From sequence record ON528746: a stretch of 64,000 nt of DNA. One strand, written 5' to 3'. The position numbers were made by a program, and so were the translations under genes. The number at the start of each line of letters is the position of its first letter. Within the stretch, counting starts at the first letter, position 1. The notes below the pieces were generated by a model, which had not been told where the DNA came from, searched no databases, and saw nothing but the letters and a program-made list of their open reading frames with translations. The DNA comes from Shigella phage ESh36. Shown here piece by piece: positions 1 through 64,000 of the stretch.

Positions 1-64
1 AAAGCAAAAACAACCGGCCATTCACACTTTTCGCAGTGGGCATTTTTAAGAATACTTGTTTGGC

Positions 65-277
65 TCATAACCATGTAACCTTTAAACAATATTCTTCTAC
101 GTGTTGTTTACGACCTTTCTTATCAATAAAGGTATATTCAACGAATGTTCCAATATAGTCTTTATCTACATCATGAGGACTATTAATTGGGCATTTAGTA
201 CGGCAAATGCGTTCCCATTGACGAATAATTTCCACTTTGTTTTTAGGATCAAACGGATGCGGGTAATGTACTTTCAT
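65..277 (-). CDS. hypothetical small protein (70 aa)
   Basis: ATG-initiated ORF in the minus-strand early block downstream of the macro-like ORF; no recognisable motif. Confidence 0.4.
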   Translation of the reverse strand: MKVHYPHPFDPKNKVEIIRQWERICRTKCPINSPHDVDKDYIGTFVEYTFIDKKGRKQHVEEYCLKVTWL

Positions 278-728
278 AATCCACCACTATTAAATCAATA
301 TCAGGAGTAAACATGTCGATTAATTTAGAAACCTTATCCCAATCGCCGCCAGCAATACCGCAACCTATGCGTGGAATGTAAATTACTGGTTTAAACAAAA
401 GGGTTTCTGCCTGTAGATTTAATTCTATCATGCAGTTTACTAAAGCACCATAATCAAGATTAGGACCCGGTTCATATTGCGTATACAGGTTATAGCATAT
501 ACCAAATCCTGTAGGATTATGTTTAAAAACAATAGACATATCGCCTAATTTATCACGAGAACCGTACTCGGTAGTGGTTTTATCTATTTCTAAAATTTTG
601 GGATAGGCTCTTGCTAATTGACCTGCTACGCCAGAGCCCATTGTGTGGAAGCAATTGCACCCGTGCGCAATAATATTACCTTGAAGAAATAGGGCGACAA
701 TATCGCCCTTGATATATTTTACAATCAT
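249..728 (-). CDS. macro-domain-like protein (possible ADP-ribose binding/hydrolase)
   Basis: 159 aa; N-terminal GDIV...NIIAHGCNC...MGSGVAGQLARA and C-terminal IPRIGCGIAGGDWDKV resemble the two conserved macro-domain blocks (GDIT...NAAN...GGGV.GAI and FPAIS.G.YG). Assignment by motif pattern only. Confidence 0.5.
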   Translation of the reverse strand: MIVKYIKGDIVALFLQGNIIAHGCNCFHTMGSGVAGQLARAYPKILEIDKTTTEYGSRDKLGDMSIVFKHNPTGFGICYNLYTQYEPGPNLDYGALVNCMIELNLQAETLLFKPVIYIPRIGCGIAGGDWDKVSKLIDMFTPDIDLIVVDYESTLPASV

Positions 729-1072
729 CTAGTACTCAATCCTCGATTATAAGAATCTACTAAACGGTCAACCATTGAATGACAAGCGGCTTTATCTTTC
801 TCCTCCGCAACTGAACATTCTAAGGTATTCCACTTTTTAGCATATCGTTTTAACAATGTATCATTTTTGTATCTGCTTGATTTATCTCTTTCTCCGTCTT
901 TATATGCATATATTAATTTCTGTGCAAATTCAGCTTGGCATGCTTTATTTTTCCCGCAATAATCCGCGGCAGTACGATTTACATACTCTCTAATTTCAGT
1001 ATATGATGTATCTGCTGATGCAGAAGCAGAAAATGAAATTAATCCTATACATAAAACCAAAATTTTAGTCAT
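725..1072 (-). CDS. small secreted protein with N-terminal signal peptide (115 aa); positional counterpart of T4 vs
   Basis: Hydrophobic leader MTKILVLCIGLISFSASASA followed by a Cys-containing polar domain; ATGA-type overlap with neighbours; sits where T4 has vs. Confidence 0.5.
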   Translation of the reverse strand: MTKILVLCIGLISFSASASADTSYTEIREYVNRTAADYCGKNKACQAEFAQKLIYAYKDGERDKSSRYKNDTLLKRYAKKWNTLECSVAEEKDKAACHSMVDRLVDSYNRGLSTR

Positions 1073-1610
1073 TTACTATTTCCAAAAGTTTATTATTTTT
1101 AAGGTAATTAGCCTTTTCTAGGACTTCAGAAGCATATTTAGAACCTGCTTTAACATTCCATCCCGAATTATAAGAGGATATTGCTTTTCTTATATCGCCC
1201 TTATGTATATTTAACCAATAAGAAAGTTCAATGTACGCCCAGGAAGCTGAATTGGACCGTTTATTCAACATTCTTTTTATTTCAGCATCGGTCATATTAT
1301 AACCAAGTTCCTTAACTCTTGCTCGCATAGTTGGCAAATAATTTTGGAACATTCCATAGGCATGATGCTTTGGTTTAGATTTTAAATTAACTCCGGCAGA
1401 GCTTTCTTGCCACAAAATAGCAGCCATTATATGACCCAATCCGCTCTTGTGGATATTTTTGTGTGTTTTATATTTTCCATCCTTAGAAAATTGTTCCCCG
1501 AATTGATATGCGTAACGCATGTTATCGAGTTGGACATTACTGAAAGTATGCTCGGAGCTATGCGCCATCATTGAAATGGCCAATAGACCAGCGAGTAGTG
1601 CTTTTCTCAT
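1065..1610 (-). CDS. SLT-domain lytic transglycosylase-like protein with signal peptide
   Basis: 181 aa; leader MRKALLAGLLAISMMAHS; family-1 lytic transglycosylase motifs WQESS (catalytic Glu), GMFQ and SYNSG. Confidence 0.6.
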   Translation of the reverse strand: MRKALLAGLLAISMMAHSSEHTFSNVQLDNMRYAYQFGEQFSKDGKYKTHKNIHKSGLGHIMAAILWQESSAGVNLKSKPKHHAYGMFQNYLPTMRARVKELGYNMTDAEIKRMLNKRSNSASWAYIELSYWLNIHKGDIRKAISSYNSGWNVKAGSKYASEVLEKANYLKNNKLLEIVND

Positions 1611-1617
1611 GCTTACC

Positions 1618-2079
1618 TCATTGAGTTTTAATTACTGCTTTAGAAGCCTTTCCTGGTAAACGACGACTGTTGATAATTGCCATCCTGCATTGAAGCGACG
1701 GGTCTTTGAACTTCGCATTAGGTTTACAAACTGTAAATCCAAGCCAAAGATTTCCATCTGTAATTTCTAAACGTCCAGGACGGTATTCAACCCCATCAAT
1801 AAAATCCTCGTCAATGTCAGGACGCGGAGGCATACTCAGGAATTCATTAACTTCTAAAACATGGTCTTTTATTTTGTGGAATAATTCAAAAACATATGTC
1901 TCATCAATCTCCCGTTGAATTGCACGATCAAGAAGATGCTGAGAATATTTTAGATGAAACGATGAGACCCCTGCTGCTTTTGATGCCTCACGAATCTCAT
2001 TGTTAATTTGACGAAACTCCGACTCAAAGTGACGACGAAGCTTATTTCGACGGATAAAAACTTCTGTGTTGATAGTCAT
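1618..2079 (-). CDS. regB: RegB site-specific endoribonuclease
   Basis: 153 aa starting MTINTEVFIRRNKLRRHFESEFRQ, matching T4 RegB sequence and length as recalled. Confidence 0.85.
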   Translation of the reverse strand: MTINTEVFIRRNKLRRHFESEFRQINNEIREASKAAGVSSFHLKYSQHLLDRAIQREIDETYVFELFHKIKDHVLEVNEFLSMPPRPDIDEDFIDGVEYRPGRLEITDGNLWLGFTVCKPNAKFKDPSLQCRMAIINSRRLPGKASKAVIKTQ

Positions 2080-2138
2080 GTTATTCTCCTCTTAACTGAT
2101 AGAAAAATTATACCACAGTCAAGAGGAAAAGTAAACAG

Positions 2139-2417
2139 TTATTCTTTAAATCTAATCAATTTATTCATAGACTTTGAAACTTCTGCACGGACCTCATGCA
2201 GGTTTTTAAGCTGTTCAAGACGTTGCTCATAGTAAGCAATTTCATCTTCTTCAAGACAGTCCTGTGAATCTTCTTTAAGATAACGCGCATAGTCCTGGAA
2301 AGCTTTACGGACTACTTCTTGGAAGTCATCAAGACTTTGAATTTTCTTAGGAGCAACAGATACACGACGAGGGGCAGTATAATACTCATAACCAAACCCT
2401 GCGCTTAATTGAGCCAT
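2139..2417 (-). CDS. hypothetical protein (T4 vs.3 position)
   Basis: Track ORF starts at GTG; first ATG ([10 protein letters not shown]) at 2417 gives a TAATG overlap with the upstream gene, so the start was moved. Confidence 0.45.
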
Positions 2418-2683
2418 TAATATTTTTCCTCTGGTTGGAACACAGCACGACAAGCCCACATACTGGCTTCTTTGAGTTTCGTTTTAGCAATAGTTAACTG
2501 ATCGAGGCTTTCAGCATAATTCTTCGCGAATTCACAGTCTTCACAATTATCTAGTGCTTCCCAAAATTCATCGTATAAAGCGTCAAAGATAAGTCCTAAA
2601 CGAACTTCAGCATCTTTGATAGCATTCACTTTACTGATTTTATCGTCAGTATGTGGCTTATAACCTTTAATATCTTCAATCAT
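2417..2683 (-). CDS. hypothetical protein (T4 vs.4 position)
   Basis: Track start is TTG; in-frame ATG at 2683 (MIEDIKGY) is preceded by GAGGAAG Shine-Dalgarno. Confidence 0.45.
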
Positions 2684-2897
2684 ATTTGACTTCCTCACCA
2701 GTACATAAATCATATTCAACTAAACGAATAGGTTCATGAATGCCATATCCTTGAACAGAAATTTCTGTCGTAGGATAAATTCCATCAATATCACCCATGG
2801 TCCATGCTTCATTAAATTGCTGTTCGCCTGAATTACTAAACCACTCGGCGAAAGCATTTAACACATCTTTAGAACCTTCAATAATTATCTTTGCCAT
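2676..2897 (-). CDS. hypothetical protein (73 aa)
   Basis: ATG-initiated ORF tightly packed between neighbours. Confidence 0.5.
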   Translation of the reverse strand: MAKIIIEGSKDVLNAFAEWFSNSGEQQFNEAWTMGDIDGIYPTTEISVQGYGIHEPIRLVEYDLCTGEEVKYD

Positions 2898-3259
2898 TAC
2901 AAGCTCTCAGTAAAGGTACGAGCGATAACGTCGCGCTGCTGTTCCGGAGTCAGAGAGTTAAAGCGAACTGCATAACCGGATACACGGATGGTCAGCTGCG
3001 GATATTTTTCCGGATGCTTAACTGCATCTTCCAGAGTTTCACGACGCAGAACGTTAACGTTCAGGTGCTGACCACCTTCAATTTTAACGGTAGGCTGTGA
3101 TTCAATTTCAATTTCACGGGCATGCAAACCGTAGAAAATTTCTGGGTCTACAAAAGAGTCCTCTTTAAAGGTTTTAGAAACAATAATTCGTGCTTGAATA
3201 CCATCTTCAAAATAAATAGTACCTTTATGTGTGCCTTCAAGAATTTGATATGCTTTCAT
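2897..3259 (-). CDS. autonomous glycyl-radical cofactor (GrcA/YfiD-like; T4 Y06I family)
   Basis: 120 aa; C-terminal ~60 aa [61 protein letters not shown] carries the glycyl-radical motif RVSGY and matches E. coli GrcA as I recall it. Confidence 0.9.
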
Positions 3260-3265
3260 ATAACC

Positions 3266-3595
3266 TCAATTAGAAAATAAATTTATCCAAGATTGTTCTT
3301 TAATTAAAAATGGCTCAGAATCATATGCCATTAAACTTTGTGTGATTAGTCCTTTAAAAGGCCCATCAATAAATTCCATGGTAAAATATGGAATTTTATT
3401 CATTAATCTTGCATTAGGAGCAGTACACAAAACTCTGCATCCTTTGAATACACCTTTTTGTAATTTGTATTGCTTAGGATAAAATTCGCTCAAGACGTTG
3501 TTATTTGCCAAAATTTCAAAATGATTCACCAATTTATTTTTAATAGTTTTTGGTGAAAAATAAAGATATTCGAAAAGTTGCGTGTCTGTCATCAT
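3266..3595 (-). CDS. hypothetical protein (T4 vs.7 position)
   Basis: Start moved to the internal ATG (MMTDTQ) that forms an ATGA overlap with the upstream stop; the track's longer start would overlap the upstream gene by 55 nt. Confidence 0.45.
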   Translation of the reverse strand: MMTDTQLFEYLYFSPKTIKNKLVNHFEILANNNVLSEFYPKQYKLQKGVFKGCRVLCTAPNARLMNKIPYFTMEFIDGPFKGLITQSLMAYDSEPFLIKEQSWINLFSN

Positions 3596-4098
3596 TGCAT
3601 TCCAATCACAAAAAATTGAGGACGAGTAATACCGCCAATGCAGCATTTACTATTGCAGCAGTGTTGCACAGTTTCAATATGAATATCATAAATTTTATCC
3701 ATATCAGGAGATTTAACAGGCTCATCGATTATATACAAAATCCGCGAAAGCGATAAACCTCTGAACTTGCTACCTCTATTACCAACAAAACTACGGATAG
3801 AATCGGTAAATAAGCGGAATCGAATATCATCGCTAGAATAACGAGAAAATTCTTTTTTAATGTGGCCCGCAGAAATTTTAGCGTAAGCTGAAGTATTAGA
3901 AAGAACAATAACTGTTCCACCATTATACAGCCAATTAGCAGCAAAGTTAGTCACAGCAGTTGATTTACCTGATTGACGTCCACCATCTAAACGAAGTGTA
4001 CAATATTCTTTAAATAAATGTGACGAATAAGGTACATAAAATCCACTATTACAAATTTCTTCTACTCTAGCATCAGAATGGTGTGTAAAAGCATTCAT
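3592..4098 (-). CDS. small P-loop NTPase with C-terminal Cys cluster
   Basis: 168 aa; Walker A GGRQSGKST, Walker B-like ILYIIDEP, C-terminal HCCNSKCC. Confidence 0.55.
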   Translation of the reverse strand: MNAFTHHSDARVEEICNSGFYVPYSSHLFKEYCTLRLDGGRQSGKSTAVTNFAANWLYNGGTVIVLSNTSAYAKISAGHIKKEFSRYSSDDIRFRLFTDSIRSFVGNRGSKFRGLSLSRILYIIDEPVKSPDMDKIYDIHIETVQHCCNSKCCIGGITRPQFFVIGMQ

Positions 4099-4286
4099 CA
4101 GGATAGATAAGGACCAGTTAAAAATGTTCTCATTTTATTCTCTCTAAATTTGGGCCATTCCATGGCACATGAATTGTCCATTTCTGTATTTACCCATTAC
4201 CGCACTTGGGCTCGACCTTATTACAGGTTGGCGGGAATCCCTCATAGAATCATGAGGTCCAGCTTGTTCCCATATTTCTTATTTGC

Positions 4287-4760
4287 TTATTTGAATGATT
4301 TGACGTACTGAATAGAGCCTTTGCTATTCACGAAAGCGATTTTACCATTTTTGTTATACATGGTAGCAGTACGCTGATAACCATAAGTTTGTTTACCAGA
4401 TTGATAACCAACTAATGCGAAATTATCTTCACCCATTTTATTCTGCTTCGCGCGGATACGTTCATGACCATGTGCCATAAGAACCTTAGCGTCGCCAGTT
4501 GCAATGGATCTACGAGTTTTTTCATCTTCAACTGTATTAACAAAGTCGTCAAATGAATCAAATTTAGCGTGAGATTTATTATACAGTTTTCCATCTACTG
4601 CATAATTATATCCCTGTACATCCATCTCAACTTCTGTACCATCATCCAATACAGCAGTGATTTTTTGACCTTTTTTAAATTTCAAAAGATCAGTAAAAGA
4701 TTCAGCGATAATTTGAGAATTAATAGCTGCTTCAGTGATAAATTCTTGATATGTTTTCAT
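4287..4760 (-). CDS. internal-protein-like head protein with capsid targeting sequence
   Basis: 157 aa; N-terminus MKTYQEFITEA is the T4 IP capsid-targeting leader (consensus MKTYQEFIAEA) with a downstream IAE prohead-protease-type site; mature part basic. Confidence 0.6.
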   Translation of the reverse strand: MKTYQEFITEAAINSQIIAESFTDLLKFKKGQKITAVLDDGTEVEMDVQGYNYAVDGKLYNKSHAKFDSFDDFVNTVEDEKTRRSIATGDAKVLMAHGHERIRAKQNKMGEDNFALVGYQSGKQTYGYQRTATMYNKNGKIAFVNSKGSIQYVKSFK

Positions 4761-4769
4761 GTGTTTCCT

Positions 4770-5186
4770 TTAAATGTAAATAGTTTTACCGTAGTATTTA
4801 TACCAGTGTGGCTTCATTAAAATTTTTTCATCGAGTCGTTGTTGACTCAACTTAATAGCTGATTTGCATGGATTATAATCATTTTTCCATTCTGCTGAAA
4901 TATCGCTGATGTCAGGAACTTCAGTATCTTTTATACTGAACCCACGTTTTAAGCATTCCGTTATAATGTCTGATTGACGCTTTCGCAAAAATTCTAACTT
5001 ATCGTAAAAGAACGTAACATGACCAGAACCTAAAATAAACTCGGAAGATATTTTAAAATCTTTAACCCGTTTACCATTTGCCACATGTTTACGAACTATA
5101 CCAAAAACACGTGGCAATTCACGGTATTCTGCGATTAAATGTTGATCAGCAAGTTCAGATACTAAAGTCAAATTAATACGAGTCAT
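4770..5186 (-). CDS. denV: endonuclease V (pyrimidine-dimer DNA glycosylase)
   Basis: 138 aa, [17 protein letters not shown]...WYKYYGK matches T4 DenV in sequence and length. Confidence 0.9.
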
Positions 5187-5201
5187 TTTATCCCTCCAAG
5201 T

Positions 5202-5776
<575 letters not shown>

Positions 5777-6232
5777 TTAAAAGAGGCTGTTCATTATTCG
5801 GTAAAGTGAAGGACCCATCACATATTGCCACTGAGTGCGAGGAATAAGAGCAAAAGCATCCATCTCTGGAATCATAACTCCATCTTTATTTTCAAAATAG
5901 GACTCGCAATGGCAATTTCTAAACATCTCATGCTCTACCGGAATCGTATAATAAAATAACTGTAAGTCTTTATTACTGGAATATTTAAATACACCTAGGT
6001 CTTCTAGAAGGTCTGGATTATAATTGCTAAAGCCAGTCTCTTCTAAACATTCTCTTTTTGCAGCTTCCAGTGCGCTTAAGTCAGAACTTTCTACACGGCC
6101 CTTTGGAATATCCCAGCGATGTGCCATCATTCCAGGCTTACGAGAACCAGTAACCCGACCCATAAATAAATCTTTATCTTCTGTCATAAAGATAATACCA
6201 GCTGATAATGTTTTCATTTTAATTTCCTGCAT
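5777..6232 (-). CDS. nudE: Nudix hydrolase
   Basis: 151 aa with Nudix box GRVESSDLSALEAAKRECLEETGF; directly upstream of e on the minus strand as in T4. A second in-frame Met (MKTLSAG) with better SD spacing is an alternative start. Confidence 0.8.
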   Translation of the reverse strand: MQEIKMKTLSAGIIFMTEDKDLFMGRVTGSRKPGMMAHRWDIPKGRVESSDLSALEAAKRECLEETGFSNYNPDLLEDLGVFKYSSNKDLQLFYYTIPVEHEMFRNCHCESYFENKDGVMIPEMDAFALIPRTQWQYVMGPSLYRIMNSLF

Positions 6233-6702
6233 TCAGTGATAAAGTTATTTAAATTTTGAGCATATTTCTTTTCATCATAAATCTTTTGCTGTCTGCGTAA
6301 ACGCCATGGCATTTCAATGAACGTGTACCATATCCCAGATAATATTGCTGCTGTAAAAATATTAACAAGTATGGTTAAAATAATCCAATCTCCCGTTCTG
6401 TCTACTGGACTTTCTCCAAAGAAGCAAAATACAAATGATGTCACAGGAAAACTAATAATATACCACAGAATCATAATCTTATCTGTGAACCAATCAGTGT
6501 TCGTTAATTTAGCGCGACCGTTATGAATACACACGAATTTATCGTCTGTTATAGTAGATGGCTTAACTGGTTGATATCCCATTCTAAACTCCCTAATCAA
6601 CAAATTTTTCATATCTTCGGAACAGCCATTCCAGTCAACTCTATCAACTGAAATGCCATCATCCCCATCATCTAAATCATACCAGCGAGTTTTTAAAATC
6701 AT
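6214..6702 (-). CDS. predicted membrane protein (T4 e.2 position)
   Basis: 162 aa, two hydrophobic helices in the C-terminal half; ATGA overlap with the upstream gene. Confidence 0.5.
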   Translation of the reverse strand: MILKTRWYDLDDGDDGISVDRVDWNGCSEDMKNLLIREFRMGYQPVKPSTITDDKFVCIHNGRAKLTNTDWFTDKIMILWYIISFPVTSFVFCFFGESPVDRTGDWIILTILVNIFTAAILSGIWYTFIEMPWRLRRQQKIYDEKKYAQNLNNFITECRKLK

Positions 6703-7061
6703 TTGATTTTCCTACAATCATTCACGAATTCTTTCATTGATTCATTTTCAATATAAGACATGTAGTTATTATATTCTTTTAATTGTATTTTGTAATCCTT
6801 TTTTCTTTGCCAATTTATTTTAAAATTATCATAATGAAAATATAAAATAATACCAAAGAATGAAAATAATGAAATAATTTTAGTATAACAAAGCTCACTC
6901 CAAACTTCTGTTATATTTACTGTGCCGTCGATGTTTAAAATAAGACAGTCAATTAACAATCCAAAAAGACTACCCGCAAGAGCTGCAGCCAACGCTACAG
7001 CAAAAATTAAAAATGACTCAGAAAACGAATATTTGACTTTATTTAGTTTTGGCTTTTGCAT
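6699..7061 (-). CDS. predicted membrane protein (T4 e.3 position)
   Basis: 120 aa, hydrophobic helices (LIFAVALAAALAGSLFGLLI, IISLFSFFGIILYF). Confidence 0.5.
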   Translation of the reverse strand: MQKPKLNKVKYSFSESFLIFAVALAAALAGSLFGLLIDCLILNIDGTVNITEVWSELCYTKIISLFSFFGIILYFHYDNFKINWQRKKDYKIQLKEYNNYMSYIENESMKEFVNDCRKIK

Positions 7062-7435
7062 CGTGATTCCTTAACAAATTTCATAATTTCATTAAATTCA
7101 TACATATCAAGTTTAAGCTGGTGTTCCTTTTTAATCTTTTCACACTGTGCTTTCCAATCACGTACACGTTTACGATAATGTCTTCCTTGATACCAATATC
7201 CTATCCAATTTACAGGTACTAATAAAAGTGGAACTATTAATGGAAGAATTAGCATTAACACAAGTATTTCGCCAGAATCAATATCAGTCATAACATCTAA
7301 AACACCTCCAATAATCAATAGAATTACAAATGATATGAGTATAACAGGACCTATTAACACATCAGTAGAAATTATCTGGCGCTTTAATTCATACTTTAAG
7401 GGTTTACTTGGAAGATACATTGATGGCTTTGACAT
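7043..7435 (-). CDS. predicted membrane protein (T4 e.4 position)
   Basis: Track start is TTG; ATG at 7435 (MSKPSMYLP) preceded by AAGGAA. Two hydrophobic helices. Confidence 0.5.
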   Translation of the reverse strand: MSKPSMYLPSKPLKYELKRQIISTDVLIGPVILISFVILLIIGGVLDVMTDIDSGEILVLMLILPLIVPLLLVPVNWIGYWYQGRHYRKRVRDWKAQCEKIKKEHQLKLDMYEFNEIMKFVKESRCKSQN

Positions 7436-8012
7436 ATTCTCTACATTCCTTAACAAATTTTTCTAGTAATAAATCGCTTTCAAAACTAGGATTTTCCACG
7501 AATTTATCAAAAAGATCATCAACAATAGTTAAGATATTCTTTTTACTAAGAATACGTTTATTTTCATGCTTTGTTTCAGAATCAATTATAAGAGTAAAGA
7601 AATATTTCTTTCCCTGAAATTTTACCGTAGTATCAATATAGAACAAATTTGACTTTTGTAAATTACGTTTAAACCATGCGTCACTTAAACTATAAACGCC
7701 AAGATAATCATAATCGTCATTTAAATAACAAACCGTCCATTCAGGAGAAATGAAATCAGTAAATTCAACATCAAAATCACACGTCAATGAATGAATTGAT
7801 TCAATACTGTTAATGAGTATTCCAGGACGTATTAAAGACTTTTTACCTCTAGAAAATCTTCCAGAAAGACTTTCAACAGTTTCATATGAAGAACCCCAAT
7901 AATAATTACGTCCTTCTGCCATACGTTTAAGAGCATTTAATAATTGGTCTGGAACATCAACCTGTCTTTGGAACTCTTCAAACATTGAATTGAAATCACT
8001 TTGCATTTTCAT
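7404..8012 (-). CDS. hypothetical protein (202 aa; T4 e.5 position)
   Basis: ATG-initiated; no recognisable catalytic motif. Confidence 0.5.
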   Translation of the reverse strand: MKMQSDFNSMFEEFQRQVDVPDQLLNALKRMAEGRNYYWGSSYETVESLSGRFSRGKKSLIRPGILINSIESIHSLTCDFDVEFTDFISPEWTVCYLNDDYDYLGVYSLSDAWFKRNLQKSNLFYIDTTVKFQGKKYFFTLIIDSETKHENKRILSKKNILTIVDDLFDKFVENPSFESDLLLEKFVKECREYVKAINVSSK

Positions 8013-8033
8013 TCCTACTTACTCCAAGTAATA

Positions 8034-8047
8034 GGGGCCGAAGCCCC
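8034..8047 (-). terminator. UUCG-tetraloop hairpin between the e.6- and e.5-position ORFs
   Basis: Minus-strand GGGGC-UUCG-GCCCC, same sequence as the hairpin after hoc; T-tract weak, so it may be an RNA stability or processing element rather than a terminator. Confidence 0.35.
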
Positions 8048-8053
8048 TTATCA

Positions 8054-8647
8054 TTATTTCAGAGAATTAATATATTCCTGAACATCGGCAGAGGTAGTTT
8101 CAACCCCAGAAATATTACCATTAAAGGTTTCAACTCGAGCAAGAGTATCTTCAATATCAACCTTAGTCAGTGCTGCAATTTCAACTACATCATCAGCAGT
8201 ACTAATTCCAAGGGCATTCGCGGCGCGAGTTTCACGGATATATTCCAATTTAACTGCAAGTTCTTGGCGAGCATCATCTAACTCAACTACTTTCTTGGCA
8301 ATTTCAATTCGCATTTCAGCATAACCATCAGCTTTAGTAGTCAACTGCTCAGCTGTTCGACGATATAGTAAGCCGAGTTTAGCATGCATTGTTACATCTT
8401 GACCTTCGGAAAGAAGCTTGCGAATTTCACGCTCTTTTGATTCAGCCTGTTTATTCTTTTCAATAACAAGTTCACGAATACGCTTTTCTTCATTAATAGA
8501 TTTAACAGAAGCGGTTTTTAGATCTTTAATTTTATCAAGTAGTTTTGCTGCTGCAGCAGTATACTGTTCTTCAACAGATAGATTTTTAGCCATAGCAGAA
8601 CCAAGTTTAGTGCGAATAAACTCAACAATTTTCTTCAGTGTGTTCAT
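8054..8647 (-). CDS. coiled-coil protein, possibly PspA/IM30-like (T4 e.6 position)
   Basis: 197 aa, long heptad-rich K/E/R-rich region; the PspA-like call is from composition only. Confidence 0.45.
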
Positions 8648-8703
8648 AGTATTTCCTTAGGTTGGTATAATTAGATAATATCACGTTTTAATAGATGGTA
8701 AAC

Positions 8704-9039
8704 TTATTCTTCGTCTAGCTCGTCGATAAAGACGTTGATGGCCTCGATAACGGCATCATTGATAGCTAATAAAATAAAATCATCGTCAGTACCTTTAGAA
8801 GATTCTAAAGCATTGATATATGCTTGGTTGGCGAGTTCCCAAGCCTTTTTAAAATAAGGAGCTTCATCATCAGGACAAATATCCCGCACGCCTTCAAAGA
8901 TACGTTTGGCATAATCTAACACCCATTGTACAGGCATGTTTTGAGAACGTTCGTTAAACTCTTTAAAGTCCTTAGATTCAAAAAGCTCTTCAGGATAATT
9001 ATTTCTATTACAAAAAGCTTTACTAAAGTTACGTTTCAT
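8704..9039 (-). CDS. hypothetical protein (111 aa)
   Basis: ATG-initiated ORF in the e.x block. Confidence 0.5.
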   Translation of the reverse strand: MKRNFSKAFCNRNNYPEELFESKDFKEFNERSQNMPVQWVLDYAKRIFEGVRDICPDDEAPYFKKAWELANQAYINALESSKGTDDDFILLAINDAVIEAINVFIDELDEE

Positions 9040-9095
9040 AATGTTTTCCTCATTTGTATAGGCTCATAATATCTCAGTCATGAGCCTATGTAAAC

Positions 9096-9359
9096 TTATT
9101 TCATATTATTGAAATATTCTTCTGCGATTTCGTCGTTATCATGGTAAACTTTAGAAGACAGTTTAACATAACCTTCAGCAGTGAACATGTTAATCACAAC
9201 CTTTACAGTATACCACTGACCGTCTTCATTACCCATTACTGCATAAGTTTCAAACATCGGATGGTCAGGACCGATAACTTTAATATCATTCACTGTACGA
9301 CCAAAATCTTCTGAAACACATTTCATAAAGAAGTTGAACAGTTCACCGTAATTATCCAT
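9096..9359 (-). CDS. hypothetical protein (T4 e.8 position)
   Basis: Track ORF starts at TTG; start moved to ATG at 9359 (MDNYGELF) preceded by GGAGAA and lying just downstream of an early-promoter-like element. Confidence 0.45.
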   Translation of the reverse strand: MDNYGELFNFFMKCVSEDFGRTVNDIKVIGPDHPMFETYAVMGNEDGQWYTVKVVINMFTAEGYVKLSSKVYHDNDEIAEEYFNNMK

Positions 9360-9379
9360 TTCATTCTCCAAGTTGTTTT

Positions 9380-9460
9380 CTGTATCAGTAGTTGATAGTT
9401 GTATAGTACCATGGAAGAACAGAGATGTAAACAGTTTTGTGAAAAAATTTTTAGGGAATT
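9380..9460 (-). promoter_or_regulatory. early-promoter/stem-loop element (PeSL-like) upstream of the e.8-position ORF
   Basis: Minus strand: TTTCACAAAACTGTTTAC, 18-nt spacer, TACTAT; weaker inverted repeat. Confidence 0.45.
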
Positions 9461-9553
9461 CTAGGGCAGGGATGGGCAATTAAAGGATAGGATAATATAT
9501 TATAAAGGGTATAAACTAAATGATGCCTAGAGAGGCCCGGAAAGGCCTAGATA

Positions 9554-9580
9554 CCAAAAAGCCCTATCATTTAGATAGGG
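9554..9580 (-). terminator. rho-independent terminator after the IP-like gene
   Basis: Minus-strand hairpin CCCTATC-TAAAT-GATAGGG followed by CTTTTTGG. Confidence 0.55.
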
Positions 9581-9588
9581 ATTTAAAA

Positions 9589-10152
9589 TTATTTACCTAG
9601 TTTACTTATTATAGCTTCTGCAGCAGCTTTTAGCTTAGATGCAGTGTTAATACGATTTTTAATTTCAGTATACGCATCGCCAAGAACATCAAGGCTATCA
9701 GAATAAACACTTACACTATTGCGTTCGCTATTTGAAATAGAACCTTTAGTTTTGCGGTCAAAATCGGTGTACACGTCTTGAAGATCGCGGGCTGCCTTCT
9801 TTGCATCATCCAATGCATCAAGAGCTTTATTCAAAGCATTAACGTATTTTTTAGTGTCGAACATATTCTTAGAAATTTTAACAGGTGCGCGTTCAGGAGT
9901 AGCTAACACAGATTTAGGAACCTGAGCGCCAGATGCCAATTTCTTAGAAATTTTGAAAAATGCTTTATTGAATTTATTTTCTTGACTCATTGTAAAAGAA
10001 CTATTATCGATGTTGTACATTTCAATAGCTTTAGCTTTCCACTTAAGAAAATCGCCGCGGTCTTTTGGGTCCAATTGGAAGAATACTTTAGTAAGATCTG
10101 CTTCAGATGGTAATTTTGCTGCTTCGGTTAAAAATTCGGCATAGGTTTTCAT
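9589..10152 (-). CDS. internal-protein-like head protein with capsid targeting sequence
   Basis: 187 aa; N-terminus MKTYAEFLTEA (IP capsid-targeting leader); followed by a rho-independent terminator. Confidence 0.6.
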   Translation of the reverse strand: MKTYAEFLTEAAKLPSEADLTKVFFQLDPKDRGDFLKWKAKAIEMYNIDNSSFTMSQENKFNKAFFKISKKLASGAQVPKSVLATPERAPVKISKNMFDTKKYVNALNKALDALDDAKKAARDLQDVYTDFDRKTKGSISNSERNSVSVYSDSLDVLGDAYTEIKNRINTASKLKAAAEAIISKLGK

Positions 10153-10240
10153 TTAAAATCCTTGAAATAATTTATCGGTTGGTTATTAATTATTTATTAC
10201 TTTGTTACTATCCGTAACAGCGTTATCCGAGTGATTCAAA

Positions 10241-10270
10241 CTAAAAAGCCCCAACCTTTCGGTCGGGGCT
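10241..10270 (-). terminator. rho-independent terminator closing the tRNA/small-RNA transcription unit
   Basis: Minus-strand hairpin AGCCCCGACC-GAAA-GGTTGGGGCT followed by TTTTTAG. Confidence 0.6.
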
Positions 10271-10275
10271 AAGCC

Positions 10276-10586
10276 TTGCGGCAACCTTGTCGGGGTTCCA
10301 CCTGCTAAGGCAAGTGTTTGTACGAAACGCCGGGACTTGAACCCGGTTATTAAGTAGTTGACGCTACTCAATATTTTTAAAAGGCCATATCTCGACCATA
10401 TCCGAACGTTCCGTCAAAAACGCTACTCGGCTTACGGCAAAGATATTTCCTCGAATCGATAATTCGGTGCGCCGTTTCTGCTGTGATATAAGGGGACATT
10501 AACAAAACATAAAGATTTATTAATGCCAGTCCTTAAACAGGGAACATCAGTCCGACGACTTACCGGTAGCGACCCGGTTTCTTGTC
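10276..10586 (-). ncRNA. candidate stable small RNA region downstream of tRNA-Arg (tRNA-like fragment)
   Basis: ~310 nt with no convincing ORF between tRNA-Arg and a terminator; contains hairpin AGTAG-CGTCAAC-TACTT followed by a canonical T-arm CCGGG-TTCAAGT-CCCGG but no acceptor stem. Confidence 0.3.
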
Positions 10587-10662
10587 TGGTCGAGGCAGTA
10601 GGGATCGAACCTACGACCCAGGACTTAGAAGGTCCTTGCTCTTCCTTCTGAGCTATGCCTCG
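10587..10662 (-). tRNA. tRNA-Arg (anticodon UCU)
   Basis: Manual fold of reverse complement: acceptor CGAGGCA/TGCCTCG, D-arm GCTC..GAGC, anticodon loop CUUCUAA, T-arm GTAGG-TTCGATC-CCTAC, CCA encoded. Confidence 0.8.
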
Positions 10663-10666
10663 TATT

Positions 10667-10741
10667 TGGCGGACGTGATAGGATTCGAACCTATAACCAA
10701 TCGCTTAACAGGCGATCGCTCTGCCATTGAGCTACACATCC
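10667..10741 (-). tRNA. tRNA-Asn (anticodon GUU)
   Basis: Acceptor GGATGTG/CACGTCC, perfect anticodon stem ATCGC/GCGAT, loop CUGUUAA, T-loop TTCGAAT, CCA encoded. Confidence 0.75.
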
Positions 10742-10745
10742 AAAT

Positions 10746-10832
10746 TGGTGGGGAGTGATGGAGTCGAACCACCCGAGTCGCAATGACAATGAATTTACAG
10801 TCCACACCGCTACCTCTACGGGATAACTCCCC
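10746..10832 (-). tRNA. tRNA-Tyr (anticodon GUA), long variable arm
   Basis: Acceptor GGGGAGT/ACTCCCC, anticodon loop CUGUAAA, long variable arm, T-arm GGTGG-TTCGACT-CCATC, CCA encoded; D-arm pairing irregular. Confidence 0.6.
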
Positions 10833-10845
10833 TTAATTCTTAATT

Positions 10846-10920
10846 TGGTGGCCCTGGGTGGAATTGAACCACCATCTGGCGATTATGAGTCGCTTGCTTG
10901 AACCTTCCAGCTACAGGGCC
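10846..10920 (-). tRNA. tRNA-Ile (anticodon CAU; formally Met-type anticodon, as for the T4 AUA-reading tRNA-Ile)
   Basis: Acceptor GGCCCTG/CAGGGCC, anticodon loop CUCAUAA, T-arm GGTGG-TTCAATT-CCACC, CCA encoded. Confidence 0.7.
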
Positions 10921-10921
10921 T

Positions 10922-10997
10922 TGGTGCTGATTGACGGAATCGAACCGCCGACCTTCTCATTACAAGTGAGTTGCTCTACCTACTGAGCTAAATCAGC
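10922..10997 (-). tRNA. tRNA-Thr (anticodon UGU)
   Basis: Acceptor GCTGATT/AATCAGC, D-arm AGCTCAGTAGGTAGAGC, anticodon loop CUUGUAA, T-loop TTCGATT, CCA encoded. Confidence 0.8.
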
Positions 10998-11002
10998 AAA
11001 AC

Positions 11003-11092
11003 TGGCGGAGGCGATAGGATTTGAACCTATGAGTCGCCGGAGCGACTGCCGGTTTTCAAGACCGGTGCATTAAACCACTCTGCCACGCCTCC
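11003..11092 (-). tRNA. tRNA-Ser (anticodon UGA)
   Basis: Reverse complement GGAGGCGTGGCAGAGTGG...CTTGAAA...TTCAAATCCTATCGCCTCCGCCA; type II tRNA with long variable arm. Confidence 0.85.
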
Positions 11093-11094
11093 AG

Positions 11095-11168
11095 TCTCCA
11101 TACAAGGATTTGAACCTTGGACCTCCTGATCCCAAATCAGGCGCTCTACCAAACTGAGCTACACGGAG
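11095..11168 (-). tRNA. tRNA-Pro (anticodon UGG)
   Basis: Acceptor CTCCGTG/TATGGAG, D-arm GCTCAGTTTGGTAGAGC, anticodon loop UUUGGGA, T-loop TTCAAAT; CCA not encoded (abuts tRNA-Ser). Confidence 0.8.
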
Positions 11169-11178
11169 TAAATTAAAT

Positions 11179-11252
<74 letters not shown>

Positions 11253-11257
11253 AAATT

Positions 11258-11344
11258 TGGTGCGAGAAGTGGGACTCGAACCCACAAGGAAATCATTCCG
11301 CAGCATTTTAAGTGCTGTGCCTTTACCAATTTGACCATTCTCGC
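11258..11344 (-). tRNA. tRNA-Leu (anticodon UAA)
   Basis: Reverse complement GCGAGAATGGTCAAATTGGTAAAGGCACAGCACTTAAAATGCTG...GGTTCGAGTCCCACTTCTCGCACCA; type II. Confidence 0.85.
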
Positions 11345-11345
11345 G

Positions 11346-11418
11346 CTGGGAATAAAGGACTCGAACCTTTGCATCTAGCAGTCAAAGTGCTATGCCTTAC
11401 CAACTTGGCTAATTCCCA
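11346..11418 (-). tRNA. tRNA-Gln (anticodon UUG)
   Basis: Reverse complement TGGGAATTAGCCAAGTTGGTAAGGCATAGCACTTTGACTGC...GGTTCGAGTCCTTTATTCCCA; CCA not encoded. Confidence 0.8.
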
Positions 11419-11487
11419 ATTATTAACAAAGGCTCTCAAACAAGAACCCTTGATGATAGAGGGTATTAATCAGTGCGATATGAGTTA

Positions 11488-11513
11488 ATAATAACAAATA
11501 ATTCTTAAAGCAA
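11488..11513 (-). promoter_or_regulatory. candidate MotA-dependent middle promoter upstream of the tRNA cluster
   Basis: Minus-strand TTTGCTTTA (MotA-box-like) then a 12-nt spacer and TATTAT -10, about 60 nt upstream of tRNA-Gln. Confidence 0.3.
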
Positions 11514-12020
11514 ATTAAACATTTTAACTGTCGGCAAAACAATTTCTTCTTCGATATAAGCAAATTCTACATGTTCAACTACACGCAAGAAATCATATTC
11601 ATAGTATTCAGAAGCATGACCAAGAATATCAATGAGGCCTTCAGATATCTTATTACCATTCACAAAGAATAAGTCAAATACACGTTCTTCATCTTCTTCG
11701 GATTTATTACCAAGGTCAACTTCTATATCAAAAACTTTTTTAATGAATTCTGGATAAAGTTGGTCTGAGAACAGTCCTTCAACCAAATATTCATATATAA
11801 AAAGCTCCTGCTCGCTGAACAAACCATTACCACAATAACGGTCAGCTTTAGTGCTAGAATGACGACTCTTAAACTTCTTCAAGAGATATTTAAATTGCTG
11901 GAGCTCATGCTCTTCTACACCAAATAGTGTTTTGGTTTTATAGTTGTCACCATCATTTTCATAGGTAGTGACATCAATTACGTAGCCCTTAGGAATTGTG
12001 CTGCCTAAACGAATATACAT
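11505..12020 (-). CDS. hypothetical strongly acidic protein (171 aa)
   Basis: ATG-initiated ORF between the tRNA cluster and the ipI-position gene; D/E-rich, no catalytic motif. Confidence 0.5.
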   Translation of the reverse strand: MYIRLGSTIPKGYVIDVTTYENDGDNYKTKTLFGVEEHELQQFKYLLKKFKSRHSSTKADRYCGNGLFSEQELFIYEYLVEGLFSDQLYPEFIKKVFDIEVDLGNKSEEDEERVFDLFFVNGNKISEGLIDILGHASEYYEYDFLRVVEHVEFAYIEEEIVLPTVKMFNLL

Positions 12021-12316
12021 TTGCTCACCATATTAATGTAAGTATATTTAATACATTCAAGACCCAAAGGATTCTTGAAAATATCATATTCAAGAGGACC
12101 TTTTTCTGTTTCAATAAAGAAATCAAAATTTACTGTATTAAATTTGCGGTCTTCCTTTACTAATTTAACTTGAGAAGATGAACGGCCAATGTAAACCTTT
12201 TCAACTTCAAAATATGTTAAAATACCATAATCATCAATCAAGGATTTAGCTGCTTCTTGATCATATTTATATCCATTTTCAATGGATGATACTTTCGCAT
12301 AAAGAATCATTATCAA
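12005..12316 (-). CDS. hypothetical protein (103 aa)
   Basis: ORF in tight array with its neighbours. Confidence 0.4.
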   Translation of the reverse strand: MIMILYAKVSSIENGYKYDQEAAKSLIDDYGILTYFEVEKVYIGRSSSQVKLVKEDRKFNTVNFDFFIETEKGPLEYDIFKNPLGLECIKYTYINMVSKCIFV

Positions 12317-12702
12317 CCTTCATCAACAATAGTGTGCGTATTGGCATTAACTATTTGCCACCAATCAAAGCGATTAGAACCATACATCGGTTTGTTTTCA
12401 TTTTCTTTGATAATGTCACGGAGTTCATCTTCGGTAGCGGCTTTCGCTATTAAATCAGCATATCCACCACGAGGATAATAATTATCACCTGCAAAAAGTA
12501 AAAAGTTTGGTTTAATGTTATTGAACTCTTCAAGAGTAATAACTTTTCCTGACGGTTGAACAATCTCTACATATTTATATCCCAATTTTTGAGCAGCATC
12601 TACTGCTTCAAGCAAAGTATCATGAGCCCATCCAATTTGACAACCTGGCTTTTCAGATGGATTCGCCTGATAATCCGCATACACTTTATACATTCTATTC
12701 AC
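12313..12702 (-). CDS. hypothetical protein (129 aa)
   Basis: ATGA-type overlap with the downstream gene; no recognisable motif. Confidence 0.5.
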   Translation of the reverse strand: MNRMYKVYADYQANPSEKPGCQIGWAHDTLLEAVDAAQKLGYKYVEIVQPSGKVITLEEFNNIKPNFLLFAGDNYYPRGGYADLIAKAATEDELRDIIKENENKPMYGSNRFDWWQIVNANTHTIVDEG

Positions 12703-12880
12703 CTTTAGAAATTTTATCCATAACGATAGCGATTAAACCAATTAAAAATGCTACTACAAGTGAAAACACATTTTCTGCTGTAGTTAATAATCCACATATA
12801 AATCCAACAAACATTGAAAAACTAAAAGCAGAAGCAGAAATTGCAATAGCAACATTTCGAATTAATTCACAACGTTTCAT
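12695..12880 (-). CDS. small membrane protein (about 61 aa, two predicted TM helices)
   Basis: Start moved to the internal ATG (MKRCELIRN) preceded by GAGGAG and placed just downstream of an early-promoter-like element. Confidence 0.4.
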   Translation of the reverse strand: MKRCELIRNVAIAISASAFSFSMFVGFICGLLTTAENVFSLVVAFLIGLIAIVMDKISKGE

Positions 12881-12902
12881 TTTTATTCTCCTCAGTAGTT
12901 GA

Positions 12903-12963
12903 TAGGGTAATAGTATCACAACTAAAACCCTATGTAAACAACTTTGTGAAATTATTTTAAATC
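12903..12963 (-). promoter_or_regulatory. early-promoter/stem-loop element (PeSL-like) upstream of the small membrane ORF
   Basis: 32-bp block ATGTAAACAACTTTGTGAAATTATTTTAAATC identical to the copy at 13262-13293; inverted repeat ATAGGGT/ACCCTAT encloses the -10 TACTAT; GTTTAC -35 at an 18-nt spacing. Confidence 0.55.
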
Positions 12964-13209
12964 TTCTAATCGTTTCTTCATCTTAGAACCATTTTTAGCA
13001 ATTTCTCCTGCATCGGAGCATAATGCTAAAAGCGCTTTAACTTTAGTTTGATCTCCTTTAAAAGACGAAGGATCGACTGCAGCAGCAAGTTCTTTAATAC
13101 GAGAGAAAAGACGCTCAGCTTCAGCTAAAGCCATTCCAAGCTTTACTTCCATACCGTGGGAAGATTCAATGATAGTAGTTTTTGTAGCAAACTCTTTGAA
13201 AGTTTTCAT
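12952..13209 (-). CDS. internal-protein-like small head protein at the T4 ipI position
   Basis: 85 aa; N-terminus MKTFKEFATK resembles the IP capsid-targeting leader, with IIE site nearby; directly downstream of 57B as ipI is in T4. Confidence 0.5.
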   Translation of the reverse strand: MKTFKEFATKTTIIESSHGMEVKLGMALAEAERLFSRIKELAAAVDPSSFKGDQTKVKALLALCSDAGEIAKNGSKMKKRLEDLK

Positions 13210-13230
13210 TTTATTTTCCTAATTAATTTT

Positions 13231-13978
<748 letters not shown>

Positions 13979-13979
<1 letters not shown>

Positions 13980-14704
13980 TATAGTACCTTTAGTGTATTT
14001 TTAATTTTAGAAAAAAGTTCTTCAAGAGAACCATCGTTTGTAATTACTAAATCGCCATCACGAATTGGCAATCCAGCTTCTGTAATATGTGTATCATTGG
14101 ATTTTTGGCCAGGACGAACTACATGAATTACTGTAGCACCCATCGCCCTAGCCGCATCCATTTCATGATCTTGACGGGTATCAGGAACGATATAATAATC
14201 ATAACCTGAGTTAAATTTATCAAGATAATCTAAAGCAAATAATTTTACCCAGTACATGCGGTCGAAGTTATTAACAATCAAATCCGTACCTAGGGCTTGC
14301 ATCAGACGACGGACTGACCATTGATCTTCAATATTATTTATAACGTCAGCAATCTTATTAAATGCTACGAAAGTAACTGATTCTTTTCCTTCGTCATCAA
14401 AAACAAACACGCCTTTAATTGGGCTTTTACTATTAAGATAGCAAAATGCTTGTTCCATAATCGTAATTACTTCTAATTTAGTCAGATTTAAATTAGTCTC
14501 ACGATCATAATCAATTCCTTCAAACTCTTTACGAGTTAAGCAAGGATAATCATTGTTTGCTGCAAATACACCCCATGCATAAGCCAACGCATCTTTAATA
14601 GGACCAGCAAGTTGATATTTAGCTGCAGAATAATTATTCATGATAAAATCTGCAGTAGTATCTTTTCCACTACGCTTTACACCGCTTAAAAAGATTAGTT
14701 TCAT
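13979..14704 (-). CDS. 1: deoxynucleoside monophosphate kinase
   Basis: Track start is TTG; ATG at 14704 gives 241 aa MKLIFLSGVKRSGKDTTADFI (Walker A), matching T4 gp1; GAGGAG Shine-Dalgarno. Confidence 0.9.
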
Positions 14705-14753
14705 GTGTTTCTCCTCAAATTTAATTAAGATTATAACACACAAAACTGAAGCA

Positions 14754-15284
14754 TTAAACTTCTGCTATAATTTTTCCATCTTTTTCTACTTGAAAATAGG
14801 TGTAAGGAATCGTTGCAGTACATACTAAAGCCGGGTCTGAATCTTCCGTGTAGCTAAATTCTACTTCAGATAGGTCAGAAACCCAAGGCTTATAAAAATT
14901 TATTGACATCACGATTTCAGTTTTGCTATTATCTAAAATGTAAAGCGTAATGTATTCAGGACCTGTTTTTTGGGCAGTATTTTCACCTGTAAGATAGTTG
15001 CTAGTTCCTAGCATCCATTCATACATTCCTATCCACGACTTAAGCTCTTCATCAACTATAAATCTCACGATGAGTGGATCGTACTCAAATGTAACTCCTG
15101 GACGTTGTGCTCTGCCTAGTCCAAACGGCCCAGTCACGGTATCAGTAACAGGTATCCTAATTCCCGGAATAGGAACTGACTGAGCATTTAAAGTAAAAGC
15201 AGATGTAGTATTACTATGTGGTATTGATACTACAAAGTTAGTTGTATTTGCTTGGTTAAAAATTTGTTGCAGTGCTTGCGACAT
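14754..15284 (-). CDS. 3: tail completion / sheath stabiliser protein gp3
   Basis: Track start is TTG; ATG at 15284 gives 176 aa MSQALQQIFNQANTTNF..., matching T4 gp3 length; GAGGAA Shine-Dalgarno. Confidence 0.85.
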   Translation of the reverse strand: MSQALQQIFNQANTTNFVVSIPHSNTTSAFTLNAQSVPIPGIRIPVTDTVTGPFGLGRAQRPGVTFEYDPLIVRFIVDEELKSWIGMYEWMLGTSNYLTGENTAQKTGPEYITLYILDNSKTEIVMSINFYKPWVSDLSEVEFSYTEDSDPALVCTATIPYTYFQVEKDGKIIAEV

Positions 15285-15390
15285 ATATTCCTCATAATGC
15301 TTTATAAATGTTGGTGGTATAATGGGTCTAAGTCCCTTCCATTCAATTCCAATTAGAACAAACAATAGAAAAGAATGGAAGATAATAGAA

Positions 15391-16215
15391 TTAGATATTT
15401 GACCAGACTTTGTTTGCAGAGAAACGTTTTCCTTTTGAAACGAACTGCTGAAGTGGCATTAACACAACGTTCGCCCAGTCTTTCGGGGCGATTTCAACAA
15501 GGCTACCCATAATATTACCGGGTATATATGCCTTAATCATTTGGTCTGCACCCCTAAATCCTTTCACTTGACTCCAATCAATTTTTAATTTCGTTTTATT
15601 AGTAATAGTAGGTGTATTTGAATATTGCTTTAAAAGCTCTTCTAGAAATTGCTGACGAGCTTTAGGTGGAATATAGTGCAAGTTCAATCCGTACATTAAA
15701 TTATGTTTACCTAAACCAAGGTAAATTATCAAAGGAAATTTATCCCAGTAAGGAAGAGTTTCCTTGTGTTTAGCATCATAAGCAAAAGCATATATTCGTC
15801 CCGGCTGCGGGCGAACAACCTTATGTCCTTTTACTTGCTTAATAGTTTCAGCAAACCACTTTCTGGTTTTATTATTAATTGCTGCGCCTTCATTACGAAT
15901 TTTATCGCGCAATGTTTGTCTGAATGAATTTATCATAAGCAGTTGTCTTTCTTGCTTATTGAGTTTATTCATTGGTTTTGATTCAAGCTTTTGAATCTTT
16001 TCAGCCGTTTTAATTCCTGAAGCATATTTTGACATTGCTGAAGTAAACGTAGAGTATTTGATTCCTCTTTCTTCAGCAAATTGCTTTCCTGTCATTCCTT
16101 TTGCTTTGGCCTTTTTATATTCAAGACCTATTTGAATCCATTTCTTTTCGTTTAATGATTGCTTAACCTTTGGAACTTGGGGAGTGCTTTCATTAATTAT
16201 TTGAAAAATAGCCAT
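15391..16215 (-). CDS. 2: DNA end protector gp2
   Basis: 274 aa, same length and position as T4 gp2 between genes 3 and 4. Confidence 0.85.
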
Positions 16216-16667
16216 TATGCCCCCTTAAAGCCAAGAGCTCGTAATCCATCTTCTGTCAGAATTCTAAATTTTATTCCACGCTTTTCAGCTAAAGCTTGCG
16301 CTGCTTTCCATTTGTCGGTATTAACAGAATATGTATAAATTTCATTCATAAATCTTTTCTTCGCTGCGGTTGTTAGATGTGCTGGTTTAACTGGTGGTTG
16401 TGTTTCTTTTTTAGGTTTTATTTCAATAAAAAATTCTTGTCCAGAAGAATCTTTCATCCAAATATCCATGAAGTATCTACGTTTTTTCCCTTCTGCATTA
16501 CAAAAATAAGGAATTACTGCTGTTTCACTACCCCATGCAATAATTTCTGGATTTTTATCTAACCATTCAAAAAAGAATTTTTCCCAATTTGATCTATACG
16601 TAATTTTTTTAGGGTCACCTCTATACTTTGATATATTTTTAGGAACCCATTTTCCAGAATATGCCAT
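16215..16667 (-). CDS. 4: head completion protein gp4
   Basis: 150 aa [21 protein letters not shown], matching T4 gp4. Confidence 0.85.
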
Positions 16668-16678
16668 TGGATTCTCCT

Positions 16679-16686
16679 TATAAATA
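16679..16686 (+). promoter_or_regulatory. late promoter (TATAAATA) for gene 53
   Basis: Exact TATAAATA about 30 nt upstream of the gene 53 ATG. Confidence 0.55.
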
Positions 16687-16693
16687 GATAATA

Positions 16694-16701
16694 TATTTAT
16701 A
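16694..16701 (-). promoter_or_regulatory. late promoter (TATAAATA on minus strand) for gene 4
   Basis: TATTTATA on plus strand, equal to TATAAATA on minus, in the divergent 4/53 intergenic region. Confidence 0.5.
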
Positions 16702-16714
16702 AACAGGAGGGCCC

Positions 16715-17305
16715 ATGCTCTTTACATTTTTTGATCCGATTGAATATGCGGCCAAAACGGTGAATAAAAACGCGCCGACTATTCCTATGACAGATATTTT
16801 TAGAAACTATAAAGACTATTTTAAACGCGCTCTTGCGGGATACCGCTTACGTACTTATTATATCAAAGGTTCACCACGCCCGGAAGAATTAGCAAATGCT
16901 ATATATGGAAATCCACAGTTGTATTGGGTTTTATTGATGTGTAATGATAATTATGATCCGTATTATGGATGGATTACTTCGCAAGAAGCTGCTTATCAAG
17001 CATCTATACAAAAATACAAAAACGTAGGTGGAGACCAAATAGTATATCATGTGAATGAAAACGGTGAAAAATTTTATAATTTAGTATCATATGATGATAA
17101 TCCATATGTTTGGTATGACAAAGGCGATAAAGCTAGAAAATATCCTCAATATGAAGGAGCACTTGCTGCGGTCGATACGTATGAAGCTGCTGTTCTTGAA
17201 AATGAAAAACTTCGTCAAATAAAAATAATAGCAAAATCAGACATCAATTCATTTATGAACGACCTTATACGTATAATGGAGAAATCTTATGGAAATGATA
17301 AGTAA
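16715..17305 (+). CDS. 53: baseplate wedge protein gp53
   Basis: 196 aa, T4 gp53 length and position ahead of gene 5. Confidence 0.85.
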   Translation: MLFTFFDPIEYAAKTVNKNAPTIPMTDIFRNYKDYFKRALAGYRLRTYYIKGSPRPEELANAIYGNPQLYWVLLMCNDNYDPYYGWITSQEAAYQASIQKYKNVGGDQIVYHVNENGEKFYNLVSYDDNPYVWYDKGDKARKYPQYEGALAAVDTYEAAVLENEKLRQIKIIAKSDINSFMNDLIRIMEKSYGNDK

Positions 17306-19019
17306 TAACCTTAATTGGTTTGTTGGTGTTGTTGAAGATAGAATGGACCCATTAAAATTAGGTCGTGTTCGTGTTCGTGTAGTTGGTCTGCATCCACCTC
17401 AAAGAGCACAAGGCGACGTAATGGGTATTCCAACCGATAAATTACCATGGATGTCAGTTATTCAACCCATAACTTCCGCAGCAATGTCTGGAATTGGAGG
17501 CTCCGTTACTGGTCCAGTAGAAGGAACTAGAGTTTATGGTCATTTTTTAGACAAATGGAAAACTAACGGAATTGTTCTTGGCACGTACGGTGGAATAGTT
17601 CGCGAAAAACCGAATAGACTTGAAGGATTTTCTGACCCAACTGGACAGTATCCTAGACGTCTAGGAAATGATACTAACGTATTAAACCAAGGCGGAGAAG
17701 TAGGATATGATTCGTCTTCTAACATTATCCAAGATAGTAACTTAGACACTGCAATAAATCCTGATGATAGACCGCTATCAGAGATTCCAACTGATGATAA
17801 TCCAAATATGTCAATGGCTGAAATGCTTCGCCGTGATGAAGGATTAAGACTAAAAGTTTATTGGGATACTGAAGGATATCCGACAATTGGTATTGGTCAT
17901 CTTATCATGAAGCAACCAGTTCGTGATATGACCCAAATTAATAAAGTTTTATCAAAACAAGTTGGTCGTGAAATTACCGGAAATCCAGGTTCTATTACAA
18001 TGGAAGAAGCGGTAGCTTTATTTGAACGTGATTTGGCTGATATGCAACGTGACATTAAATCGCATTCTAAAGTTGGCCCAGTTTGGCAAGCAGTTAATCG
18101 TTCTCGTCAAATGGCATTAGAAAATATGGCATTTCAGATGGGTGTTGGTGGTGTAGCTAAATTTAACACAATGTTAACTGCTATGTTAGCCGGAGATTGG
18201 GAAAAAGCATATAAAGCTGGTCGTGATTCATTGTGGTATCAACAAACAAAAGGCCGTGCATCCCGTGTTACCATGATTATTCTTACAGGGAATTTGGAAT
18301 CATACGGCATTGAAGTGAAAACACCGGCTAGGTCTTTGTCAGCAATGGCTGCTGCTGTAGCAAAGTCTTCTGATCCAGCTGACCCTCCTATTCCGAATGA
18401 TTCTAGAATTTTATTCAAAGAGCCTGTTTCTTCATATAAAGGTGAGTATCCGTATGTTCACACAATGGAAACTGAAAGCGGTCATATTCAGGAATTTGAT
18501 GATACCCCTGGGCAAGAACGATACAGATTAGTTCATCCGACTGGAACATATGAGGAAGTATCACCCTCAGGAAGAAGAACAAGAAAAACTGTTGATAATT
18601 TGTATGATATAACAAATGCTGATGGTAATTTTTTGGTAGCCGGTGATAAAAAGACTAACGTCGGTGGGTCAGAAATTTATTACAATATGGATAATCGTCT
18701 CCACCAAATAGATGGAAGCAATACAATATTTGTACGTGGCGATGAAACTAAGACAGTTGAAGGTAATGGAACTATCCTAGTTAAAGGTAATGTTACTATT
18801 GTAGTTGAAGGTAATGCTGACATTACAGTTAAAGGAGATGCTACCACTTTAGTTGAAGGTAATCAAACTAATACAGTAAATGGAAACCTTTCTTGGAAAG
18901 TTGCCGGGACAGTTGATTGGGACGTTGGTGGTGATTGGACAGAAAAAATGGCATCTATGAGTTCTATTTCATCTGGTCAATACACAATTGATGGTAGCCG
19001 TATAGACGTAGGTTTATAA
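17289..19019 (+). CDS. 5: baseplate hub / tail lysozyme gp5
   Basis: 576 aa MEMISNNLNWFVGVVEDRMDPLKLGRVRV; central T4-lysozyme-like domain (MLRRDEGLRLKVYWDTEGYPTIGIGH) and C-terminal VEGN beta-helix repeats. Confidence 0.95.
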   Translation: MEMISNNLNWFVGVVEDRMDPLKLGRVRVRVVGLHPPQRAQGDVMGIPTDKLPWMSVIQPITSAAMSGIGGSVTGPVEGTRVYGHFLDKWKTNGIVLGTYGGIVREKPNRLEGFSDPTGQYPRRLGNDTNVLNQGGEVGYDSSSNIIQDSNLDTAINPDDRPLSEIPTDDNPNMSMAEMLRRDEGLRLKVYWDTEGYPTIGIGHLIMKQPVRDMTQINKVLSKQVGREITGNPGSITMEEAVALFERDLADMQRDIKSHSKVGPVWQAVNRSRQMALENMAFQMGVGGVAKFNTMLTAMLAGDWEKAYKAGRDSLWYQQTKGRASRVTMIILTGNLESYGIEVKTPARSLSAMAAAVAKSSDPADPPIPNDSRILFKEPVSSYKGEYPYVHTMETESGHIQEFDDTPGQERYRLVHPTGTYEEVSPSGRRTRKTVDNLYDITNADGNFLVAGDKKTNVGGSEIYYNMDNRLHQIDGSNTIFVRGDETKTVEGNGTILVKGNVTIVVEGNADITVKGDATTLVEGNQTNTVNGNLSWKVAGTVDWDVGGDWTEKMASMSSISSGQYTIDGSRIDVGL

Positions 19020-19045
19020 ATTTACATCATTAGAGAATTCAACAA

Positions 19046-19582
19046 TTGGCTAATATACTTCCAATGAGCGCTGATTTAGGAGAATCCATGGAAGGTTCTT
19101 CTATCGACGTCACCTTTACCGCTCAATTAGAAACAGGTGAAACGTTAGTATCTATAAATATAACTAGTTACGAAGAAACTCCTGGGGTTTTAGTAGAAGA
19201 AAATCGCTTATATGGAACATATGAATCTGTATTTGGTTTCGGAAATGACGCGTTGAAATATCGTTTAGGCGATGAATTTAAAACTGCTGCTTCATGGGAA
19301 GAACTTCCAACTGATTCTAATACTCAGTTGTATTTGTGGAAAGCTCCTCAAAATCTCCAGAAGACATTCACTTACGAAGTAACATTAATATATGACTATC
19401 AAGAACAAAGTGAATCTGGAGGTTCTGGCAGTAATTCTAGGTCATCTTCTGATACTACTGAACCAACCGATCCTCCAGCTCCAATAAGAAAAACTCTTGT
19501 TAAAAATTACACAAAAACTATAGTTGGAAATTGGAGTCGTTGGGCTAATAAATTAAGAAGCTACGTGTATGAGAGGCAATAA
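19046..19582 (+). CDS. 5.1: gp5.1-like protein
   Basis: ORF between genes 5 and 5.4; track start is TTG, and an in-frame ATG at 19064 (MSADLGES) is an alternative start. Confidence 0.55.
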
Positions 19583-19876
19583 ATGTCAGGATTAAGTTAT
19601 GATAAGTGTGTTACTGCTGGCCATGAAGCGTGGCCTCCAACAGTTGTGAATGCTACACAAAGTAAAGTATTCACTGGAGGAATTGCTGTTCTCGTAGCAG
19701 GCGATCCAATTACAGAACATACAGAAATTAAAAAGCCATATGAAACACATGGCGGAGTGACACAACCTAGAACTTCTAAGGTATATGTCACAGGAAAGAA
19801 AGCTGTTCAAATGGCTGATCCAATATCATGCGGTGATACTGTGGCTCAGGCATCATCTAAAGTATTCATTAAATAG
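19583..19876 (+). CDS. 5.4: gp5.4 PAAR-like spike tip protein
   Basis: 97 aa, T4 gp5.4 size and position. Confidence 0.8.
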
Positions 19877-19884
19877 GATTTAAA

Positions 19885-21867
19885 ATGGCAAATACCCCTG
19901 TAAATTATCAATTAACAAGAACAGCAAATGCTATTCCCGAGATATTCGTCGGGGGTACATTTGCTGAAATAAAACAAAACCTCATTGAATGGCTTAATGG
20001 TCAAAATGAATTTTTGGATTATGATTTTGAAGGCTCAAGATTAAACGTTCTGTGCGACCTTTTGGCTTATAATACATTGTACATTCAGCAGTTTGGTAAT
20101 GCTGCCTTGTATGAAAGCTTTATGCGTACTGCTAATTTGCGTAGTTCAGTAGTTCAAGCTGCACAAGATAATGGATATTTACCTACTTCAAAATCAGCTG
20201 CTCAAACTGAAATTATGCTAACTTGCACAGACGCATTGAATAGAAATTACATTACTATTCCTCGTGGTACTCGCTTTTTAGCATATGCAAAAGATACTTC
20301 CGTTAATCCTTACAACTTTGTATCTACCGAAGATGTTATTGCTATTCGCGATAAAAATAACCAATATTTTCCGCGTTTAAAATTAGCCCAGGGACGTATA
20401 GTAAGAACTGAAATCATTTATGATAAATTAACACCTATTATCATTTATGATAAAAATATTGATAGAAACCAGGTTAAATTATACGTTGATGGAGCAGAAT
20501 GGATTAACTGGACAAGAAAGTCAATGGTTCATGCTGGTTCTACCTCGACAATTTACTACATGCGTGAAACTATTGATGGAAATACTGAATTCTATTTTGG
20601 TGAAGGTGAAATTTCTGTTAATGCTTCTGAAGGAGCATTGACTGCTAATTATATTGGAGGTCTTAAACCTACTCAGAACTCTACGATTGTTATTGAGTAC
20701 ATCAGTACTAACGGTGCGGATGCGAATGGCGCAGTCGGATTTTCATATGCAGATACATTAACAAATATAACTGTCATCAATATTAATGAAAATCCAAACG
20801 ATGACCCAGATTTTGTTGGGGCAGATGGCGGCGGCGATCCAGAAGATATTGAACGTATTCGCGAATTGGGTACTATTAAACGTGAAACCCAGCAACGCTG
20901 TGTAACTGCGACTGACTATGATACATTCGTTTCAGAGAGATTTGGTTCTATTATTCAAGCAGTTCAGACGTTCACTGATTCTACTAAACCTGGTTATGCA
21001 TTTATTGCTGCTAAACCTAAATCAGGATTGTATTTAACTACCGTACAGCGTGAAGATATTAAAAATTATCTCAAAGACTATAATTTAGCTCCTATTACGC
21101 CATCAATTATTTCTCCTAATTATCTTTTTATTAAGACTAATTTAAAAGTCACATATGCTTTAAATAAGCTGCAAGAATCCGAACAGTGGCTCGAAGGTCA
21201 AATAATTGATAAAATTGATCGTTATTATACCGAAGACGTAGAAATTTTTAATTCATCTTTCGCTAAATCTAAGATGTTGACATATGTAGATGATGCAGAT
21301 CATTCTATCATTGGCTCATCAGCGACAATTCAAATTGTTCGTGAAGTACAAAACTTCTATAAAACGCCTGAAGCAGGTATTAAATACAATAATCAAATAA
21401 AAGATCGTTCTATGGAATCTAATACGTTTTCATTTAATTCTGGACGAAAGGTTGTAAATCCTGATACTGGTTTAGAAGAAGATGTATTATATGACGTTCG
21501 CATAGTATCAACAGACCGAGATTCTAAAGGAATTGGTAAAGTTATTATTGGTCCATTTGCTTCTGGCGATGTTACAGAAAATGAAAACATTCAGCCATAT
21601 ACAGGCAACGATTTTAACAAATTAGCAAATTCTGATGGACGCGACAAATACTATGTTATCGGTGAAATAAATTATCCAGCTGATGTGATTTATTGGAATA
21701 TCGCTAAAATTAATTTAACATCTGAAAAATTTGAAGTTCAGACCATCGAATTATATTCTGACCCAACCGATGATGTTATCTTTACTCGCGACGGTTCACT
21801 GATTGTATTTGAAAATGACTTACGTCCACAATACTTAACTATCGATTTGGAGCCTATATCACAATGA
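19885..21867 (+). CDS. 6: baseplate wedge protein gp6
   Basis: 660 aa, T4 gp6 length and position. Confidence 0.9.
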   Translation: MANTPVNYQLTRTANAIPEIFVGGTFAEIKQNLIEWLNGQNEFLDYDFEGSRLNVLCDLLAYNTLYIQQFGNAALYESFMRTANLRSSVVQAAQDNGYLPTSKSAAQTEIMLTCTDALNRNYITIPRGTRFLAYAKDTSVNPYNFVSTEDVIAIRDKNNQYFPRLKLAQGRIVRTEIIYDKLTPIIIYDKNIDRNQVKLYVDGAEWINWTRKSMVHAGSTSTIYYMRETIDGNTEFYFGEGEISVNASEGALTANYIGGLKPTQNSTIVIEYISTNGADANGAVGFSYADTLTNITVININENPNDDPDFVGADGGGDPEDIERIRELGTIKRETQQRCVTATDYDTFVSERFGSIIQAVQTFTDSTKPGYAFIAAKPKSGLYLTTVQREDIKNYLKDYNLAPITPSIISPNYLFIKTNLKVTYALNKLQESEQWLEGQIIDKIDRYYTEDVEIFNSSFAKSKMLTYVDDADHSIIGSSATIQIVREVQNFYKTPEAGIKYNNQIKDRSMESNTFSFNSGRKVVNPDTGLEEDVLYDVRIVSTDRDSKGIGKVIIGPFASGDVTENENIQPYTGNDFNKLANSDGRDKYYVIGEINYPADVIYWNIAKINLTSEKFEVQTIELYSDPTDDVIFTRDGSLIVFENDLRPQYLTIDLEPISQ

Positions 21868-24800
21868 CAGTAAAAGCACCTTCAGTCACTAGTCTCAGAA
21901 TTTCCAAGTTATCCGCAAATCAGGTGCAAGTACGCTGGGATGACGTTGGTGCTAATTTCTACTATTTTGTAGAAATCGCTGAGACAAAAACGAACTCGGG
22001 GGAAAATCTCCCGAGTAATCAATACAGATGGATTAACTTAGGATATACTGCAAATAACAGCTTCTTTTTTGATGATGCTGACCCATTGACATCATACATT
22101 ATCAGAGTAGCTACAGCTGCGCAAGATTTTGAGCAGTCTGATTGGATTTATACCGAAGAGTTTGAAACTTTTGCTACAAATGCTTATACATTTCAAAACA
22201 TGATTGAAATGCAATTAGCCAATAAATTCATTCAGGAAAAATTTACTCTTAATAATTCTGATTATGTTAATTTTAACAATGACACTATAATGGCTGCATT
22301 GATGAATGAATCATTTCAATTCAGCCCATCGTATGTTGATGTTTCATCAATAAGTAATTTTATTATTGGTGAAAATGAGTATCATGAAATACAAGGTTCT
22401 ATTCAGCAAGTATGTAAGGATATTAACCGAGTTTATTTGATGGAATCAGAAGGAATTCTATATCTTTTTGAGCGCTATCAACCTGTAGTTAAAGTATCCA
22501 ATGATAAAGGACAAACCTGGAAAGCCGTAAAGCTCTTCAATGACCGTGTAGGATATCCTTTATCTAAGACAGTATATTACCAATCTGCGAGCACAACATA
22601 CGTTCTAGGATACGACAAGATTTTCTATGGCCGTAAATCGACTGACGTTAGATGGTCAGCAGATGATGTCAGATTCAGTTCGCAGGATATAACATTTGCT
22701 AAACTTGGCGACCAGTTACATTTAGGATTTGATGTAGAAATCTTTGGTACTTATGCTACATTACCTGCAAATGTATATCGTATAGCTGAAGCCATTACTT
22801 GTACGGATGATTATATCTATGTTGTTGCCAGAGATAAAGTTAGATATATAAAAACGAGCAATGCACCTATAGATTCTGATCCATTATCTCCAACATATTC
22901 GGAAAGGCTATTTGAACCTGATACAATGACTATAACTGGAAATCCTAAAGCAGTATGCTATAAAATGGATTCTATTGGTGATAAAGTTTTTGCTCTTATT
23001 ATCGGTGAAGTTGAAACATTAAATGCTAATCCTAGAACGTCAAAAATAATTGATTCTGCTGATAAAGGAATATATGTTTTAAATCATGACACAAAAACGT
23101 GGAAAAGAGTTTTTGGCAACACTGAAGAAGAAAGAAGACGTATTCAACCTGGATATGCGAATATGTCAACTGATGGTAAATTAGTTTCTCTGTCTTCGAG
23201 TAATTTTAAATTTTTAAGTGATAACGTTGTTAATGACCCTGAAACTGCAGCGAAATATCAGTTAATCGGTGCTGTTAAATATGAATTTCCTCGTGAATGG
23301 CTAGCCGATAAGCATTATCATATGATGGCATTTATAGCAGATGAAAAATCTGATTGGGAAACTTTTACACCTCAGCCAATGAAATACTACGCAGAACCGT
23401 TCTTTAACTGGTCTAAAAAATCTAACACACGGTGCTGGATAAACAACTCTAATAGAGCTGTAGTAGTTTATGCTGATTTAAAATACACTAAAGTTATAGA
23501 AAATATTCCGGAAACATCGCCAGATAGATTAGTTCATGAATACTGGGATGATGGTGATTGTACGATAGTAATGCCAAATGTTAAATTCACAGGATTTAAA
23601 AAATATGCGTCTGGGATGCTTTTTTATAAATCTTCTGGTGAAATAATTTCTTACTATGATTTTAACTATCGAGTGAGAGACACGGTTGAAATAATTTGGA
23701 AGCCAACTGGAATATTTTTAAAAGCATTTTTACAAAACCAAGAGCGTGAAACTCCTTGGTCACCAGAAGAAGAGCGTGGATTAGCTGACCCTGATTTAAG
23801 ACCATTGATTGGCACAATGATGCCTGATTCTTATTTACTACAAGATTCGAATTTTGAGGCATTTTGCGAAGCATATATTCAATATCTTTCTGATGGATAT
23901 GGAACTCAGTATAACAATTTACGAAATTTAATTCGTAACAAATATCCACGAGAAGAGCATGCATGGGAATATTTGTGGTCAGAGATATATAAAAGAAACA
24001 TTTATTTAAATGCTGACAAACGTGATGCTGTTGCAAGATTTTTCGAATCACGTAGCTATGATTTTTATTCTACTAAAGGAATTGAAGCATCATACAAATT
24101 TCTTTTTAAAGTTCTTTATAATGAAGAGGTTGAAATTGAAATTGAATCTGGGGCTGGTACTGAATATGATATAATCGTTCAATCTGATTCTTTGACTGAA
24201 GATTTAGTAGGACAAACGATTTATACAGCCACAGGAAGATGTAATGTTACTTATATAGAAAGAAGTTATTCTAATGGTAAATTGCAATGGACCGTAACTA
24301 TTCATAATCTTTTGGGAAGATTAATTGCTGGTCAAGAAGTTAAAGCAGAAAGACTCCCTAGTTTTGAAGGCGAAATTATTCGTGGAGTTAAAGGAAAGGA
24401 TTTGCTTCAAAACAATATAGACTATATTAATAGAAGTAGATCATACTATGTAATGAAAATTAAATCCAATTTACCTTCTTCCCGCTGGAAATCTGACGTT
24501 ATTCGTTTTGTTCATCCAGTAGGATTTGGATTTATAGCAATTACCCTTTTAACGATGTTTATTAATGTTGGTTTAACTCTTAAACATACAGAGACTATAA
24601 TTAATAAATACAAAAACTATAAATGGGATTCTGGATTGCCTACTGAATATGCTGATAGAGTAGCTAAATTAACTCCAACCGGTGAAATTGAGTATGATTC
24701 AGTAACAGGCGAAGCAATTTATGAACCTGGCCCAATGGCTGGTGTAAAATATCCTCTTCCTGATGACTATAATGCTGAAAATAATAATTCAATATTTCAA

Positions 24801-24962
24801 GGTCAATTGCCATCTGAACGACGTAAATTAATGAGTCCTCTATTTGATGCATCTGGAACAACATTTGCACAATTTAGGGATTTAGTTAATAAACGTCTAA
24901 AAGATAATATAGGAAATCCAAGAGACCATGAAAATCCAACACAGGTTAAAATAGATGAATGA
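21864..24962 (+). CDS. 7: baseplate wedge protein gp7
   Basis: 1032 aa, T4 gp7 length and position; ATGA overlap with gene 6. Confidence 0.9.
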   Translation: MTVKAPSVTSLRISKLSANQVQVRWDDVGANFYYFVEIAETKTNSGENLPSNQYRWINLGYTANNSFFFDDADPLTSYIIRVATAAQDFEQSDWIYTEEFETFATNAYTFQNMIEMQLANKFIQEKFTLNNSDYVNFNNDTIMAALMNESFQFSPSYVDVSSISNFIIGENEYHEIQGSIQQVCKDINRVYLMESEGILYLFERYQPVVKVSNDKGQTWKAVKLFNDRVGYPLSKTVYYQSASTTYVLGYDKIFYGRKSTDVRWSADDVRFSSQDITFAKLGDQLHLGFDVEIFGTYATLPANVYRIAEAITCTDDYIYVVARDKVRYIKTSNAPIDSDPLSPTYSERLFEPDTMTITGNPKAVCYKMDSIGDKVFALIIGEVETLNANPRTSKIIDSADKGIYVLNHDTKTWKRVFGNTEEERRRIQPGYANMSTDGKLVSLSSSNFKFLSDNVVNDPETAAKYQLIGAVKYEFPREWLADKHYHMMAFIADEKSDWETFTPQPMKYYAEPFFNWSKKSNTRCWINNSNRAVVVYADLKYTKVIENIPETSPDRLVHEYWDDGDCTIVMPNVKFTGFKKYASGMLFYKSSGEIISYYDFNYRVRDTVEIIWKPTGIFLKAFLQNQERETPWSPEEERGLADPDLRPLIGTMMPDSYLLQDSNFEAFCEAYIQYLSDGYGTQYNNLRNLIRNKYPREEHAWEYLWSEIYKRNIYLNADKRDAVARFFESRSYDFYSTKGIEASYKFLFKVLYNEEVEIEIESGAGTEYDIIVQSDSLTEDLVGQTIYTATGRCNVTYIERSYSNGKLQWTVTIHNLLGRLIAGQEVKAERLPSFEGEIIRGVKGKDLLQNNIDYINRSRSYYVMKIKSNLPSSRWKSDVIRFVHPVGFGFIAITLLTMFINVGLTLKHTETIINKYKNYKWDSGLPTEYADRVAKLTPTGEIEYDSVTGEAIYEPGPMAGVKYPLPDDYNAENNNSIFQGQLPSERRKLMSPLFDASGTTFAQFRDLVNKRLKDNIGNPRDHENPTQVKIDE

Positions 24963-25959
24963 TTCAAGTGTTATCTATCGTGCGATAGTTACTTCAAAAT
25001 TTAGAACAGAAAAAATGTTGAATTTTTATAATTCAATTGGAAGTGGTCCGGATAAAAACACTATCTTTATTACATTTGGAAGATCAGAACCGTGGTCATC
25101 AAACGAAAATGAGGCGGGATTTGCCCCACCTTATCCCACCGATTCTGTGTTAGGTGTAACTGACATATGGACGCATATGATGGGAACAGTAAAGGTTCTT
25201 CCATCAATGCTTGATGCAGTTATTCCTCGTCGAGATTGGGGAGATACTAGATATCCGGATCCGTATACATTTAGAATTAACGATATTGTAGTGTGTAACT
25301 CAGCTCCTTACAACGCTACTGAATCAGGCGCAGGCTGGTTAGTATATCGTTGTTTAGATGTTCCTGATACTGGAATGTGTTCAATCGCATCTTTAACTGA
25401 TAAGGATGAATGCCTTAAATTAGGCGGAAAATGGACACCTTCTGTTAGGTCAATGACTCCTCCTGAAGGTCGAGGAGATGCTGAAGGAACAATTGAACCT
25501 GGGGACGGGTATGTATGGGAATATCTTTTTGAGATTCCACCCGATGTATCTATAAATAGATGCACGAATGAATATATCGTGGTTCCTTGGCCTGAGGAAT
25601 TAAAAGAAGATCCAACTAGATGGGGGTATGAAGATAATCTCACTTGGCAACAAGATGATTTTGGATTAATTTACCGGGTTAAGGCAAATACTATCCGTTT
25701 TAAAGCATATTTAGATTCAGTTTACTTTCCTGATGCTGCATTGCCAGGAAATAAAGGATTTAGACAAATATCAATAATCACAAATCCTCTTGAAGCTAAA
25801 GCTCATCCAAATGACCCAAATGTTAAAGCTGAAAAGGATTATTATGATCCAGAAGATTTAATGAGGCATTCGGGCGAAATGATTTATATGGAAAATAGGC
25901 CACCTATTATCATGGCAATGGATCAAACAGAAGAAATCAATATTCTGTTTACATTTTAA
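24955..25959 (+). CDS. 8: baseplate wedge protein gp8
   Basis: 334 aa, T4 gp8 length and position. Confidence 0.9.
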   Translation: MNDSSVIYRAIVTSKFRTEKMLNFYNSIGSGPDKNTIFITFGRSEPWSSNENEAGFAPPYPTDSVLGVTDIWTHMMGTVKVLPSMLDAVIPRRDWGDTRYPDPYTFRINDIVVCNSAPYNATESGAGWLVYRCLDVPDTGMCSIASLTDKDECLKLGGKWTPSVRSMTPPEGRGDAEGTIEPGDGYVWEYLFEIPPDVSINRCTNEYIVVPWPEELKEDPTRWGYEDNLTWQQDDFGLIYRVKANTIRFKAYLDSVYFPDAALPGNKGFRQISIITNPLEAKAHPNDPNVKAEKDYYDPEDLMRHSGEMIYMENRPPIIMAMDQTEEINILFTF

Positions 25960-25964
25960 ATTAA

Positions 25965-25990
25965 GGGAGCCCATGGGCTCCCTTTTTCTT
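25965..25990 (+). terminator. rho-independent terminator after gene 8
   Basis: Hairpin GGGAGCCC-ATGGGCTCCC followed by TTTTTCTT. Confidence 0.6.
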
Positions 25991-25998
25991 TATAAATA
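25991..25998 (+). promoter_or_regulatory. late promoter (TATAAATA) for gene 9
   Basis: Exact TATAAATA 25 nt upstream of the gene 9 ATG. Confidence 0.55.
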
Positions 25999-26022
25999 CT
26001 ATAAACTCATAAGGAAACCGCT

Positions 26023-26889
26023 ATGTTCATTCAAGAACCAAAGAAATTGATTGATACCGGCGAAATTGGTAACGCTTCTACTGGTGATATCTTATTCGAC
26101 GGTGGTAATAAAATTAATAGTGATTTTAACGCAATTTATAATGCGTTTGGCGATCAGCGCAAAATGGCAGTAGCAAATGGCACTGGAGCAGATGGCCAAA
26201 TTATTCATGCTACGGGATATTATCAAAAACATTCTATAGCAGAGTACGCAACTCCAGTAAAAGTTGGCACTAGGCATGATATTGATACCTCTACTGTAGG
26301 TGTTAAAGTTATCATTGAAAGAGGCGAACTTGGTGACTGTGTTGAATTTATTAACTCAAATGGATCTATATCAGTTACTAATCCTTTAACGATTCAAGCA
26401 ATTGATTCAATTAAAGGTGTTTCAGGCAATTTAGTAGTAACTAGCCCATATAGTAAAGTAACTTTACGCTGTATTTCATCTGATAATTCTACATCGGTTT
26501 GGAATTATTCTATTGAAAGTATGTTTGGACAAAAGGAATCACCAGCTGAAGGTACATGGAATATTTCTACATCCGGATCAGTTGATATTCCATTATTTCA
26601 TCGTACTGAATACAACATGGCTAAATTGCTAGTTACGTGCCAATCAGTAGATGGAAGAAAAATTAAAACAGCAGAAATAAATATTCTTGTAGATACCGTT
26701 AATTCAAAGGTCATTTCTTCTGAATATGCTGTCATGCGGGTCGGCAATGAAACCGAAGAAGATGAAATCGCTAATATTGCATTTAGTATTAAAGAAAATT
26801 ATGTAACAGCGACTGTAAGTTCTTCTACTGTTGGCATGAGAGCAGCAGTTAAAGTTATCGCTACGCAGAAAATCGGGGTGGCTCAATAA
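26023..26889 (+). CDS. 9: baseplate wedge / long-tail-fibre socket protein gp9
   Basis: 288 aa, T4 gp9 length and position. Confidence 0.9.
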   Translation: MFIQEPKKLIDTGEIGNASTGDILFDGGNKINSDFNAIYNAFGDQRKMAVANGTGADGQIIHATGYYQKHSIAEYATPVKVGTRHDIDTSTVGVKVIIERGELGDCVEFINSNGSISVTNPLTIQAIDSIKGVSGNLVVTSPYSKVTLRCISSDNSTSVWNYSIESMFGQKESPAEGTWNISTSGSVDIPLFHRTEYNMAKLLVTCQSVDGRKIKTAEINILVDTVNSKVISSEYAVMRVGNETEEDEIANIAFSIKENYVTATVSSSTVGMRAAVKVIATQKIGVAQ

Positions 26890-28694
26890 TGAAACAAAAT
26901 ATTAATATCGGTAATGTTGTAGATGATGGTACCGGTGACTACCTGCGTAAAGGTGGTATAAAAATAAATGAAAACTTTGATGAACTTTATTATGAGCTTG
27001 GTGATGGGAATGTTCCATATTCAGCCGGTGCCTGGAAAACTTATAATGCTTCATCTGGGCAAACACTAACGGCAGAATGGGGGAAATCATACGCTATTAA
27101 TACTTCGTCTGGGAGAGTAACACTACAACTTCCTAAAGGAACTGTTAATGATTACAACAAGGTAATTAGAGCTAGAGACGTATTCGCTACATGGAACATC
27201 AATCCAGTTACTTTAGTAGCTGCTTCCGGAGATACAATTAAAGGGTCGTCATCGTCAGTTGAAATTAATATTCAATTTAGTGATTTGGAGCTAGTTTATT
27301 GTGCTCCAGGACGTTGGGAATATGTCAAAAATAAGCAAATTGACAAAATTACCAGTTCAGACATTAGTAATGTAGCTCGTAAAGAATTTTTAGTTGAAGT
27401 TCAAGGACAAACTGACTTTTTAGATGTTTTCAATGGAACTAGTTATAATGTTAATAACATCAGAGTAAAACACCGCGGTAATGAATTGTATTACGGCGAT
27501 GTTTTTAGCGAAAACAGTGACTTTGGCTCTCCGGGCGAAAATGAAGGCGAATTAGTTCCTCTTGATGGATTTAATATTCGATTAAGACAGCCTTGTAATA
27601 TTGGTGACACTGTTCAAATTGAAACATTTATGGATGGTGTATCACAATGGAGAAGTTCATATACAAGACGCCAAATAAAAGTACTGGATTCAAAACTAAC
27701 ATCAAAGACTTCTTTAGAAGGAAGCATTTATGTTACTGATTTATCGGCGATGAAATCAATTCCATTTTCTGCATTTGGATTAATTCCTGGTGAACCAATT
27801 AATCCGAACTCTCTTGAGGTTCGTTTTAATGGAATTTTGCAGCAGCAGGCTGGAACAGCTGGATATCCTCTGTTTTTGTGTGAAGGCGCTAATTCAGATA
27901 CGCAAGAAGGATGTATATCTCTTGGTGGCGAATGGAAAGAATCAAACACCGATTATTCTATAGAATATGAAGACGGAAAACCTATCAGTCTTTTATTTGA
28001 TAGAAAATTTGAATCCGGTGACATTATCGTTATAACATGGTTCAATAATGATTTAGGAACTCTTTTAGAAAAAGATGACATTATTGAATTAACTGATGAC
28101 CGTTATGTTAGTAAAGGATCATCTACTGAAGTTACTGGTGATGTAGCCTTAACAGATTTTGATAAAATCGGTTGGCCAAATGTTGAAAAAGTTGATTCTT
28201 ATACTAGAACGTATAATTCAATATCATCTATTTTCGATAGCATTTATCCCGTAGGTTCAATTTATGAAAATGCTATAAACCCAAATAATCCGGTGACTTA
28301 TATGGGATTTGGTTCATGGAAATTATTTGGTAAAGGACAAGTTTTAGTAGGATGGAATGATGATGTTACGGATCCAAACTTTGCTTTAAACAATAATGAT
28401 TTAGATTCTAGCGGAAATCCTTCACATACGGCAGGTGGAACGGTTGGAACAACATCAGTAACGCTTGAAAACGCAAATCTTCCTGCAACTAAAACCGACG
28501 AAAGAGTTTTAATTGAAGACGAAAATGGATCGGTTATTATTGGAGGTTGCCAATATGACCCAGATGAAACTGGTCCTATATATACAAAATATCGTGAAGA
28601 TTACGCAACAACAAACTCTTCACATACTCCTCCTGCTAATATTAGTAATATTCAACCGTCTATTACTGTATACCGTTGGATAAGGATTGCATAA
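26889..28694 (+). CDS. 10: baseplate wedge protein gp10
   Basis: 601 aa (T4 gp10 about 602). Confidence 0.9.
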
Positions 28695-29353
28695 TGAGTT
28701 TACTTAATAATAAAGCGGGAGTTATTTCCCGCTTAGCAGATTTTCTTGGTTTTAGAACTAAGAAAAATGATATTTCGGTTATGAATAATCAGCCAGTAGG
28801 TGCTGTAACAATTTCACAAATAGCAAAAGGGTTTTATGACCCAAATGTAGAATCTGCTATTAATGATGTTAGAAATATGGCAGAGCAACAGGTTGGAGCT
28901 GTATTAGTTAATATAAGTGGCGTATCTCCTACTGGCGTGCAGCAAACAGACTATTGGTCATTTGAAGGAACTGTTACTGATACTTCAGCCAAACCAGGTG
29001 ACCCAGTTATTGTTAACATGTTTGGTATTCCAGTTAAAGCTACTAATGGAATGACTTCAATCGAATTCACGAGTGCCGTTAGAACAGCTCTACAGGAAAT
29101 GGTTGCAAAATTTATTGCAATTGATTCATTTGAAGACCATCCTACTATAGGAAATAAAATACAAGTTAAGTATTTAGATAACCAAGAACATATCTTAGAA
29201 CAATACTCTGATAAAGGAATTACTTTCAAACAAGAAATAATTTCTCCTTCTAAACCTGGGTATGGAACTTGGCAATTATTAGGTGCGCAAACTGTTACGC
29301 TAGATAGTCACACACAACCTACAGTATTTTATTATTTTGAGAGAATAGCATGA
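28694..29353 (+). CDS. 11: baseplate wedge protein gp11
   Basis: Start moved to the ATG overlapping the gene 10 stop (TAATG), giving 219 aa [17 protein letters not shown] as in T4 gp11. Confidence 0.9.
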
Positions 29354-30900
29354 GTAACAATACATATCAGCACGTATCAAATGAATCAAAATATGTTAAA
29401 TTCGATCCTACTGGATCGAATTTTCCTGACACTGTCACGACAGTGCAGTCTGCATTATCAAAAATAAGTAATATTGGCGTAAATGGTATTCCTGATGCAA
29501 CTATGGAAGTTAAAGGAATAGCAATGATTGCGTCAGAACAAGAGGTTTTAGATGGAACTAATAATTCTAAAATCGTTACACCAGCTACATTAGCAACAAG
29601 ATTATTGTATCCAAATGCTACTGAAACTAAATATGGTTTAACGCGTTATTCAACAAATGAAGAAACATTAAAAGGCTCAGATAATAATTCATCAATAACA
29701 CCACAAAAACTGAAATACCACACTGACGATGTGTTCAAAAATAGATATTCGTCTGAGTCATCAAACGGGGTTATTAAAATATCATCTACACCTGCAGCTT
29801 TGGCTGGAGTTGATGATACTACTGCGATGACTCCGCTAAAAACCCAAAAACTTGCAATAAAATTAATTTCGCAAATAGCTCCTTCAGAAGACACTGCAAC
29901 AGAATCGGTGAGAGGAGTAGTTCAATTATCTACTGTTGCACAAATTCGTCAAGGAACTCTTCGCGAAGGATATGCAATTTCTCCGTATACCTTTATGAAT
30001 TCTGTTGCAACACAAGAATATAAGGGTGTTATACGTTTAGGAACACAATCGGAAATTAACAGTAATTTAGGAGATGTTGCAGTAACAGGTGAAACATTAA
30101 ATGGTCGAGGAGCTACTGGTTCTATGCGCGGTGTAGTAAAATTAACGACGCAAGCCGGTATTGCCCCCGAAGGTGATGGCTCTGGAGCATTAGCATGGAA
30201 CGCAGATGTAATTAATACTCGCGGTGGACAAACTATTAACGGTTCTTTAAATTTAGACCATCTTACAGCAAATGGAATTTGGTCACGCGGCGGTATGTGG
30301 AAAAATGGCGATCAACCTGTTGCCACTGAAAGATATGCGTCTGAAAGGGTTCCAGTTGGAACTATTATGATGTTTGCAGGTGATTCTGCACCTCCAGGTT
30401 GGATTATGTGCCATGGTGGAACCGTGTCAGGAGATCAATATCCTGATTATAGAAACACAGTTGGAACAAGATTTGGTGGTGATTGGAATAACCCTGGCAT
30501 TCCTGATATGCGAGGTCTTTTCGTCAGAGGAGCTGGCACAGGAGGTCATATTTTAAATCAACGAGGACAAGATGGTTATGGAAAGGATAGACTTGGCGTA
30601 GGATGTGACGGAATGCATGTTGGCGGTGTTCAAGCACAACAAATGTCATACCATAAACATGCTGGTGGCTGGGGAGAATACCAAAGACATGAAGCTCCAT
30701 TTGGCGCGTCCGTTTATCAAGGATATCTTGGAACTAGAAAATATGCCGACTGGGATAACGCTTCATACTTCACTAATGATGGATTTGAATTAGGTGGACC
30801 GAGAGATGCCCTTGGTACACTTAATCGTGAAGGATTAATTGGTTATGAAACTAGACCATGGAATATATCATTAAACTATATTATTAAAATTCATTACTAA
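29350..30900 (+). CDS. 12: short tail fibre protein gp12
   Basis: 516 aa, position between 11 and wac; T4 gp12 about 527 aa. Confidence 0.9.
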
Positions 30901-30909
30901 GGATTACAA

Positions 30910-32367
30910 ATGATTGAATTAAAAGAGTTACCTTTTGTTGATAGCGTTCCTGACGAAGGTCAGGAACGTATTTCATGGATTAAAAATGGTGAAGAAATAT
31001 TAGGAGCTAGTACTAAGTATGGAAATGATGGATCAATGAATAGACCAATTGTTTCCGTGTTTAAAAACGTCGAAGTTCTTGATGAAAATGTGGGAATTCT
31101 TAAAACTGCCATTGAAACATCACAGAAAGATATTAAAACAATTCAAGGAGTTTTAGATGTATCAGGAGATATAGAAGCGCTATCACAGATCAGCGTTAAT
31201 AAAAATGATATATCAAGTTTAAAGACGCTCACAAGTGAACATACTGATATATTAAATGGTACAAATACTACGGTTGATAATATTCTTTCTGATATTGGTC
31301 CATTTAATTCGCAAGCAAATTCAGTTTATAGAACAATTAGAAATGATTTATTGTGGATTAAACAGGAATTAGGACAATATTCTGGCCAAGACATTAACGG
31401 TCTTCCTGTTGTTGGTAATGCTAGCACAGGAATGAAGCACCGTATCATTAATAATACAGATGCTATAACTTCCCAAGGAATACGTCTAAGTGATTTGGAA
31501 GAAAAATTTATTGAATCTGATGTAGGTTCGCTTACAATCGAAGTAGGAAATCTTAGACAGGAATTAGGACAAAGACCGCCTTCATTTAGTGAAAGTATAT
31601 ATTCACGTGTGCATAATTTAGATCAATCACAAATTAATCTTAATTCCGAAATTAAATCTATCAAAACTTCTATTGGATATCCAGGAAATACTTCAATAAT
31701 CACAGATGTTAACACTAATACACGAGAAATTTCAGCTTTAACTGATGAGCTAAATAAAAGCGGAGGTGTTAAACAGCGATTAACTGTCATTGAAACATCA
31801 ATTGGCTCAGATGATATTCCTTCTAGTATTAAAGGTAAAATTAAAGATAATACAACATCTATTGAGTTTTTAAATGGAATTGTTGGTGAAAACACTTCAT
31901 CTGGACTACGAGCAAACGTTTCGTGGTTAAACCAAATTGTTGGAACTGATTCTAGCGGTGGACAACCTTCTCCTCCTGGGTCTCTTTTAAATAGAGTTTC
32001 AACAGTTGAAACTTCCGTTAATAGACTGAATAATGATGTTCAAAACTTGCAAGTTGAAATTGGTAATAACAATTCCGGAATTAAAGGACAGGTTGTAACA
32101 TTAAATAAATTAGTAAATGGAACAAATCCAAATGGTTCAACTGTCGAAGAACGTGGATTAACTAATTCAATAAAAGCTAATGAAACTAACATTTCTTCTA
32201 TTAATCAAGAAATGCGTAGTATTAAAAGTAATGTATCTTCATTACAGGCGGATGTTCAGACTTTACAGGAAGCAGGTTATATTCCTGAAGCTCCAAAAGA
32301 TGGTCAAGCTTACGTTCGTAAAGACGGCGAATGGGTATTACTTTCTACCTTTTTATCACCAGCATAA
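30910..32367 (+). CDS. wac: fibritin (whisker) with C-terminal foldon
   Basis: 485 aa coiled-coil protein ending [30 protein letters not shown] (foldon). Confidence 0.95.
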
Positions 32368-32371
32368 CATG

Positions 32372-32398
32372 GGGGCCGCAAGGCCCCAAAGGATTTTT
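32372..32398 (+). terminator. rho-independent terminator after wac
   Basis: Hairpin GGGGCC-GCAA-GGCCCC followed by an AT-rich tract with TTTTT. Confidence 0.55.
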
Positions 32399-32400
32399 AA

Positions 32401-34911
<2,511 letters not shown>

Positions 34912-34952
34912 TAAATATTATAAACTAATTAAAGCCCAGATTAGGAGAAATC

Positions 34953-38090
<3,138 letters not shown>

Positions 38091-38121
38091 ATATATTAAA
38101 GCATATTAAAGAGGATTAAAA

Positions 38122-40101
38122 ATGACTTTATTATCTCCGGGCATTGAGCTCAAAGAAACTACGGTTCAAAGCACCGTGGTTAATAACTCTACTGGTACAG
38201 CAGCTTTGGCCGGTAAATTCCAGTGGGGTCCTGCTTTTCAAATTAAACAGGTTACAAATGAAGTAGATTTAGTTAATACTTTTGGTCAACCTACAGCTGA
38301 AACTGCTGACTATTTTATGTCTGCAATGAATTTCTTACAATACGGAAATGATTTGCGAGTTGTACGCGCTGTCGATAGAGATACCGCTAAAAACTCATCT
38401 CCGATTGCTGGTAATATTGAATACACTATTTCTACCCCAGGTAGTAACTACGCGGTTGGAGATAAAATCACGGTTAAGTATGTTTCAGAAGATGTTGAAA
38501 CAGAATGTAAAGTTACCGAAGTAGATGCTGATGGAAAAATTAAGAAAATTAATATTCCTACCGCAAAAATTATCGCTAAAGCGAAAGAAGTAGGCGAATA
38601 TCCAGCATTAGGTTCTAACTGGACCGCGGAAATTTCTTCGTCTTCCTCTGGTTTAGCCGCAGTAATAACTCTTGGAAAAATTATTACTGATTCTGGTATT
38701 TTATTAGCTGAAATTGAAAATGCCGAAGCTGCTATGACAGCTGTTGACTTTCAGGCAAATCTCGAAAAATATGGAATTCCAGGAGTAGTAGCTCTTTATC
38801 CAGGCGAGTTGGGCGATAAAATCGAAATTGAAATCGTATCTAAAGCTGACTACGCAAAAGGTGCTTCTGCATTACTCCCAATTTATCCAGGTGGCGGAAC
38901 ACGCGCATCTACTGCCAAAGCAGTGTTTGGATATGGACCACAAACTGATTCACAATATGCTATTATAGTTCGTCGCAATGATGCTATTGTTCAAAGCGTT
39001 GTTCTTTCGACAAAGCGAGGTGAAAAAGATATTTACGATAGTAACATCTATATTGACGACTTTTTCGCAAAAGGTGGTTCAGAATATATTTTCGCAACTG
39101 CACAAAACTGGCCAGAAGGCTTCTCTGGAATTTTAACTCTGTCTGGTGGATTATCATCAAATGCTGAAGTAACAGCAGGAGATTTGATGGAAGCTTGGGA
39201 CTTCTTTGCTGACCGTGAATCTGTTGATGTTCAGTTGTTTATTGCGGGTTCTTGTGCCGGTGAATCTTTAGAAACAGCATCTACTGTCCAAAAACACGTC
39301 GTTTCAATTGGGGATGCTCGCCAAGATTGCTTAGTACTGTGCTCGCCACCGCGTGAAACTGTAGTTGGAATTCCTGTAACTCGTGCTGTTGATAACTTAG
39401 TCAATTGGAGAACTGCAACAGGTTCATACACTGATAATAACTTTAATATCAGTTCAACCTACGCAGCAATTGATGGTAACTACAAGTATCAGTATGACAA
39501 ATATAATGATGTAAATCGTTGGGTTCCATTAGCAGCTGATATTGCTGGTTTATGCGCGAGAACCGATAACGTTTCTCAGACTTGGATGTCTCCAGCTGGT
39601 TATAATCGCGGCCAGATTTTGAACGTTATTAAACTTGCTATTGAAACTCGCCAGGCGCAGCGCGACCGTTTATATCAAGAAGCTATCAACCCAGTAACTG
39701 GTACAGGTGGTGATGGTTACGTATTGTATGGTGATAAAACAGCTACTTCTGTTCCTTCTCCATTTGATCGTATTAACGTTCGTCGTCTGTTTAATATGTT
39801 GAAAACGAATATCGGACGTAGTTCAAAATATCGTTTGTTCGAATTAAACAACGCGTTTACTCGTTCATCGTTCCGCACAGAAACTTCCCAGTACTTGCAG
39901 GGAATTAAAGCTCTCGGTGGAATTTATGAATATCGTGTAGTTTGCGATACAACAAATAACACTCCGTCAGTAATTGATAGAAATGAGTTTGTTGCAACAT
40001 TCTACATCCAACCGGCTAGAAGCATTAACTACATTACCTTAAACTTCGTAGCAACTGCTACTGGTGCAGATTTCGATGAGTTAACTGGTCTTGCAGGTTA
40101 A
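38122..40101 (+). CDS. 18: tail sheath protein gp18
   Basis: 659 aa, T4 gp18 length and sequence. Confidence 0.95.
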   Translation: MTLLSPGIELKETTVQSTVVNNSTGTAALAGKFQWGPAFQIKQVTNEVDLVNTFGQPTAETADYFMSAMNFLQYGNDLRVVRAVDRDTAKNSSPIAGNIEYTISTPGSNYAVGDKITVKYVSEDVETECKVTEVDADGKIKKINIPTAKIIAKAKEVGEYPALGSNWTAEISSSSSGLAAVITLGKIITDSGILLAEIENAEAAMTAVDFQANLEKYGIPGVVALYPGELGDKIEIEIVSKADYAKGASALLPIYPGGGTRASTAKAVFGYGPQTDSQYAIIVRRNDAIVQSVVLSTKRGEKDIYDSNIYIDDFFAKGGSEYIFATAQNWPEGFSGILTLSGGLSSNAEVTAGDLMEAWDFFADRESVDVQLFIAGSCAGESLETASTVQKHVVSIGDARQDCLVLCSPPRETVVGIPVTRAVDNLVNWRTATGSYTDNNFNISSTYAAIDGNYKYQYDKYNDVNRWVPLAADIAGLCARTDNVSQTWMSPAGYNRGQILNVIKLAIETRQAQRDRLYQEAINPVTGTGGDGYVLYGDKTATSVPSPFDRINVRRLFNMLKTNIGRSSKYRLFELNNAFTRSSFRTETSQYLQGIKALGGIYEYRVVCDTTNNTPSVIDRNEFVATFYIQPARSINYITLNFVATATGADFDELTGLAG

Positions 40102-40195
40102 TACGGTGCATTCTAAAGGCCTGTTTCGGCAGGCCATATAAATACACTATATCCTTAATTCTTTAATTCTATATGCCCTAGGTTAAACATAGGGA

Positions 40196-40203
40196 TATAA
40201 ATA
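40196..40203 (+). promoter_or_regulatory. late promoter (TATAAATA) for gene 19
   Basis: Exact TATAAATA 15 nt upstream of the gene 19 ATG; a second TATAAATA lies at 40137-40144. Confidence 0.5.
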
Positions 40204-40217
40204 CTACAGAGGCTAAT

Positions 40218-40709
40218 ATGTTTGTAGATGATGTAACACGAGCGTTTGAATCTGGTGATTTTGCTCGACCTAACTTATTCCAAGTAGAAATTTCTTATCT
40301 TGGTCAAAATTTTACGTTTCAATGCAAAGCCACTGCTTTACCAGCTGGTATTGTAGAAAAAATTCCAGTCGGATTTATGAACCGTAAAATTAACGTAGCA
40401 GGCGATCGTACATTCGATGACTGGACTGTTACAGTAATGAACGATGAGGCACATGATGCTCGCCAGAAGTTTGTTGATTGGCAAAGCATTGCTGCTGGGC
40501 AAGGGAACGAAATTACTGGTGGAAAACCAGCAGAGTATAAAAAGAGCGCTGTTGTTCGCCAATACGCTCGTGACGCTAAAACTGTAACAAAAGAAGTCGA
40601 AATTAAAGGCCTGTGGCCTACTAACGTGGGTGAACTTCAATTAGATTGGGATTCAAACAATGAAATCCAAACATTTGAAGTAACTCTTGCTCTCGATTAT
40701 TGGGAATAA
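40218..40709 (+). CDS. 19: tail tube protein gp19
   Basis: 163 aa, T4 gp19 length and sequence. Confidence 0.95.
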   Translation: MFVDDVTRAFESGDFARPNLFQVEISYLGQNFTFQCKATALPAGIVEKIPVGFMNRKINVAGDRTFDDWTVTVMNDEAHDARQKFVDWQSIAAGQGNEITGGKPAEYKKSAVVRQYARDAKTVTKEVEIKGLWPTNVGELQLDWDSNNEIQTFEVTLALDYWE

Positions 40710-40716
40710 AATGAAT

Positions 40717-40730
40717 GGGGAGAAATCCCC
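40717..40730 (+). terminator. GNRA-tetraloop hairpin after gene 19 (terminator or RNA stabiliser)
   Basis: GGGGA-GAAA-TCCCC immediately after the gene 19 stop. Confidence 0.4.
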
Positions 40731-40741
40731 ATCCTGCTTAA

Positions 40742-42366
<1,625 letters not shown>

Positions 42367-42367
<1 letters not shown>

Positions 42368-42609
42368 TGGAAGGTTTAATTGAAGCTATTAAATCAAACG
42401 ACCTCGTAGCCGCTCGTAAATTCTTTGCTGAAGCCATGGCTGCAAGAACGATTGATTTAATTAAAGAAGAAAAAATCGCTATCGCTCGTAATTTCTTAAT
42501 CGAAGGTGAAGAACCTGATGATGAGGATGATGATGACGAAGATAGCGATGATAAAGACGACAAAAAAGACAAAGACTCTGACGAAGATGACGAAGACGAG
42601 GATGAATAA
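42367..42609 (+). CDS. 67: prohead core protein gp67
   Basis: 80 aa with poly-acidic C-terminus ([15 protein letters not shown]...). Confidence 0.85.
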
Positions 42610-43034
42610 TGCTTCTGATCCCTGAAACTCATGAATTAGTTCTCGAGAATGTCGAAGCACTTATTCCTGAAGCACAGGGTCGCTTTGACGAATTGTCTTC
42701 TGCTTTAAATAAAGACGATATAAATACAATTGTCGAGAATATGCTTGATGATGAAACTGATTTAGCGATTGCATTAGCTTCTATTAATGAAGATATGCCG
42801 CTAAATGAATTCATCGTTAAACATGTTTCTGCTCGTGGTGAAATTACACGTACTAAAGACCGCAAGACGCGTGAACGTAATGCATTTCAAACCACCGGGC
42901 TGTCTAAAGCAAAACGTAGACAAATTGCTCGCAAAGCTACCAAAACGAAGATTGCCAACCCAGCAGGTCAATCTCGTGCTCAGCGTAAGCGTAAAAAAGC
43001 TCTTAAACGCCGTAAAGCATTAGGATTAAGCTAA
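42609..43034 (+). CDS. 68: prohead core protein gp68
   Basis: 141 aa between 67 and 21. Confidence 0.8.
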
Positions 43035-43672
43035 TGAATGAACCCCAATTACTAATTGAAACTTGGGGTCAACCTGGCGAAATTATTGATGGTGTGCCAA
43101 TGCTTGAATCTCATGATGGAAAAGACCTCGGTTTAAAACCTGGTTTATACATCGAAGGAATATTCATGCAAGCGGAAGTCGTCAATAGAAATAAACGTCT
43201 TTATCCAAAACGCATATTAGAAAAAGCGGTAAAAGACTATATCAATGAGCAAGTTTTAACTAAACAAGCTCTCGGAGAATTAAATCATCCTCCACGCGCT
43301 AATGTTGACCCGATGCAAGCCGCTATCATTATAGAAGATATGTGGTGGAAAGGAAATGACGTATACGGACGAGCTCGTGTTATTGAAGGTGACCATGGTC
43401 CTGGAGATAAATTAGCAGCTAATATTCGTGCCGGATGGATTCCAGGAGTTTCTTCTCGTGGATTAGGTTCATTGACTGACACAAATAAAGGTTATCGTAT
43501 CGTAAACGAAGGATTCAAATTAACTGTAGGTGTTGATGCAGTATGGGGTCCAAGTGCTCCAGATGCATGGGTAACTCCTAAGGAAATTACCGAATCACAG
43601 ACGGCGGAAGCCGATACAAGTGCCGATGACGCCTATATGGCTCTCGCAGAGGCCATGAAAAAAGCGTTATAA
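43034..43672 (+). CDS. 21: prohead core scaffold protein and protease gp21
   Basis: 212 aa, T4 gp21 length and position. Confidence 0.9.
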   Translation: MNEPQLLIETWGQPGEIIDGVPMLESHDGKDLGLKPGLYIEGIFMQAEVVNRNKRLYPKRILEKAVKDYINEQVLTKQALGELNHPPRANVDPMQAAIIIEDMWWKGNDVYGRARVIEGDHGPGDKLAANIRAGWIPGVSSRGLGSLTDTNKGYRIVNEGFKLTVGVDAVWGPSAPDAWVTPKEITESQTAEADTSADDAYMALAEAMKKAL

Positions 43673-43702
43673 ATATTATTATCTAAACAACAGGACTACA
43701 AA

Positions 43703-44512
43703 ATGCTTAAAGAACAACTGATTGCCGAAGCGCAGAAAATTGATGCTTCCGTTGCTCTTGATAGTATTTTCGAATCAGTTAATATTTCTCCGGAAGCAAA
43801 AGAAACTTTCGGCACTGTATTCGAAGCTACCGTCAAGCAGCACGCCGTTAAATTAGCTGAATCTCATATCGCTAAAATTGCTGAAAAAGCAGAAGAAGAA
43901 GTAGAAAAAAATAAAGAAGAAGCCGAAGAAAAAGCTGAGAAGAAAATTGCTGAGCAAGCTTCTAAATTCATCGACCATCTTGCAAAAGAATGGCTCGCTG
44001 AAAATAAATTAGCAGTTGATAAAGGCATCAAAGCCGAACTGTTTGAATCCATGCTAGGTGGATTAAAAGAGCTCTTTGTTGAACACAACGTTGTTGTTCC
44101 AGAAGAATCAGTTGATGTTGTAGCTGAAATGGAAGAAGAGCTGCAAGAACATAAAGAAGAATCAGCTCGTCTGTTCGAAGAACTCAATAAGCGTGACGCA
44201 TATATCAATTATGTGCAGCGTGAAGTGGCATTGAGCGAAAGTACTAAAGATCTGACTGAGTCTCAAAAAGAAAAAGTCTCTGCTCTGGTCGAAGGTATGG
44301 ATTATTCAGATGCATTCTCAAGTAAATTGAGTGCAATCGTAGAAATGGTGAAGAAATCTAATAAAGATGAAAGCACTATTACTGAGAGTATAAATACTCC
44401 TGATACTGAAGCAGCCGGACTGAATTTCGTCACTGAAGCTGTAGAAGATAAATCTGCACCTGGTGCAGAAGATATTGTAAGTGTATATGCGAAAGTCGCA
44501 TCTCGTTTCTAA
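43703..44512 (+). CDS. 22: prohead core scaffold protein gp22
   Basis: 269 aa acidic coiled-coil protein. Confidence 0.9.
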   Translation: MLKEQLIAEAQKIDASVALDSIFESVNISPEAKETFGTVFEATVKQHAVKLAESHIAKIAEKAEEEVEKNKEEAEEKAEKKIAEQASKFIDHLAKEWLAENKLAVDKGIKAELFESMLGGLKELFVEHNVVVPEESVDVVAEMEEELQEHKEESARLFEELNKRDAYINYVQREVALSESTKDLTESQKEKVSALVEGMDYSDAFSSKLSAIVEMVKKSNKDESTITESINTPDTEAAGLNFVTEAVEDKSAPGAEDIVSVYAKVASRF

Positions 44513-44530
44513 TTTTAAAGGTTAACACAA

Positions 44531-46096
44531 ATGACTATCAAAACTAAAGCTGAACTTTTGAACAAATGGAAGCCATTACTGGAAGGTGAAGGTTTACCGG
44601 AAATTGCTAATAGCAAACAAGCGATTATCGCTAAAATCTTTGAAAACCAGGAAAAAGATTTCCAGACAGCTCCGGAATATAAAGACGAAAAAATTGCTCA
44701 GGCATTCGGTTCTTTCTTAACAGAAGCTGAAATCGGTGGTGACCACGGTTACAATGCTACCAACATCGCTGCAGGTCAGACTTCTGGCGCAGTAACTCAG
44801 ATTGGCCCAGCTGTTATGGGTATGGTACGTCGTGCTATTCCTAACCTGATTGCTTTCGATATTTGTGGTGTTCAGCCGATGAACAGCCCGACTGGCCAGG
44901 TATTCGCACTGCGCGCAGTATACGGTAAAGACCCAATCGCTGCCGGCGCTAAAGAAGCATTCCACCCAATGTATGGTCCAGATGCAATGTTCTCTGGTCA
45001 GGGTGCTGCTAAGAAATTCGCAGCTCTGGCTGCTAGCACACAAACCACAGTAGGTGATATCTATACTCACTTCTTCCAGGACACTGGTACTGTGTATCTG
45101 CAAGCTTCTGCTCAAGTAACAATTAGTGCAAGCGCAACTGATGCAGCTAAATTAGATGCTGAAATTAAGAAACAAATGGAAGCTGGTGCACTGGTAGAAA
45201 TCGCTGAAGGTATGGCTACTTCTATCGCTGAACTCCAGGAAGGTTTCAATGGTTCTACCGATAACCCATGGAATGAAATGGGCTTCCGTATCGATAAACA
45301 AGTTATCGAAGCTAAATCTCGTCAGTTGAAAGCTGCTTACTCTATCGAATTAGCACAGGATCTCCGCGCTGTTCACGGTATGGATGCTGATGCTGAACTG
45401 TCTGGCATTCTGGCTACAGAAATTATGCTGGAAATCAACCGTGAAATTGTTGATTGGATTAACTACTCAGCTCAGGTTGGTAAATCTGGTATGACCCTGA
45501 CTCCGGGTTCTAAAGCTGGTGTATTTGACTTCCAGGATCCGATTGATATTCGTGGTGCTCGCTGGGCAGGTGAATCCTTTAAAGCTCTGTTGTTCCAGAT
45601 TGACAAAGAAGCAGTTGAAATTGCTCGTCAGACTGGTCGCGGCGAAGGTAACTTCATTATCGCTTCCCGTAACGTAGTTAACGTTCTGGCTTCAGTTGAT
45701 ACTGGCATTTCTTATGCTGCACAGGGTCTGGCTACCGGCTTTAACACTGATACTACCAAGTCAGTATTTGCTGGTGTTCTGGGTGGTAAATACCGTGTAT
45801 ATATCGACCAGTATGCTAAACAGGATTATTTCACTGTAGGTTATAAAGGTCCGAATGAAATGGATGCTGGTATTTACTACGCTCCATATGTAGCTCTGAC
45901 TCCGCTGCGTGGTTCCGATCCGAAGAACTTCCAACCGGTAATGGGATTCAAAACTCGTTACGGTATCGGTATCAACCCATTTGCAGAATCCGCTGCTCAG
46001 GCTCCGGCTTCTCGCATCCAGAGCGGTATGCCTTCTATTCTGAATAGCCTTGGTAAAAACGCTTACTTCCGCCGTGTATATGTTAAAGGTATCTAA
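44531..46096 (+). CDS. 23: major capsid protein gp23
   Basis: 521 aa MTIKTKAELLNKWKPLLEGEGLPEIANSKQAIIAKIFENQEKDFQTAPEYKDEKIAQAFGSFLTEAEIGGDHGYNATNIAAGQTSGAVTQIGPAVMGMVRRAIPNLIAFDICGVQPM. Confidence 0.97.
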   Translation: MTIKTKAELLNKWKPLLEGEGLPEIANSKQAIIAKIFENQEKDFQTAPEYKDEKIAQAFGSFLTEAEIGGDHGYNATNIAAGQTSGAVTQIGPAVMGMVRRAIPNLIAFDICGVQPMNSPTGQVFALRAVYGKDPIAAGAKEAFHPMYGPDAMFSGQGAAKKFAALAASTQTTVGDIYTHFFQDTGTVYLQASAQVTISASATDAAKLDAEIKKQMEAGALVEIAEGMATSIAELQEGFNGSTDNPWNEMGFRIDKQVIEAKSRQLKAAYSIELAQDLRAVHGMDADAELSGILATEIMLEINREIVDWINYSAQVGKSGMTLTPGSKAGVFDFQDPIDIRGARWAGESFKALLFQIDKEAVEIARQTGRGEGNFIIASRNVVNVLASVDTGISYAAQGLATGFNTDTTKSVFAGVLGGKYRVYIDQYAKQDYFTVGYKGPNEMDAGIYYAPYVALTPLRGSDPKNFQPVMGFKTRYGIGINPFAESAAQAPASRIQSGMPSILNSLGKNAYFRRVYVKGI

Positions 46097-46111
46097 TCTT
46101 TGACGATTTAA

Positions 46112-46141
46112 GGGACCTTCGGGGTCCCTTTAGTTGTTTTT
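46112..46141 (+). terminator. rho-independent terminator after gene 23
   Basis: Hairpin GGGACC-TTCG-GGGTCCC (UUCG-type loop) followed by TTTAGTTGTTTTT. Confidence 0.65.
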
Positions 46142-46145
46142 ATGG

Positions 46146-46153
46146 TATAAATA
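46146..46153 (+). promoter_or_regulatory. late promoter (TATAAATA) for gene 24
   Basis: Exact TATAAATA 28 nt upstream of the gene 24 ATG. Confidence 0.55.
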
Positions 46154-46180
46154 AATCATATAAACCAAAAGGAAAGCGCA

Positions 46181-47464
46181 ATGGCTAAAATCAACGAACT
46201 TCTGCGCGAATCAACCACAACGAATAGCAACTCAATCGGTCGCCCAAATCTCGTTGCTTTGACTCGCGCTACCACTAAATTAATATATTCTGACATTGTA
46301 GCAACGCAAAGAACTAATCAACCTGTTGCTGCTTTTTATGGTATCAAATACCTTAACCCGGATAACGAATTTACATTTAAAACTGGTGCTACTTATGCTG
46401 GCGAAGCTGGGTATGTAGACCGAGAACAAATCACAGAATTAACAGAAGAGTCTAAATTAACTCTCAATAAAGGCGATTTATTCAAATATAATAATATCGT
46501 TTATAAAGTATTAGAAAATACACCATTTGCTGATATTGAAGAAAGTGATTTAGAATTAGCTCTTCAGATTGCAATTGTTCTTTTAAAGGTTCGTCTATTT
46601 TCTGATGCTGCAGTAACAAGCAAATTTGAAAGCTCTGATAGTGAAATTGCGGATGCTAGATTCCAGATTAATAAATGGCAAACCGCAGTTAAATCTCGTA
46701 AACTTAAAACTGGCATTACAGTTGAATTAGCACAAGATTTAGAAGCAAATGGATTCGATGCTCCTAATTTCTTGGAAGATTTGCTTGCAACCGAAATGGC
46801 AGATGAAATCAATAAAGATATTCTGCAGTCTTTGATTACAGTGTCAAAACGCTATAAAGTTACAGGAATTACTGATACTGGATTCATTGATTTGAGTTAT
46901 GCATCTGCACCTGAAGCTGGTCGTTCATTATACCGAATGGTGTGTGAAATGGTTTCACATATTCAGAAAGAATCAACTTATACAGCAACGTTCTGTGTTG
47001 CTTCAGCTCGTGCTGCTGCGATTCTTGCTGCATCAGGTTGGTTAAAACATAAACCAGAAGATGACAAATATCTTTCACAAAATGCCTATGGGTTCTTAGC
47101 TAATGGTTTACCGCTTTATTGCGATACTAACAGCCCATTAGATTATGTAATCGTTGGCGTAGTAGAAAATATTGGTGAAAAAGAAATTGTTGGATCAATT
47201 TTCTATGCTCCGTATACAGAAGGTCTTGACTTAGATGACCCTGAACATGTAGGTGCATTTAAAGTTGTAGTTGATCCAGAAAGTTTGCAGCCATCTATCG
47301 GTTTATTAGTTAGATATGCTTTATCTGCAAATCCTTACACTGTAGCAAAAGATGAAAAAGAAGCAAGAATAATTGACGGTGGAGACATGGATAAAATGGC
47401 GGGTCGTTCAGATTTGTCTGTTTTATTAGGTGTTAAGCTACCAAAAATTATCGTTGATGAATAA
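46181..47464 (+). CDS. 24: capsid vertex protein gp24
   Basis: 427 aa gp23 paralogue. Confidence 0.95.
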   Translation: MAKINELLRESTTTNSNSIGRPNLVALTRATTKLIYSDIVATQRTNQPVAAFYGIKYLNPDNEFTFKTGATYAGEAGYVDREQITELTEESKLTLNKGDLFKYNNIVYKVLENTPFADIEESDLELALQIAIVLLKVRLFSDAAVTSKFESSDSEIADARFQINKWQTAVKSRKLKTGITVELAQDLEANGFDAPNFLEDLLATEMADEINKDILQSLITVSKRYKVTGITDTGFIDLSYASAPEAGRSLYRMVCEMVSHIQKESTYTATFCVASARAAAILAASGWLKHKPEDDKYLSQNAYGFLANGLPLYCDTNSPLDYVIVGVVENIGEKEIVGSIFYAPYTEGLDLDDPEHVGAFKVVVDPESLQPSIGLLVRYALSANPYTVAKDEKEARIIDGGDMDKMAGRSDLSVLLGVKLPKIIVDE

Positions 47465-47470
47465 AACAAA

Positions 47471-47492
47471 GGGACCTTTCGGTCCCTTTTTA
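47471..47492. terminator. bidirectional rho-independent terminator between gene 24 and rnlB
   Basis: Hairpin GGGACC-TTTCG-GTCCC flanked by A-run upstream and T-run downstream, between convergent genes. Confidence 0.65.
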
Positions 47493-47493
47493 T

Positions 47494-48498
47494 TTAACTT
47501 ACCAATTCAATCCAAGCCGGACGAAGTACATCTTGTACCATTTTAACTAATTCCTTCTTAATCAAAGAAGGATTATCCGCTTGAGCTAAAGTAATACCTT
47601 CACGAGAAGTTTCTTCCAAAATATCTTGAACAGTTAGTCCCATCACCTTTCCAAAATCCTTTGGACCAATTTCGCCAATTTTAGAAATAACGTTATTTAC
47701 TCGATTCAGTGTAACGTAACAAGCTAAAATTCCAACCAATTTGTTATCAGCTTCTGACAGTTCAACTTTAGCTTTAATAGGCTTATCAGACTTTTTCTTT
47801 TCACTAAATTTAGAGTTCTTGCATTTGATGGCTACACGATTGCGATTAGGCAGCCAAGAAGGATAACAAGGTTTCAATACATATCCTTCAGCGGTAAATA
47901 CTTCGCCTTTTGCTTCGGCATTCCAAACGCATTTATTTGCATCAACTAATCCAGCGTGGTCTACCGTAAAATTATAATCTTGGACGACGGAATCTAAATC
48001 ATTTGGCAATTTAATAAGTTCTTCAAATTTACCGCGACCTAAAAGTGGAGCCATTTTAAATTTAAATGTATTGCAGAATGATTCCATCATATAATCATCG
48101 ACATAAGTTACATCACCACTTTCGGTAGTAACAATAATGTCAAATACATAAAAATCTTTATCGCCATAATCAACATTCTTCTGAATGCCAGGTCCAGCGA
48201 ATTCGCCAAAAACTTGATAAGTCACAACAGCTGAAGTTTCCATAATTTCTTGGACAGCTTTAATAGAATCTTCGTAATTCTTTAAAATAATTTCATAACC
48301 GAAGAAATCTTCAGCAGGAAGAATTGGTCCAGTACGTTTAGCGCAAGTTACTTTATCACGCTCAATAATCAATGAGAAATTTGTGCCATGAATCTTTTCA
48401 CGAGCTACCCATTCGCCGCCAGTCAATCCTAAACTGTAAAGTTTTTCAATGAATTTAGAATTGTAATGATTTTCAAGACTGCTATACTTTTTAAACAT
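47494..48498 (-). CDS. rnlB: RNA ligase 2
   Basis: 334 aa [23 protein letters not shown]...; nucleotidyltransferase lysine motif KIHGTNF. Confidence 0.9.
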
Positions 48499-48507
48499 AA
48501 TTAATCC

Positions 48508-48786
48508 TCAAAATGTAATTTCTAACCAATCACCATCACGCTGATCACTATTAACTTTAAAGCTGAATCCTTCTTTTCTCAGCCAATCACCAATTTCTTC
48601 AGTAATCAATTTATCGCGAGCAGTACAATAATAACTAAAATATGTTTTACCTTGTTCAGCTGCTTTATTAGCAAGTTCCGAAAAATCTTTAATAAAACAC
48701 TCTAGCTTAAACTGTTTACTTTTAAGTGCTTTTTCACGTAATTGATTAGCAAAAGATTCATTTTCATAAAAATCATACTGTTCCAT
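48508..48786 (-). CDS. hypothetical protein (T4 24.2 position)
   Basis: 92 aa ORF downstream of rnlB on the same strand. Confidence 0.5.
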   Translation of the reverse strand: MEQYDFYENESFANQLREKALKSKQFKLECFIKDFSELANKAAEQGKTYFSYYCTARDKLITEEIGDWLRKEGFSFKVNSDQRDGDWLEITF

Positions 48787-48988
48787 TTTTCACCTTTTTA
48801 TTAATATGTCTTTTTCTATAGACAACTTTTTCTCGAGTCTCAAATTTATTCTTAGCAGTCATAGCTCGAGCCCATAATACAGCCACTTCTTTTGCCTGTA
48901 AATTCAATTCACGAGCAATTTCAATGAATGACTTTCCAGACTCATGAAGAGTAAACACCACAACCTCAGTTCTCATAATCAATCTCAT
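48773..48988 (-). CDS. hypothetical small protein, possible HTH (T4 24.3 position)
   Basis: 71 aa; segment ESGKSFIEIARELNLQAKEV resembles a helix-turn-helix. Confidence 0.45.
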   Translation of the reverse strand: MRLIMRTEVVVFTLHESGKSFIEIARELNLQAKEVAVLWARAMTAKNKFETREKVVYRKRHINKKVKNGTV

Positions 48989-49057
48989 GTTATCGAGTTG
49001 GTGCCATTATATACATCATTTTCTGAGTGTGTTTTGTGTGCTTTCAAAATGAAGAAA

Positions 49058-49071
49058 GGGGCCGAAGCCCC
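49058..49071 (-). terminator. UUCG-tetraloop hairpin terminator after hoc
   Basis: Minus-strand GGGGC-UUCG-GCCCC followed by TTTCTTC. Confidence 0.5.
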
Positions 49072-49076
49072 TAAGA

Positions 49077-50783
49077 TTATGGATAGGTATAGATGATACC
49101 AGTTTCTAAAGCAGTTTTATGAATGATGTATCCATTACGCGATTCTTGGACATCAACTTCTGGATAGTCTTTCATCATCTTCTGAAGAGTGTAACGATGC
49201 AGGTAGTATTTACTATCTGGATCTTCAGTTTTCCAATCTTTACCTTCTTCAGTCATTTTTTGGATTTCATCCATAACCCACCAACCGCACCAGATATAAG
49301 CTGAAGTACGATGTGGAAGAGGATGAACATAAGGCAATTCACCTTCTGGTTCTGGAGCAACTTTATCAGTTACCTGAACTTGGCCTTCTGCTGTGATAGT
49401 TTTGCTATCATAATCAGTAGCGGTAACAGTTGCAGTAACTTCAATAGTTTGACTTCCAATAGATGATGTATCAACGGTGTATACATTAGTTGACCCTTCT
49501 ACAGGAGAAGAATCTTTCTTCCATGAGTATTCGATTTGTGCTTCTTCTGGAGCATCCGTAACATTAGCCGTAAATGTAGCCGAAGCATCTTGCTGAACGT
49601 TAATAGAAGGAGGAGTCAATGTAACCTGTGGATTCATTGTTTTCTTATTAACTGTCAATGATACTTCATTAGAAGTAACTTCCTTTTCATTGTAATTTTC
49701 TGCAGTTACTTGCGCTACACACTTAACTGTTTTAGCTCCAACTGTGGTAGGAGTATAGTTAAATGTAGTAGTAGTTTCTCCATCGACCAGAGAACCGTCA
49801 ACATACCACTGATACGTAGCAGACGCTCCTGGTGGCTGTGAAGCCAAGGCAGCAGTAAATTGAACTGGGGTTCCAATTACTCCGGCAGCAGGATTAGCAG
49901 GAGTTACGGCTAACGTAGTTGTCTGTGTCTTCTTATTAACTGTTAATGATACTTCATTAGAAGTAACTGTTTTTGCGTCATAATCTGTTGCTGTTACTTG
50001 CGCTACGCATTTAATTCTTTTTACTCCACTTGTAGTTGGAGTATAGCTAAATGTAGCAGAAGTCGCTTCACCAATTTGAGAATCATCTACATACCACTGA
50101 TACGTAGCAGATGCCCCATCAGGTTGAGAAGCTAAGGCAGCAGTAAATTCAACGGCTGTTCCAATCACTCCAGCTGGAGGACTATCAGGAGTTACTGCCA
50201 AGGTAGTCGTCTGCGTCTTTTTATTAACAGTCAGTGACACTTCATTAGAAGTAACGCTCAATGTATCGTAATCAGTCGCGGTTACTTGAGCTATACACTT
50301 GATTTTTTTAACTCCGCTTGTGGCAGGAGTGTAATTGAATGTAGCAGAAGTTGCTTCGTCTACAGGAGAACCGTCAACGTGCCATTGATACGTAGCGTTT
50401 GCACCTGATGGCTGTGAAGCTAAGGCAGCGGTAAATTCAATTGGAGTTCCAATCACTCCAGCATCAGGGCTACCAGGAGTTACAGCTAAAGTAGTTGTTT
50501 GTGTCTTATTTTGAACTGTGATAGTTGTACTAATTTCTGCTGTTTCAGGTTCAGATTCTGCAACTTGATTGGTTGCAACTACTTTAATAGTCTTTTGACC
50601 GGCAGGTCCTTTTAGTACATAACTAAAAGTTGCTGACGTTTCTTCCTGTGGAGCGTCGTCTACAGTCCAAGCATATGTAATAGGTCCATCTCCAGTTTGA
50701 CCACTGGGTGTAGCAGTAAACTGCTGAGTCTGATCTATAACTCCAGTAGGTGTTTTAGGAGTTATATCAACTGTAAAAGCCAT
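49077..50783 (-). CDS. hoc: highly immunogenic outer capsid protein Hoc with five Ig-like domains
   Basis: 568 aa; four N-terminal ~96-aa Ig-like repeats plus a fifth divergent one, then a C-terminal capsid-binding region (LPYVHPLPHRTSAYIWCGWWV...). Confidence 0.85.
   Translation of the reverse strand: MAFTVDITPKTPTGVIDQTQQFTATPSGQTGDGPITYAWTVDDAPQEETSATFSYVLKGPAGQKTIKVVATNQVAESEPETAEISTTITVQNKTQTTTLAVTPGSPDAGVIGTPIEFTAALASQPSGANATYQWHVDGSPVDEATSATFNYTPATSGVKKIKCIAQVTATDYDTLSVTSNEVSLTVNKKTQTTTLAVTPDSPPAGVIGTAVEFTAALASQPDGASATYQWYVDDSQIGEATSATFSYTPTTSGVKRIKCVAQVTATDYDAKTVTSNEVSLTVNKKTQTTTLAVTPANPAAGVIGTPVQFTAALASQPPGASATYQWYVDGSLVDGETTTTFNYTPTTVGAKTVKCVAQVTAENYNEKEVTSNEVSLTVNKKTMNPQVTLTPPSINVQQDASATFTANVTDAPEEAQIEYSWKKDSSPVEGSTNVYTVDTSSIGSQTIEVTATVTATDYDSKTITAEGQVQVTDKVAPEPEGELPYVHPLPHRTSAYIWCGWWVMDEIQKMTEEGKDWKTEDPDSKYYLHRYTLQKMMKDYPEVDVQESRNGYIIHKTALETGIIYTYP
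49635..50498 (-). repeat. three tandem ~288-bp near-identical direct repeats inside hoc
   Basis: Repeats each encode TTTLAVTP..PAGVIGT..EFTAALASQP..ATYQW.VDGS..ATSATF.YTP.TSGVK.IKC.AQVTATDYD..VTSNEVSLTVNKKTQ. Confidence 0.8.
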
Positions 50784-50792
50784 AAGTTATCC

Positions 50793-51473
50793 TTATTTTA
50801 ATGTTACGAAAGAAGAATTACGTGTTTCACGAATTAGAACTGATCCGTCGCGATTAATGTAATAAATTAAGCTAAATAAAGTTTGGTGTGCAGACGCATG
50901 TTCAAAACTAGTTGGGTGAGATTTCCAATCTGGAGTTTCAGCAATCCATTGGTAAATCCACCAAGGAACAGTGCAGAATCCTGGATTTTTTCCAATCAGC
51001 TGAAGATTTGGGCTAAAGTTTTCCGGAAGAGTAAATACGGACGGCTTTTCAGATTCAATAATCTCAGCTACAGCCTGCTCGAATTTTTCTTCAACAAAAG
51101 GAGTATCTTCAATCAAAACATCGGTATTTTCAGGAATTTTATCCGTTTCTACTACTTCAATTTTAATGTCAGATTTAACCGGAGAATCAATCAGAAGTGC
51201 TGCCTCTGGATTGACTTCTTCATCGTCATATTTTAATCCGTCTGCAGCATCAGCAGCATCAATTAAGTCTTTAATAGATAACCCATCAGTCTCTGGCATA
51301 GGTTCACTAGCGAGCTTCTGGAGGGCTTCTTCAATATCATTAACGATATTATCAAAAGATTTATTCTTTTTGACTTTTATACCAAACTGTTCAGCATATT
51401 CAGCTAATTTAGCTTTAGCTTCTTTATTATCATCAAGAGCCTTCAGCTCTGCAATATAATCTTTATCTATCAT
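50793..51473 (-). CDS. inh: inhibitor of prohead protease
   Basis: 226 aa, position between hoc and segD as in T4; assignment by length and synteny. Confidence 0.7.
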   Translation of the reverse strand: MIDKDYIAELKALDDNKEAKAKLAEYAEQFGIKVKKNKSFDNIVNDIEEALQKLASEPMPETDGLSIKDLIDAADAADGLKYDDEEVNPEAALLIDSPVKSDIKIEVVETDKIPENTDVLIEDTPFVEEKFEQAVAEIIESEKPSVFTLPENFSPNLQLIGKNPGFCTVPWWIYQWIAETPDWKSHPTSFEHASAHQTLFSLIYYINRDGSVLIRETRNSSFVTLK

Positions 51474-51486
51474 AATATTTCCTCAG

Positions 51487-51494
51487 TATAAATA
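51487..51494 (+). promoter_or_regulatory. late promoter (TATAAATA) upstream of the segD-like gene
   Basis: Exact TATAAATA 29 nt upstream of the ATG. Confidence 0.45.
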
Positions 51495-51522
51495 TAGATA
51501 TATTTATTACTCGGAAAATAGT

Positions 51523-52140
51523 ATGTACCACTTTGTATATGAAACAACAAATCTAATAAATGGTAAAAAGTATATAGGAAAGCACTCTACTGACGACCTG
51601 AATGATGGCTACCTTGGTTCCGGTAAGGCAATTCAGCAGGCTATAAAGAAATATGGTGAAAACAATTTCTCTAGAAAAATACTAAAAGAGTTTAAAACTT
51701 CCGAAGAAGCGTACATGTATGAAGAAGAAATTATAACTCCTGAACTGATAAAAAGCAAAAATTATTATAATATGAAACCTGGTGGAATTGGTGGAATTGT
51801 TATGACTACAGAGGTTATAGCAAAGATGAAAGAATCTTCCGCTAAGAGATTTGAAAACTCACCGGGCACGGTATTAGGTACAACTTGTTACACTAATGGA
51901 ACTAAAAATATTTTTATTAAGCCTGGAGAACTTGTTCCAGAAGGATTTGTAAAAGGGATGGTTCATCCTAATAGAAAGTCCAGAAAAGGATGTAAAGTCA
52001 AACCGACTACAACAGGAACTTTTTGGGTCAATAATGGCGCAATAAATAAATTAATACAACCAGACGGTATTATTCCCGACGGATTTATTAAAGGTCGTCT
52101 CATGAAAAGAGATTCTAAAGGCAAATTTAGTAAGGCATAA
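51523..52140 (+). CDS. segD: GIY-YIG homing endonuclease (SegD-like)
   Basis: 205 aa; N-terminal GIY-YIG module YHFVYETTNLINGKKYIGKHS; between inh and uvsW as T4 segD is. Confidence 0.75.
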   Translation: MYHFVYETTNLINGKKYIGKHSTDDLNDGYLGSGKAIQQAIKKYGENNFSRKILKEFKTSEEAYMYEEEIITPELIKSKNYYNMKPGGIGGIVMTTEVIAKMKESSAKRFENSPGTVLGTTCYTNGTKNIFIKPGELVPEGFVKGMVHPNRKSRKGCKVKPTTTGTFWVNNGAINKLIQPDGIIPDGFIKGRLMKRDSKGKFSKA

Positions 52141-52142
52141 TT

Positions 52143-53651
52143 ATGGATATTAAAGTACATTTTCACGACTTCAGTCATGTACGCATCGATTGTGAAGAGA
52201 GCACGTTCCACGAATTAAGAGATTTCTTTTCGTTTGAGGCCGATGGATATAGGTTTAATCCTCGCTTCAGATATGGCAACTGGGATGGACGAATCCGTCT
52301 TTTAGATTATAATCGCCTTCTTCCATTCGGCTTAGTTGGGCAAATTAAAAAGTTCTGTAATAACTTTGGCTATAAAGCCTGGATTGACCCGCAAATTAAC
52401 GAAAAAGAAGAATTATCAAGAAAAGATTTTGATGAATGGCTTTCTAAATTAGAAATCTATTCAGGAAATAAAAGAATTGAACCACACTGGTATCAAAAAG
52501 ATGCAGTGTTCGAAGGATTAGTTAATCGTCGTAGAATTCTTAATCTTCCAACATCTGCAGGTAAATCTTTAATTCAAGCTTTGCTTGCTCGATATTATTT
52601 GGAAAATTATGAAGGTAAAATTCTTATCATTGTTCCAACAACTGCTCTGACAACTCAGATGGCTGATGACTTTGTTGACTATCGTTTATTCAGTCATGCA
52701 ATGATAAAGAAAATTGGCGGTGGAGCATCAAAAGATGATAAATATAAAAATGATGCACCAGTCGTTGTTGGTACATGGCAAACTGTAGTAAAACAACCAA
52801 AAGAATGGTTCTCACAGTTTGGAATGATGATGAATGATGAATGCCATCTTGCTACAGGAAAAAGTATTTCATCTATCATATCAGGTTTAAATAACTGCAT
52901 GTTTAAATTTGGTCTATCTGGTTCATTACGTGATGGCAAAGCCAATATCATGCAGTATGTTGGAATGTTTGGTGAAATATTTAAGCCAGTAACGACCTCT
53001 AAATTAATGGAAGATGGACAAGTAACTGAGCTAAAAATTAATAGTATTTTTCTTCGCTATCCCGATGAGTTCACTACTAAATTAAAGGGAAAAACTTACC
53101 AAGAAGAAATAAAAATTATTACTGGGCTCAGTAAAAGAAATAAATGGATCGCTAAATTAGCTATTAAGCTTGCACAAAAAGATGAAAACGCTTTTGTCAT
53201 GTTTAAACATGTGTCACATGGTAAAGCTATTTTCGATTTAATTAAAAATGAATACGATAAAGTTTATTACGTATCAGGGGAAGTTGATACCGAAACCCGC
53301 AATATAATGAAAACCTTAGCTGAAAATGGCAAAGGAATAATTATAGTAGCTAGTTATGGTGTATTTTCTACTGGTATTTCAGTTAAAAATCTGCACCACG
53401 TTGTTTTAGCACACGGTGTTAAATCAAAAATCATTGTATTACAAACAATCGGTCGTGTATTACGTAAGCATGGTTCTAAGACAATCGCAACAGTCTGGGA
53501 CCTCATAGATGACGCGGGCGTAGTTTCTAAATCAAAAACATCTTCTAAAAAATACTCGCATTTAAACTATCTTTTAAAACATGGACTTGATCGTATTCAG
53601 CGTTATGCTGATGAAAAGTTTAATTATGTGATGAAAGAGGTTAAACTTTGA
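52143..53651 (+). CDS. uvsW: UvsW RNA-DNA and DNA-DNA helicase
   Basis: 502 aa MDIKVHFHDFSHVRIDCEESTFHELRDFFSFEADGYRF; SF2 helicase motifs (PTSAGKS, DECH). Confidence 0.95.
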   Translation: MDIKVHFHDFSHVRIDCEESTFHELRDFFSFEADGYRFNPRFRYGNWDGRIRLLDYNRLLPFGLVGQIKKFCNNFGYKAWIDPQINEKEELSRKDFDEWLSKLEIYSGNKRIEPHWYQKDAVFEGLVNRRRILNLPTSAGKSLIQALLARYYLENYEGKILIIVPTTALTTQMADDFVDYRLFSHAMIKKIGGGASKDDKYKNDAPVVVGTWQTVVKQPKEWFSQFGMMMNDECHLATGKSISSIISGLNNCMFKFGLSGSLRDGKANIMQYVGMFGEIFKPVTTSKLMEDGQVTELKINSIFLRYPDEFTTKLKGKTYQEEIKIITGLSKRNKWIAKLAIKLAQKDENAFVMFKHVSHGKAIFDLIKNEYDKVYYVSGEVDTETRNIMKTLAENGKGIIIVASYGVFSTGISVKNLHHVVLAHGVKSKIIVLQTIGRVLRKHGSKTIATVWDLIDDAGVVSKSKTSSKKYSHLNYLLKHGLDRIQRYADEKFNYVMKEVKL

Positions 53652-54340
53652 ATTATAAATTAATATATGATAATTTAATTAATAGAGCCCAGAATCGGGC
53701 TCGCCTTAATGGATACACTGAAACGCATCATATAATTCCTAGATGTATGGGTGGTACAAATGATAAGTGTAATTTAGTAGAACTAACGGCTGAAGAACAT
53801 TTTATAGCCCATAAACTTTTAGCTAAAATTCATCCAAACCATTACGGTATAATTAAAGCCGTTATATGTATGGGAATGAACTCAAAGACTCATGAAAGAC
53901 ACGTTAATAAATCTTACGCATGGGAACGTCGTAAAATGGCAGAACTTCAATCCGGTGAAGGTAATCCATTTTACGGAAAACACCATACGGAAGAACATAA
54001 ACAATATATGTCAAAACTCATGAAAAGTCGTCCAATTACATGGGGAAATAAAATTAGTAAAACTAAAAGAATGAACCCAACGAAATGGACCGAAGAAGCT
54101 AAAAGATTACATTCAATCAATCAATCGGGTAAAAATAACGGCATGTATGGAAGGAAACATTCCGCTAAATCTATTCAGAAAATTAAAGATAACATGCCAG
54201 ATAATTCAGGAGCTAATAACCCAGCTGCTAAACCTATAGAAGTAAATGGTGTTAAGTATAAATGTATGAAAGACGCTTCTAAAGCTACTGGATTATCAAT
54301 GTACAAACTAAGAATACTTAGAAAAACAGTTAATTTATAA
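53648..54340 (+). CDS. free-standing HNH homing endonuclease with NUMOD3-like repeats (TTG start)
   Basis: 230 aa; HNH core YTETHHIIPRCMGGTNDKCNLVELTAEEHFIAHKLL paralogous to the 33327 HNH; C-terminal NPFYGKHHTEEHK and NNGMYGRKHSAKSIQK repeats. No in-frame ATG near the N-terminus; TTG overlaps the uvsW stop 7 nt after AAAGAGG. Confidence 0.7.
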   Translation: MNYKLIYDNLINRAQNRARLNGYTETHHIIPRCMGGTNDKCNLVELTAEEHFIAHKLLAKIHPNHYGIIKAVICMGMNSKTHERHVNKSYAWERRKMAELQSGEGNPFYGKHHTEEHKQYMSKLMKSRPITWGNKISKTKRMNPTKWTEEAKRLHSINQSGKNNGMYGRKHSAKSIQKIKDNMPDNSGANNPAAKPIEVNGVKYKCMKDASKATGLSMYKLRILRKTVNL

Positions 54341-54356
54341 GGGCTTCGGCCCTTTG
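54341..54356 (+). terminator. UUCG-tetraloop hairpin after the HNH gene
   Basis: GGGC-TTCG-GCCC followed by TTT, immediately before uvsW.1. Confidence 0.4.
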
Positions 54357-54365
54357 GAGAAAAAG

Positions 54366-54596
54366 ATGTTACTAGGATTTAAACAATTTCTTTATGAAGC
54401 TTCTATTGATGAATTTATGGGTAAAATTGCCTCTTGTCAAACATTAGAAGGTTTAGAAGAACTTGAAGCTTATTATAAGAAAAGAGTTAAAGAAACTGAA
54501 TTAAAAGATACTGATGACATCTCTGTGAGAGATGCTTTGGCAGGAAAAAGAGCTGAATTAGAAGATTCAGACGATGAAGTAGAAGAAAGTTTTTAA
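54366..54596 (+). CDS. uvsW.1: UvsW.1
   Basis: Track start is TTG; ATG at 54366 gives 76 aa MLLGFKQFLYEASIDEFMGKIASCQTLEGLEELEAYYKK, matching T4 UvsW.1. Confidence 0.8.
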   Translation: MLLGFKQFLYEASIDEFMGKIASCQTLEGLEELEAYYKKRVKETELKDTDDISVRDALAGKRAELEDSDDEVEESF

Positions 54597-54628
54597 ATTA
54601 AAAAAGGCCCAACCAAAAAGGAAGGGCC
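54597..54628 (-). terminator. rho-independent terminator closing the minus-strand uvsY operon
   Basis: Minus-strand hairpin GGCCC-TTCCTTTTTGGTT-GGGCC followed by TTTTTTAA. Confidence 0.5.
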
Positions 54629-54651
54629 AAAACTATAGACTAAAGGTCACA

Positions 54652-54819
54652 CTATAGCAAAAGTTGTGTTTCATTTAATTGTTCTTCCGAACTTTCTGAA
54701 ACTGGTAGTTCTTTAATGTAATTATAACAAGGCCCAGGATGTACAGGACCTTTGTCTGTTTCAACAACCAATGCAGAATCGATTGGAGTTTTACAGACAA
54801 CGCAAATCTTATCTGACAT
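54652..54819 (-). CDS. small Cys-containing protein (about 55 aa; T4 uvsY.-2 position)
   Basis: Hand-translated ORF below the track's 60-aa cutoff: MSDKICVVCKTPIDSALVVETDKGPVHPGPCYNY...; CxxC...C pattern. Confidence 0.4.
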   Translation of the reverse strand: MSDKICVVCKTPIDSALVVETDKGPVHPGPCYNYIKELPVSESSEEQLNETQLLL

Positions 54820-54847
54820 GATTGTCTCCTCTAAATTATATATCTAT

Positions 54848-55072
54848 TTATATAACTCTCATATGCATATCAATGCCCATATCTTTGGAATAAAAATATT
54901 CATCAAGATATCCGGCAAATTTTCCTTTAATATAAAGTACATCTTCACCGCATGGGTGGTCGGCCAGGATACGAATATCCTGACGCTTGAGATTATACTT
55001 TTTCATTAAGAATTGAATTTCCGTTTCAAATTCTTCTTCATAATTAAAAGCATCATCAATGCTATATCTCAT
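54848..55072 (-). CDS. hypothetical protein (T4 uvsY.-1 position)
   Basis: 74 aa ORF whose start overlaps the uvsY stop. Confidence 0.6.
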   Translation of the reverse strand: MRYSIDDAFNYEEEFETEIQFLMKKYNLKRQDIRILADHPCGEDVLYIKGKFAGYLDEYFYSKDMGIDMHMRVI

Positions 55073-55485
55073 TATTTTCCAGCCTCAAATGCTCGCATGT
55101 CTTGAATATGCTTAATAGCAAATCCTCGTGATTTGATAGCATCAAGAGCTCCGCTACAGAAATCTAATAAAATTCCCCAATATTGTAATGAAGTATCAAC
55201 CTTTAAAACATCCTTATCAGCTGATAGAACTGTCTTCATTTCTGATTTCTCGTAACGATCCATACTAAATTCATCACCATCTCCTCGTCCCGAGTAGTAG
55301 TCTAATCTAGCTTTAAGAGCAACTTTTTTCTGTGCATCAATTCTAAGCATTTCCTTTTTAATACTTGAATGCTTATTAAGCCATTTACTATATAACATCA
55401 CATTATTAGCTGCTTCATACTGTAATTTAGTCGAATCTATAAACACATCTTTCTTCAATTCTTCTTGAAGATCTTCTAATTTCAT
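55072..55485 (-). CDS. uvsY: UvsY recombination mediator
   Basis: 137 aa MKLEDLQEELKKDVFIDSTKLQYEAANNVMLYSKWLNKHSSIKKEMLRI, near-identical to T4 UvsY. Confidence 0.95.
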   Translation of the reverse strand: MKLEDLQEELKKDVFIDSTKLQYEAANNVMLYSKWLNKHSSIKKEMLRIDAQKKVALKARLDYYSGRGDGDEFSMDRYEKSEMKTVLSADKDVLKVDTSLQYWGILLDFCSGALDAIKSRGFAIKHIQDMRAFEAGK

Positions 55486-55525
55486 ATTGTTCTCTATTCA
55501 ATTGTTATTGGATGGACTTAGATTC

Positions 55526-55553
55526 ATTATACCACGTTTTAACGTGAAGCATT
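55526..55553 (-). promoter_or_regulatory. MotA-dependent middle promoter for uvsY
   Basis: Minus-strand AATGCTTCA (MotA box), 13-nt spacer, TATAAT -10; overlaps the end of gene 25. Confidence 0.55.
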
Positions 55554-55950
55554 ATACCCTATTACTCGAAGCCAGTTGCAGTTTCATCTGCTCAATATCA
55601 TCAGGGTTATCGATGACCGAAAAGCGTATTTCTACTATTAGAGTATAATCATCATAAACTGGTATTACATTAACTGCTAATTTATCAATACGTGGCTCGT
55701 AGTTTCTTACTGCGCTTTCAATGTTACGCTCAACAGTATCAGCAGTAAGAGGAGTCATATTCTCAAAAAGCTGATCAGATAAATCGCATCCAAATTCTGG
55801 GTCAAATGGCCTTGACCCTTTCCTGGTTGTAATAATTCCTAAAAGGCTATTTTTAATTGACCTTAATCCAAGAGATCTTGAAACATCTTTGTCCCAATCC
55901 ATTTTCATTTCTGGGTCAATGTCAGAATAAAGCTTATTAATATTTGCCAT
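55552..55950 (-). CDS. 25: baseplate wedge protein gp25
   Basis: 132 aa [55 protein letters not shown]4 gp25. Confidence 0.95.
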   Translation of the reverse strand: MANINKLYSDIDPEMKMDWDKDVSRSLGLRSIKNSLLGIITTRKGSRPFDPEFGCDLSDQLFENMTPLTADTVERNIESAVRNYEPRIDKLAVNVIPVYDDYTLIVEIRFSVIDNPDDIEQMKLQLASSNRV

Positions 55951-56576
55951 TACAATAGCTCAAAGAATTCTTTGAGTCCTCTTATTACATGAGCGTGAGT
56001 TTTTCCACACTCTGGACACTTAATTGGAACAGCCAAATAAACAGTAGGCTTTAAAAGCATATCTTTTATAGCTACAATATCTGACTCTGTGATGATAGAA
56101 TATAAATCTTCCAGTTCTTTTTCATTTAAGTCTTCAACTGGAATGCTTTCACCGTTAGCATGAATCGTTTCTATACATGATACTATCATGTGGGCTATAT
56201 TTTTATCATCAAAAATTTTAGGGTAATGGAACTTAATTTTAATGCCACCCAGTGTATACCAGAGGTCTTCTGGTGCATCTATTTGTGTATGTAATAGATT
56301 TATATGGGTTGGTATTTCAGTTTCACAGGTGCACTTCCAGGAGTTTTCATGATTAACTTCTCCAAGAGAATGCGCCCATAAATGAATCAGCAGTAGTTCT
56401 GATTCTTGGCGGTTTAAATCTTTTGCATTTGTGCAGTCTTTAATTAGCTTTTTAACGATCTCTTCTACTGAACCGTTCTTTTTAGCAGTAATAAGCTCTA
56501 GATATTCTTTAAGAGTAAATGCGCGACAGTTGATTATTTTAGAACCAACTCTCACATCAAATTTGTATTCATACAT
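55950..56576 (-). CDS. 26: baseplate hub protein gp26
   Basis: 208 aa, T4 gp26 length and position. Confidence 0.9.
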
Positions 56577-56597
56577 ATTTAGCTCCTTTATTTATCA

Positions 56598-56605
56598 TAT
56601 TTATA
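56598..56605 (-). promoter_or_regulatory. late promoter (TATAAATA on minus strand) for genes 26/25
   Basis: TATTTATA on plus strand in the 26/51 divergent intergenic region. Confidence 0.5.
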
Positions 56606-56609
56606 AATA
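56602..56609 (+). promoter_or_regulatory. late promoter (TATAAATA) for gene 51
   Basis: Exact TATAAATA 18 nt upstream of the gene 51 ATG, overlapping the divergent minus-strand promoter by 4 nt. Confidence 0.5.
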
Positions 56610-56626
56610 GAATAAAAGGAGCATCT

Positions 56627-57376
56627 ATGGCAAACATTATTCGTTGTAAATTACCAGATGGTGTTCATCGTTTTAAACCATTTACGGTAGAAGATTATCG
56701 AGATTTTTTGTTAGTTCGAAACGATATAGAACATCGGTCACCACAAGAACAAAAAGAAATAATTGCTGATTTAATTGCTGATTATTTTGGAGACTATCCG
56801 AAGACTTGGCAACCATTTATATTTTTACAGGTATTTGTAGGGTCAATAGGCAAAACTAAAGTACCGGTCACATTTGTATGCCCAAAATGTAAAAAAGAAA
56901 AGACAGTTCCATTTGAAATATATCAAAAAGAATTAAAGGAACCTATTTTTGACGTAGCTAATGTTAGAATTAAATTAAATTTTCCTTCTGAGTTTTATGA
57001 AAATAAAGCAAAGATGATTACTGAAAATATTCATTCTGTTCAAGTAGATGAAATATGGTATGATTGGAAGGAAATTAGTGAATCAAGTCAAATAGAACTT
57101 GTTGACGCCATTGAGATAGAAACATTAGAAAAAATTCTCGATGCAATGAATCCTATTAATTTAACACTGCATATGTCGTGTTGTAATAAGTATGTAAAAA
57201 AATACACTGATATAGTAGATGTGTTTAAGCTATTAGTTAACCCAGATGAAATATTTACTTTTTATCAAATTAATCACACACTTGTAAAAAGTAATTATAG
57301 CTTAAATTCAATAATGAAAATGATTCCTGCTGAGCGCGGATTCGTATTAAAACTGATTGAGAAGGATAAACAATAA
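56627..57376 (+). CDS. 51: baseplate hub assembly protein gp51
   Basis: 249 aa, T4 gp51 length and position. Confidence 0.9.
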
Positions 57377-58551
57377 TGAGTATGTTGCAACGCCCCGGAT
57401 ATCCAAATCTCAGCGTTAAATTATTTGAGAGTTATGACGCTTGGAGTAATAATAGATTTGTTGAATTAGCTGCTACTATTACCACATTAACTATGCGGGA
57501 TTCTCTTTATGGTCGAAATGAAGGAATGCTACAGTTTTATGATTCTAAAAATATCCATACAAAAATGGATGGAAATGAAATAATTCAGATTTCTGTAGCT
57601 AACGCAAACGATATTAATAATGTTAAAACACGAATTTATGGATGTAAGCATTTTTCTGTATCTGTAGATTCAAAGGGCGATAACATCATTGCTATTGAAT
57701 TGGGAACTATTCATTCCATAGAAAATCTTAAATTTGGCAGACCGTTTTTCTCTGATGTAGGTGAATCTATAAAGGAAATGCTTGGCGTCATTTACCAGGA
57801 TCGCACATTATTAACTCCAGCAATAAATGCTATAAATGCTTATGTTCCTGATATTCCATGGACTAGCACATTTGAAAACTATTTGTCATATGTCAGAGAA
57901 GTTGCTCTAGCTGTAGGAAGTGACAAATTTGTATTTGTATGGCAAGACATCATGGGAGTTAACATGATGGACTATGATATGATGATAAATCAAGAACCAT
58001 ATCCAATGATTGTCGGTGAGCCATCTTTAATAGGTCAATTCATCCAAGAATTAAAATATCCATTAGCATATGATTTCGTTTGGTTGACTAAATCGAATCC
58101 TCACAAACGTGACCCAATGAAAAATGCTACTATCTATGCTCATTCATTTTTAGATTCTTCATTGCCAATGATTACTACAGGAAAGGGCGAAAACTCTATT
58201 GTAGTGTCAAGGTCAGGTGCTTATTCTGAAATGACTTATAGGAATGGCTATGAAGAAGCTATTCGTCTTCAAACTATGGCGCAATATGACGGCTATGCTA
58301 AATGTTCTACTGTCGGTAATTTTAACTTGACTCCTGGCGTTAAAATTATTTTTAATGATAGTAAAAACCAATTTAAAACAGAATTTTACGTTGATGAAGT
58401 TATCCATGAATTATCCAATAATAATTCAGTAACTCATCTATATATGTTCACTAATGCAACGAAACTGGAAACAATAGACCCAGTTAAGGTTAAAAATGAA
58501 TTTAAATCTGATACTACCACTGAAGAAAGTAGTTCTTCCAATAAGCAATAA
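57376..58551 (+). CDS. 27: baseplate hub protein gp27
   Basis: 391 aa, T4 gp27 length and position. Confidence 0.9.
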
Positions 58552-59029
58552 AGAAGTTTCTATTCCTAAAATGGGTCTTAAACATTATAACATTTTAAAA
58601 GATGTTAAAGGTCCTGATGAAAATTTAAAACTTCTTATTGATTCTATTTGTCCGAATTTATCACCAGCAGAAGTTGATTTCGTTTCCATTCATTTATTGG
58701 AATTTAATGGAAAGATTAAATCCCGTAAAGAAATAGATGGTTATACTTATGACATTAATGATGTTTATGTGTGCCAAAGATTAGAATTTCAATACCAAGG
58801 AAATACATTTTATTTTAGACCTCCTGGAAAATTTGAGCAATTTTTGACAGTAAGCGATATGTTATCTAAATGCTTGCTTAAGGTCAATGATGAAGTTAAA
58901 GAAATTAATTTTCTTGAGATGCCAGCATTTGTATTAAAATGGGCAAATGATATTTCTACAACTTTAGCAATTCCTGGCCCTAATGGTCCAATAACTGGAA
59001 TTGGCAATATTATTGGATTATTTGAATGA
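58496..59029 (+). CDS. 28: baseplate hub distal protein gp28
   Basis: 177 aa; start overlaps the 3' end of gene 27. Confidence 0.8.
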
Positions 59030-60798
59030 AAAAGCCACAAGAAATGCAAACGATGCGTAGAAAAGTTATTTCAGATAATAAACCAGTTCAGGAAGCGGCT
59101 AAATCCGCTTCTAATACTTTATCTGGACTTAACGATATATCTACGAAATTGGATGATGCTCAAGCTGCTTCAGAATTAATTGCTCAAACTGTCGAAGAAA
59201 AATCGAATGAAATAATTGGAGCAATTGACAATGTAGAAAGCGCAGTGAGTGATACTACTGCTGGTTCTGAGTTAATTGCTGAAACTGTTGAAATTGGCAA
59301 TAATATTAATAAAGAAATCGGCGAATCGCTCGGGAGCAAATTAGATAAATTAACAAGTTTACTAGAGCAAAAAATTCAGACAGCTGGAATTCAACAGACT
59401 GGAACTAGTTTAGCCACGGTTGAAAGCGCTATTCCTGTTAAAGTTGTTGAGGACGATACAGCTGAATCTGTGGGTCCTTTATTACCGGCTCCTGAAGCAG
59501 TTAATAATGATCCTGATGCTGATTTTTTCCCTACCCCTCAGCCAGTTGAACCCAAACAAGAATCGCCAGAAGAAAAACAGAAAAAAGAAGCATTTAATTT
59601 AAAATTATCTCAAGCTTTAGATAAATTAACAAAGACTGTTGATTTTGGATTTAAAAAATCCATTTCAATTACTGATAAAATATCAAGTATGCTATTTAAG
59701 TATACTGTCAGTGCTGCTATTGAAGCTGCTAAAATGGTTGCATTAATAATGGCTGTTGTTATTGGAATAGACCTACTGATGGTTCATTTTAAATATTGGT
59801 CAGATAAATTTTCAAAAGCCTGGGATTTGTTTAGCACTGATTTTAAAACTTTTTCAAGCGAAACCGGAACTTGGGGTCCTTTATTACAGAGCATCTTTGA
59901 ATCTATTGATGAAATTAAAAAGTTCTGGGAAGCTGGAGACTGGGGTGGATTGACAGTAGCTATTGTGGAAGGACTTGGAAGTGTTCTTTATAATTTAGGA
60001 GAACTTATTCAACTTGGAATGGCTAAATTATCAGCAGCAATTCTTCGAGTTATTCCTGGTATGAAGGATACCGCTGATGAAGTAGAAGGAAGAGCATTAG
60101 AAAATTTCCAAAATTCTACTGGAGCATCTCTCAATAAAGAAGACCAAGAAAAAGTAGCAAATTATCAAGATAAACGAATGAATGACGATCTTGGTCCAAT
60201 AGCAAAAGGATTAGATAAAATTGCTAATTGGAAAACCCGTGCATCTAACTGGATTCGTGGTGTTGATAATAAAGAAGCATTGACAACCGATGAAGAACGC
60301 GCAGCAGAAGAAGAAAAATTAAAGCAACTTTCACCAGAAGAAAGAAAAAACGCTTTAATGAAGGCTAATGAAGCTCGTGCTGCGATGATTCGTTTTGAAA
60401 AATATGCCGATTCAGCTGATATGAGTAAAGACTCAACAGTTAAATCAATTGAAGCCGCTCATGAAGACCTTAAAAAACGGATGAATGACCCGGATTTAAA
60501 TAATTCACCGGCAGTTAAAAAAGAACTTGCTGCTAGATTTTCTAAAATTGATGCTACTTATCAAGAGCTTAAGAAAAATCAACCTGAGGCCAAACCTGAA
60601 ACTTCTGCTAAATCGCCAGAAGCAAAACAAGTCCAGGTAATAGAAAAGAACAAAGCGCAACAAGCTCCTGTTCAACAAGCATCTCCTTCAATCAATAATA
60701 CTAATAATGTTATTAAGAAAAATACTGTCGTTCATAATATGACACCTGTTACGAGTACAACTGCTCCTGGTGTATTTGGCGCGACTGGAGTTAATTAA
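59026..60798 (+). CDS. 29: baseplate hub / tail length determinator gp29
   Basis: 590 aa, T4 gp29 length and position. Confidence 0.9.
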   Translation: MKKPQEMQTMRRKVISDNKPVQEAAKSASNTLSGLNDISTKLDDAQAASELIAQTVEEKSNEIIGAIDNVESAVSDTTAGSELIAETVEIGNNINKEIGESLGSKLDKLTSLLEQKIQTAGIQQTGTSLATVESAIPVKVVEDDTAESVGPLLPAPEAVNNDPDADFFPTPQPVEPKQESPEEKQKKEAFNLKLSQALDKLTKTVDFGFKKSISITDKISSMLFKYTVSAAIEAAKMVALIMAVVIGIDLLMVHFKYWSDKFSKAWDLFSTDFKTFSSETGTWGPLLQSIFESIDEIKKFWEAGDWGGLTVAIVEGLGSVLYNLGELIQLGMAKLSAAILRVIPGMKDTADEVEGRALENFQNSTGASLNKEDQEKVANYQDKRMNDDLGPIAKGLDKIANWKTRASNWIRGVDNKEALTTDEERAAEEEKLKQLSPEERKNALMKANEARAAMIRFEKYADSADMSKDSTVKSIEAAHEDLKKRMNDPDLNNSPAVKKELAARFSKIDATYQELKKNQPEAKPETSAKSPEAKQVQVIEKNKAQQAPVQQASPSINNTNNVIKKNTVVHNMTPVTSTTAPGVFGATGVN

Positions 60799-60806
60799 GG
60801 AATAAT

Positions 60807-61910
60807 ATGGCAATTGTTAAAGAAATAACTGCTGATTTAATTAAAAAGTCTGGCGAGACAATTTCAGCTGGACAGAGTACTAAATCAGAAGTAGGAACTA
60901 AAACATACACAGCCCAGTTTCCAACTGGGCGTGCTAGTGGTAATGACACTACAGGGGACTTCCAGGTAACAGATCTATATAAGAATGGATTATTATTTAC
61001 TGCATACAATATGTCATCTAGGGATTCTGGAAGTCTCAGATCGATGAGATCTAACTACTCTTCTTCATCTTCGAGTATTTTACGTACAGCCAGAAACACT
61101 ATTAGTAGTACAGTATCAAAACTATCAAATGGATTAATATCAAATAATAATAATAATAATTCAGGAACAATAAGTAAAGCTCCTATCGCAAATATTCTTT
61201 TACCGAGATCTAAATCCGATGTTGACACATCATCACATAGATTTAATGATGTTCAAGAAAGCCTTATTAGTAGAGGCGGAGGTACTGCTACTGGTGTGCT
61301 AAGTAATATTGCTTCAACCGCAGTATTTGGGGCACTGGAAAGTATAACACAAGGTATAATGGCTGATAATAATGAACAGATTTATACGACAGCCAGAAGT
61401 ATGTATGGTGGTGCTGAAAATAGAACTAAAGTGTTTACATGGGATTTGACTCCACGTTCAACAGAAGATTTAATGGCTATTATTAATATCTATCAATATT
61501 TTAACTATTTTTCTTATGGTGAAACGGGTAAATCTCAATATGCTGCTGAAATAAAAGGATATCTAGATGAGTGGTATCGCTCTACTTTTATTGAGCCATT
61601 AACTCCAGAAGATGCAGTTAAAAATAAGACGTTATTTGAGAAAATGACATCGAGTTTAACTAACGTTCTTGTAGTTTCAAACCCGACAATTTGGATGGTG
61701 AAAAACTTTGGCGCAACATCTAAGTTTGATGGAAAAACGGAAATATTTGGTCCATGCCAAATACAGAGCATTAGATTTGATAAAACACCTAATGGTAACT
61801 TTAACGGATTAGCTATTGCTCCAAACCTCCCTAGTACATTTACTCTCGAGATTACTATGAGAGAGATTATCACGTTAAACCGTGCTTCTTTATATGCGGG
61901 GACTTTTTAA
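60807..61910 (+). CDS. 48: baseplate tail-tube junction protein gp48
   Basis: 367 aa (T4 gp48 about 364). Confidence 0.9.
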   Translation: MAIVKEITADLIKKSGETISAGQSTKSEVGTKTYTAQFPTGRASGNDTTGDFQVTDLYKNGLLFTAYNMSSRDSGSLRSMRSNYSSSSSSILRTARNTISSTVSKLSNGLISNNNNNNSGTISKAPIANILLPRSKSDVDTSSHRFNDVQESLISRGGGTATGVLSNIASTAVFGALESITQGIMADNNEQIYTTARSMYGGAENRTKVFTWDLTPRSTEDLMAIINIYQYFNYFSYGETGKSQYAAEIKGYLDEWYRSTFIEPLTPEDAVKNKTLFEKMTSSLTNVLVVSNPTIWMVKNFGATSKFDGKTEIFGPCQIQSIRFDKTPNGNFNGLAIAPNLPSTFTLEITMREIITLNRASLYAGTF

Positions 61911-62875
61911 TGTATTCTTTAGAGGAATTTAATAATCAAGCAATAAACGCAGATTTCCAACGTAATAATATGTTTAGCTGCGTTTTTGCAACAACTCCAT
62001 CAACTAAAAGCTCTTCGTTGATAAGTTCAATTAGCAACTTTTCTTATAATAACTTGGGCCTAAATTCAAATTGGTTAGGATTAACTCAAGGTGATATTAA
62101 TCAGGGAATTACCACGCTAATTACAGCTGGCACACAAAAACTGATAAGAAAATCAGGGGTTAGTAAATATCTTATTGGTGCAATGAGTCAACGCACAGTT
62201 CAAAGTTTATTAGGTTCATTTACAGTTGGTACATATTTAATTGACTTCTTTAACATGGCATATAACTCATCTGGATTGATGATATATTCTGTAAAAATGC
62301 CAGAGAATAGATTATCCTATGAAACTGACTGGAACTATAACTCTCCTAATATTCGTATAACTGGGAGAGAATTAGACCCTTTGGTTATTTCATTTAGAAT
62401 GGATTCAGAAGCTTGTAACTATCGTGCAATGCAAGACTGGGTTAACGCTGTTCAAGACCCAGTAACTGGACTGCGTGCTTTGCCACAAGATGTCGAGGCA
62501 GATATTCAGGTTAATCTTCATGCTCGTAATGGATTACCTCATACTGCGGTGATGTTCACCGGATGCATTCCAGTGTCAGTGAGCGCTCCTGAGTTATCAT
62601 ATGATGGAGATAACCAAATAACTACATTTGATGTTACTTTTGCGTATAGAGTGATGCAGGCTGGAGCAGTTGATAGGCAAGCTGCGCTTGAATGGCTTGA
62701 ATCTGCTGCCATAAACGGTATTCAAAGCGTTCTCGGAAATAGTGGAGGTGTTACTGGACTATCTAATTCGCTTTCACGACTCAGTAGATTAGGTGGAACT
62801 GCAGGAAGCATTTCAAACATTAATACTATGACAGGAATTGTCAATTCGCAAAGTAAAATATTAGGAGCAATATAA
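61910..62875 (+). CDS. 54: baseplate tail-tube initiator gp54
   Basis: 321 aa, T4 gp54 length and position. Confidence 0.9.
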   Translation: MYSLEEFNNQAINADFQRNNMFSCVFATTPSTKSSSLISSISNFSYNNLGLNSNWLGLTQGDINQGITTLITAGTQKLIRKSGVSKYLIGAMSQRTVQSLLGSFTVGTYLIDFFNMAYNSSGLMIYSVKMPENRLSYETDWNYNSPNIRITGRELDPLVISFRMDSEACNYRAMQDWVNAVQDPVTGLRALPQDVEADIQVNLHARNGLPHTAVMFTGCIPVSVSAPELSYDGDNQITTFDVTFAYRVMQAGAVDRQAALEWLESAAINGIQSVLGNSGGVTGLSNSLSRLSRLGGTAGSISNINTMTGIVNSQSKILGAI

Positions 62876-62879
62876 CAAT

Positions 62880-62910
62880 GGGGACCTTTCGGTCCCCATA
62901 TTTTTATTTA
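62880..62910. terminator. bidirectional rho-independent terminator between gene 54 and the convergent minus-strand ORF
   Basis: Hairpin GGGGACC-TTTCG-GTCCCC followed by ATATTTTTATTT; A/T-rich on both sides. Confidence 0.6.
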
Positions 62911-63194
62911 CGGAATGAAATAAAAGCAGCAACTGAAGCAACTAAACTGTCTTCAATATAAACTTCAATTTTTACCGGAGCTTCTGACTCAAATTTACCT
63001 GTTACTACACCCTGAAAAATACTTTCAGTCTGTTCTGGCTTTGAAAAATTTTCAGAAGGAAAAATTCCAAACTTTTTATCTGTTCCGAAAATTTTGATAA
63101 ATTCATCATAAACTGCTTCATTAAAAGCATTATCAGCAGGAATAACGCCTTCAACTACAAGTTCTTGACCTAAAAAGCGTAAAGAAGATTTCAT
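62904..63194 (-). CDS. hypothetical protein (T4 alt.-3 position)
   Basis: 96 aa ORF convergent with gene 54. Confidence 0.5.
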   Translation of the reverse strand: MKSSLRFLGQELVVEGVIPADNAFNEAVYDEFIKIFGTDKKFGIFPSENFSKPEQTESIFQGVVTGKFESEAPVKIEVYIEDSLVASVAAFISFRK

Positions 63195-63226
63195 TTTGTG
63201 TTCCTCATGTTATGTCAGTAAGACTA

Positions 63227-63430
63227 CTATAACACAACACGAGGGACTTGTAAACTACATTTTGAACTTTTTAGTACGCGTAATAGGCATGCGTCGATTT
63301 TATACTGTTTCATTGTTTGAAGAGCAGTATCAAAAACAGCATTAATGACACCAATTGGATTTCCACTCAAGTTTTTAAGCTTAACTAATGATAGTTTCTC
63401 ATTAACACCTATCATTACGATATGCATCAT
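63227..63430 (-). CDS. hypothetical small protein (T4 alt.-2 position)
   Basis: 67 aa ATG-initiated ORF. Confidence 0.4.
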   Translation of the reverse strand: MMHIVMIGVNEKLSLVKLKNLSGNPIGVINAVFDTALQTMKQYKIDACLLRVLKSSKCSLQVPRVVL

Positions 63431-63615
63431 TTTATCGCCTGGTTTAACGTTTTATTTGTATCACCGCCAGAGGTGTATGTACAAAATCTAAATCCAGGAA
63501 GCACGCTTTCTTCGCCGGCTTGAATAGCAAAAATTTGAGGTATTTTATGCTTAGGATTTAAGTTAATAACCGGCGCCGAAGCGCCGTCAAATAATTATGT
63601 AATAAGTTCCATGAT

Positions 63616-64000
63616 TTATCCTTGAACGAACTTGTAAGGCATGTTTGCAATATCTATGCAAGACGCAATAATTCCAAGAGATGATTCTACTTTCTGTTTA
63701 ACATTTGATGAAACAAATGATGCAAAGTCAACTCTGTCTTCTATATCACCTGTCATTGTAACCAATTCACCAGTTTCCATTAAATGGTCTCCGTCATAGA
63801 TTACCGATTCGGTGAGTTCTTCTGTGGTCATAACTTCAGCTTGAATAAGCTTGTTGTTAGTTCTAACTGTTCCATCGTTGTAAGATGCATCGGTTATTTT
63901 ATTAACTTTGACCATTAATCCACGTGGCAAAATGACTTCCATTTCATTTGAAGGCGCTAAACTTCCACCGGGTAAAACAACATTAACCTTATCAGCCCCA
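63616..64000 (-). CDS. 3' portion of a longer minus-strand ORF running off the window (possibly alt.-1 or alt)
   Basis: Reading frame stays open upstream of the track's Met to the window edge; identity not determinable from this fragment. Confidence 0.35.
   Translation of the reverse strand, partial: GADKVNVVLPGGSLAPSNEMEVILPRGLMVKVNKITDASYNDGTVRTNNKLIQAEVMTTEELTESVIYDGDHLMETGELVTMTGDIEDRVDFASFVSSNVKQKVESSLGIIASCIDIANMPYKFVQG

Follow-up and report, generated by a model that had tools for sequence, protein, structure and literature searches.

The closest described counterpart of the gene analyzed here is tk.4 of phage T4, whose function emerged in November 2025 from HIDEN-SEQ, in which a T4 transposon library was screened on E. 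coli expressing DarTG2. On this host tk.4 was the sole significant match and was conditionally essential, and a clean tk.4 deletion rendered T4 DarTG2-sensitive (bioRxiv 10.1101/2025.11.20.689424). The gene was accordingly renamed adfM, for anti-DarT factor macrodomain, and the preprint states that enzymatic removal of ADP-ribose from DNA "seems likely" (bioRxiv 10.1101/2025.11.20.689424). These genetics fit the finding that T2 and T4 without adfN/adfA stay DarTG2-resistant (PMC11825919). An A1pp match of tk.4 orthologues appears in a 2006 table (PMC1524935), the T4 gene is labeled "phosphatase; contains A1pp phosphatase motif", and newer records read "macro domain-containing protein"; as a macro/A1pp gene, tk.4 has been annotated for about 20 years and hence is already known.

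Two bacterial stand-alone macrodomains, SCO6735 from S. coelicolor (PDB 5E3B) and BT1257 (PDB 2AFC/2FG1), resemble Tk.4 in consisting of this domain by itself. SCO6735 strips the thymidine-linked ADP-ribose made by DarT from DNA and protects both E. coli and Streptomyces from DarT (PMC9411070). Its Gln85 is structurally equivalent to the catalytic lysine of related enzymes, the Q85A exchange abolishes activity, and a mechanism that is independent of lysine and mediated by water was put forward by the authors (PMC9411070). Uracil-ADPr in RNA is also a substrate of SCO6735 (PMC13036486). Among phages, gp104 of PhiKZ is, like Tk.4, a stand-alone macrodomain tied to DarTG2 counter-defence; it was independently named AdfM (Cell Rep 2026, PMC13309987), and in vitro it cleared a TNTC oligonucleotide of the ADP-ribose that DarT2 had attached (PMC13309987).

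The DNA analyzed here, referred to as the window, is a stretch of 64,000 nucleotides from Shigella phage ESh36 (sequence record ON528746). A first-pass annotation of its raw sequence had proposed that one early-region protein resembles macrodomains and could reverse ADP-ribosylation, and had suggested testing it against DarT. This idea, including the DarT test, was right but not new: it agrees with the published genetics of T4 tk.4, obtained with the T4-type allele (bioRxiv 10.1101/2025.11.20.689424), and both the gene (T4 tk.4/adfM) and its anti-DarTG2 role are already in the literature. A real anti-defence gene was thus recognizable by a first-pass reading of raw sequence. The additions made here are modest, namely a divergent allele with 58% identity to that of T4 and the description of a Gln-type active site.

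The tk.4 locus

Over its first 3 kb, the window shares 99.9% identity with Shigella phage ESh16 and about 98–99% with many Tequatrovirus records; on the basis of the identity to ESh16, it is assigned to Tequatrovirus. An ATG-to-stop open reading frame on the minus strand encodes a product of 159 aa, with the N-terminus MIVKYIKGDIVALFLQGNIIAHGCNCFHTMGSGVAGQ and with IPRIGCGIAGGDWDKV within (Table 1). Both motif blocks quoted in the first-pass annotation, which did not give the strand, match this product exactly. The gene lies between tk.3 (65..277, Pfam DUF7202) and vs (725..1072 in the ORF list), and these are followed by vs.1 (Pfam SLT) and regB (Pfam REGB_T4), an arrangement of neighbors that agrees with the annotation of T4 and of Ec_MI-02. 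The encoded protein aligns with T4 Tk.4 (NP_049723.1) without gaps over 155 aa at 58% amino-acid identity (E=1e-70), and the two belong to the same PHROG, 335. From its location between tk.3 and vs, we assign the gene as the orthologue of T4 tk.4.

Table 1. Positions in the window of the tk.4 gene, its overlaps with neighboring genes, its predicted active-site motifs and the block that diverges from T4
Feature	Position	Strand	Basis or remark
tk.4 / adfM CDS	249..728	-	single macrodomain, without extra domain
ATGA overlap, vs stop / tk.4 start	725..728	-	ORF coordinates and direct sequence reading
tk.4 3' end / tk.3 start overlap, 29 nt	249..277	-	ORF coordinates
H-G-C-N-C, codons 22–26	651..665	-	H22, G23, N25 and C26 invariant in the 67-sequence alignment
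M-G-S-G-V-A-G, codons 30–36, first glycine-rich phosphate-binding loop	621..641	-	alignments
N-L-Y-T-Q, codons 80–84	477..491	-	N80, Y82 and Q84 invariant in the 67-sequence alignment
P-R-I-G-C-G-I-A-G-G-D-W, codons 119–130, second glycine-rich loop	339..374	-	alignments
Divergent allele block	~240..650		48–75% nt identity to T4 (sliding identity, MAFFT alignment)

The ATGA overlap between vs and tk.4 suggests translational coupling within one leftward operon, and the two overlaps together place tk.4 in a tightly packed leftward operon. The overlap with tk.3 differs between the phages, comprising only 4 nt in T4, and the C-terminus of the window protein is 4 aa longer than that of T4 Tk.4 (159 versus 155 aa). 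The tk-vs-regB cluster is expressed early in T4 infection, and the position of the gene within this cluster fits the "early region" to which it had been attributed from the sequence. A scan of positions 1..3500 for promoters returned 10 sigma-70-like sites versus 12.3 expected and is uninformative; terminator-like sites in the same scan numbered 5 versus 2.1 expected. One of them, at 691–709, falls within the tk.4 coding region and recurs in T4, and it was not taken for a terminator. No darT gene is found beside tk.4, the neighbors being tk.3 and vs.

Fold and class of the Tk.4 protein

The Pfam profile PF01661 (Macro) matches residues 22–136 at 33.1 bits, above its cut-off of 22 (E=5.8e-8), and is covered from profile position 2 to 117 of 118. 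A single-sequence search against solved macrodomains returned BT1257 as the best match (1.6e-10), followed by yeast Poa1p (1.5e-9) and SCO6735 (8.5e-8), with weaker matches to M. tuberculosis DarG (4.8e-5) and human TARG1 (0.01). An alignment of 67 homologues was used both to build a family profile and as input for AlphaFold2. With this profile BT1257 was again the best match (2.6e-19), and TARG1 (9.4e-17), SCO6735 (1.3e-15), Poa1p (2e-14) and DarG (4.7e-12) followed. All profile-search matches with E<1e-6 belong to the ALC1/TARG1-like class, and the MacroD-type domains of coronaviruses and alphaviruses reached E values of 0.003–0.007 only. The macro-domain resemblance of the 159-aa product is well above chance level.

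The AlphaFold2 model (mean pLDDT 93.5, pTM 0.88) has alternating strands and helices, and its macrodomain fills residues 1–152 of 159; model and Foldseek together indicate the three-layer alpha/beta/alpha macro fold. A Foldseek comparison had been suggested at first pass, with an unrelated fold as the outcome that would speak against a macrodomain. All top matches in the PDB are macrodomains, with a probability of 1.00 and TM scores of 0.7–0.84, and the first 50 are either macrodomains or designs on a macrodomain-like scaffold, likewise with a probability of 1.00. Ranks 1–18 are taken up by TARG1, Poa1p, BT1257 and DarG, all from the ALC1/TARG1-like class; TARG1 (OARD1; PDB 4J5R/4J5S) was matched with a Foldseek E of 2.9e-10 and Poa1p (PDB 6LFQ–6LFU) with 9.1e-10, the TM score being at most 0.84. 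The likeness noticed at first pass is thus borne out by PF01661 above its cut-off, by the matches to solved macrodomains and by the agreement of AlphaFold2 with Foldseek. The product belongs to the macrodomain superfamily and, within it, to the ALC1/TARG1-like class and not to the MacroD, PARG or macroH2A type.

A glutamine in place of the catalytic lysine

Turning to the predicted active site, a cross-family alignment equates H22 and N25 of the H-G-C-N-C motif with H24 and N27 of SCO6735, and H22 also with H23 of Poa1p (residue roles from PMC9411070). N25 further aligns with the asparagine that was mutated (N23A) in PhiKZ AdfM (PMC13309987). Both glycine-rich loops, which in macrodomains line the site for the ADP-ribose diphosphate, are present, as M30-G31-S32-G33 and as G122-C-G124-I-A-G127-G128. 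Of their residues, all eight macrodomains in the alignment share G31, G33 and G122; within the 67-sequence family alignment G33 and A35 are invariant in and around the first loop, as are P119, G122, G124 and W130 in the second.

Four independent alignments place Q84 of Tk.4 where TARG1 and DarG have their catalytic lysine (K84 and K80, respectively), and the same residue aligns with Gln85 of SCO6735. The tripeptide Y[TS]Q occurs in 120 of the 120 homologues among the matches listed. TARG1 relies on a catalytic dyad, K84/D125, and the corresponding residues in Tk.4 are Q84 and A126. As read from these alignments, the Tk.4 active site is not DarG-like, with an invariant Gln84 in place of the catalytic lysine.

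The glutamine at the lysine position is common to Tk.4, SCO6735 and BT1257, as are a His-x-Cys-Asn motif and a PRIGCG-x-AGG-x-W loop; the core of this loop reads GCGLAGG in SCO6735 and GCGIAGG in the Tk.4 of the window. A profile–profile comparison with hhalign gave the Tk.4 family a score of 116 and 26% identity with SCO6735/BT1257 versus 102 and 19% with DarG-type sequences, which suggests that the family is slightly nearer to the former. The distance is nonetheless large, at about 26–27% identity between a phage gene and bacterial genes, and several details differ. Tk.4 has YTQ and an MGSG first loop, whereas SCO6735 and BT1257 have IGQ and WGKG, and Gly23 of Tk.4 stands where these have Val/Ile25. 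In SCO6735, Val25 was proposed to position the catalytic water and was called SCO6735-specific by the authors (PMC9411070). The mobile loop that follows Q84 is 6–7 residues shorter in Tk.4 than in SCO6735 and contains no lysine. Mutation of Lys89 in SCO6735 considerably reduced its activity on DNA, and a second lysine in the mobile loop was credited with DNA binding (PMC9411070). Tk.4 thus resembles SCO6735 at the catalytic positions without two features that the authors of that work deem characteristic.

Two alleles of tk.4

The nucleotide comparison with T4 points to a cassette-like dimorphism of tk.4 amid otherwise near-identical T4-like genomes. In the MAFFT alignment the flanks vs, vs.1 and regB share 97–100% nucleotide identity with T4 and tk.3 shares 87–97%, versus the much lower values of the block given in Table 1; over the first ~78 nt of the CDS, the window and T4 alleles are near-identical. 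Megablast at a threshold of at least 90% identity found about 280 phage records with the window-type allele and about 224 with the T4-type one, and a third group stands at about 73–78%. Approximately half of the sequenced T4-like phages carry the window-type allele, and the published phenotype rests on the T4-type allele only. T2 Tk.4 is 100% identical to T4 Tk.4, and the resistance of T2 is therefore uninformative on the allele in the window.

The family-invariant residues H22, G23, N25, C26, G33, A35 and D49 are kept in both alleles, as are N80, Y82, Q84, P119, G122, G124 and W130, and for the most part the differences between the window and T4 proteins spare the active-site motifs. One difference of note concerns the second glycine loop: the window allele has the family-consensus GCGIAGG, whereas T4 and T2 have an atypical GAGIGKG. 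Possibly, the two alleles are functionally distinct counter-defence variants maintained by balancing selection in an arms race and not by neutral mosaicism, a reading that we regard as unlikely. Under such a reading each allele could, for example, be suited to other DarT2 variants or to other ADP-ribosylated bases, such as thymine in DNA versus uracil in RNA, or one allele could have evolved to escape a host factor that recognizes the other.

Relation to DarG, PhiKZ AdfM, TARG1 and Poa1p

DarG of DarTG2 (T. aquaticus, PDB 5M31; M. tuberculosis, PDB 5M3I) belongs to the same macrodomain class as Tk.4 and has the same target pathway, the reversal of thymidine ADP-ribosylation by DarT2, which for Tk.4 is indicated by the genetics of the T4 orthologue. 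DarG is also the best NCBIfam and PADLOC match of the window protein, in its macrodomain part only: the NCBIfam model NF048014 scores 27.8 bits against an equivalog cut-off of 250 and is matched at positions 2–142 of 338. Tk.4 differs in having neither the C-terminal DarT-binding domain of DarG nor an adjacent darT, and in its motifs, with LYTQ for the FPTK of DarG, PRIG for PPLG and AGG for NGG. Membership of Tk.4 in the DarG family was rejected on the grounds of score, domain architecture, catalytic lysine and gene context. A homologue in Pelagimonas phthalicica (40% identity) is encoded by a stand-alone gene among housekeeping genes, and at this single locus no darT neighbor is found; the locus thus lends no support to an origin of Tk.4 as an orphan antitoxin.

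PhiKZ gp104 matches M. tuberculosis DarG with E=9.4e-25 and has the lysine of the FPTK motif, features of a true DarG type. Between window Tk.4 and gp104, BLASTP yields E=0.001 over 33 residues, a marginal similarity on which orthology of Tk.4 with PhiKZ AdfM was rejected. The AdfM proteins of T-even phages and of PhiKZ thus belong to different lineages within the ALC1/TARG1-like class, and one name covers two macrodomains that differ in mechanism, the PhiKZ protein being of the Lys type and that of T-even phages of the Gln type. This split matters for inferring the origins of phage anti-DarT genes. Because the family is Gln-type, T-even phages may have recruited an SCO6735-like "genome guardian" and not an orphaned DarG antitoxin, with PhiKZ having recruited the true DarG type; we consider this reading more likely than the interpretation of the two tk.4 alleles as distinct variants.

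The remaining relatives share other parts of the sequence with Tk.4. An N-terminal Y[IV]KGD strand is common to Tk.4, TARG1 and Poa1p, the PRIGCG loop is shared with TARG1, and the H-x-CNC motif is shared with Poa1p. The latter, a small-molecule phosphatase, is about 24% identical to window Tk.4. The region of F152, one of the residues probed in Poa1p structures, aligns only weakly with Tk.4, in a second stretch with E=6.3.

Proposed function and alternatives

We propose that Tk.4 is a counter-defence protein that erases the ADP-ribose placed by DarT2 on phage DNA, using a Gln-dependent, lysine-independent site, and we judge this reading of the combined evidence to be probably correct. Host DarT2 would modify thymidines of single-stranded phage DNA with ADP-ribose. 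Tk.4, expressed from the tk-vs-regB cluster and acting early in infection, would bind the ADP-ribose on DNA and hydrolyze the bond between base and ribose, making the DNA replicable again. In this scheme Q84, with H22 and N25 nearby, would support a lysine-independent cleavage of the SCO6735 type that is probably water- or substrate-assisted. Enzymatic removal of ADP-ribose from DNA by Tk.4 is what we infer from the genetics of the T4 gene and from the active-site comparison. There are good grounds to expect that the anti-DarTG2 function carries over from the T4 allele to the 58%-identical allele of the window, because synteny and every family-invariant residue are kept. Against this explanation, Tk.4 is as similar in sequence to Poa1p, an ADP-ribose-1''-phosphatase, as it is to SCO6735, and relative to SCO6735 the mobile loop is shorter and without Lys89, with Gly in place of Val25. 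CmdTAC, which ADP-ribosylates mRNA, was also considered as a target and rejected; the CmdTAC paper makes no mention of tk.4, and the word "macrodomain" occurs in it only in reference titles.

The resemblance to Poa1p raises a first alternative, in which Tk.4 is a small-molecule hydrolase, either an ADP-ribose-1''-phosphate phosphatase or an O-acetyl-ADP-ribose deacetylase, and the DarTG2 phenotype is a side activity. Such a function would agree with the "phosphatase" label carried in GenBank and PHROG and with the high rank of yeast Poa1p in both the sequence and the fold comparison, and H22 and T29 of Tk.4 are the counterparts of H23 and S30, two Poa1p residues that are mutated in PDB entries. 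We nevertheless consider it quite improbable: the sole phenotype on record is DarTG2-specific, the label is a transfer of a domain name with no assay behind it, and the analysis turned up no source of ADPr-1''-P during T4 infection.

Equally improbable, in our estimate, is that Tk.4 neutralizes DarT2 mainly by stoichiometric binding and not by removing the mark from DNA. SCO6735 without catalytic activity continues to inhibit DarT through binding (PMC9411070), and hydrolysis therefore need not be the sole mode of action; in vitro, SCO6735 Q85A, DarG K80A and TARG1 K84A all inhibit DarT, SCO6735 most strongly (PMC9411070). The placement of the allele differences mostly outside the active-site motifs would also suit a surface that co-evolves with a binding partner. 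However, Tk.4 has no counterpart of the C-terminal DarT-binding domain of DarG, its 159 aa corresponding to the part of the DarG model noted above, and PhiKZ AdfM works enzymatically (PMC13309987). Distant phage and bacterial homologues moreover have all catalytic-site residues in common, a sign that catalysis is under selection.

Reversal of protein ADP-ribosylation, directed at the marks of the phage's own Alt, ModA and ModB or at those of a host enzyme that targets proteins, is a still weaker candidate and in our view very unlikely. TARG1 and SCO6735 do remove Glu/Asp-linked mono-ADP-ribose from proteins as well, and three ADP-ribosyltransferases are encoded by T4-type phages. Alt, ModA and ModB, however, are arginine-directed enzymes, and the link to them drawn in the first-pass annotation found no support. 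To our knowledge, Arg-ADPr is reversed by ARH/DraG-type enzymes and not by ALC1-like macrodomains. According to the ORF list and Pfam, no ART gene adjoins tk.4 in the window, and in the examined text of the HIDEN-SEQ preprint conditional essentiality of tk.4 is reported for the DarTG2 host only (bioRxiv 10.1101/2025.11.20.689424).

The degradation of ADP-ribose-derived immune signals by Tk.4, such as the gcADPR/His-ADPR of Thoeris or other TIR products, is highly improbable, the best family matches being hydrolases of DNA- or protein-linked ADPr. The anti-Thoeris proteins known to us are sponges of another fold. A general proposal for phage macro domains favors such a role (PMC9503650), and the literature yielded no direct evidence for this signaling-nucleotide alternative, which had been raised at first pass. 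None of the four alternatives has direct support. For the design of catalytically dead Tk.4 controls, the Gln-type site makes a Lys-to-Ala exchange inapplicable, and Q84A or N25A would be used instead.

Two alleles of tk.4 and the naming of its product

Comparison with the T4 sequence over window positions 240–650 distinguishes two alleles of tk.4, whose products share 58% amino-acid identity. The surrounding genes are 97–100% identical to those of T4, and the 5′ ~78 nt of tk.4 itself are common to both alleles. Among T4-like phages, the alleles occur at similar frequency, with ~280 records matching one and ~224 the other at a nucleotide identity of at least 90%. A perfect hairpin lies early in the reading frame, is followed on the coding strand by a T-rich stretch, and is also retained in the T4 allele; it may serve as a structural element of the mRNA or have arisen by chance.

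The name AdfM has been applied in the literature to two non-orthologous phage macrodomains: PhiKZ gp104, which counters DarTG2, and T4 Tk.4. These differ in the residue occupying the catalytic lysine position of DarG and TARG1. PhiKZ gp104 is Lys-type and DarG-like, matching Mycobacterium tuberculosis DarG with an E-value of 9.4e-25, whereas T4 Tk.4 is Gln-type and resembles the bacterial macrodomains SCO6735 and BT1257. Similarity between PhiKZ gp104 and the window Tk.4 (249–728) is only marginal. A further label appears in a 2026 preprint, where T2 tk.4 is called a "putative thymidine kinase". In the deposited T2 record (AP018813, 52000–66000), product names have evidently been mis-transferred: small early ORFs are labeled "tail sheath monomer," "major capsid protein," and "terminase small subunit," and the ORF at the DUF7412 position is labeled "valyl tRNA synthetase modifier."

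Genomic surroundings

Features of the window around and within tk.4
Feature	Position	Strand	Remarks
Hairpin AGGGCGATATTGTCGCCCT	691–709	both	tk.4 codons 7–13; perfect 8-bp stem
DUF7412 ORF	4287–4760	−	ahead of denV
denV	4770–5186	−
Lysozyme e	5246–5740	−	directly after denV
Nudix hydrolase ORF	5777–6232	−	nudE/e.1 position
tRNA cluster	10587–11418	−	10 genes: Arg, Asn, Tyr, Met/Ile(cat), Thr, Ser, Pro, Gly, Leu, Gln

The interval from vs.8 to lysozyme e differs in gene content between T4 and the window (4287–5740). The internal-protein genes ipII/ipIII, which T4 carries between vs.8 and e, are missing at that place in the window.

Some 5 kb from tk.4 and on the same strand lies a Nudix hydrolase ORF. 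T4 NudE hydrolyzes ADP-ribose; thus, we speculate that the window enzyme might dispose of ADP-ribose freed by Tk.4.

Nine of the ten tRNA genes in the window cluster were confirmed by Rfam at the gathering score. As T4 possesses eight tRNA genes, the window seems to carry two extra ones, Asn(gtt) and Tyr(gta).

Follow-up and report, generated by a model that had tools for sequence, protein, structure and literature searches.

We analysed a 64,000-nt stretch of DNA from Shigella phage ESh36 (ON528746; hereafter the window) around a 168-aa open reading frame (ORF) on the minus strand. The motifs GGRQSGKS, ILYIIDEP, and HCCNSKCC that a preliminary description had reported for this frame are present between 3592 and 4098, with the ATG at 4098-4096 and the stop codon at 3594-3592. 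The features of the locus are:

4150..4264 (conserved stretch ~4134-4276), minus strand: candidate structured RNA, 5' leader of vs.8 (conservation, covariance model)
4098..4133, minus strand: mini-ORF MRTFLTGPYLS-stop, 11 codons, the family's real start (DNA alignment with pSs-1)
3592..4098, minus strand: vs.8 ortholog ORF, 168 aa (ORF list, PHROG 1488, T4 and JS10 vs.8 annotations, family alignments)
3961..3984, minus strand: Walker A / P-loop GGRQSGKS, G39-S46 (invariant in family alignments; aligned to gp17 161-SRQLGKT-167)
3757..3762, minus strand: R113-G114 'RG', 12 residues before Walker B D125 (invariant; aligned to gp17 RG)
3718..3741, minus strand: Walker B strand ILYIIDEP, residues 120-127 (E126 and P127 invariant, D125 nearly so)
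3640..3663, minus strand: HCCNSKCC, H146-C153, lineage-specific Cys-rich loop (family alignments, AF2 pLDDT)
3592..3618, minus strand: C-terminal strand P-x-FFVIGMQ (F162, G166, and Q168 invariant; model strand 161-165)
3266..3595, minus strand: vs.7 ortholog, 109 aa, PHROG 2049 (ORF coordinates and PHROG match)

The ORF matched PHROG 1488 (E 1e-71) and shared 94% identity with its full-length relatives; by these matches it is an ortholog of the early gene vs.8 of phage T4. Tblastn gave matches in 1010 phage records, of which 1007 covered at least 80% of the ORF, and carriers of the gene comprise about 1000 T4-like phage genomes. The family is represented by 56 cluster representatives among 1.84 billion, every one a small protein. 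The breadth of the tblastn records, the PHROG match, and the invariance of motif residues together indicate that the frame is no chance feature. All 35 related loci surveyed have the gene between denV and regB. Identity between genera was 33-46% for Vs.8, compared to 55-80% for the products of the neighbouring genes denV, e, and vs.1; on this comparison, vs.8 is an accessory, fast-evolving gene. Published omics data class T4 vs.8 as 'early RNA / early protein' (PMC9697503 supplement), in line with the placement of the ORF in an early region by the preliminary description. Literature searches for vs.8, T4p119, and NP_049732 returned no paper about the gene, which is among the many T4 early genes still without a function, despite its early protein and about a thousand carrier phages.

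Comparison with relatives showed that the 168-aa ORF does not begin where the family begins. The family start lies 12 codons upstream (MRTFLTGPYLSL), and encodes a conserved N-terminus, M[KR]TFLTGPYLSL, that is kept down to 35% identity. In the window, this segment forms the 11-codon mini-ORF, the TGA of which (4100-4098) overlaps the ATG of the 168-aa ORF (4098-4096). The site of the frameshift is a C-run at 4101-4102 that reads CC here and CCC in relatives, i.e., one nucleotide shorter, as seen in the alignment with pSs-1 (CTATCC-TGATG here versus CTATCCCTGATG). There is an even chance that this copy of vs.8 is damaged or its sequence wrong, so that the 168-aa ORF would not be the natural product. 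On one view, the CC run reflects a sequencing error in a homopolymer, and the normal protein of 180 aa is made after all; on the other, vs.8 does carry the frameshift and is in decay or yields a truncated protein through re-initiation. In keeping with such damage, the one-nucleotide gap relative to pSs-1 is rare: the exact CC variant occurs in 3 of 648 phage records, the matching GenBank record ESh16 is flagged UNVERIFIED, and IMG/VR gave no match to the CC variant and four to the CCC form. Moreover, the residues missing here include L5, T6, Y9, and L12, which relatives conserve and which lie at the start of a confident N-terminal helix (6-29) in the AF2 model. Against it, the same variant is present in CJY920, a record from another source, the remainder of the ORF is intact, and the UGAUG stop-start overlap would permit coupled re-initiation. 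If the deletion did not arise in sequencing, re-initiation at this overlap would be the only possible route to a 168-aa product. This doubt concerns the local vs.8 only and is compatible with the explanation that we favour for the family, as developed below.

Residue conservation was assessed over vs.8 relatives down to 35% identity. Invariant positions are D38, G39-K45, R102, R113, G114, E126, and P127, and D125 is kept in at least 90%. R41 within Walker A corresponds to the P-loop arginine of terminases, and E126 is a glutamate of the catalytic type, immediately after the strand predicted by AF2 at residues 120-125. AF2 models were similar for the 168-aa form (pLDDT 82.0, pTM 0.82) and the 179-aa form (pLDDT 82.6, pTM 0.83). 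Vs.8 thereby shows the features of an ASCE P-loop NTPase, i.e., Walker A GxxxxGK[ST], Walker B with a catalytic Glu, and a predicted RecA-type alpha/beta fold. This bears out the assignment to P-loop NTPases in the preliminary description, which had named structure prediction and Foldseek as the check. Foldseek against BFVD retrieved Vs.8-like small phage P-loop proteins of 145-180 aa (E 1e-6 to 1e-3). These proteins, which share the size and predicted fold of Vs.8, come from T4-like phages of Aeromonas, Vibrio, Acinetobacter, and Proteus and from the jumbo phages EL, PhiPA3, and phiRSL1; PHROG 2586 belongs to the same group. Their sequence relatedness to Vs.8 is weak, and some lack the Walker A Lys and the Walker B D-E. 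In a distant subgroup, GK is replaced by GH and D-E is missing, with fold and P-loop Arg kept, so at least some relatives can do without catalysis.

Profile comparisons related Vs.8 to the large terminases that power DNA packaging in T4-type phages. Hhalign of the vs.8 family with 12 aligned PF03237 terminases gave a probability of 95.9% (E 5.3e-9), over a region of Vs.8 that leaves out the N-terminal helices and the C-terminal strand. Walker A including the P-loop arginine, the RG, and the D-E of Walker B were in register, and R113-G114 aligned with the RG within a 13-residue segment of gp17. The same comparison with the window's own gp17 alone gave E 5.5e-4. PHROG 2 (terminase large subunit) matched Vs.8 residues 34-138 (E 3.8e-6), and sub-threshold Terminase_6N matches were obtained for 11 of 26 family members. 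Vs.8 reached no Pfam threshold (Terminase_6N 14.2 bits versus 22; AAA_14 16.4 versus 27), NCBIfam gave it no meaningful match, and PDB sequence searches with the single Vs.8 sequence and with the profile found nothing significant. A P-loop arginine is typical of terminases, and TerL of P74-26 has a trans-acting arginine finger at the position matching Vs.8 R113, with an Arg also present there in T4 (PMC5727402).

Vs.8 resembles the T4-type large terminase (gp17; PF03237) in a homologous ATPase core with both the P-loop Arg and the arginine of the RG. It comprises about 180 aa, compared to 610 for gp17 and 400-700 for large terminases, and lacks the N-terminal region of gp17 with the adenine-binding motif, the lid subdomain, and the nuclease domain. 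On topology, the P-x-FFVIGMQ strand would occupy the position of helicase motif III or of the terminase coupling-motif strand, a placement outside the hhalign alignment; this strand carries TTT in gp17, whereas Vs.8 has G-M-Q there, at its C-terminus after the fifth strand. Vs.8 is also early and encoded away from the packaging genes (gp17 is at window positions 36258-38090), in contrast to the late expression of large terminases. In SF1/SF2 helicases (DEAD-box, RIG-I, XPB, RecD), the counterpart of Vs.8 is the RecA1 domain. Unlike these enzymes, Vs.8 has one domain, with no RecA2, no inter-domain cleft, and no Q-motif, Ia, or Ib signatures, and its P-loop Arg and RG motif are terminase-like. 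None of the helicase Pfam models was significant for the vs.8 family, with DEAD matching one of 26 members at E 0.077. From these sequence comparisons, Vs.8 looks like a cut-down, stand-alone paralog of the phage's packaging-motor ATPase core.

On balance, we think it probable that the vs.8 ortholog specifies a single-domain ATPase of the RecA-type ASCE class, homologous to the terminase core and acting as an oligomer with a trans-acting R113. The natural protein of about 180 aa is predicted to consist of one RecA-type P-loop domain, the core of which begins at the P-loop strand, takes in Walker A and RG, extends to the Walker B D-E, and is homologous to the gp17-type ATPase subdomain. K45/S46 and D125 would bind ATP-Mg, and E126 would drive its hydrolysis. 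In a homo-oligomer, R113 would reach from each subunit to the next and complete the active site there, in the manner of terminase and other ring ATPases; on the alignment, R113 is a candidate trans-acting arginine finger. This reading, with every catalytic residue intact and the candidate arginine among them, gives Vs.8 a testable mechanism. Our best guess for its role is nucleic-acid or protein remodelling in host takeover or counter-defence. For the anti-defence role that the preliminary description had also raised, the one hint from gene context is vs.4 (Acb2), a few genes downstream.

Two other readings of the protein were weighed against this ATPase. Avs proteins sense large terminases, and Vs.8 might imitate the terminase ATPase domain without being a motor and bind TerL recognisers (e.g., gp16, portal, or Avs-type host sensors), with nucleotide binding serving mainly as a conformational switch. 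The homology to the TerL ATPase core, combined with the loss of every translocation part, would suit such a mimic, as would the early expression and fast evolution of the gene, the occurrence of vs.4 (Acb2) in the same gene string, and the distant subgroup that retains the fold and P-loop Arg having lost the catalytic K and D-E. However, the core family keeps the Walker A K, the Walker B D-E, and the arginine of the RG without exception or almost so, which favours catalysis, and neither PADLOC nor the other searches linked Vs.8 to any defence system; the PADLOC matches were weak and generic to P-loop proteins (PtuA 0.0039, HerA 0.022). We consider this mimicry unlikely.

The other reading follows the preliminary description, which had raised a kinase-like enzyme and a metal-binding site at HCCNSKCC, i.e., a small kinase-like enzyme (acting on a nucleotide or small molecule) or a metal-dependent regulator using the C-terminal Cys cluster. 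It draws on the small size and P-loop of the protein, the five Cys/His within eight residues, and a weak Pfam match of the Cys pattern to Toxin_19. The Toxin_19 match is below threshold and looks compositional. HCCNSKCC is restricted to Tequatrovirus-level relatives, with WPAMLG, HCSSFK, ICTAT, or YLSTGW at its position in other genera, and pLDDT falls below 50 across the loop in the AF2 models of both forms. In alignments and models alike, the cluster is a lineage-specific loop outside the conserved machinery; being missing from most of the family and modelled with low confidence, it does not hold up as a defining metal-binding site. Nor did the kinase-like assignment stand, since the fold and the hhhhDE motif are of the ASCE type (RecA/helicase/terminase) and the homology that could be detected is to the ATPase core of large terminases; Vs.8 does not show a kinase-GTPase type of fold with a LID and without a catalytic Glu after Walker B. 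A kinase or metal-dependent regulator is therefore highly improbable.

Immediately upstream of vs.8, we found an element of 115-150 nt that is more conserved than the flanking genes and shows compensatory base changes. Its structure rests on manual comparative analysis and covariance-model realignment, in which both partners had changed in nine of 22 pairs and 96.5% of cells were paired; the modelled helices include CCC/GGG and ACCU/AGGU. The covariance model produced a single match in the window, at 74.7 bits. Plain RNAalifold on the MAFFT alignment gave only 10 pairs, single-sequence MFE folds conflict with one another, and the thermodynamic stability is ordinary (z = -0.42). No Rfam family was found for the element at E up to 1 or at gathering thresholds, and nothing relevant came from a literature search on Tevenvirinae RNA motifs. 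We rejected a tRNA or tmRNA (ARAGORN negative) and mimicry of the host (neither the 5,426 E. coli genomes nor the GTDB species genomes contained a match). A coding function was likewise discarded: there is no conserved ORF, and the only shared frame stays open for 15-80 codons, has neither its starts nor its stops conserved, and is broken by a 1-nt indel in two lineages. PeSL is a promoter/terminator cassette. Scans of minus-strand positions 4099-4290 for sigma-70 promoters and intrinsic terminators found nothing, and a cassette of the PeSL type is therefore unlikely. On the comparative evidence, we regard it as a candidate for a new structured RNA in T4-like phages.

In T4, the leader element is hidden within an over-long annotation of vs.8. 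The start of the reference gene (219 aa) is almost certainly placed 40 codons too far upstream, so that the gene reads through the conserved non-coding element. The full-length protein corresponds to residues 41-219 of this annotation, with the real ATG near T4 position 64792 and the leader at 64817-64931. Even the T4 reference genome has vs.8 and its leader RNA either unannotated or mis-annotated. The longer homolog P0038 (246 aa), considered as a domain fusion, proved to have a mis-called start that runs through the upstream element, as in the 219-aa T4 annotation. Two further homologs, P0061 and P0069, carry an extension of about 100 aa that had no Pfam match. The T4 start also affects a published CRISPRi-ART knock-down screen, in which vs.8 was scored 'Not Fit'. 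Because that start is mis-annotated, the vs.8 guides, which lie some 100 nt ahead of the true start, were aimed at the leader element rather than the real ribosome-binding site, and the score hence says little about the Vs.8 protein.

A further idea is that vs.8 and the folded RNA immediately upstream form one functional unit, in which the RNA would be either a new ligand- or protein-responsive leader controlling a terminase-derived mini-ATPase or an RNA partner or substrate of the ATPase. We hold this to be quite improbable; if true, such a unit could serve early host takeover or counter-defence. The packaging ATPase gp16 of phi29 with its pRNA offers a loose analogy only for a small ribonucleoprotein of Vs.8 and the leader RNA, the latter being without similarity to phi29 pRNA (no Rfam match).

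Downstream, the ATG of vs.7 overlaps the stop codon of vs.8 (ATGA), and on account of this overlap vs.7 is probably translationally coupled to vs.8. A role for vs.7 as an obligatory partner was rejected, given that it is undetectable in about one-third of related loci; in the other two-thirds, approximately, it is the next gene after vs.8. A few genes further downstream, the same gene string contains vs.4 (Acb2, PF24729), a known anti-defence gene.

The ORF listing of the window places a 168-aa ORF at 3592-4098 on the minus strand, and its translation contains all three motifs reported in the preliminary description, i.e., a Walker A motif, a Walker B-like motif, and the cysteine-rich HCCNSKCC. 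On the basis of sequence comparisons, we assign the window to Tequatrovirus and the ORF to the orthologs of T4 gene vs.8 (T4p119). Over positions 3000-4800, identity is 100% with Shigella phages ESh16 and ESh34 and 95-97% with many T4-like phages, and the minus-strand genes run in the order e, denV, internal-virion-protein (ip) gene, vs.8 ORF, vs.7, vs.6, vs.5, vs.4, vs.3, regB, vs.1, vs. The name vs.8 is already used for the ortholog in phages JS10, RB32, and RB51. This known T4 gene is still uncharacterised; a literature search found no papers on vs.8 itself, and the matching PHROG 1488 (E 1e-71) is labelled 'unknown function'. The features discussed here are as follows.

249-728, minus strand: 159-aa ORF occupying the place of tk.4, which T4 annotation calls 'phosphatase, A1pp motif', downstream end of the early gene string
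2417-2683, minus strand: vs.4 ortholog (Pfam Acb2_Tad1_hairpin PF24729, E 1e-19), located downstream of vs.8, a few genes further along the early gene string
2897-3259, minus strand: vs.6 ortholog, GrcA-like autonomous glycyl-radical protein (Pfam Gly_radical, E 2e-18)
3592-4098, minus strand: vs.8 ORF, with Walker A G39-GRQSGK45-S46, Walker B and following glutamate I120-LYIIDE126-P127, and Cys cluster H146-CCNSKCC153
4098-4133, minus strand: 11-codon mini-ORF MRTFLTGPYLS*, with the family start codon at 4133-4131 and its TGA overlapping the ATG at 4098 (UGAUG)
4150-4264, minus strand: upstream element of 115-150 nt in the vs.8 leader (conserved stretch about 4134-4276), lying just upstream of position 4001 in the related IMG/VR T4-like loci (L009-L043)
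4287-4760, minus strand: internal-virion-protein gene, 157 aa (PHROG 3155, Pfam DUF7412), between denV and the vs.8 leader
36258-38090: gp17, the phage's own large terminase gene
T4 NC_000866 64253-64912 (5254-5913 of the T4 locus L003): vs.8 as annotated, 219 aa, with the conserved start near 64792 (179 aa)

Searches with tblastn detected the vs.8 ORF in 1010 phage records, over at least 80% of its length in 1007 of them and with identities of 38% to 100%; judged by this distribution, it is not a chance feature. Near- or fully invariant positions in the core family are D38, G39-K45, A48, F52, W56, R102, R113-G114, D125-E126-P127, K135, Y137, F162, G166, and Q168. When 1.84 billion cluster representatives were searched exhaustively with an HMM, just 56 relatives of 66-260 aa emerged (E up to 1e-3), with no full-length terminase or helicase among them. 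BFVD holds many predicted structures that resemble Vs.8 in size and fold, from T4-like phages of Aeromonas, Vibrio, Acinetobacter, and Proteus and from jumbo phages; all are uncharacterised. A distant subgroup in the family alignment A4 (P0065, P0067, P0068, P0072, P0080) has GH instead of the Walker A GK and lacks the Walker B D-E while retaining the P-loop arginine and overall layout; these proteins are probably non-catalytic relatives.

We modelled the 168-aa form with a 23-sequence alignment (pLDDT 82.0, pTM 0.82). The model comprises two helices followed by five beta strands alternating with helices, with the P-loop after strand 1 (34-37), Walker B on the strand at 120-125, and a final strand at 161-165, consistent with a P-loop ASCE fold. 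Nearly all fold matches listed were RecA1 domains of SF2/SF1 helicases (DDX1 9.9, Pol-theta helicase 9.7, Mfd 9.4, RIG-I 9.4, XPB 9.3), terminase or packaging ATPase domains, or Rad51, and weak Foldseek matches against the PDB pointed in the same direction (SLFN11, helicase DSH9, P74-26 TerL, RecD). The predicted fold thus agrees with the original proposal of a P-loop NTPase. The suggestion that the protein is kinase-like is unsupported, since no P-loop kinase was among the matches listed and the conserved D-E is an ASCE signature.

Several profile comparisons point to the large terminase. No curated model reached its cut-off: the Pfam matches AAA_14, AAA_30, and Terminase_6N all fell short, NCBIfam returned nothing, PADLOC gave generic P-loop noise only, and PDB sequence searches were empty. 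PHROG 2 (terminase large subunit) matched residues 34-138 (E 3.8e-6), sub-threshold Terminase_6N matches were present in 11 of 26 family members, and the family profile aligned with the window's gp17 (E 5.5e-4). Against a profile of 12 diverse PF03237 terminases, the family aligned over 101 columns with a probability of 95.9% (E 5.3e-9); this alignment places Vs.8 GRQSGKS on gp17 SRQLGKT, and F-R113-G-LSLSRILYIIDEP on a 14-residue gp17 stretch. Vs.8 also has two hallmarks of terminases rather than helicases, i.e., an arginine within the P-loop, which is common to T4, Sf6, P74-26, lambda, and phi29 (Xu et al. 2017, PMC5727402), and another located after helix 2, ahead of the Walker B strand. 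Given the convergence of these matches and the two terminase-type arginines, we conclude that Vs.8 is likely a truncated paralog of the terminase ATPase core that exists as a separate protein. Vs.8 stops just past its fifth strand, at an invariant F..G.Q-COOH, whereas gp17 continues into the TTT coupling motif, lid subdomain, and nuclease domain. Some GenBank pipelines label the vs.8 ortholog 'large terminase subunit', 'terminase family protein', or 'DNA packaging protein'. In the records of BW-1, slur11, O157 typing phage 13, and ValerieMcCarty02, the vs.8 and vs.7 orthologs are named 'endoribonuclease', apparently copied from the neighbouring regB; neither sequence nor predicted fold supports that name.

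The residues needed for Mg-ATP binding and hydrolysis are all conserved in Vs.8. K45/S46 and D125 would hold ATP, and E126 would serve in its hydrolysis; R41 would act in cis and R113 in trans, from one subunit of a homo-oligomer to the next, as happens in terminase rings. Because it lacks the lid and coupling motif, Vs.8 is unlikely to be a DNA translocase of the terminase kind and more likely works as an ATP-driven switch or clamp whose partner is a nucleic acid or a protein. In the main rival explanation, Vs.8 mimics a terminase or serves as a decoy for one, binding the small terminase gp16 or host terminase sensors; the invariance of the catalytic residues makes this less likely. The assignment of Vs.8 as a minimal terminase-type ATPase core, with a predicted intact active site and a candidate arginine finger, is new and gives a clear experimental route for a long-standing 'hypothetical' gene. 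The possible metal-binding role proposed for the Cys cluster is unsupported: the cluster (HCC...C) is limited to Tequatrovirus-level relatives, with unrelated residues at that place in other genera, and lies at a low-confidence loop (150-157, pLDDT below 50). It is incidental.

When relatives are aligned, the family start falls 12 residues upstream of the 168-aa form, at M-[KR]-x-[FYL]-L-T-x-x-Y-L-x-L-M-x-A, five of whose positions keep at least 90% conservation among relatives with identities as low as 35%. In the window, the family start codon opens only the mini-ORF, because a C-run (4101-4102) is CC rather than the CCC of relatives, i.e., 1 nt shorter. In a model of the full-length relative P0004 (179 aa; pLDDT 82.6, pTM 0.83), residues 6-29 form one long confident N-terminal helix, the beginning of which is predicted to be cut off by the frameshift in the window copy. 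The CC variant reflects either a sequencing error in the homopolymer or a genuine lesion, in which case translation might re-initiate at the stop-start overlap. The exact variant occurs in three of 648 phage records holding this 75-nt stretch (ESh16, ESh34, CJY920), and the ESh16 GenBank record carries an UNVERIFIED flag; in IMG/VR, the CC form had no matches and the CCC form four.

The 188 nt that separate the ip gene from the vs.8 ORF (4099-4286) are more conserved as DNA than the surrounding genes. Their core of 32-40 nt (CCUGUAAUAAGGUCGAGCCCAAGUGCGGUAA) shows 90-97% identity in T4-like phages of Klebsiella and Salmonella, for which Vs.8 identity is ~40%. By eye, we observed compensatory changes at four places (CCC...GGG to CUGG...CCAG, ACCU...AGGU to GCCU...AGGC, ACAU...AUGU to ACAA...UUGU, and GCC...GGC to GGC...GCC) and one base pair lost on both strands (CUCA...UGAG to CUA...UAG). 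A seven-helix structure was drawn by hand for 11 sequences and refined with a covariance model, which matched exactly once in the 64-kb window (4150-4264 minus, 74.7 bits), once in T4 (64817-64931, within the annotated N-terminal extension of vs.8), and in 33 of 35 related loci, two of them with tandem copies (L020:3704-3806 and 3839-3946; L030:3708-3810 and 3843-3950); the two most distant loci had none. A further locus carries the element and a degenerate second copy (L040:3730-3859).

In the element alignment, 96.5% of cells were paired versus 89.1% in shuffles and just 16-42% in slid controls, and nine of 22 pairs had changed on both sides, a level reached in none of 500 shuffles; these counts come from an alignment fitted to the model, and many double changes are inherited within clades. 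Plain RNAalifold recovered only 10 pairs, and the folding energy is not unusual (z = -0.42, not significant). A coding role was rejected, as the sole shared frame has non-conserved starts and stops and is broken by an indel. No match to an Rfam family or tRNA was obtained, a scan found no promoter-like or terminator-like sites within the element, and E. coli and GTDB genomes held no counterpart; in IMG/VR it is restricted to T4-like contigs, almost all already found via vs.8. On balance, we consider it reasonably probable that the element is a new structured RNA or, failing that, a conserved cis-element. Its end usually falls some 15-20 nt ahead of the Shine-Dalgarno sequence of vs.8, but the element is not strictly a vs.8 translational operator, since an ip-like gene (MKTYKEFI...) intervenes in four loci (L024, L026, L027, L029).

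With the element non-coding, the annotated start of T4 vs.8 is very probably 40 codons too early, translating this element, and the 194-246-aa homologs P0001, P0008, P0010, and P0038 very probably reflect the same start-site artefact. Besides the ATPase assignment, the corrected start and the adjacent RNA element are new. T4 vs.8 is classed as early at the RNA and protein level (PMC9697503 supplement), in line with the early-region location first described. A CRISPRi-ART screen scored it 'Not Fit' (score 0.37, p 0.38, three guides; PMC11879866 supplement). This call says little on loss of the protein, because the guides (T4 64887-64932) target the annotated start, within the element and about 100 nt upstream of the real RBS; it suggests that dCas13d binding to the element carries no fitness cost under laboratory conditions.

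In all 35 loci, vs.8 is flanked by denV (or an ip gene) on one side and by vs.7/vs.5...regB on the other. T4 has denV immediately upstream of vs.8 and ipII/ipIII beyond denV, whereas in the window the ip gene lies between denV and the vs.8 leader; the denV-vs.8 interval is a variable slot for ip genes. The start of vs.7 overlaps the vs.8 stop (ATGA); vs.7 has no Pfam match and was undetectable in about a third of these loci. Between genera, Vs.8 is 33-46% identical versus 55-80% for denV, e, and vs.1, a pattern of sequence divergence typical of host-facing accessory genes. Elsewhere in the early gene string, the PF24729 (Acb2/Tad1) family of the vs.4 ortholog comprises anti-CBASS/Thoeris nucleotide sponges, and the translation of the 159-aa ORF at 249-728 is macro-domain-like by eye.

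Follow-up and report, generated by a model that had tools for sequence, protein, structure and literature searches.

The ip4 gene behind denV in Shigella phage ESh36: an accessory cassette for a probably head-packaged internal protein with a possible anti-defence role

Introduction

In phage T4 (NC_000866), the genes from e (lysozyme) to vs.8 stand in the order e-ipIII-ipII-denV-vs.8. The same interval of Shigella phage ESh36 reads e-denV-ip4-vs.8, with e and denV adjacent and a single internal-protein-like gene beyond denV. What this gene encodes, whether its product travels in the phage head, how the locus came to differ from that of T4 and what the protein does in the infected cell are the questions that this arrangement raises. 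We have addressed them in a stretch of 64,000 nucleotides of the ESh36 genome (sequence record ON528746), hereafter referred to as the window. An original prediction, made from the nucleotide sequence, had described the ORF in question as a gene for a capsid-targeted internal protein. It had also placed T4 ipII and ipIII between denV and e, which is correct according to NC_000866, and had noted that the window departs from that order, as the coordinates confirm.

The internal-protein repertoire of the T-even phages is attributed to Repoila et al. (1994) where that work is cited in PMC12373910 and PMC4122927. Ip1, Ip2 and Ip3 have each been matched recently to a type IV restriction enzyme. Identification of the Ip4 target would add to this picture of the counter-defence proteins that phages inject, and would be relevant to predicting the host range of T4-like therapeutic phages. 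Both the ip4 gene and the polymorphism of its locus are already in the literature and in databases and are not new; as they have been published, the finding of ip4 by itself adds little. What is new here are the boundaries of the ip4 cassette, a second conserved cleavage-type site, a confident structural model without fold relatives and a measurement of selection. Taken as a whole, we consider it likely that ip4 is an accessory cassette of the e-vs.8 interval whose product would be targeted to the head, cleaved and injected, with an anti-defence role as its most likely function.

Identity and distribution of Ip4

As predicted, the ORF spans positions 4287-4760 and comprises, according to the ORF list, 157 codons plus the stop; it lies on the minus strand, which the original prediction had left unstated. 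The N-terminus of the 157-aa product (MKTYQEFITEAAINS) corresponds to the anticipated MKTYQEFITEA. Over its whole length the protein matches Pfam family DUF7412 (profile positions 1-158 of 158, E 5.7e-96, 319 bits for a cutoff of 27) and PHROG 3155, 'internal virion protein' (positions 1-157 of 157, E 6e-102). It is 100% identical to its counterparts in phages T2, RB3, RB18 and RB33, 98% identical over 137 residues to UniProt Q38388, 'Ip4 [Enterobacteria phage K3]', and 98.7% identical to the ime09 homologue, annotated 'Ip4'. The Ip4 proteins of T-even phages grouped under these entries are the same protein, with the same length and leader and identities of 98-100%. The ORF, judged by sequence, is thus ip4, a long-catalogued accessory internal-protein gene of T-even phages encoding the precursor of the internal head protein Ip4. 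The labels given to PHROG 3155 and to the ime09 and K3 proteins agree with the capsid-targeted internal protein that had been foreseen.

By tblastn, Ip4 was detected in 470 of 50,697 phage records. Identity is at least 99% in 290 of the 470 (T2, RB3, RB18, RB33, HY03 and teqskov among them), and another 160 records, from T4-like phages of Klebsiella, Salmonella and other hosts, fall between 60 and 80%. T4 IpIII is present in 261 records and T4 IpII in 198; at the level of at least 99% identity, each of these two proteins is found in only 15-16 records, as compared to 290 for Ip4. Ip4 is hence the most widespread internal protein of the T-even group, and nearly invariant. The comparison with other T-even repertoires that the original prediction had proposed therefore makes ip4 a named and common member, and the idea that the arrangement in the window is unusual did not hold: the gene occurs in all these records, including that of T2, and the interval in which it lies is variable in general, with at least six layouts (see below).

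Beyond these relatives, an exhaustive profile search yielded three distant homologues with 34-36% identity; one of them is located, within a T4-like contig, in the stretch from the gene 1/57B region to vs/rI. When 1.8 and 5.8 billion proteins were searched with profiles, the homologues retrieved were all from T4-like phages and none was cellular.

The e-vs.8 interval and the boundaries of the ip4 cassette

The locus is delimited upstream by e (5246-5740, minus strand; an ORF with 94.5% nucleotide identity to T4 e) and downstream by a 168-aa homologue of vs.8 (3592-4098, minus strand), assigned by PHROG 1488 and by comparison with T4 vs.8. Between them, denV (endonuclease V; 4770-5186, minus strand; Pfam Pyr_excise, PHROG 1183) is followed by ip4, which starts 9 nt downstream. 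At least six layouts of the interval exist among the phages compared. The T4 layout is e-ipIII-ipII-denV; e-denV-ip4 is found in the window, in BW-1 and in ESh16; T2, KIT03 and Bas43 (phage TadeuszReichstein) carry ip4 directly after e and have no denV, whereas in the window ip4 stands behind denV; CM8 has e-denV without any internal-protein gene; ime09 has e-ip(93 aa)-denV-ip4; and the Jiaodavirus FRZ284 has e-ip4-ipIII-ip(101 aa), again without denV. In an evenly spaced sample of the 554 records matching window positions 4690-5300, the rough frequencies are one quarter to one third for the arrangement of the window, and about one fifth for e joined directly to ip4. The gene is dispensable, as it is lacking from CM8 and T4, and this pattern of presence and absence fits an accessory role.

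At its 5' side, ip4 is preceded by a 28-nt untranslated segment (4761-4788, minus strand) shared with other internal-protein genes, which includes a Shine-Dalgarno sequence AGGA at 4766-4769 and overlaps the last codons and the stop of denV. Taken together, these 28 nt and the first 32 nt of ip4 have 92% identity with the 5' ends of T4 ipII and ipIII, and the sequence of the segment also precedes ip4 in BW-1, ime09, KIT03, T2 and Bas43. Further upstream, an early-promoter and stem-loop element of the PeSL type (GTTTAC ... GAATTGTGA-loop-TCACAATT) is situated between e and denV, at 5187-5245 on the minus strand. An element of this type precedes ipIII, ipII and denV in T4 and ip4 in T2, KIT03 and Bas43. 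In these last three phages about 88 nt upstream of ip4, comprising the GTTTAC early-promoter box, the GAATTGTGA/TCACAATT stem-loop, the ribosome-binding site AGGAAAC and leader codons, are essentially the T4 sequence upstream of ipIII. At the 3' side, the cassette ends with 15 nt (4272-4286, minus strand): from about 4275 downward the sequence is that of the flank downstream of T4 denV, so that what follows 15 nt past the ip4 stop is what follows the denV stop in T4. The blastn boundaries place window 3001-4275 opposite positions 2162-3443 of the T4 locus.

As the approximately 88 nt upstream of ip4 in phages of the T2 type are essentially those upstream of T4 ipIII, ip4 and ipIII/ipII are alternative cassettes of one shuffling-prone locus. 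It has been proposed that PeSL units mediate modular shuffling in T4-like genomes, with an explicit link to the internal-protein locus (PMC4122927). The case that the original prediction had set against itself, namely an ipII or ipIII orthologue at its usual T4 place, is right as to the place, ip4 occupying the ipIII slot in T2, KIT03 and Bas43, but not as to the protein, the mature regions having no similarity.

By the same comparisons, denV is itself a movable unit, which in the window has landed between the PeSL element and the ip4 ribosome-binding site. The window denV is a diverged allele, only 73-74% identical in nucleotides to that of T4, while its flanks are 91-95% and the neighbouring genes 91-97% identical. 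T2 is classically more UV-sensitive, and the absence of denV from T2, KIT03 and Bas43 fits this property of T2. Two further details of the region are of note: the last four codons of denV (4770-5186) are built from the shared internal-protein upstream sequence, and in the element at 5187-5245 the GTTTAC box overlaps the stem-loop, the element also matching the T4 ipIII-ipII intergenic region in inverted orientation.

The ip4 gene is probably expressed from transcripts that start at the PeSL promoter upstream of denV. A generic scan of positions 4000-5850 gave no sigma-70 promoter or terminator above chance, and within that scan no terminator-like site appeared between ip4 and vs.8. We also considered an exact match to the T4-type late promoter -10 box, TATAAATA, at 4795-4802 on the minus strand, 35 nt upstream of the ip4 ATG and within the denV codons for Y-K-Y. 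This box is present in BW-1 and absent at that place from ime09 and from T4 denV, where the same amino acids are specified by other codons, and we do not retain it as a dedicated late promoter for ip4, only as a weak candidate. Across the window as a whole the motif is enriched, occurring 23 times as compared to about 10 expected. Two tandem copies (5754-5761 and 5767-5774, minus strand) are found immediately upstream of e, an arrangement shared with T4.

The vs.8 gene at the downstream edge is shortened (4099-4240, minus strand, around 4108). The T4 protein has 219 aa; relative to T4, the 5' part of the gene carries a stop and has lost 9 nt in both the window and BW-1. One more nucleotide is missing in the window (CCC to CC), a difference that could be either genuine or a sequencing error; it shifts the start to MNAF (168 aa) and leaves a remnant ORF of 33 codons. 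The vs.8 homologue (3592-4098) also contains a Walker A-like motif, GGRQSGKS, and weakly resembles the N-terminal ATPase part of large terminases, with a PHROG 2 hit at E 3.8e-6 and subthreshold Pfam hits to Terminase_6N and AAA.

The Ip4 leader and its predicted processing

Codons 1-10 of ip4 (4731-4760, minus strand) encode a capsid targeting sequence, MKTYQEFITE, which ends in the I-x-E cleavage motif ITE/A (the slash marks the predicted cut). The leader is, as had been proposed, of the T4 internal-protein type. It shares nine of ten residues with MKTYQEFIAE of T4 IPII and IPIII, position 9 being the sole difference from IPIII, its coding DNA belongs to the 5' end that is 92% identical to those of ipII and ipIII, and it conforms to the capsid-targeting pattern M-K-T-Y/F-x-E-F-x-x-E with Y4 and F7 retained. 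It has been shown for IPIII that the first 10 residues are sufficient for packaging, even of foreign proteins, and that targeting is sensitive to residues 4 and 7, and cleavage to residues 8 and 10 (PMC9026906). In Ip4 the residues with these roles (Y4, F7, I8 and E10) are unchanged.

The motif cleaved by gp21 (I/L-x-E followed by a small residue) occurs twice in Ip4, as ITE/A at residues 8-11 and as IAE/S at residues 18-21, and ITE and IAE are the only [LIVM]-x-E motifs near the N-terminus. The second one closes a variable linker, AAINSQIIAE (codons 11-20; 4701-4730, minus strand). An alignment of 13 sequences of the closer family members has M1, K2, F7, E10 and E20 invariant; when distant homologues are included (15 sequences), M1 remains invariant, and F7, E10 and E20 are each kept in at least 90%. 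The distant homologues carry leaders of the MNFxxFLNE/S type, with a second LNE/S in two of the three. Use of the conserved cleavage-type site at Glu20 by the protease is a prediction from sequence. T4 IPI, like Ip4 a leader-bearing protein and one that is injected, has a 19-residue propeptide that ends in ITE/A, the same residues as positions 8-11 of Ip4, and Ip4 may likewise lose about 20 residues. IPI differs in its locus, ipI lying between trna.4 and 57B, and in its mature sequence, which is unrelated to that of Ip4.

The partners expected for this pathway are encoded in the window. Gene 21 (43034-43672, plus strand; Pfam Peptidase_S77, E 1.5e-111) specifies the prohead protease, which would cut the leader, and gene 22 (43703-44512, plus strand; Pfam T4_CASP, E 4.8e-90) the scaffolding core protein, to which the leader would bind; gp23 is encoded alongside them. 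The predicted mature domain (residues 21-157; 4290-4700, minus strand) has 137 aa, 15.5 kDa and a pI of 9.3, the mature T4 proteins IPI*, IPII* and IPIII* ranging from 9.0 to 9.65. By size, charge and position in the e-vs.8 interval, Ip4 fits a small basic mature protein of the variable internal-protein locus. A search of all six frames of the 64-kb window for the leader-type pattern retrieved only three ORFs, at 4287-4760, 9589-10152 and 12952-13209, and all three are situated in known internal-protein regions of T-even phages. The searchable literature yielded neither virion proteomics nor N-terminal sequence data for Ip4.

Given the retained leader residues, the conserved Glu20 site and the presence of genes 21 and 22 in the window, there is good, if inferential, support for the packaging, processing and injection of Ip4. 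The identity of the protein and its packaging, the latter predicted from the leader, can together be considered nearly certain. The precursor would be made in the infected cell and taken by its 10-residue targeting sequence into the gp22 scaffolding core of the prohead. There, the gp21 protease would cut after Glu10 (ITE/A) and probably again after Glu20 (IAE/S), and the resulting basic protein of 137-147 residues would stay in the head with the DNA and enter the next host cell along with it.

Structure and selection of the mature domain

An AlphaFold2 model of mature Ip4, obtained with the 20-residue propeptide trimmed and three distant homologues added, is a single domain with a pLDDT of 93.6 and a pTM of 0.88. 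Full-length Ip4 with 13 close homologues gave a pLDDT of 50, which is unusable. The good model has two strands at the N-terminus, three helices, and four strands at the C-terminus. A Foldseek search against the PDB gave no match at E<=0.001, and in the PDB comparison the model shares no fold with the known GmrSD inhibitors. The sole neighbour in a library of viral structures is Q38388, the Ip4 of K3. BLASTP of the mature part against the T4 internal proteins was not significant for any of them, the best E-values being 4.0 for IPII, 15 for IPIII and 81 for IPI. A weak PDB sequence hit to the dsRNA-binding domain of RNA helicase A (E 0.064) was discarded; no family member has a Pfam dsrm match, and no structural match bore out the alpha-beta-beta-beta-alpha fold of such domains.

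We also compared the coding sequence of ip4 with those of related phages. Nonsynonymous and synonymous differences number 0 and 21 with T2, 1 and 23 with KIT03, and 1 and 26 with Bas43. Within Tequatrovirus dS is 0.26-0.33, dN 0-0.003 and dN/dS approximately 0-0.03, the same range as for lysozyme e. Ip4 is under very strong purifying selection in this genus, and a constraint of this kind is more in keeping with a conserved partner than with a rapid arms race.

Possible function of Ip4

Ip1, Ip2 and Ip3 are GmrSD inhibitors, each directed at a different GmrSD (PMC12373910), and Bas37_0260, a leader-bearing protein, inhibits McrBC (HIDEN-SEQ preprint, bioRxiv 10.1101/2025.11.20.689424). Wherever a function has been assigned within the class, it is the inhibition of type IV restriction. 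As these proteins all act in this way, blocking of a host defence is the most likely function of Ip4 as well, and the analogy with Ip1, Ip2, Ip3 and Bas37_0260 makes such a role tenable, if tentative.

How far the analogy extends depends on the protein compared. T4 IPII and IPIII (the GmrSD inhibitors Ip2 and Ip3) resemble Ip4 in a nearly identical targeting sequence, in the ribosome-binding site and upstream element, in the e-vs.8 locus and in a basic mature protein; they differ in a mature part without similarity to that of Ip4, in their far greater variability and in their GmrSD inhibition, which has not been reported as reproducible for ip4. IPI* inhibits the GmrSD of E. coli CT596, and PDB searches gave no structural match between it and Ip4. 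Bas37_0260 is comparable in that it too is an internal protein, has just the N-terminal signal in common with the others and blocks type IV restriction; it is encoded at the ipI locus, and the likeness is drawn from its description only.

The original prediction had put Ip4 forward as an anti-restriction candidate, with the action of a T4 internal protein against GmrSD as its example. The analogy is a fair one, since Ip1-3 do inhibit GmrSD; inhibition of GmrSD by Ip4 itself is not supported. No reproducible inhibition was seen with the genes ip4-10 when a panel of GmrSD variants was assayed (PMC12373910, Supplementary Fig. 9); the construct that Silas et al. call 'ip4' is equated with the ip4 of the window by name only. 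Furthermore, T2, whose Ip4 is identical to that of the window, is restricted by the GmrSD of ECOR21 and ECOR17 (PMC12373910). The panel result, the restriction of T2 and the purifying selection together weaken the GmrSD idea.

A mainly structural or DNA-associated role, in which Ip4 would be a basic filler that aids core assembly or neutralises or organises the packaged DNA and would have no specific host target, is in our opinion unlikely, although several observations agree with it. The mature protein has a pI of 9.3; T4 internal proteins, present at about 360 copies per head, were for a long time taken to be DNA-binding, and in the absence of IPIII heads assemble more slowly and bursts are smaller (PMC9026906); dN/dS near zero suggests a constant partner; and the GmrSD panel was negative. 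Yet ip4 is present or absent among close relatives, CM8 having no internal-protein gene at all at this locus, and as T4 and CM8 are devoid of ip4 it cannot be required for head building. Moreover, Ip4 is modelled as a compact, specific domain (pLDDT 93.6) and not as a simple basic tail, and every member of the class with an assigned function is a defence inhibitor.

No better placed, and likewise improbable, is an injected host-takeover effector that would act on a conserved housekeeping factor (for example in transcription, termination or RNA metabolism) and not on a variable defence. The weakest alternative, that the leader is a mere recombination scar common to neighbouring cassettes and Ip4 an ordinary, unpackaged cytoplasmic early protein, might draw on the leader and 28 nt upstream being homology blocks where cassettes appear to have been exchanged, and on the fusion of ip4 9 nt behind denV, with which it is probably co-transcribed, but we regard it as very improbable: the leader is conserved as protein even in distant homologues with unrelated DNA, E10 and E20 are invariant in the closer members and kept in at least 90% overall, and the first 10 residues of IPIII, from which the Ip4 leader differs only at position 9, package foreign proteins (PMC9026906).

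Returning to the anti-defence role, Ip4 would bind and block, once in the new host, one nuclease-type defence that attacks modified T-even DNA, and this defence would be outside those tested so far. In its specific form we hold this proposal only tentatively: Ip4 may be an injected inhibitor, of a new fold, of a defence other than GmrSD of the tested class or the known targets of internal proteins, or alternatively may act on a conserved host factor. If the proposal is true, the constancy of Ip4 as compared to Ip2 and Ip3 would reflect a target that cannot easily change.

Other internal-protein-like ORFs and a related public record

Besides ip4, two ORFs of the window carry leaders of this type. 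The one at 9589-10152 (minus strand) encodes 187 aa, with a perfect capsid targeting leader (MKTYAEFLTE/AA) and a mature pI of 9.5. PHROG 2280, to which the protein is assigned, is labelled 'unknown function', and the BW-1 and ime09 records call the protein 'hypothetical protein'; its sequence suggests an internal protein overlooked by annotation pipelines. The other, located at the ipI locus (12952-13209, minus strand), encodes 85 aa; its leader is IPI-like (MKTFKEFATKTTIIE|S, the bar marking the predicted cut), and upstream of it stands the same promoter/stem-loop as in front of T4 ipI. It has no Pfam match and is clearly homologous to the 93-aa internal protein that ime09 carries between e and denV; one internal-protein family therefore moves between two internal-protein loci.

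Klebsiella phage FRZ284 (L004) has at 1760-2254 a gene labelled 'putative sulfurtransferase protein'. The last residues of its product, NRARRVIETMRTGTWAAYQGK, are similar to those of T4 lysozyme e, and the gene has 65.7% DNA identity over 492 nt to e of the window. By these similarities, the label looks like a misannotation in the public record.

Follow-up and report, generated by a model that had tools for sequence, protein, structure and literature searches.

The window, as we call the whole stretch of DNA analyzed here, comprises 64,000 nt of Shigella phage ESh36 (sequence record ON528746) and is a segment of a Tequatrovirus (T4-like) genome. Its minus strand carries, in order, gene 1, 57A, 57B, the ipI-position gene, the trna.x ORFs, ten tRNAs and a stretch homologous to rnaD/rnaC, followed by a 187-aa ORF, placed between rnaC/tRNA-Arg and e.8, and then by e.8, e.7, e.6, e.5 and so on to e and denV. 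The features of this locus are given below (slashes within sequences mark cleavage sites or junctions).

10587..11418, minus strand: cluster of 10 tRNAs, upstream of the 187-aa ORF
10243..10270, minus strand: terminator of the tRNA/rnaD/rnaC unit, hairpin plus T run (AGCCCCGACCGAAAGGTTGGGGCTTTTT); upstream boundary of the putative cassette
10191..10198, minus strand: candidate late promoter AATAAATA, differing at one position from the late promoter TATAAATA of T4, its end 38 nt upstream of the ATG
10159..10163, minus strand: Shine-Dalgarno sequence AAGGA of the 187-aa ORF, 6 nt 5' of the ATG
10123..10152, minus strand: predicted capsid-targeting sequence MKTYAEFLTE, codons 1 to 10, with the gp21 cleavage motif LTE/A
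9589..10152, minus strand: 187-aa ORF, a phrog_2280 member (stop codon included; ATG start; translation begins MKTYAEFLTEAAKLPSEADLTK)
9556..9580, minus strand: terminator of the 187-aa gene, hairpin at 9580..9562 (CCCTATCTAAATGATAGGG) followed by CTTTTT; downstream boundary of the putative cassette
9556..10242, minus strand: 687-bp segment missing from T4 by blastn, comprising the ORF with its 5' leader region and terminator
9096 (stop) to about 9359 (start), minus strand: e.8, downstream of the 187-aa ORF

The preliminary description had reported a 187-aa ORF starting MKTYAEFLTEA, with a terminator of its own, between e.8 and the tRNA cluster; its coordinates and description were exact, an intrinsic hairpin with a T run was found at 9580..9562 and the ORF lies downstream of the tRNAs and upstream of e.8. 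The gene is coding and under purifying selection, with ratios of synonymous to nonsynonymous codon differences between alleles of 13:4, 6:2 and 14:2, and the opposite strand contains only short ORFs (≤44 aa). The label "hypothetical protein," and nothing else, would speak for a spurious ORF, that is, a noncoding spacer between the tRNA operon and e.8. Against this, the ORF is found in 164 phage records at 95 to 100% identity with an excess of synonymous changes, it matches a PHROG over its full length (E value of 2e-53), more distant homologues are known from other genera, the ORF comes with a ribosome-binding site, a candidate promoter and a terminator, and AlphaFold models the C-terminal domain with a pLDDT of about 90. 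The probability of a spurious ORF is negligible, and we consider this explanation already refuted. A foreign origin of the gene was also discarded, given its GC content of 0.358 compared to 0.360 for the window.

The tRNA-operon terminator lies directly upstream, and therefore the 187-aa gene needs its own promoter. The candidate, AATAAATA, occurs only eight times in the 64 kb, both strands included, and A(-13) is the commonest natural deviation among T4 late promoters, found at 9 of 50 sites (Geiduschek and Kassavetis, PMC2988020). The same site is occupied by TATAAATA in the Mosigvirus and Karamvirus genes and by GATAAATA in CHI14, the P0013 contig and CT01, while no early sigma-70 promoter of the GTTTAC...TATAAT type was found upstream of the ORF. 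Late expression seems likely because the AATAAATA variant is in natural use, orthologues carry late boxes and no early promoter is evident.

In T4 (NC_000866), e.8 (70360-70623) and rnaC (70908-71046) are separated by 284 bp containing neither an ORF nor a remnant of the 187-aa gene, in agreement with the earlier remark that T4 is not known to have an ip gene at this place. By blastn, T4 matches both flanks of window positions 10242..9556 but not the segment itself, and homology breaks after ...GGGGCTTTTT. The T4 junction reads ...GGTTGGGGCTTTTT/GGTATCTAAGCC..., whereas those of the window read ...GGTTGGGGCTTTTT/AGTTTGAATC...[ORF]...GATAGGGCTTTTT/GGTATCTAGGCC... The break points correspond to the T runs of two terminators, and the 9-bp repeat GGGCTTTTT is therefore found at both junctions of the 187-aa unit.

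In many close relatives (JK08 and others), rnaC is separated from the 187-aa gene by an additional ORF of 158 aa, with an MKSYTQFLNE/A leader, a perfect late promoter TATAAATA 5' of the ORF and, after it, a 34-bp duplicate of the rnaC terminator. Profile comparison identified it as a full-length paralogue of the 187-aa family (probability of 96%, E value of 2.6e-9). The 158-aa ORF of JK08 and its counterpart in Yersinia phage fD1 (g140) share PHROG, locus, leader and two-domain layout with the 187-aa protein, although they are only about 25% identical to it and 30 residues shorter, have the perfect TATAAATA and are followed by the duplicated rnaC terminator rather than by a distinct one. In fD1, the 158-aa gene stands alone between two terminator copies, and the junction sequences indicate that recombination between these copies would give exactly the T4 empty site; the same event in a JK08-type genome would give exactly the arrangement of the window. 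The rnaC-e.8 locus thus comes in four states, empty, 158, 187 and 158+187. Both genes are adjacent in about 128 records by junction-specific search, the 158-aa type is found, at any identity, in 512 records, and the uninterrupted T4-type junction is found in 63 of 466 records, several of which are T4 itself, all of these counts, like that of the 164 records with the 187-aa gene, being approximate since they depend on the rules for joining BLAST pieces and on redundant deposits. T4 most likely lost the gene by recombination between terminator repeats, as the empty site is the minority state.

These comparisons suggest that the unit consists of promoter, leader ORF and terminator, bounded by a repeated terminator sequence, and that the locus states interconvert via recombination between such repeats. 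The arrangement resembles the PeSL cassettes (Arbiol et al. 2010, PMC2839356), in which a single accessory ORF has its own promoter and stem-loop terminator, repeated stem-loops of the GGGG...CCCC type form the bounds and presence/absence alleles arise via repeat recombination. Here, too, the alleles break at repeated stem-loops, GGGCTTTTT for the 187-aa unit and the 34-bp duplicated terminator for the 158-aa unit. However, the promoter at the 187-aa unit is of the late (gp55) type and not early sigma-70, and the repeats are terminators with 9 to 34 bp of identity, in contrast to composite PeSLs of about 100 bp. The idea that ip genes move as independent cassettes gains structural support from the repeat-bounded unit and from the empty, 158, 187 and 158+187 alleles.

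The 187-aa protein matches phrog_2280 (E value of 2e-53) along residues 1 to 181, covering profile positions 1 to 178 of 178. This PHROG is labeled "unknown function," and it is also matched by the 158-aa paralogue and by the Mosigvirus and Karamvirus orthologues; IPII, IPIII, Ip4 and Ip5 fall into PHROGs whose annotation is internal virion or head protein. The protein forms its own cluster and has its own PHROG, apart from IPI, IPII, IPIII, Ip4, Ip5 and Ip6. That it is none of the ip genes of Repoila et al. 1994 was judged from the way Ip4, Ip5 and Ip6 are annotated in RB14 and JK08. The 164 phage records retrieved by tblastn are all Tequatrovirus-like and all labeled hypothetical, and their identity stays within the above range except for one in-frame linker-deletion variant. 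A search of 5.8 billion proteins gave no relative more distant than the tblastn set, and a single-sequence phmmer search of 1.8 billion representatives gave one informative distant relative, P0013 (204 aa, MITFNEFLNES..., 31% identity, E value of 2.6e-6). When P0013 was used as the tblastn query, 350 records were recovered from phages of Escherichia, Klebsiella, Enterobacter, Serratia, Kosakonia and Erwinia.

A homologue sits at the matching site, immediately 3' of the tRNA/rnaC block and 5' of the e.6/e.5 genes, in Mosigvirus S143_2, Karamvirus KMB19 and Winklervirus CHI14. In RB69 (Mosigvirus), RB69ORF149c is a 146-aa, 88%-identical, apparently truncated copy; further truncated or split alleles are those of OE5505, P0010 and P0012, and their existence implies that the gene is dispensable and sometimes decaying. 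The annotators of RB14 recorded that the gene resembles RB69ORF148c and 149c but did not class it as an Ip, although they named Ip4 and Ip5 in the same record. No source among the database entries names any phrog_2280 member, all of them being hypothetical; RB69ORF148c, RB69ORF149c, ncORF136c and phrog_2280 were mentioned nowhere in our literature search, and the RB69 paper does not mention ORF148c/149c. Nothing in Pfam or NCBIfam scored above threshold, and weak matches to Cytochrome b562 and ALIX reflect helical bundles only. A recent lineage-specific insertion is ruled out, since the gene is syntenic in several genera and the empty site is rare. On these comparisons, phrog_2280 appears to be an old family at the rnaC-e.8 locus in several genera of Tevenvirinae and not a new arrival.

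The N terminus was compared with what is known for IPIII, whose first 10 residues suffice to bring foreign proteins into the head in experiments of the Black laboratory, residues 4 and 7 serving targeting and 8 and 10 processing (PMC9026906). All four mapped positions are kept in the 187-aa ORF (Y4, F7, L8 and E10); residue 8 is Leu, versus Ile in IPIII, either of which fits the protease motif L/I-x-E. L8-T9-E10, followed by A11, is the sole [LIV]-x-E site of the protein. A position matrix trained on six other Ip leaders (T4 IPI, IPII and IPIII; Ip4, Ip5 and Ip6) gave the 187-aa ORF 20.3 bits, compared to 5.4 for the next untrained candidate and a mean of -19.2 (standard deviation of 6.7) for the 438 ATG-initiated candidates of the window. 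A chance match is ruled out by this difference, and at the level of sequence the IP-type leader that had been proposed is not coincidental. The similarity ends there: BLASTP against T4 IPIII and IPII aligned residues 1 to 12 and 1 to 11, respectively, with 8 identities each, and detected nothing past residue 11 or 12. Alignment to these two proteins, which had been put forward as a check, therefore revealed a relation confined to the first 11 to 12 residues, and the 187-aa protein is not a homologue of IPIII or IPII.

Within phrog_2280, the leader is the best-conserved part, in proteins that share only 22 to 29% overall identity. Across the 21 aligned sequences, whose overall identity to the window protein is 21 to 27%, F7 never varies and M1, E6, L8 and E10 hardly do. 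Leaders of relatives are MYTFNEFLAE (Mosigvirus S143_2), MLNFKEFIAE (Karamvirus KMB19), MLKFKEF..ISEA (Winklervirus CHI14), MITFNEFLNE (P0013) and MKSYTQFLNE (the 158-aa paralogue). The conserved F7, L/I8 and E10 are encoded by different codons in different genera, and since the residues are kept while the codons differ, selection acts on the peptide.

The machinery for handling such a leader is encoded in the same window, almost unchanged with respect to T4.

43034..43669, plus strand: gene 21, prohead protease, 99.5% identical to T4 gp21
43703..44509, plus strand: gene 22, scaffolding core protein, 98.5% identical to T4 gp22

The gp22 core is the structure that takes in proteins bearing a capsid-targeting sequence (CTS), and gp21 is the enzyme expected to remove the predicted leader of the 187-aa protein. 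Evidence from virions comes from the paralogue. In an LC-MS/MS study of fD1 virions, the 158-aa protein g140 was flagged as particle associated (PPAP), as was the Ip4 homologue g129, and the neighboring e.8 (g139) was not flagged. The specificity of this data set is low because the nonstructural proteins DenV, lysozyme e and NudE were flagged as well and 672 host proteins copurified. After cleavage at E10, the predicted new N terminus of g140 is AVLNEASSTEIQAVAK. The papers on fPS-90 and Sfk20 contain no virion mass spectrometry.

A different explanation is that the gene makes a genuine late protein which remains cytoplasmic, its leader likeness being a by-product of recombination or of a translation initiation region shared among neighboring accessory genes. 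It draws on the fact that packaging of the 187-aa protein is deduced indirectly, and on the DNA motif AAAGGAAACA(T/C)ATGAAAACATATCAAGAATTTAT shared by the upstream regions of T4 ipII, ipIII and Ip4, which shows that leader DNA can travel together with the ribosome-binding site. However, both the upstream region and the leader codons of the 187-aa gene are unlike those of other ip genes, with the amino acids preserved (ACC TAT GCC GAA TTT TTA ACC GAA versus ACA TAT CAA GAA TTT ATT GCC GAA). The codon differences across genera at F7, L/I8 and E10, the retention of all four functionally mapped positions and the detection of the 158-aa paralogue in fD1 virions point in the same direction, and we regard a cytoplasmic protein as very unlikely.

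Internal protein genes have so far been recognized at two loci (PMC12373910), 57B-trna.4 and e-vs.8, and the 187-aa gene is in neither of them. Location describes the known ip genes and does not define how they work. The other two leader genes of the window are those listed here.

12952..13209, minus strand: Ip5, 85 aa, MKTFKEFATK, at the ipI locus
4287..4760, minus strand: Ip4, 157 aa, MKTYQEFITE/A, at the e/denV locus, with a perfect TATAAATA at 4802

The three leader genes at three separate loci that had been described (13209..12952, 10152..9589 and 4760..4287) were all found. Their content was compared in six phages, as follows.

T4: ipI locus, IPI; rnaC-e.8, none; e locus, IPIII and IPII
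RB14: ipI locus, Ip5 and IPI; rnaC-e.8, 187; e locus, Ip4
T4_ev151: ipI locus, Ip6; rnaC-e.8, 187; e locus, Ip4
JK08: ipI locus, Ip5 and Ip6; rnaC-e.8, 158 and 187; e locus, none
fD1: ipI locus, IPI-like; rnaC-e.8, 158; e locus, Ip4
Window (Shigella phage ESh36): ipI locus, Ip5; rnaC-e.8, 187; e locus, Ip4

Ip content assorts independently over the three loci in these phages, as would be expected from the independent movement suggested at the outset, and ipIII and ipII are absent from the window phage and from the four other non-T4 relatives examined. We therefore propose rnaC-e.8 as a putative third Ip locus, apparently filled by a previously unrecognized family of internal proteins.

The predicted mature product of the 187-aa gene has 177 aa and 19.6 kDa, with a pI of 9.54, 32 K+R and 23 D+E, values nearly the same as those of IPIII* (183 aa, 20.4 kDa, pI of 9.65, 33 K+R and 23 D+E). 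The AlphaFold model built on the 21-sequence alignment (mean pLDDT of 77.5) has a disordered leader, a small helical N-domain (residues 17 to 73), a disordered linker (74 to 100) that is Pro/Lys rich in relatives and deleted in CT01, and a confident three-helix bundle (101 to 186, pLDDT of about 90). An earlier model from a shallow alignment (pLDDT of 59) had no Foldseek matches in the PDB. Structure searches returned only generic helical bundles or members of the family; they gave no enzymatic domain, pointed to no target and showed no likeness to any solved inhibitor.

Resemblance to T4 IPIII (193 aa) also includes the leader (MKTYQEFIAE versus MKTYAEFLTE, 8 of 10 residues identical, with the same cleavage geometry), and both proteins are dispensable and variably present, the small, basic and polymorphic 187-aa protein occurring in 164 records but not in T4 and some other phages. 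They share no sequence similarity past residue 12 and differ in PHROG (5341 for IPIII versus 2280), in locus (e-denV versus rnaC-e.8) and in that IPIII has a known target, the GmrSD of ECOR17 (PMC12373910). As far as they are described by Repoila et al. 1994 as relayed in PMC12373910 and PMC9026906, IPI and Ip4, Ip5 and Ip6 are likewise leader bearing, small, basic and polymorphic; each has its own regulatory signals, and Ip4 and Ip5 are in the same window. Unlike the 187-aa gene at its third locus, they belong to the two recognized loci and are annotated as internal proteins (phrog_3499 and 3155).

According to our proposal, the 187-aa gene would be expressed late from its own gp55-type promoter variant, and the first ten residues of the product would act as a capsid-targeting sequence, by which it would enter the scaffolding core that gp22 forms in the prohead. 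The prohead protease gp21 would then cut after Glu10 (LTE/A), leaving in the head, to be injected with the DNA, a basic protein of 19.6 kDa in which a flexible linker rich in Pro and Lys joins a small helical N-domain to a three-helix bundle at the C terminus. Judging from the leader and its conservation, packaging, cleavage and injection are quite probable. Once in the cell, and before phage gene expression, the protein would most probably neutralize a nuclease-type defense of the host against modified phage DNA, candidate targets being a type IV restriction enzyme similar to GmrSD/BrxU or to McrBC. We advance this anti-defense role tentatively, at slightly less than an even chance, because it is drawn from analogy with Ip1, Ip2, Ip3 and Bas37_0260. 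T4 IPI (IPI*) is an inhibitor of GmrS-GmrD. Ip1, Ip2 and Ip3 are inhibitors of three distinct GmrSD type IV restriction enzymes, one each (Silas et al. 2025, PMC12373910); they have only the leader in common, and a like function is expected for the other genes of the two Ip loci (PMC12373910). The leader-bearing Bas37_0260, shown genetically to be an injected-type inhibitor of McrBC, another type IV restriction system (HIDEN-SEQ preprint, 10.1101/2025.11.20.689424), also lacks homology to IPI-III past the signal, although it is found at the ipI locus and is set beside the 187-aa protein by description only.

The same packaged protein could instead be a bulk basic core protein or DNA counterion that replaces the mass of IPIII and IPII and has no specific target in the host. 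Its size, pI and numbers of charged residues, nearly identical to those of IPIII*, fit well with such a role, as do the lack of both ipIII and ipII in the window phage and the four non-T4 relatives, and a fold made up simply of a helical bundle and a long linker, basic and disordered, in which nothing enzyme-like and no binding fold was detected. Family and position are conserved across genera, which is unusual for an arms race gene and leaves room for a bulk role or a conserved entry function. However, T4 is fully viable without the family, the same empty site is shared by 63 records and truncated alleles occur. Moreover, IPIII and IPII themselves, long held to be bulk basic proteins, are specific GmrSD inhibitors (PMC12373910). 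A purely bulk function is in our opinion unlikely, and the two roles are not exclusive.

Overall, the best explanation is that the 187-aa ORF encodes a previously unrecognized T4-type internal protein, which we consider probable. A broader reading, clearly less likely than not, would see in phrog_2280 the internal-protein family that is ancestral in the Tevenvirinae and the most widely conserved among them, overlooked for decades owing to its deletion in T4. The 158- and 187-aa paralogues would then act against something other than GmrSD or have a conserved role in ejection or early takeover, the latter suggested by conservation and synteny across genera. Their target might be, e.g., a non-type IV system acting at DNA entry.

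Since Ip1-3 inhibit GmrSD and a fourth leader protein blocks McrBC, leader genes amount to a catalogue of injected anti-defense proteins. To the two recognized Ip loci, our analysis would add a third, which is filled in most Tequatrovirus records and keeps its position in at least three further genera. The 187- and 158-aa proteins are two candidate host range determinants in therapeutic T4-like phages, and MKTYAEFLTE would be an additional natural CTS variant for the engineering of protein delivery. The locus also provides a clean example of gain and loss of an accessory gene by recombination between terminators. In principle, the 187-aa gene would be no surprise to a T4 specialist. It is widespread, lacks an annotation and can be tested directly, and it comes to light shortly after Ip proteins were found to act against restriction. 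It also illustrates how a family frequent among the relatives of T4 can escape notice when T4 itself serves as the reference.

Besides the 187-aa gene, the window has the following leader-bearing genes and neighbouring features, all on the minus strand.

4287-4760, minus: Ip4, 157 aa, MKTYQEFITE|A (the bar marks the predicted cleavage point), phrog_3155
8704-9039, minus: e.7, 111 aa, of T4 size
9096-9479, minus: e.8 as extended by the mechanical ORF list, 127 aa, with a TTG start at 9479
10587-11418, minus: cluster of ten tRNA genes (Arg, Asn, Tyr, Met-CAT, Thr, Ser, Pro, Gly, Leu, Gln)
11505-12020, minus: 171-aa ORF between trna.2 and tRNA-Gln
12952-13209, minus: Ip5, 85 aa, MKTFKEFATK, phrog_3499, at the ipI position

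The gene order at the first of these loci is e-denV-Ip4, with Ip4 directly after denV and a perfect late-promoter sequence, TATAAATA, at 4802, within the 3' end of denV and ahead of Ip4. The ipIII and ipII genes, found between e and denV in T4, are missing from the window. The RB14 record (3658-5401 of the stretch compared) has a different arrangement from T4, the window, fD1 and JK08: it runs e, Ip4, vs.8, and denV is not annotated anywhere in this interval. T4 ipII, T4 ipIII and the Ip4 gene of the window have in common a near-identical stretch of DNA, AAAGGAAACA(T/C)ATGAAAACATATCAAGAATTTAT, that covers the ribosome-binding site and the leader, and an early-type promoter (GTTTAC...) is embedded in a hairpin upstream of both T4 genes. 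Leader and translation start seem to travel among ipII, ipIII and Ip4 as a DNA module, one in which the phrog_2280 genes, including the 187-aa gene of the window, apparently do not share.

A 158-aa leader-bearing paralogue (MKSYTQFLNE|A) was found on the minus strand in two relatives (L002:2479-2952 and L005:7943-8416). It too has a perfect TATAAATA, and a second, 34-bp copy of the rnaC terminator lies downstream of it. About 500 phage records contain this paralogue, and in fD1 it is flagged as virion associated.

The e.7 position is variable: in RB14 and fD1 it is taken by an unrelated ORF of 58 aa, and in JK08 and T4_ev151 no gene is annotated there. The T4-size e.8 has 87 aa (264 nt, from the ATG of MDNYGELF), and its extension to 127 aa, which overlaps the shared intergenic region, was rejected as an artefact. 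While T4 has eight tRNAs, with the homing endonuclease gene segB inserted after tRNA-Arg, the window cluster has ten and lacks segB; the RB14 record annotates the CAT-anticodon tRNA as a tRNA-Ile of the T4 type. Between trna.2 and tRNA-Gln, where the window has the 171-aa ORF, T4 shows no more than a short gap, and g142 of fD1 is an ORF of the same size at that position. The gene at the ipI position is Ip5 rather than IPI; RB14 carries both at this locus, and JK08 has Ip5 together with Ip6.

In the allele of the 187-aa gene in Shigella phage CT01 (L004:2501-2989), the linker between the domains (approximately residues 67 to 91) is lost through an in-frame deletion spanning 26 alignment columns (ca. 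25 residues), indicating that the protein has two domains and that the linker is dispensable. Split or truncated alleles leave fragments of 86 and 116 aa (vB_EcoM_OE5505 and the protein-search matches P0010 and P0012), and the vB_EcoM_OE5505 record annotates two ORFs in place of the gene, which is thus sometimes pseudogenised. The copy in RB69, a Mosigvirus, has 146 aa and shares 88% identity with the 187-aa type of Tequatrovirus (Q7Y4Z6, RB69ORF149c). The RB69 gene is apparently divided between ORF148c and ORF149c, and a note in the RB14 record (L010:9100-9663) points to similarity with both. A transfer from one genus to the other with later decay is suggested, as for the near-identical IPI of RB69.

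Follow-up and report, generated by a model that had tools for sequence, protein, structure and literature searches.

The interval between the tRNA gene cluster and the ipI-position gene of Shigella phage ESh36, a Tequatrovirus, raises the question of what its four small ORFs are and whether they form a cassette foreign to T4. We analyzed the interval within a window of 64,000 nucleotides of the phage sequence (record ON528746). An earlier, sequence-only reading had placed four tightly packed minus-strand ORFs between tRNA-Gln and the ipI-position gene, and this arrangement is confirmed, with the best starts giving proteins of 171, 101, 126, and 61 aa, each start being preceded by a Shine-Dalgarno sequence. 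All genes of the locus are on the minus strand. In the order of transcription these are trna.4 (61 aa, 12695-12880), a trna.3 homolog (126 aa, 12313-12693), a trna.2 homolog (101 aa, 12005-12310), and a 171-aa ORF belonging to phrog_2290 (11505-12020), followed by ten tRNA genes (10587-11418, identified by ARAGORN and Rfam), the nearest of which is tRNA-Gln (11345-11418). The upstream neighbor is the ipI-position internal head protein gene (85 aa, 12952-13209; phrog_3499, E 8e-49). Within the four-ORF block the genes are separated by 1 and 2 nt, except that the 3' end of trna.2 overlaps the start of the 171-aa ORF by 16 nt. Rfam detects only tRNAs at 9000-14000, and a scan of the gap between the ORFs and the tRNA genes yields no intrinsic terminator.

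Because dN/dS of the four ORFs is 0-0.41 in comparisons with AR1, T4, and JS10, and the homologs of each protein number in hundreds, all four are, judged by comparative sequence analysis, real genes, and purifying selection is indicated for every one of them. Paralogy among the four proteins was ruled out by hhalign (probabilities <0.5%).

Three of the four ORFs are the T4 genes trna.2, trna.3, and trna.4 (NP_049746, NP_049747, and NP_049748, respectively), which in T4 have the same position, between tRNA-Gln and ipI, the same order, and the same strand; the protein identities are 93, 57, and 100%, respectively. The initial statement that none of the ORFs is recognizable from T4 was thus wrong for three of them. 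In Dhakavirus JS10, a synteny comparison reveals the same order, trna.4-trna.3-trna.2-ORF-tRNAs, and the position of trna.4 is common to T4, AR1, and JS10. The position is conserved in T4 and its relatives, but none of the genes carries a housekeeping annotation; conservation together with housekeeping functions had been named as the outcome that would speak against an accessory cassette, and only the former is observed. Since three genes correspond to T4 trna.2-4 and JS10 retains the gene order, the premise of a cassette foreign to T4 is not supported by the sequence comparison. The same reading had described the interval as a plasticity hotspot, and some plasticity does exist: the 171-aa ORF is present or absent, trna.3 exists with either of two N-terminal alleles, and between two 69-nt repeats the allele of ipI has been replaced. 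On balance, the interval probably represents an early transcription unit that is conserved in T-even phages and immediately precedes the tRNA cluster, rather than a novel insertion.

The genes trna.2-4 are already known as T4 early genes, and the ESh36 interval is 100% identical to that of an already deposited phage, Shigella phage ESh16. In T4, trna.2 and trna.3 are classified as "early-RNA_early-Protein" (PMC9697503, supplement), whereas trna.4 is detected as early RNA only, its protein being undetected in T4 proteomics (PMC9697503).

The beginning of the block is marked by a PeSL-type early promoter cassette (12899-12967, minus strand), identified by a promoter scan, a repeat, and a hairpin. 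The predicted promoter, of the sigma-70 early type, lies directly after the ipI-position gene and has the structure TTTACA-N17-TACTAT (12938-12910), with the -35 element starting at 12938, the -10 element TACTAT ending at 12910, and TG upstream of the latter. A hairpin formed by ATAGGGT and ACCCTAT encloses the -10 element (dG -19.3 kcal/mol, z -2.9). The ribosome-binding site GAGGAG and the ATG of trna.4 are situated just downstream of the cassette, outside its coordinates. The cassette is directly repeated (69 nt, 13229-13297, 83% identity), and the two copies flank the ipI-position gene. The last ORF had been credited with a PeSL-like promoter of its own; a PeSL-type early promoter is indeed present, but trna.4, which it precedes, is transcribed as the first gene of the entire block, and the promoter does not serve that gene alone. 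At the other end, a pattern search found a site resembling a MotA-box middle promoter, TGCTTTA-N12-TATTAT (11488-11512, minus strand), which shares positions with the 171-aa ORF's stop codon and is directed toward the tRNA genes. Such patterns occur 11 times in the window against 2.4 expected. The site is kept in AR1, JS10, and T4, in the latter without the ORF, and we infer that it may have promoter activity.

An extremely conserved member of the block is trna.4, which is identical to T4 Trna.4 at 61 of 61 residues (phrog_1692, E 6e-35), with dN = 0 in comparison with both T4 and AR1. It has homologs in 779 phage records, in 428 of them with at least 99% identity. The product had been described as a two-helix membrane protein, and the hydropathy profile again predicts two hydrophobic segments, at approximately residues 9-32 and 38-56, the ends of the protein being positively charged.

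The trna.3 homolog (phrog_1411, E 3e-55; E 4e-44 with T4 Trna.3) has a conserved C-terminal domain, NFLLFAGDNYYPxGGYxDL ... FDWWQI, and its close homologs carry PF26894. Its N-terminal half represents an allele other than that of T4, with DNA homology to T4 stopping at 12508, and identity across homologs is bimodal. The ESh36 allele is 91-92% identical in Gaprivervirus, where the product of the 171-aa ORF is only ~43% identical. The similarity of trna.2 to T4 Trna.2 extends over residues 1-91 (phrog_2023, E 4.5e-48). Its last 10 residues are unlike those in T4 and extend into the beginning of the following gene, and the protein is 6 residues longer in total. Homologs of trna.2 are found in 803 phage records and carry PF27001.

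The fourth gene has no counterpart in T4 at this site, as demonstrated by a search of the 7-kb T4 locus. Its body corresponds to a 520-bp indel relative to T4 (11525-12044, unstranded), delimited by blastn boundaries and junction sequences. In T4 the site comprises 11 bp, and ATG-CTT-TAA, located two nt beyond the trna.2 stop, survives as a relic equal to the start, last, and stop codons of the 171-aa ORF; this correspondence holds in comparison with AR1 and JS10. The 171-aa gene also fills this slot in other T4-like genera and is ancestral to it in T4-like phages, T4 having undergone a near-exact deletion from codon 2 to codon 170. The indel is not bounded by PeSLs. Among Tequatrovirus records, some have the ORF and others lack it: at identity of at least 80% it occurs in 253 records, and the T4-type junction in several hundred Tequatrovirus records.

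The 171-aa protein matches phrog_2290 over residues 1-170 (E 7.2e-65), and its homologs occur in 524 phage records, including several Straboviridae genera and jumbo phages. At E <= 1e-3 the family comprises 916 clusters at 50% identity. Within Straboviridae, the adjacency of the gene to tRNAs is partly inherited synteny, and many small ORFs gather in the tRNA regions of large phages in any case; in Aeromonas phage Riv-10, the homolog is located between 57B and the tRNAs. Residues D23, D25, F50, and N65 are invariant in the family, and W20, E21, N22, G64, F144, and R146 are nearly so; in the ESh36 protein tyrosine replaces W20, and all other such positions are kept. The WENDGD motif forms a hairpin loop, and G64-N65 and F144/R146 are conserved as well. 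The AF2 model of the protein has pLDDT 87.6 and pTM 0.81. The protein has no relative in PDB and no match in Pfam, NCBIfam, or PADLOC; a PDB sequence search aligned the ENDGD loop with an EF-hand calcium sensor at E 0.23, and metal binding by the loop on this ground would be speculation.

With Pfam (in a copy that did not contain PF26894), NCBIfam, and PADLOC, none of the four proteins had a match exceeding noise, their PHROGs matches are solely to families of "unknown function", and PDB searches with single sequences and profiles retrieved only chance matches. A literature search with the motif and the PHROG, Pfam, and UniProt identifiers returned only papers on T4 omics, DRT1, and SegB. The absence of an obvious catalytic motif had been pointed out before; no enzyme family or fold is recognizable, but the 171-aa family does have an invariant polar motif. 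The earlier observation that the proteins lack a capsid-targeting leader also stands. T4 internal proteins begin with an MKT(F/Y)xEF-type leader delimited by a prohead-protease site, and direct reading of the N-termini of the four ORFs (MYIRLG, MILYAK, MYKVYA, and MKRCEL) shows it to be missing from all of them. Such a leader, MKTFKEFATKTTIIE, is carried by the ipI-position protein, whose alignment with T4 IPI is confined to this segment, and another, MKTYAEFLTEA, by the ORF at 9589-10152.

These data support the description of the four ORFs as small early accessory genes beside the anti-restriction ipI locus, behind a PeSL-type promoter. As no enzyme homology is observed, and given the context, we infer a binding-protein mechanism, and the following roles are proposed tentatively, with the same limited confidence for all products. 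They would be small non-enzymatic early accessory proteins that bind host or defense components during takeover. The trna.4 product would span the inner membrane as an N-in/C-in hairpin; in trna.3, the conserved C-terminal domain would be combined with an exchangeable N-terminal specificity domain; and the trna.2 product may contact complexes linked to nucleic acids, for example DRT1. The 171-aa protein would act through a conserved polar pocket (WENDGD, G-N, and F-x-R), and the recurrent tRNA linkage may indicate that its target belongs to tRNA biology or to tRNA-directed defense. However, the invariant acidic and polar motif of this family might just as well be a catalytic or metal-binding site, and the low dN/dS of the four genes, together with dN = 0 for trna.4, is more consistent with a fixed, possibly phage-internal role than with an arms race. 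The sole experimental lead on the function of the four genes is the co-purification of T4 Trna.2 with DRT1: in a pull-down, it was enriched with wild-type DRT1 relative to the RT-knockout, an observation that the authors did not follow up and held unlikely to be central (PMC13275509).

More specific explanations have been considered for two of the products. The 171-aa protein was originally likened to DNA-mimic anti-restriction proteins, whose acidic surface would titrate restriction or other DNA-binding defense enzymes. The gene belongs to an early operon beside ipI, and the protein, with pI 4.63 and a net charge of -15 (-0.088 per residue), is the fourth most negative among the 73 ORFs of the window. 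However, "strongly acidic" was an overstatement, since 14 of the 73 have an equal or lower pI, and Ocr and ArdA have approximately two to three times the charge density per residue. Moreover, Pfam at E <= 1 gives no match, hence none to an anti-restriction family, and the 171-aa family is defined by an invariant loop rather than a diffuse acidic surface, all of which makes DNA mimicry very improbable. Alternatively, the same protein could work with the phage tRNA cluster, either in tRNA maturation or stabilization, or by blocking a host nuclease that attacks tRNAs, as in anticodon-nuclease-type defense, with joint expression of the tRNAs that substitute for the cleaved ones of the host. A tRNA gene lies no more than 4 kb from the homolog in 21 of 46 sequence groups and no more than 1 kb away in 13, invariably on the homolog's strand, these being raw counts without a genome-wide baseline. 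The linkage extends outside Straboviridae: in lineage L036, 34 nt separate the homolog from a tRNA, and Thg1 is upstream; in L074, which is unrelated to L036, the distance to a tRNA is 33 nt, and a CCA-adding enzyme is upstream; and in L085 the homolog is adjacent to tmRNA. The embedding of the middle-promoter-like site for the tRNAs in the stop codon of the ORF agrees with this explanation, and the conserved polar motif suggests a specific site. Still, the other 25 groups have no tRNA within 4 kb, and no other conserved neighbor is found for the family outside the T4-like synteny. In addition, the net charge makes direct RNA binding improbable, and T4 with several hundred relatives keeps the tRNAs without the gene, so that we consider a role with the tRNA cluster unlikely.

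For trna.4, a role independent of the three soluble proteins can be envisaged, that is, exclusion or protection at the membrane level, directed at superinfecting phages or membrane-acting abortive-infection effectors. Other small early membrane proteins of T4, Imm and Sp, have such roles, and trna.4 encodes a protein of 61 aa with two hydrophobic helices and positive ends; it is the first gene behind the early promoter and is extremely conserved. On the other hand, it has no homology to any characterized protein, its topology is a hydropathy prediction, and the T4 protein has escaped proteomic detection, which renders this role decidedly unlikely. Our preferred reading remains, tentatively, that of small early accessory proteins acting by binding.

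The T-even region upstream of the tRNA genes, with its four conserved early genes, was sequenced 40 years ago. The gene lost by T4 represents a very large family confined to phages, in which a polar loop is invariant and tRNA genes recur nearby on the same strand. The bolder propositions remain doubtful: that this unannotated family is tied to tRNA clusters as an acidic decoy or inhibitor of tRNA-targeting defense nucleases, or as a factor for phage tRNA expression, and, separately, that Trna.2 is a genuine partner or trigger of DRT1. Because phage tRNAs have come to be recognized as a countermeasure against defenses that cleave tRNAs, the 171-aa family is a reasonable and cheap target for knockout and defense-panel work. 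Further leads are T4 Trna.2, seen with the DRT1 defense protein, and trna.3, with its fixed C-terminal domain and an N-terminal domain swapped between genera.

Several comparisons place the locus among known systems. T7 Ocr, ArdA, T4 Arn, and the UDG inhibitor p56 are, like the 171-aa protein, small acidic early phage proteins. It has no sequence relationship to Ocr, ArdA, or Arn (Pfam, NCBIfam, and PDB) and a lower charge density, and its structural similarity to p56 is at the noise level. Its relatives are other phrog_2290 members: AR1_142 of AR1 and EpJS10_0134 of JS10, which occupy the same slot before the tRNA genes; JD18_126 of Klebsiella phage JD18, with a common predicted fold (TM 0.79); and the "RB69ORF151c"-like g135 of Yersinia phage phiR1-RT. 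All members are annotated as "hypothetical protein", and nothing known sets the ESh36 protein apart.

The promoter element resembles the described PeSL cassettes (Arbiol et al., 2010; Comeau et al., 2014, PMC4122927) in its AT-rich upstream stretch and the terminal Shine-Dalgarno sequence and start codon, and it fits the PST/T4 consensus TTTACW-N17-TAYWAT (PMC4122927). In PST, however, the hairpin is just upstream of the promoter (PMC4122927), whereas in ESh36 it encloses the -10 element. The T4 region upstream of trna.4 is 97% identical to the ESh36 early promoter region, and ESh36 differs from T4 in the other N-terminal allele of trna.3, the different C-terminus of trna.2, and the extra 171-aa gene.

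The minus-strand block at 11505-12880, bounded by tRNA-Gln (11345-11418) and the ipI-position gene (12952-13209), combines the already known trna.2-4 block of T-even phages with a member of a widespread protein family that T4 has lost. It consists of trna.4 (12695-12880, 61 aa), homologues of trna.3 (12313-12693, 126 aa) and trna.2 (12005-12310, 101 aa), and a 171-aa ORF (11505-12020) matching the PHROGs family phrog_2290. Each begins with an ATG behind a clear Shine-Dalgarno sequence; the spacers within the block are 1 and 2 nt, and the end of trna.2 overlaps the start of the 171-aa ORF by 16 nt. Because dN/dS is 0-0.41 in comparisons with AR1, T4, and JS10 and each frame has 524-803 matching phage records, the four ORFs are genes rather than chance ORFs; the plus-strand ORFs of the interval (at most 81 aa) are antisense to these conserved frames. 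Pairwise comparison of the four proteins revealed no paralogy. The window retains the T4 order of the tRNA cluster, the four ORFs, the ipI-position gene, 57B, 57A, gene 1, and gene 3. Shigella phages ESh16 and ESh34 share the segment 11400-13300 at 100% identity; 689 phage records match it, many Tequatrovirus genomes at 92-95% identity. Thus, the four packed ORFs described by the sequence-only reading are real, but its premise of novelty, that they are not known from T4, is wrong for three of them, since T4 carries trna.2, trna.3, and trna.4 between tRNA-Gln and ipI, with protein identities of 93% (residues 1-91), 57%, and 100%, respectively.

The three shared genes differ in their patterns of conservation. 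The trna.4 gene is remarkably fixed, with dN = 0 relative to T4 and AR1 and at least 99% identity in 428 records; its product is predicted to have two hydrophobic helices, and its termini are positively charged. In trna.3, DNA homology to T4 covers only the C-terminal half and ends at 12508, just before the invariant motif NFLLFAGxNYYPxGGYxDL, while the N-terminal half (12509-12693) is a different allele from that of T4. The gene is a mosaic. Its identities among phages are bimodal, and the window allele has 91-92% identity to its counterparts in Gaprivervirus phages, where identity in the adjacent genes is only 43-70%; this points to exchange of the N-terminal domain between genera. Over 12005-12034, the window trna.2 reads past the AR1 and T4 stop position, yielding an altered C-terminal tail and a length of 101 aa versus 96 in AR1 and 95 in T4. 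Homologues of trna.3 and trna.2 carry the new Pfam accessions PF26894 and PF27001, respectively.

The difference from T4 in the fourth gene is a clean 520-bp indel (11525-12044). Two nucleotides past the trna.2 stop, T4 retains the relic ATG-CTT-TAA, that is, the start codon, last codon, and stop codon of the 171-aa ORF. AR1 and Dhakavirus JS10 carry the ORF at the corresponding position (order trna.4-trna.3-trna.2-ORF-tRNAs), and Aeromonas phage Riv-10 has a homologue with 57B on one side and the tRNAs on the other. Of the 524 phage records that contain the ORF, 253 are at least 80% identical and 271 less than 60% identical; Klebsiella, Enterobacter, Aeromonas, Cronobacter, and jumbo phages are among them. 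The ORF-less T4-type junction is found in several hundred Tequatrovirus records. The simplest history would be an ancestral ORF followed by its near-exact deletion in the T4 lineage. A MotA-box-like, middle-promoter-like site (TGCTTTA-N12-TATTAT, minus strand, 11488-11512) overlaps the stop codon of the ORF and is conserved in AR1, T4, and JS10. Since it persists even in ORF-less T4, as well as in JS10, this putative promoter of the tRNA cluster probably constrains the gene's final codons, and the site may be the reason why the T4 deletion kept the last codon and stop. A terminator scan found no intrinsic terminator ahead of the tRNAs.

An exhaustive profile search with the 171-aa protein detected 916 clusters (defined at 50% identity) at E <= 1e-3, 355 of them at <= 1e-10. 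The best 150 of the 916 are stand-alone proteins whose lengths span 91-212 aa, with most at 130-190 aa. Among members 22-43% identical, D23, D25, F50, and N65 are invariant, and G12, W20, E21, N22, G64, F144, and R146 nearly so. The AF2 model is confident (pLDDT 87.6, pTM 0.81) and comprises a beta-hairpin with WENDGD at the turn, a helical bundle, and a third strand. The protein had been likened to DNA mimics on account of strong acidity. It is indeed acidic (pI 4.63, net charge -15, 19% Asp+Glu) and ranks fourth of the 73 window ORFs in charge per residue, but not exceptionally so, as 14 ORFs in the window have an equal or lower pI; a DNA mimic is unlikely.

The best account of the block is that all four products would be small early accessory proteins that are not enzymes and that act on targets in the host or its defences. 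T4 transcribes trna.2, trna.3, and trna.4 early, as it does the tRNAs; at the protein level, Trna.2 and Trna.3 are early and Trna.4 went undetected (PMC9697503). The sole experimental lead on function is the significant enrichment of T4 Trna.2, together with Inh, with wild-type DRT1 versus its RT-knockout, which the authors took no further (PMC13275509). For the 171-aa protein alone there is a main rival reading, in which its role is linked to tRNAs. Eighty IMG/VR loci encoding a relative formed 46 groups at 50% protein identity; a tRNA lies within 4 kb in 21 groups and within 1 kb in 13, counts that stand without a genome-wide baseline, and every such tRNA shares the strand of the relative's gene. 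In two of these loci the tRNA is 34 nt (L036) or 33 nt (L074) away, with a Thg1 gene or a CCA-adding enzyme upstream, respectively; in a third (L085) the relative adjoins a tmRNA. No neighbour besides tRNAs is conserved. The adjacency is partly inherited T4-like synteny, yet it recurs in many unrelated large phages, including jumbo phages of about 350 kb. The link is a lead, not a result. The interest of the block, low to moderate, rests on the unexplored 171-aa family.

The tRNA cluster itself (10587-11418) lacks segB and comprises ten genes, Asn, Tyr, and Met among them; in T4, segB interrupts a set of eight tRNAs. At 86% identity, 10401-10632 matches the T4 segment that takes in the whole of rnaD together with most of rnaC and part of tRNA-Arg. 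Near this region, the 57B homologue (13282-13737, minus strand), labelled 'RNA ligase' in RefSeq, carries the H-x-T/S motifs HSTICY and HITLSY, a pair typical of 2H phosphoesterases; a possible function as a cyclic phosphodiesterase or in RNA-end healing may merit attention. On the far side of the cluster, a 187-aa minus-strand ORF (9589-10152) starts with MKTYAEFLTEA, resembling a capsid-targeting leader, and may encode another internal head protein.

The ipI-position product shares with T4 IPI only the capsid-targeting leader. Its gene is flanked by two copies of a 69-nt cassette (12899-12967 and 13229-13297, 83% identical), as expected if internal-protein genes are exchanged as cassettes. 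The repeats account for the substituted ipI allele but not for the 171-aa indel. A hairpin surrounds the -10 box in each copy; the stem sequences differ (dG -19.3 and -17.9 kcal/mol, z about -2.8). The PeSL-like promoter previously ascribed to trna.4 as its own is a PeSL match, but because trna.4 is transcribed first, this downstream copy serves the whole four-gene block. By promoter scan, each copy contains TTTACA-N17-TACTAT with an upstream TG, and both fit the published PeSL consensus of PST/T4, TTTACW-N17-TAYWAT (PMC4122927).
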